Source: an uncultured delta proteobacterium
Lineage (GTDB): Bacteria; Desulfobacterota; Desulfomonilia; UBA1062
Direction of reading: 5' to 3'
Assembly: GCA_963752595.1 (NCBI GenBank)
Contig: CAVVYZ010000027.1
Span: 1-14,345, forward strand
DNA length: 14,345 bases
How positions within the stretch are numbered: the first letter of the stretch is position 1; every line of letters starts with the position of its first letter. Positions 1-14,345 of this stretch are shown one piece after another. The notes below the pieces were generated by a model, which did no database searches, had not been told where the DNA came from, and worked only from the letters and a program-made list of their open reading frames with translations. The position numbers and the translations under genes were made by a program.

Positions 1-50
1 ACCACGTAGGTCCTTTTTGCGCCTCTGTCCAGTTGCCGGATCTGATCCAT
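1..50 (-). CDS. 5' end of a gene running off the left edge (MDQIRQLDRGAKRTYV...), product unknown
   Basis: ATG at 50..48 is preceded by GGGGAG-ACCA and the frame is open to the window edge. An alternative in-frame GTG at 5..3 is preceded by AAAGGA-CCTAC. Confidence 0.4.
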   Translation of the reverse strand, partial: MDQIRQLDRGAKRTYV

Positions 51-58
51 TGGTCTCC

Positions 59-74
59 CCAAGGGCCGTGCCAA
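59..74 (-). promoter_or_regulatory. Possible sigma54 (-24/-12) promoter, imperfect -12
   Basis: Minus strand reads TTGGCACG-GCCC-TTGG versus consensus YTGGCACG-N4-TTGC. The -12 element is GG rather than GC. It fits a leadered mRNA only if the GTG at 5 is the start. Confidence 0.25.
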
Positions 75-171
75 GGTTTTTTAAGAATACCTTTTCCGAA
101 AGACTATGACTGGAGCATTTTATCATGGATGTCCTGGAGGACAGTTCTGGGGTGGGTTTTTCTTTGTAAAG

Positions 172-211
172 GCTTTCCACGGCCCCCTGCTGCCAAGGGA
201 CCGTGAAAAGC
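172..211 (-). terminator. Strong RNA hairpin just 3' of the 219..503 gene (terminator or 3' stabiliser)
   Basis: Minus strand GCUUUUCACGGUCCCUUG-GCAG-CAGGGGGCCGUGGAAAGC forms an 18-bp stem. Its three non-Watson-Crick positions are G.U pairs on this strand only. It starts 7 nt after the stop and is followed by a short CUUU. Confidence 0.65.
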
Positions 212-218
212 AGCGACA

Positions 219-503
219 TCACCAAGCCGCCTTTACCCGGCTGGAAAGTTTGAACAGAGAAATAGCCTTATTTTTCTGGTGCGAATGTCTCTGGTCGTAG
301 AGAAAATGAGCTTGCTTCTTGAGAAAGTGACTGCTGATTGCATCCCTGAGTGTCTGGGAGTGCCCCTGCTCAAAGAGCCTGTTCACAAATACCTGGAGAA
401 CAGCCATCTCGTCACGGGTACCCTTGAGCCGGTTCAGAATGTCCATCAGCTCATCGGTCTTCTGTACAGCCTGTTCTCTTGCATCTATAACCGTGTTCTC
501 CAT
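219..503 (-). CDS. Small hypothetical protein (94 aa, predicted helical)
   Basis: Strong SD AGAGGAGGAG 5 nt before the ATG and a strand-specific hairpin after the stop. No family recognised. Confidence 0.7.
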   Translation of the reverse strand: MENTVIDAREQAVQKTDELMDILNRLKGTRDEMAVLQVFVNRLFEQGHSQTLRDAISSHFLKKQAHFLYDQRHSHQKNKAISLFKLSSRVKAAW

Positions 504-676
504 GATTACTCCTCCTCTTGCTGGAAATGATCTCGGTGAACTTCATTGGAGATATCCCTATACATAACTCAAAGAGCTGTCTTGACAAGAAGGCATCCCG
601 GTTTTCGAATACGGTGCTTCCGGTAAATACCAAGACCTCCCTTTTAACCTCTTGGGTGATCTTTTCGATAACATAA

Positions 677-692
677 TCAAATCTTATGCCAG
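677..692 (-). promoter_or_regulatory. Candidate sigma54 promoter for the 219..503 gene
   Basis: Minus strand CTGGCAT-AAGAT-TTGA has correct -24/-12 spacing, with a GA variant at -12. A near-consensus IHF-like site (TATCAAATAATTC) lies upstream at 769..781. Confidence 0.4.
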
Positions 693-856
693 CTTGAGAC
701 GGTATGTGCGCAGATACGATCACGCATTGAGCCTAAGAGGCTGTATTCCCATGGGTATTAATTACAATGAATTATTTGATATGCAACGGAGACTCTTTAC
801 AAGGATTTCATCCATGCAAGCATCATAGGCATAAAGATTCAAAGAGCAGCATGGCA

Positions 857-889
857 CCCGTTATCCGAGAACTGTACCGGATAAACAGG
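857..889. repeat. Inverted repeat TTATCCG-N10-CGGATAA (core 861..884); hairpin 3' of the YdcF gene or a protein-binding palindrome
   Basis: Perfect 7-bp arms. On the minus strand the stem extends by CCUG/CGGG with a G.U pair and one bulge. No U-tract follows. Confidence 0.45.
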
Positions 890-958
890 ACATTTATAAC
901 ATGCTGTTTTACTTTCTAGTCGTACGCATCATCCTCATGAGAGGAGGCAGCTATTCTC

Positions 959-1624
959 TCACCCCGCATGAAGTATCTGGGAAACCGTGTCCACGAAAGA
1001 GGTAAGCATCTGTGAGAATCTCTGGTAAAACAGGAACCATGCTATCTTCGAATACTCCATGGCTATCCAGGACAGGCTCTTCCGGTCCTTCCACCAGGCC
1101 TTGCGAATCTTTTCATACCGGTCCGGCACACAGGTAATTACATAAGTATCCTTAGGGAAGACATATTCTGCCAGCAGCTTCACCCTTCGCATATGGTAGG
1201 GAGAGCTTACGATAATCGCTGAATCGAAGCCATAGGCTTTCATGTATTCTTTTGCAAGAATGAGCTCGAGATGGGTGTTCTCGTGCCAGCGATACTGCGG
1301 GTGCACTTTATAGGCAAGGATGGACAGCTCGGAAAGCTCTTCTTTGACCTGCATGGGGATCTTTTCCTTTGCATCCGTAACCTTCACGAGCCGGTAACGG
1401 GGAGGTATGAGAAGGACATTGGAAAAGCCTTCCGAAATAAGCTGGTATGCTTCTTTTTTTCTTTCAAGGTATTCCGTTCCGAGAAGCGGTATGATGCAAT
1501 CAGCCTTCTTTGGTTCTTCTCGATAAATAAGATACTTTGGTGCATTATGAGAAAGGATAGGCAAGGAGCCTAGGGCTAAGAGGATGAGACATGCTATGAT
1601 GAAGTATTTTAGTTTCCTCTTCAT
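959..1624 (-). CDS. YdcF/DUF218 (ElyC/SanA-like) family membrane-anchored protein
   Basis: N-terminal basic plus hydrophobic anchor. Family motifs PKKADCIIPLLG, ENTHLE and AIIVSSPYHMRR, plus a C-terminal WW...MEYSKIAWF segment. AAGGGA lies upstream of the ATG. Confidence 0.88.
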   Translation of the reverse strand: MKRKLKYFIIACLILLALGSLPILSHNAPKYLIYREEPKKADCIIPLLGTEYLERKKEAYQLISEGFSNVLLIPPRYRLVKVTDAKEKIPMQVKEELSELSILAYKVHPQYRWHENTHLELILAKEYMKAYGFDSAIIVSSPYHMRRVKLLAEYVFPKDTYVITCVPDRYEKIRKAWWKDRKSLSWIAMEYSKIAWFLFYQRFSQMLTSFVDTVSQILHAG

Positions 1625-2021
1625 GAGCAGTGTATCCCTTTGGTTTTCCGTACCTTTATCCTGATCCGGGCATTTCAGATATTGTGGACGATGCCGGGAT
1701 CTCCTTAGCTGGGGTTATATTTCCACGCAAACCATCTGACATTTCCAACGACTCGTCCTTTCCTGTCGCCAGGTACTGAAATTACGTCTCATAAAGGTTT
1801 TGTCCTAGTATTAATACTCTAAATCATCCTTGCTGGTCAATCGTGGAATTCCTTATGGAACAGGGATAACCCGGGAGTGGGTGCGATTTTCGAGAAGAGC
1901 CTTAAACCGGGAAAAGCTTCAGGGAAGTGACTGATATATTAAAGGATGGAATGCCTGGAAAATAAGCGCGGGTAGTATTATATTTTTATGGTGTTTATGA
2001 GCTTATATTGCATTGAAGGTA

Positions 2022-2050
2022 TTGACTTGTATGGAATATGGTTTTATCCT
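2022..2050 (+). promoter_or_regulatory. Sigma70-type promoter of the Sel1-repeat gene
   Basis: TTGACT (2022-2027), 17-nt spacer, TATCCT (2045-2050), with an AT-rich upstream stretch. A G-rich SD precedes ATG 2104. Confidence 0.6.
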
Positions 2051-2103
2051 TAGCGCGTTATTATTGAGGGCAACTGTTTTTATGTGAGGGGAGAGGGGTC
2101 TCT

Positions 2104-2574
2104 ATGAGCAGGCATGGACTGGTCGTACCGCTGATGATCATCGCAAGTACATGCTTGGCTATCCTGCACTTCCCTCTGCAGGCATGGGCTGGTGAAGGGG
2201 AAGAATTCAATGCGGCAATTAGAGAGAATCTCTTGCCGGCTCAACAGGGAGATCCTCAGGCCCAGGTCTTTCTTGGGTATCTCTACGAAACCGGTCAGGG
2301 TGTTCAACAGAATTTCTCAAGGGCGGCCCAGTGGTATTGGAAGGCGGCAGAACAGGGGAATGCCATCGCGCAGTACCAGCTCGGGAACATGTACCACCTC
2401 GGGAAAGGCGTTTCCCAGAACTATATCCTCGCATACATGTGGCTTGATCTGGCTGCCACGGGTGGGAATCCAAATGCAAAGGAGATCAGGAGGCTGATCG
2501 CAAGCAAAATGAGTGCTGTCGAAATCGCCGATGCCAAGCGGAAGTCCGAGGAATGGAAACCGAAGAAGAAGTGA
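2104..2574 (+). CDS. Secreted Sel1-like repeat (SLR/TPR) protein
   Basis: Signal peptide ending LQAWA. Two full Sel1 repeats (AQVFLGYLYETGQGVQQNFSRAAQWYWKAAEQG; AQYQLGNMYHLGKGVSQNYILAYMWLDLAATGG) and a typical capping helix. Confidence 0.92.
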   Translation: MSRHGLVVPLMIIASTCLAILHFPLQAWAGEGEEFNAAIRENLLPAQQGDPQAQVFLGYLYETGQGVQQNFSRAAQWYWKAAEQGNAIAQYQLGNMYHLGKGVSQNYILAYMWLDLAATGGNPNAKEIRRLIASKMSAVEIADAKRKSEEWKPKKK

Positions 2575-2637
2575 GCCGGTTTTACTCAGGTTTTATAGGA
2601 GTATCTTTTTGAAGGCGGCATGTTCGGATTGGATGAG

Positions 2638-3393
2638 CTATAATTTATTGCTCAAACAATATCTCTTTTCTACCTCATCATGAGGTGCATCATTTATCGG
2701 GGCATTCTGCAGAAAGCCAAGGGTAAGCTACTTGTTGCTGTTAATCCTGTATACATCGGATGTCAGGAGGTGTGCATTCCAGCAGGAAGGATTGATCATT
2801 ATTGCAGCTTCAGCTATGGTATATGCATCTATGGTGCAGTGTCCTGCTCTAGCATGCGCCTTCCTAAGGCCTCGCAAAGACTTGCGATCCCTGCTGGCGA
2901 TGCCGTCGATCCCCTTATCTGTATCCATACCGAACGAGCGCATGAACTCTTCAAAGGCAAGGAGCAAAGCTTCTGTATCCTTGACCGCAACGCTTGTCAG
3001 AATCATCCCTGCGAGAATCGCCTTCCCGGCATCGGCATCTATCCTGTCGTCCGCATCGAGCCACAACAGATAATCCAAGACGGCGAGCTCTATGGATTTA
3101 TTGCGGGCCGCGGAAAAATCATCACACCAGTTAAAATGGCCGATGTTCACGCCGTAAGACCGCAGGATCTCCAGTGTCCTGTCAGGGGACCCGGTATCGA
3201 CTACAACCACCTCATCAAAGATCCCCTTGATGTCTTCCAGCAGGCTTCCGATATTTTTTTCCTCATTCTTCACGATCATTACAACGCCGAGACGGGAGCG
3301 GATGTCTCCGGATATCGGCAACGAAGAATTGCGGAAAGAAACTGGAGGCTTTCCCGATGAGGTCGGTTTCCTTTCATGAATACTGTTAGTCAT
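2638..3393 (-). pseudogene. Degenerate GT2 family glycosyltransferase (remnant of a GT2-TPR protein); annotated ORF 2728..3393
   Basis: GT2 N-terminal motifs MIVKNEE, VVVDTGSPDRT, WCDDFSAARN and WLDADD are present. The rest of the GT-A fold is missing and the sequence switches to a helical, TPR-like tail. After the TAG at 2728-2730 the frame continues for 29 codons (LTLGFLQNAPINDAPHDEVEKRY...) to a TAG at 2638-2640. Confidence 0.7.
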
Positions 3394-3525
3394 GAGTCAC
3401 CTATCCGGACCTCTTCGGGATTGTCTTACCATGGGTTATCCTTCTCATCTGGAATTCGATCATTTTAATTAAACATGTTCCCGGGTGTAAAATTAATTGC
3501 CTGGAAAAGTTCTACACTTTTCATG

Positions 3526-3554
3526 TCAACATTATCAAACATATCGTGTATAAT
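3526..3554 (+). promoter_or_regulatory. Probable sigma70 promoter of the FkbM-like gene
   Basis: TCAACA (3526-3531), 17-nt spacer, perfect TATAAT (3549-3554), ending 23 nt before ATG 3578. Confidence 0.5.
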
Positions 3555-3577
3555 ATAAATAAAAAAAGGTTGAGTGA

Positions 3578-4402
3578 ATGGCTAAAGTAACACTTCATCG
3601 GACCAGTCGGGTGAAACCGGAAAGTGCCTATCTGCAGCAATACCGGAAGAACATAACATCTCAATCCGGAGAAGATGGGGTAATTGAAAAAATATTTGAA
3701 ACCATGGGAGCGAGCAACAAATGGTGTGTCGAGTTCGGCGCCTGGGATGGCAAGCATTTCAGCAATTCCTGGAATTTGATTAACAATCATGACTGGAAGG
3801 GAGTGCTCATTGAGGGCAACGCGGACAGGCATAAGGAATTAACACAGACCTATGCCGACAACCCCAATGTAATTGCATTCAACAGGCTGGTCGATATGGC
3901 AGCCGGGGAAAACTCTCTTGATTCCATTTTAGGCCAGACGCCGATTCCTAAGGATTTCGACTTCCTGTGCATCGATATCGATGGGTGCGACTGGCAGATC
4001 TGGAAGTCCGTCGCTGAGTATACTCCTCGGCTTGTATCTATCGAATTCAATCCGACAATACCAAACAACGTGCATTTCGTCCAGGATGACGATATGAGGG
4101 TCGCTCACGGTTCATCTTTGCGGGCAATGATCGAGCTCGGCAAAGAAAAGGGGTACGATCTGGTGGCCACGACGCTTTACAACGGCTTTTTTGTCAGGAA
4201 CGAGGATTTCCAAAAGTTCGGCATTGCTGATAATTCCATTGATGCAATGCATACTCCTGATGGCTATGAGAGCTTTTTCTTCCAGCTTTATGATGGGACG
4301 GTGGTGCTTGCCGGATGCAGTCAGCTGGTCTGGCAAGGCGTTCCGATCAGCCTTGAAGACATTCAGGTCCTGCCGAGGGCATTGAGACGATATAAAGGAT
4401 AG
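3578..4402 (+). CDS. FkbM-like (Methyltransf_21-related) SAM-dependent methyltransferase
   Basis: Motifs SQSGEDGVIEKIF, CVEFGAWDG...SNS, WKGVLIEG, DFLCIDIDGCDW and PRLVSIEFNP are typical of this family, which often occurs in glycan loci. Confidence 0.8.
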   Translation: MAKVTLHRTSRVKPESAYLQQYRKNITSQSGEDGVIEKIFETMGASNKWCVEFGAWDGKHFSNSWNLINNHDWKGVLIEGNADRHKELTQTYADNPNVIAFNRLVDMAAGENSLDSILGQTPIPKDFDFLCIDIDGCDWQIWKSVAEYTPRLVSIEFNPTIPNNVHFVQDDDMRVAHGSSLRAMIELGKEKGYDLVATTLYNGFFVRNEDFQKFGIADNSIDAMHTPDGYESFFFQLYDGTVVLAGCSQLVWQGVPISLEDIQVLPRALRRYKG

Positions 4403-4553
4403 GAAGCCCAGTATCTTTTTAGAAATCCATCGATCAAAACCTGCTGAAGACATCCTTGCCGGGTGGTCATAGGCACGGTACATCCTTCTCGCCATCGGAT
4501 CGGTGAGGGATACTCCAGGAAAAACCCCCGGGAGGATCCCAGTGAAATTCTGC

Positions 4554-5067
4554 TTATTTTTCAGCTATCATATTGATGCTGATGGGCATGCCGTTAAAAG
4601 TAAATGAGCTGGTGTCATCAAAAATCCAAAAAATGTCAACCGTCTTGAGATTACAGAACCCTGCTTCATTCAGGAAGGCCGACAGTATCTCCCCGTTGAA
4701 AGCCGTCTTGTGGTAATCATATTCATCCACATGACCGCCGAGGATCATTCTCATCACGGTAAAACGATCCTTCAGGCTCAGGGTGTCTTTCTTGAGAAAG
4801 AGTTCGGCCAGCTTGTCAAGATCAGGCACACTCACATAGAATCTGCCGCCGGGTTTCATTACCCTGCGCCATTCCTTGAGTACCTGGAGCAACTCCCCGG
4901 CATAATCGAAATGTTCAAGTACATGGGAGGCATAGATCTCGTCAAATGTATTGTCATCGAACCGTGATAAATCCTTCGCATTTCCGATATGATCAACATA
5001 CGGTCCTTCTAAGGCATTGAATATTTCCCATTCAGGATTAGATTTCCTTCCTCCGATGTGTAGCTTT
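4554..5067 (-). other. C-terminal class I SAM methyltransferase domain of gene C (Methyltransf_11/COG4627-like)
   Basis: Motifs KLHIGG, FDDNTFDEIYASHVLEHF, LKEWRRVMKPGGRFYVSVPD and ISINMIAEK. Confidence 0.85.
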
Positions 5068-8000
5068 CTGGTTTTGCTCTTCACCCCTTCGTTATCCTGC
5101 TGCAAGGAGCTGAGGGCATTGTCTCTGTTGGAAACAGCGTCCTCATGCTCCGGATCGATCCTGATGGCCTCATTGAAATGGTGTAGTGCCATCTGCTGAT
5201 TACCTGTCTGCCAGTAAACAACTCCGACATTGTTATGGACAGCGGCGTTATCAGGATCAATCTCGATCGCCTTATGAAAGGCACTCATCGCATCTTCCAG
5301 GCGACCTGCGGCAAAGAGTTCTTCTCCCTGGTGGTTGATTTCGTTTGCGAGTGCGATGTGTTGCTGAATGCCTTCAGGAACGGTTTCTGCAGGTTCGGAA
5401 GAGTTCACGCTGTCCCCAATACAACCGTTGCCCGATGAGCACTGTTTATTCCATATTCTTCTGTACTCGTTTTCCAGTCTTTTAGTAAAACCCCGTGCAT
5501 CTGTAAGATGTGATTTCTCCATCATTGTCCTGAGGTTCTGTCGCAGATGTTTCAACCTTTCAACAGCTTCAGCAAGGCTGACAGCCTTGGCAATATAATC
5601 ATCCGGAGAATTTGCAGCGAACTCTGCAATGCCCATGTTCGAGAGGATGCTGAAAGAAACTCTCGATACATGGCTGTGGCCTATGAGCGTGATAACCGGC
5701 ACCCCCATCCAGAGGGCCTCGCAGGTTGTCGTTGTGCCGTTGTACGGGAACGTATCAAGGGCAATGTCGATCTTGTTGTAAAGATCAAGGTGATCGAAAA
5801 AAGAAGGAGTGTCGCCAAAGAGTGTTATCCGGTCTTGTGGAACACCGTTCTTGCTAAACACATCGAACAGAAGATCCTGTGTTCCCTTATCAGATAATGA
5901 GCCAGATTTCAGGATGAGGCGGGAATCAGGGATCTTGACCATTATCTCCGCCCAGGTTTGTACGACATGTTCGGTTATCTTGGCCCGGTGGTTGAACGAT
6001 CCGAACGTGACATGTCCGGCGGAGAGTGCAGGGAGTTTTTTTACTATAGGCGCAACCTCAGGGGGCTGATAACACAGAAAACCACCTGAAAGTCGTATAA
6101 GCTCCTCAGTGGCGAAGCGGCTTTGATTATCCACCGGGTCTGCCCAGGAATCCGTAATACGGTAATCCATGGTTTTCAATGCCGTGGTATCAGGATAGCC
6201 GAGATAGGTCACCTGGACAGGTGCCGGCTTGCGGGCGAATACAAGCATGCGGTTGTTTGCCGTATGCCCGGCAAGGTCAATGAGAATGTCGATTCTATCC
6301 TGACGTATCAGGCCGGCGACTTCTTCATCGGATCTGCCCCGGATGTCTCGCCATTCATGTGCCAGGGCTTTGAATCTTTTCGTAAAAGAATCGGACTCAA
6401 GAACATCCGAGTAACAATAGACCGTAAATGCGCCGGGATCGTGCGAGGAGAGTATTCCTTTCAAGAAGTAGGCAACTGAGTGGATCCTGAAATCAGGAGA
6501 CACATACCCGATGCGGATGGTTCTGCCTTCAGTTCTGTCGGGGAAGAAAGTCCTCGCCTTATCCGTAAAGGCCTCTGTATGCTTCTTTGCCCAATCCTCA
6601 TGAAAACTGAGAACGGCATCCTGGTCGGTAGAATCATCATAATGCAACGCAAGCAGCAGGTTTGAATGGGCATCGTTATACCCGGGCCTGAGTTCCACGG
6701 CCTTCTTATAGCTGACAATGGCATCTTGTATCCTGCCCTGATCTTTGTAGAGATTCCCCAGGTTGTTGTATGCCTCCGGATTGTCGGGCTGTATCTCGAT
6801 TGCCTTCAGATAGGAAGCGGTAGCATCTGCGAAATTGATCATGCTTTTCAACGTATTTGCCATATTGTAGTATGCATTGGCATATCCCGGCTGCAAGGAA
6901 ATAGCGTTCTTGTATGCATTCAGTGAATCTTCCAGCCTTCCTGAGTCTCTGTAGACATTACCGAGATTATTGTATGCCTGGGCATATGATGGCTGTATCT
7001 GGATAATCTTTCCAAAGGCGGCTTCGGCGGATGTATAGTTTTCCATATCCAGGAATACATTGCCGAGATTATTATAAGCTTGAACGTATCCAGGGTTAAT
7101 CCGGATGGCCTTTTCATAAGAGTCTACAGCCCTACGGTAGTTCTTTGTCTCCTTGAAGACATTGCCGAGATTATAAAAAGCCTCGGCATAGTCGGTTTGA
7201 ATTTCAGCGGCTTTTTGAAAGGCTGCTATCGCTTCTTGGAACTTTCCCAGCTTTCTGAATACAGTACCGAGGTTATTGTACGCCTGAGCAAAATCCGGCT
7301 TCAGGCTGATTGCCTTCTCATACTGCTCAGTTGCAGGATCCATCTTTCCCAGGGCCTTGAACACATTCCCCAGATTGCAGTGGTATGAGGGCATATCCGG
7401 TTTTATGGCAAGCGCTTTGCTGATATAGTTTTCAGCAAGATCATAATTCCCTGCTTGATAGGATATGACGCCAAGGTTATGGAGCGCTGTTGCGTTGCCG
7501 GGGTCCTGTTCGAGCACCTTGAGAAATGTACTTCTGGCCTCATCCATATGTCCTGATCCGAAAGACGCTTCTCCTTCCCGGATAAGGGATTTCAGATGAT
7601 TGGAAATGAACGGCTGTTCTGTTTCTTTAGAGACTTCTCCGTTAATGACATCAGGCATGGCCTTCTCCTTACTGCTCCATTTTTTCCACGCGGTTCTCAA
7701 TTCATGTTCAAGATTATGTGTGAAACCGGCTGCGTCCATCAAAGGCGACTTTTCCATCATGTCCCTGAGATTATACCGTAGGTGTTTAAGCCTTTCGATA
7801 TCTTCTGCAAGGTGTATTGCATTGGCTATATACTCAGCAGGAGAACCTCCTGCGAGCTCCGAGAGGCCGATGCTCGAAAGGATGCTGAAACTGACCCGTG
7901 AGACATGGATGCCGCCTTTGAGCGCAATCACCGGAACTCCCATCCAGAGGGCCTCGCAGGTTGTCGTTGTGCCGTTGTATGGGAATGTATCGAGTGCTAT

Positions 8001-9961
8001 ATCGATGGTATTGTAAAATTCGAAATGATCTTTTTTGGATGCTGTAAATCCTAAGGCAGTAACCCTTTCCGGGGGTATGCCCTGTTTGGTGAAGAGCTGA
8101 AGCAGTTGTTCTCTCGTCTTTAAATCGGAAAGGGATTTTGCTTTCAGGATCAGCCGTGAACCAGACACCTTGCGGAGGAGCTCGGACCAGGTTTCGATTG
8201 TTCTTTTCGTGATCTTTGCCCTGTTGTTAAAGGAGCCGAAGGTTATGTTTCCTGACTTCAATACCGGAAGATCGGTTATATCAGGTGCCCCCTCCGGGGG
8301 TTTGTAGCAGAGGAAACAATTGAGAAGCCTGATGAGTTTTTCCGAGTGCCATTTGTCGGTTATGCCGGGCGGATCGGCAAGCGCATCGGTAATGCGGTAA
8401 TCAACGGTATCAAGCCCTGTCGTATTGGGGTACCCGAGGTAGGTAACCTGGACAGGCGCAGGCTTCCCGGCAAAGAGTGTCATGCGGTTGTTCCCTGTGT
8501 GTCCCGAGAGATCCACCAGGATATCGATTCCATCCCTTTGAATCATATCCGAGACGGTTCCATCGGGAAGGCCGTAAATTTTTCTCCAGTGATCCGCTAT
8601 TTTTCGAAAGAGCTCGGTTGCAGGGTCTTCACGCTCGGCATTTGAATAACAGAATACCTCAAAGGAATCCCTGTCGTGTGCTGCAATAACTGACTGGATA
8701 AAATATGCAACGGAGTGGACGCGGAAATCCGGAGACACATACCCTATGCGCAATCTCCTGTCCGGTGATCTGTCATTTTTGTGTTCCGGAATATTGTTTC
8801 GAAGTGACTCAGCATGTTCGGCTGCCCATTCTCTATGGAGCTTAAACAACTCATCCGGGTTGATCGCTTCTAGATAATGCATGGTAAGCAGGATATTCGA
8901 GTGTATCTCGGCAAGGGGGAAGGAGGGTTTGACGCCATTTTGGGGACACTTTTCCAGTGCGGTCCTATAACAAGATAATGCTTTTTCTCCATTCCCTTGA
9001 TCTTTGTATATACTCCCCATATTATTTGCTGCAATCGAGAGGCAGGGATTAAGGTCAATGGCTTTCTGATAAGACTCCAGGGCTTCACTGAGTCTGCCAA
9101 GGGCCTCAAGGCCCTTTCCGAGATTGTAATACGCTTCCGGTGAATCGTTTTTAAGCTCGAGCGCCCGACGCAGTTTTGATATCCCTTCCTCGGTATGGCC
9201 GGAATCTATGAGCGCTGTCCCGAGATTGTTCCACGCATCTACATTCTCAGGATTTATCTCAAGCACTCTTTGATATAATTCCGCTGCCCTGTCGTACTCC
9301 CTCTTGCGCTGGAAAGCGCTTGCCAGAGAAAAGAGAATACCTGCATCCCCGGGTTTTATTCCGCCTGCACGGTTGAGATACTCAAGCGCCTCTTCTGTCC
9401 GCCCTCGTTCCAGGGACAGTCTCCCAGCGCCTTAAGTGCATCCGCATCCTTGGGGTGAAGGTCTGCCGCCTTCTGATAATGCAGGCAGGCTTTTTCAGGT
9501 TCTCCTCGTTCCCGGTAAAGATTGCCAAGATTGGAGTATGCGGCTGCGTAGTCAGGATTTAAGGTAATTGCCTTGCTATAAGCGTCAAGCGCTTCCATGT
9601 GTTGCCCGGAGCTTCTCAAGGCAGCGCCTAGATTGTTGTACGCCTCTGCATAATCTGGTTTCAGCGTGATGGCCTGCCTGTAATATTCGGCGGCCTGCAG
9701 GTGGTCGTCTTTCATCCGGAAGGCGTTTCCGAGATTGCAGGCGTATTCGGGAGATGCATTGTTTATGGATAGCGCTTTGCGTATAAGGTTAACGGCGTTA
9801 TCCGGATCATTCCGTTGATATGAAACAACCCCGAGGAGGTGCAATGCATCCGGATGGTCAGGGTGTGCAGCGAGTATTTCCCTGTAGATCGCTTCAGCCT
9901 TTTCCAATCGGCCGGACCGATGGTTTTTTATGGCTGTCTCAAGCAGTTTTCCCGTCTTCAT
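4554..9961 (-). CDS. Gene C: giant TPR-GT41-TPR-GT41-TPR-methyltransferase protein (SPINDLY-family glycosyltransferase), about 1802 aa after correcting one frameshift
   Basis: The intact ORF 4554..9266 holds two complete GT41 modules (GYVSPDF-x2-HSV, DLxGHT, QVTYLGYPxTT, FGSFNxRAKI, LDTFPYNGTTTTCEALWMGVP), TPR arrays and a C-terminal MTase. Adding one G to the run at 9423-9425 joins it to the TPR ORF 9356..10105. The start is taken as ATG 9961 (GGAG-ATCTC-ATG); ATG 10015 is an alternative. Confidence 0.9.
5704..7979. repeat. Direct repeat: identical 41-bp copies at 5704..5744 and 7939..7979 within the two GT41 modules of gene C
   Basis: CCCATCCAGAGGGCCTCGCAGGTTGTCGTTGTGCCGTTGTA occurs twice, 2235 bp (745 codons) apart. 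Diverged copies lie near 10595-10635 and 12940-12980. Confidence 0.85.
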
Positions 9962-9995
9962 GAGATCTCCGGGTTCATTTTTCACATCCCCGTGT

Positions 9996-12316
9996 TTAGG
10001 ATTTGTTTTGCTCATGGTCGTTCTCAAGACGTTCTTTCTCTTCCAGATTGGTCCTGGCATCAGTATGGTTAGGGTCCATGGTGAGGATGGCTTGAAAGAG
10101 TTCAATGGCAGACCTGATCTTTCCCGTATGCCAATAAACGACCCCGAGATCGTTCATTGCTGTAACATTATGAGGATCAATCTCGAGTATCTGCATGAAA
10201 ATATTCTCTGCCTCTTTGATACGGCCTGAATTGAAGAGATCCTCTCCTTTATTTATAAACCGCTCGATTTCATGCAAGTCTGAGCTGTTGAGTGATTTCT
10301 TCGGCCTTTGTGAGAAGCTGTTCTTTTCGCACCACCTTCGCCATATCATACGGTAACTTTTTTCCAGATCGACTGTGAAGCCTTTTTCGTCCATGAGGGG
10401 AGAATGTTTGATCGTGTCCCTGAGGCCGGTGCGGAAACGTCCAAGCCTTTCCGGATCTCCTGCAAGCAGGACGGCCTTGTGAATATAATCCGGAATGGAT
10501 TCTGCAATGAGATCCTCAAACCCGCAATGCTTCAGAATGCTTTTCCCGACTCTTGATGCGTGCATGCTTCCTGTGAGGGTTATGACCGGCACTCCCATCC
10601 ATAGTGCCTCGCAGGTAGTTGTCGTGCCATTGTACGGGAAGGTATCGAGTGCAATATCAATGCTGTTATACATTGCTATATGTTCCGACAAAGACTGTAT
10701 GGATTTCAGTATGGTGACTCTGTCAGGAGAGATGCCGTTCTCCATAAACAGGCCTGTTATGCCTGCTTTCTCCTGTTCGCTCAGGAAGTTTTTGAATTTC
10801 AAAAAAAATCTGGATCGGGGAACGTTAGCCAAGATGGCAGACCATGCGTTTATGGCGTTTTCCGTTATCTTTGCCCTCTTGTTGAAACAACCGAAGGTAA
10901 TGATCCCTGATGTAAGAGCAGGGAGGGGGCCTGGACCCGGGTGTACTCAGGAGGCCTGTAGCAGAGAAATCCGTGAGGCATCCTGACCAATTCTTCGGTA
11001 TTCAGGCGTTCTGCGCTTCCCGGCGGGTCCGTGATGGCATCGACCAGCCGGTAGTCCATCGTCAAAAGCCCTGTAGTATCCGGATAGCCGAGATATGTTG
11101 CCTGAATCGGGGCAGGTTTTTGGCAAATACCTAAGACGGTTGTTTGCGGTATGCCCAGCAAGGTCAATCAGGATATCGATACGGTCCTCGAAAATGAGGT
11201 TGAAGACTTTTTCATCGGTCATCCCGCAGATATCCCGCCATGTTACGGGAAGTATTCTGAGCCTCTCCGTCACATAGTCTGGATGAGCGGAGTCGGAATA
11301 ACAGAAGACTTCAAAGTCGTCTCTGTCATAAGATGCGAAAAGCGGCTCAATGAAATGAGCGACCGGATGAGAATGAAAGTCAGGGGATACATAACCGATC
11401 CGCAGTTTTTTCTCAGGGCTTTTGTCAGTTCTTCCTGAATGAACGGTCTCCATGGCAACGCGTGCATCTCTGCCCACTTTGTATGCTCAAGGAAAATCTC
11501 TTCGGGAGAGGCGGCATCCGTATAATGCATTGCCAAAAGAAGGTTGGAATGGGTTTTGTGAAGGCTTCGATCAATTTCCAGGCATTTTCTATAGCAGAGT
11601 ACGGCCTCTCCACGTTGCCTTGGCTGACAGAGATCCAAGCTTCTTCTCTGCCTCTATGCTGGACGGTTGGAGTTTTATTGCCTGTTAGAAATATCCTATT
11701 GCATCCACCTCATTGCCGATATCCATGAGGGTGACGCCCAGATTGATATAGGCATCCGGGAAACCCTTTTTTATCGCCTGGTTGTAGTATTCAATGGCCT
11801 TGTCGATATCATGAAGCCCTTTACAGGCATTCCCGAGATTATAAAGTGCCTCTGCATAGTCAGACTTCAGTTTCAACGCCTGTAAGAGGTATGGAAGTGC
11901 TTCCTCGTATTTGCCGGCATCATTCAGGGTTGCGCCGAGATTGTTATAAGCTTCAGCATATTTCGGATTCAGCCGGATTACCTCTTCGAACATCCGGACA
12001 GCGCTGCTTACTCTTCCGGCATACTTCAGGACGTTCCCAAGACTGCATCTGAAATCGGACCTCTCAGGACATAACTGTACAGCTTTATTTAACAGATCTT
12101 CGGCGGTGGATAGTTCTCCTGACTGGAAGGCGGCAATCCCATCATGTGAAGGGCATCAGAGTCTTCAGCGTTATCATTGAGAATCTGTCCGTATATGCCT
12201 TTTGCATCCTCAATCTTTCCTTCCCGATGTAGGCGCAGTGCTTCTCCCAGCAGATCATTCCTGCGGCAGGATGAGTCAGCTCTGATTGCTTTTATCTCTT
12301 TTTTCAGCTCGGCCAT
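9996..12316 (-). pseudogene. Gene B: TPR-GT41-TPR SPINDLY-family glycosyltransferase (about 770 aa), broken here by about 7 indels and one stop; may be intact in the real genome
   Basis: ORF pieces 12089..12316, 11685..11993, 11270..11638, 10947..11477, 10865..11167 and 9996..10832 are collinear parts of one TPR-GT41 protein. Breaks lie at 12138-40, 11685-87 (in-frame TAA), about 11630, 11610 and 11430, 11130-31, 11117-21 and 10939-41. There is no clear SD before ATG 12316, so the start is uncertain. Confidence 0.8.
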
Positions 12317-12336
12317 ATAATTATAAATGTATAAAG

Positions 12337-14345
12337 TCAGTCATCCTTAGTGTGTTCGTTATGTATTTTATGGATCTCTTCCAGATTGATCCGGGCATCC
12401 CGGCAATCGGGATCTATTACAAGAACCATCTGAAAGGTCTCGATAGCCTTTCTCGGGCTGCCCTGTATGCCAGTACAGAACGCCAAGGTCGTTCAGTGCC
12501 GTAATGTCGTCAGGATCTTTTTCCAGCGCATGAAGGAAAGCGCACTTGGCATCAAGGAAATGTCCCGACTCGAAGAGCTGTTCTCCTTCATGGATAAGTA
12601 TGGCCACTTGTTCCTCAACCGGATCTCGGTTTGCGACTGATTCTAACCTGGTATTTACCGGTTGCTCCTCACACCATCTGTGCCACATCGCCCGGTATTC
12701 CTTTTCAAGGTTTCGTGTGAAATTCTCCTTCTATCCATGAGGAATGAGCTTCGCATTATGGATCTTAAGTCCCTGCGAAGATGAGTCAATCTATCTATAC
12801 TCTTTGCAAGGGTGGCTGCTTTCATGATGTATCCATCAGTTGTCTCCGCCACAAGATCATCAAGGCCGATATTTGACAAGATGCTGTAGCTCACCCTGAA
12901 TATATGGGTATCTCCTTTGAGCGCAATGACCGGCGCCCCCCATCCAAAGCCCTTCACAGGTGGTTGTCGTGCCGTTATACGGGAAGGTATCGAGGCCTAT
13001 GTCGACAGAGTTGTACAGATTTAGGTGGTCTTCTTTTGCCGGTATGTTGCCGACTGCCGTTATTCGATCTGCACTGATGCCTTGTCCTTCAAAGAGACCC
13101 AGGATATAGTTCCTTGTCGATTCATCGCTTAAAGCTGCTGATTTCAGAATGAGCCGGGAGTCCGGAACAAGATGCAGTATCTCAGACCATATCCCGATTA
13201 TTGTGTCGGATATCTTGGATCTGTTGTTAAAGCATCCAAAGGTAATAAATCCGGACGCGGATGCCGGTAGACCCTTTACCTCGGGAGATTCCTCAGGCGG
13301 TTTATAACATAGGAACCCGTGAGGCAGCCTGATGATCCTTTCCGTATGAAGGTGATCTGTCATGCCTGGGGGGTCGGTCCATGCATCGGTTATCCTGTAG
13401 TCGATGGTCTCCAGTCCTGTCGTGTTTGGATATCCTATGTACGTGACCTGTATCGGAGCCGGTTTGCGTGCGAACAGAGTAAGTCTGTTGTTGCCGGTAT
13501 GGCCGGAAAGATCTACAAGGATATCGATACCGTCATTCTGAATGATTGCAGCAGCTTCATCATCCGTGGCCGCGGAGATATCCCGCCAGTGGTCGGCAAG
13601 ATTCTTGAATTCGATTGTTTTGTTATCCGGACGGTCAAGGTTCGAATAGCAGAAGATCTCAAAGTTTTCCCTGTCATTGGCTTCAATGATCGGCTCGATA
13701 TAATAGGCTACGGAGTGTATCCTGAAGTCTGGAGATACGTATCCTACTTTAAGCCTTTTACTGGGGCTCTGGTCATTTTTATGCGCGGGTATGAGAGTTT
13801 TCAGATGCGACGCATAAATCCTTGCCCATCTCAGGTGCTGTTCGTATATCATGTCAGGCTCGATAGGCTCTGCATATTGTATCAGGAAAATAATATTGGA
13901 GTATACACCGGATGCATTTGACGGCTTCAGTTCCAATGCTTTGTAGTAACATGCAAGGGACTCGGAAAGGCGGCCCTGATCCTTCAGCAAGTTTCCCATA
14001 TTATTATAGGCACTGCTGAAATCGGGACTTAACGTTATAGCCTTCTGGTAGCAGGAGATGGCCTCGCCTATCTTCCTCTGCTTATCGAGCCCTTGGCCCA
14101 GGTTATATACCATTTCCGCCGATTCCGGTTGTAAAGCCGATGCCTGGCGGAGGCACAGCACTGCGTCATCATATTCGCCAATATCCAGCAGAGTGACCCC
14201 AAGATTGTTCAGCGCATCCGCATTGTCCGGCATCAATTGCAATGATTTCTGAAGGTGTTTGACTGCATCAATGTAGTTCTTCTCATGCTTCAAAGCGGTT
14301 CCGAGATTATAGTGAGCCGGGGGAAAATCAGGGTTTAATCGGACT
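12337..14345 (-). CDS. Gene A (5'-partial): TPR-GT41-TPR SPINDLY-family glycosyltransferase with three frameshifts near its 3' end
   Basis: The frame is open from the window edge (VRLNPDFPPAHYNLG...) through TPRs and GT41 motifs (SPDFRIHSV, DLSGHT, FGCFNNRSKI, LDTFPYNGTTTTCEGLWMG). Shifts occur at 12936-41 (extra G), about 12730 and 12449-51 (extra A). The corrected end is ...KAIETFQMVLVIDPDCRDARINLEEIHKIHNEHTKDD, then TGA at 12337-39. Confidence 0.85.

Follow-up and report, generated by a model that had tools for sequence, protein, structure and literature searches.

Organization of the locus

The window (the whole stretch of 14,345 nucleotides analyzed here, from the delta proteobacterial genome G000) carries on its minus strand three co-oriented genes, A, B and C, that together hold four TPR-GT41 modules (Table 1). 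The genes are closely spaced, with 20 bp between the stop codon of A at 12337 and the ATG of B at 12316 and 34 bp between the stop codon of B at 9996 and the ATG of C at 9961, a GTG at 9985 being an alternative start for C. The four modules are the sole PF13844 matches in the whole genome. Using a custom HMM, TPR repeats were found ahead of the modules (four in the cut-off gene A, five in B, seven and seven in C), and one to two more lie behind the last module of each gene; NCBIfam matches to MamA, PilW and LcrH derive from the TPRs and were dropped. A first-pass annotation of this DNA had described four complete GT41 modules, each with its own TPR array, in tightly packed genes ending in a fused SAM methyltransferase. 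Profile searches recover these domains (PF13844 in four modules, TPR arrays and Methyltransf_11 in the tail of gene C) and the gaps are as described, but the modules are complete only when the breaks in the reading frames are read through.

Gene C is 84 % identical to the intact database protein P0001 across all 1810 amino acids. Its methyltransferase tail is established by the Methyltransf_11 match together with a model (pLDDT 95) that has the class I, Rossmann-type fold and a glycine-rich motif I; this domain has 1628 short homologues and no close match among solved structures. The tail is of the Methyltransf_11 type in the window and in P0001-P0003, and consists of two FkbM domains in the relative L011 and in P0004 and P0005. 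A stem-loop with a T run lies directly behind gene C at 4528-4542. A scan of the window for sigma-70 promoters and terminators gave nothing usable (24 sites vs 15.5 expected) and no Rfam family was found within it.

The second methyltransferase and the GT2 remnant previously placed beside the array are both present. The former, however, is encoded on the opposite strand and scores 21.9 bits against PF05050, below the Pfam cut-off of 22.7, and from its sequence is FkbM-like only; it matches no NCBIfam model, TIGR01444 included, at 1e-8 and has no relative among solved structures. It is 61 % identical to the product of a gene behind a GT41-methyltransferase in L012, and the same trio occurs in L066. 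No convincing inverted repeats flank this inverted gene, and thus there is no sign of an invertible switch. The remnant retains residues 3-83 of the intact GT2-TPR protein at 58-65 %, followed only by a weak C-terminal piece.

Table 1. Features of the window
Feature	Position	Strand	Remarks
Stretch shared with contig C31	2..3019	.	95 % identical to G000:C31:13957-16968; a different glycosylation cassette follows in C31
DUF218 gene	959..1624	-	Border marker in the genus
Sel1-repeat gene	2104..2574	+	Distal border marker of island, conserved
GT2-TPR glycosyltransferase remnant	2728..3393	-	Internally deleted; intact family form about 548 aa
FkbM-like putative methyltransferase	3578-4402	+	274 aa, intact; convergent with gene C
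Gene C	4554..9961	-	TPR - GT41 (C1) - TPR - GT41 (C2) - TPR - methyltransferase
Methyltransferase domain, C terminus of gene C	4557..5072	-	Minimal class I SAM-dependent; Methyltransf_11 E 3.4e-9
GT41 module C2	5442-6668	-	PF13844
GT41 module C1	7677-8903	-	PF13844
Gene B	9996..12316	-	TPR array - GT41 - C-terminal TPRs; 67 % identical to intact 777-aa L011:6572-8902
GT41 module B	10332-11548	-	PF13844; acceptor site His-Pro, not His-Ser
Gene A	12337..14345	-	TPR array - GT41 - C-terminal TPR; 76 % identical to intact 846-aa L011:4008-6545
GT41 module A	12674-13903	-	PF13844

SPINDLY-type modules

The best match among solved structures is Arabidopsis SPINDLY (SPY), at an E value of 4e-146 that makes chance likeness untenable. 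SPY residues 355-844 are matched in one continuous piece (491 bits) whereas the match to OGT is split, and the OGT intervening domain is absent; of the two, SPY is thus the nearer relative. With positions mapped by hand on the SPY alignment and the residue list taken from PMC9715652 and PMC10027727, H495, K665, K689, H728, Y744, T747, T748 and E752 are retained in all four modules. The SPINDLY-type assignment of the first-pass annotation therefore stands, and the modules are predicted by sequence to be transferases of the SPY-like clan of GT41.

Within the three-residue donor signature K689 / A731 / Y744 outlined in PMC10027727, the lysine and tyrosine are kept and position 731 is Leu, Met, Phe and Leu across the modules, neither the Ala of SPY nor the Arg of OGT. 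The OGT/SEC signature (L866/R904/C917 with the intervening domain) does not occur in the modules. An HMW1C-like N-glycosyltransferase was considered and rejected (NCBIfam NF049992, 61.5 bits vs a cut-off of 1000). Ser496 is replaced by Pro in B, and Asn662 by Lys in B and by His, Tyr or Leu in C2. The four modules form position-specific clades, with fixed active-site differences kept across genera; these sequences support the view that the modules are old and have been kept apart.

Broken reading frames

Genes A, B and C together contain ten frameshifts and one stop codon, so that as assembled only modules C1 and C2 lie in an open frame. Gene A has three frameshifts (at about 12937, 12728 and 12448) and is cut at its 5′ end by the end of the contig, which removes roughly the first 182 codons; gene B has six, plus an in-frame TAA at 11685-11687; gene C has a single one at about 9414-9419, within its first TPR array. 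To set a baseline, 233 of 300 reference ORFs were tested by frameshift-aware alignment and 203 were kept at at least 70 % identity and at least 80 % cover, some of them spurious opposite-strand frames that inflate the stop count. These 203 conserved genes of the assembly hold 144 frameshifts, in patches of up to 2.6 per kb. The relative L011 carries an intact A-B-C array. Because the number of breaks falls within the error range of the assembly and the L011 array is intact, the broken appearance of the array is most likely due to sequencing error, and the frameshifts are most likely consensus errors rather than biology.

It is unlikely that the array is instead decaying, with A and B pseudogenes in this strain and only gene C, with its two modules and methyltransferase, still modifying flagellin. 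Such decay would explain why A and B together hold the stop and nine of the ten frameshifts (1.5 per kb in A and 2.6 per kb in B vs 0.18 per kb in C), and would account for the in-frame TAA and for the adjoining GT2-TPR gene, which is a real deletion remnant. However, at least two frameshifts at a density of at least 1.5 per kb are also found in 19 of 160 conserved genes (at least 80 % identity), some of which look by eye, from their sequences, like genes for DNA polymerase I and for aminoacyl-tRNA ligases. Divergence from L011 is no greater in A and B (77 and 72 % identity) than in the intact modules C1 and C2 (72 and 66 %), A and B retain all essential residues, and the breaks concentrate toward the contig end. 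Stops are rare in well-aligned real genes, making the TAA of gene B an atypical error for this assembly, and gene B may truly be dead in this strain.

A variable slot beside the flagellin genes in relatives

In its family, the window occupies a variable slot between the Sel1/DUF218 genes and fliC-flaG-fliD. Seven other genomes of the genus have an assembled flagellin; in six of them its contig also carries the Sel1 marker, at a distance of 6-17 kb and with glycosylation genes between the two, and in the seventh the contig stops at fliC. Seven GT41 carriers besides G000 were found among 52 genomes of the order. Where contigs are long (G008, G063, G064 and G065), the first GT41 gene and fliC are separated by 0.4-2.4 kb in four of four; the other three contigs end within GT41 genes. 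In L011 the order is fliD-flaG-fliC followed divergently by A-B-C.

G000 itself has no fliC, flaG or fliD and none of the conserved genes that lie past them, while fliF, rod and hook genes, flgL and fliW are present, which indicates an assembly gap at this place; the linkage between array and flagellin in this strain is accordingly drawn from relatives. The one flagellin-family match in G000 is FlgL beside fliW. The first-pass annotation suggested looking for synteny in related genomes and for a flagellin gene in the flanks: an intact orthologous array lies beside fliC in L011, and the flagellin gene, missing here, lies close to the GT41 genes in L011 and in all four assessable carriers of the family.

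Eight of nine relatives have a sigma-54-like site ahead of the first island gene, against a background in G000 of 37 among 3184 upstream regions, the start points for this comparison having been picked partly after earlier inspection. The number of GT41 genes per island varies from one in G008 to two in G063 and G064. GT2-TPR is intact in all five GT41-free islands and lost or a remnant in three of five judgeable GT41 islands; since G063 and G064 keep it intact next to two GT41 genes, its simple replacement is disfavoured. Flagellin length bears no clean relation to island type, G007 having a long flagellin without GT41.

Since the window fills the fliC slot and fliC is so close in the assessable carriers, flagellin is most likely the target of the array. 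A dedicated protein target outside the window, as first proposed, is supported, and of the candidates first listed (flagellin, pilin, S-layer, cytosolic proteins) flagellin is favoured and the others are less likely. It is improbable that the modules glycosylate other proteins, such as cap and hook proteins, pilins or, as in plant SPY, many cytosolic proteins, with the fliC position merely a place where surface-glycan genes recombine especially often. Most distant GT41 loci do lack a nearby flagellin (it is found in 6 of the 45 that have flanks of 6 kb or more, two of the six from this family, and in 11 of 87 overall), the GT41 array of L102 lies beside a pilin, Synechococcus Ogt is reported to target pilin (10.1101/2021.07.06.449578), and four modules seem many for one 365-aa flagellin. 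Against this, all GT41 of the family that can be assessed occupy the fliC slot and follow the sigma-54-like site that also precedes the GT2-type islands, and the flagellins beside GT41 arrays have variable regions of 115-125 residues with 25-28 % Ser/Thr.

Predicted function

Our preferred reading, which we consider probable, is that the window is a flagellin glycosylation island in which SPINDLY-type modules modify flagellin and methyltransferases modify the sugars. The array would be transcribed away from fliC by a sigma-54 promoter, seen in relatives and cut off in the window, and would have taken the place of the family's usual GT2-TPR transferase. Its TPR arrays would bind the flagellin monomer, by analogy with FlmG, and the four modules would attach single sugars to flagellin Ser/Thr in the cytoplasm ahead of export, and the two methyltransferase-like domains would methylate the attached sugars. 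Coupling of glycosylation to methylation, proposed from the start, agrees with the methyltransferase tails (Methyltransf_11 or FkbM) of array relatives and with published islands (PMC4875605).

Retention of K689, H728 and Y744 points to a GDP-sugar as the likely donor. The suggested check of NDP-sugar genes gave no help for GDP-fucose: gmd is present in G000 and not enriched in GT41 carriers (five of eight vs 23 of 44 others), leaving this donor unsupported. The L011 island encodes CDP-glucose enzymes.

The modules presumably work side by side rather than lengthening a single chain, and would differ in their sites or, slightly, in their donors. A true assembly line, the idea first put forward, would have one module prime flagellin, the others add further, different sugars to it in sequence and the methyltransferase finish the chain; this seems quite improbable. 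The four position-specific clades with differences at S496 and N662 fixed across genera, and the terminal position of the methyltransferase, would suit it. Yet the nucleotide and sugar contacts K665, K689, H728, Y744, T747, T748 and E752 are identical in all four modules, each module retains its own protein-binding TPR array, some islands have just a single GT41 (G008) or a pair (G063, G064), and G063-G065 encode chain-extending GT2 domains separately. As characterized OGT/SPY enzymes attach single sugars to protein, in the account of PMC9715652, the addition of several different sugars in sequence is unsupported.

More tentatively, bacterial SPINDLY-like modules in flagellin islands may have evolved into enzymes that are specific to their position and differ in sugar donor or acceptor site. 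An array such as this one would then mark a single protein with a methylated pattern of several sugars, could replace GT2-TPR and would be swapped between co-existing strains. If the four modules have so diversified, they constitute a natural panel for the GT41 donor code (Ser/Pro 496, Asn/Lys/His 662, bulky 731).

Relation to known systems

The array is real and is an elaborate form of a published island type. De Maayer and Cowan (2016) describe enterobacterial flagellin glycosylation islands with GT41 of the SPINDLY family (COG3914); as there presented, these are variable islands beside fliC with PF13844 proteins and separate FkbM methyltransferases; nearly all of the GT41 carry a fused methyltransferase domain, as gene C does, and each island has one to three glycosyltransferases and a likewise predicted function (PMC4875605). 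The novelty implied by the first-pass annotation is therefore reduced, multi-module GT41 proteins also being frequent in databases. Enterobacterial GT41 proteins are 1078-1203 aa long (PMC4875605), a length that suggests a single module, in contrast to four modules in three genes here and to the gene C type, with two modules in one 1810-aa chain. Glycosyltransferase families are stated to be mutually exclusive there (PMC4875605), whereas in the family of the window a GT41 cassette may either stand in for a GT2-TPR cassette or occur together with it.

Among single enzymes, Arabidopsis SPINDLY is a protein O-fucosyltransferase (PDB 7y4i, 8dtf; PMC9715652, PMC10027727) that shares with all modules the missing intervening domain and the eight residues given above. 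It differs in A731 (Leu/Met/Phe in the modules), S496 (Pro in B) and the variable N662; the array, unlike SPINDLY, is multi-module and methyltransferase-fused, with C-terminal TPRs and a predicted dedicated target.

Burkholderia FlmQ is GT41-like. It is described as a flagellin glycosyltransferase with an appendage subunit encoded nearby (PMC4462625). Caulobacter FlmG, a soluble TPR and GT-B flagellin O-glycosyltransferase whose TPR binds flagellin, provides, compared by description, a working model for substrate capture; it is a single module transferring pseudaminic acid, unlike the multi-module array (PMC7591256). The TPR-GT41 protein Ogt of Synechococcus elongatus also has an appendage subunit gene nearby, but its reported UDP-GlcNAc donor and pilin target differ from the role predicted here (10.1101/2021.07.06.449578). 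Thermobaculum TtOGT (5djs), a solved bacterial TPR-GT41 protein like the modules, had no detectable activity in vitro in the work as reported (PMC4683255).

Few bacterial SPY-like enzymes are characterized, according to PMC10027727, and our literature search found none with a demonstrated donor and a flagellin target. The locus and its intact orthologues combine a defined candidate substrate and a fused methyltransferase with four paralogues whose active sites differ in fixed ways, so that expression in E. coli could address the GT41 donor question directly. Genomically this is a familiar island, and its frameshifts are a caution on the G000 assembly.

Genome membership and island composition

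It is very improbable that the contig is foreign to G000 and entered the bin as a contaminant: its shortness, its GC of 0.48 against a genome median of 0.53 and a bin contamination of 6.8 % are outweighed by the 3 kb shared at 95 % identity with C31 of the same bin, which continues into core genes, by the orthologous array in the same family and by the equally low GC (0.46) of the C31 island. The shared stretch likely represents the allele of a second strain. The window as a whole is a variable, low-GC block of glycosyltransferases and tailoring enzymes, the composition of an island.

A GT41 array in three packed genes

The array is a real feature. The window is the whole of contig C27 in an assembly (G000) of 31 contigs (completeness 84%, contamination 6.8%), and its GC content of 0.48 is the 16th lowest among 272 equal-sized genome pieces (median 0.53). 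The genome's only PF13844 matches, four in number, are spread over three co-oriented genes, A, B and C (modules C1 and C2), separated by 20 and 34 bp; A is cut off by the contig end. As the first-pass annotation had described, every module comes with a separate TPR array and the series ends in a fused SAM methyltransferase. One or two extra TPRs follow the last module of each gene. The methyltransferase is a 172-aa Methyltransf_11 domain at the C-terminus of C, modelled as a minimal class I SAM-dependent fold (pLDDT 95); it has no close counterpart among solved structures, and 1628 of 1700 candidates were short homologues. The FkbM-like gene and GT2 remnant proposed as neighbours do follow C. 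The former comes first, on the opposite strand and scoring slightly below the Pfam cut-off; beyond the GT2 remnant lie Sel1 and DUF218 genes. Two small ORFs have no Pfam match, are conserved in contig C31 of G000 and are present in G001 and G011.

Coordinates of features in the window, in other G000 contigs (C2, C7, C9, C12, C31) and in retrieved loci (L)
Feature	Position	Strand
GT41 catalytic module A (PF13844)	12674-13903	minus
GT41 catalytic module B (PF13844)	10332-11548	minus
GT41 catalytic module C1 (PF13844)	7677-8903	minus
GT41 catalytic module C2 (PF13844)	5442-6668	minus
Small ORFs	219-503; 451-723	minus
Stretch shared with C31	2-3019; C31:13957-16968	
C31 with GT2-TPR remnant	C31:1-16968	
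End of contig C7	C7:53491-64445	
Error patches (examples)	C2:187000-200000; C2:15000-19000; C9:246352; C12:8739	
Promoter-like sites	L011:3944; L023:2634; L059:8857; L062:1109; L031:7429; L033:16780; L035:15703	
Giant glycosyltransferases	L031:8894-16573; L027:8829-17617; L029:4773-9566	
Type IV pilin	L102:6555-7058	

The array lies in a probable flagellin island

Judged by gene content in relatives, the slot holding the array is most likely a flagellin island. Synteny in related genomes yielded an intact orthologous A-B-C array beside fliC in L011, a locus of the same family that appears to be contig C10 of G065. There fliD-flaG-fliC is followed by divergent A (846 aa), B (777) and C (2417), the last with two modules and a pair of FkbM domains; next come an FkbM-GT2 fusion, genes for CDP-glucose and tailoring enzymes, and Sel1. 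Of 52 genomes from the order that were compared, eight carry GT41. In the four carrier relatives with long contigs, fliC and the first GT41 gene are 0.4-2.4 kb apart, and in one of them the flagellin methylase fliB sits in this gap; the remaining three carrier contigs stop inside GT41 genes, one with Sel1 next. Flagellin is assembled in 7 of 11 other genus genomes. Six of these seven have Sel1 on the flagellin contig at a distance of 6-17 kb, with glycosylation genes between; the seventh contig breaks off at fliC.

The dedicated target that the first-pass annotation placed outside the window is, judging by the relatives' slot, most likely flagellin, although fliC is absent from the G000 assembly. 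The G000 assembly includes fliF, flgL, fliW and genes for rod and hook. It lacks fliC, flaG and fliD as well as the conserved genes located beyond fliD in relatives: an assembly gap where the window stops.

The relatives have a sigma-28-like site ahead of fliC and a sigma-54-like site ahead of the first island gene, both called by consensus patterns. The latter occurs in 8 of 9 relatives vs 37 of 3184 upstream regions in G000, a count in which several start points were chosen after a first look at the sites and the relatives are not independent. Both sites are kept, the sigma-54-like one facing the island and the sigma-28-like one facing fliC, regardless of the cassette in the slot.

The family's GT2-TPR, a 548-aa glycosyltransferase, is intact in all five GT41-free islands that were compared. 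Among GT41 islands, G065 lacks it, G008 has a fragment and the window a deletion remnant, while G063 and G064 keep it intact; C31 also holds a deletion remnant. This pattern partially supports replacement of the priming enzyme by the array.

More widely, flagellin is visible at 11 of 87 GT41 loci in genome and metagenome scans. Of these loci, 45 have 6 kb or more of flank, and flagellin is visible at 6 of them, two from the window's family. The likely target in this family is therefore flagellin, but this does not extend to SPY-like proteins in general. Other array neighbours (22 scanned of 85 listed) comprised one pilin, sulfotransferases or unrelated genes; the type IV pilin lies immediately behind a GT41 array on a metagenome contig.

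Active sites, ancestry and methylation

The SPINDLY-type assignment held: among solved structures Arabidopsis SPINDLY is the best match (E 4e-146), with OGT and TtOGT ranking behind it. Residues that PMC9715652 and PMC10027727 give as required for SPY activity or GDP-fucose binding were transferred from the SPINDLY alignment, and all four modules retain D491, H495, V497, K665, K689, H728, Y744, T747, T748 and E752, so that they are predicted to be active enzymes with a guanosine-type pocket. They differ from Arabidopsis SPINDLY at A731 (L, M, F, L), at S496 (Pro in B) and at N662 (Lys in B, His in C2). G000 has gmd; since gmd occurs in only 5 of 8 carriers vs 23 of 44 non-carriers and CDP-sugar enzymes are what the island in L011 encodes, we assign no single donor. 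Among modules of the distant multi-module database homologues P0006-P0120, Arg at K665 (114/347), His at Y744 (115/347) and Asn at K689 (89/347) mark a second active-site type, whose donor may differ.

A maximum-likelihood tree covering 46 modules groups A, B, C1 and C2 separately, each in a fully supported clade with relatives' same-position modules, and L011 B shares the Pro and Lys of B; the modules are thus of old descent and cannot stand in for one another as copies. C ends in Methyltransf_11 in the window and in P0001-P0003 but in a twin FkbM in L011, P0004 and P0005, and the trio of GT41, C-type methyltransferase and FkbM-like gene recurs in L012 and L066. These swaps and recurrences show methylation accompanying the transferase, in keeping with the coupling proposed earlier.

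Most likely, by analogy with FlmG, whose capture of flagellin by TPRs is reported in PMC7591256, the TPR arrays would capture unassembled flagellin. Each module would add a single sugar to Ser/Thr of the variable region, which spans 115-125 residues with 25-28% Ser/Thr in L011, G063 and G064, and the methyltransferases would methylate the attached sugars. The modules are identical in their donor-side residues and each retains a protein-binding array, which makes an assembly line that extends one sugar chain less likely. GT41-free genus islands encode giant multi-domain glycosyltransferases of up to 2560 aa (WbsX, GT2, GT1-like, methyltransferase, TPR), which are closer to a true chain-building line.

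Frameshifts

Against the intact L011 orthologues, A has three frameshifts, B six and one TAA, and C one; P0001 (1810 aa, 84% identity end to end) reveals the same single frameshift in C and no other. When conserved genes of two genus relatives were put through the same method, 203 G000 genes showed 144 frameshifts (56 affected; 0.66 per kb), with patchy regional densities of 0-2.6 per kb. Genes that we take to be DNA polymerase I and tRNA ligases are among those affected. The density of A and B is reached by 19 of 160 conserved genes at 80% identity or more, and A (77%) and B (72%) are as near their orthologues as unbroken C1 (72%) and C2 (66%). On this baseline, consensus errors most likely account for the frameshifts; the TAA is less well explained, since in-frame stops are rare in real G000 genes. 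Such patchiness makes every pseudogene call in this assembly suspect.

Relation to known islands

The array is a variation on a known island type. PMC4875605 describes, across about 200 enterobacterial strains, flagellin islands with GT41 (COG3914), fused AdoMet domains and FkbM genes, with one to three transferases each; PMC7526173 also describes GT41-type islands. The best 120 homologues of C, a score-biased sample from many lineages, have two (39), three (55) or four (26) modules, so multi-module chains are frequent. The openly accessible literature, subscription journals aside, yielded no paper on tandem GT41 modules like these and no SPY-type flagellin transferase with a demonstrated donor.

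Two probable alleles in one bin

The stretch shared by the window and C31 is 95% identical. Among the changed codons of DUF218, 30 are synonymous and 17 are not, and 34 of 51 changes fall at third positions, which marks the difference as real divergence. C31 has core genes on one side and on the other a different glycosylation cassette of equally low GC, presumably comprising radical-SAM, transketolase-like, FkbM and RmlD-like genes; the simplest reading would be two strains with different islands in one slot. The GT2-TPR remnant of C31 is deleted differently from the window's, and the shared stretch stops within it. The end of contig C7 carries what we take to be Cas1/Cas2, a reverse-transcriptase-like ORF and Cmr-like genes.
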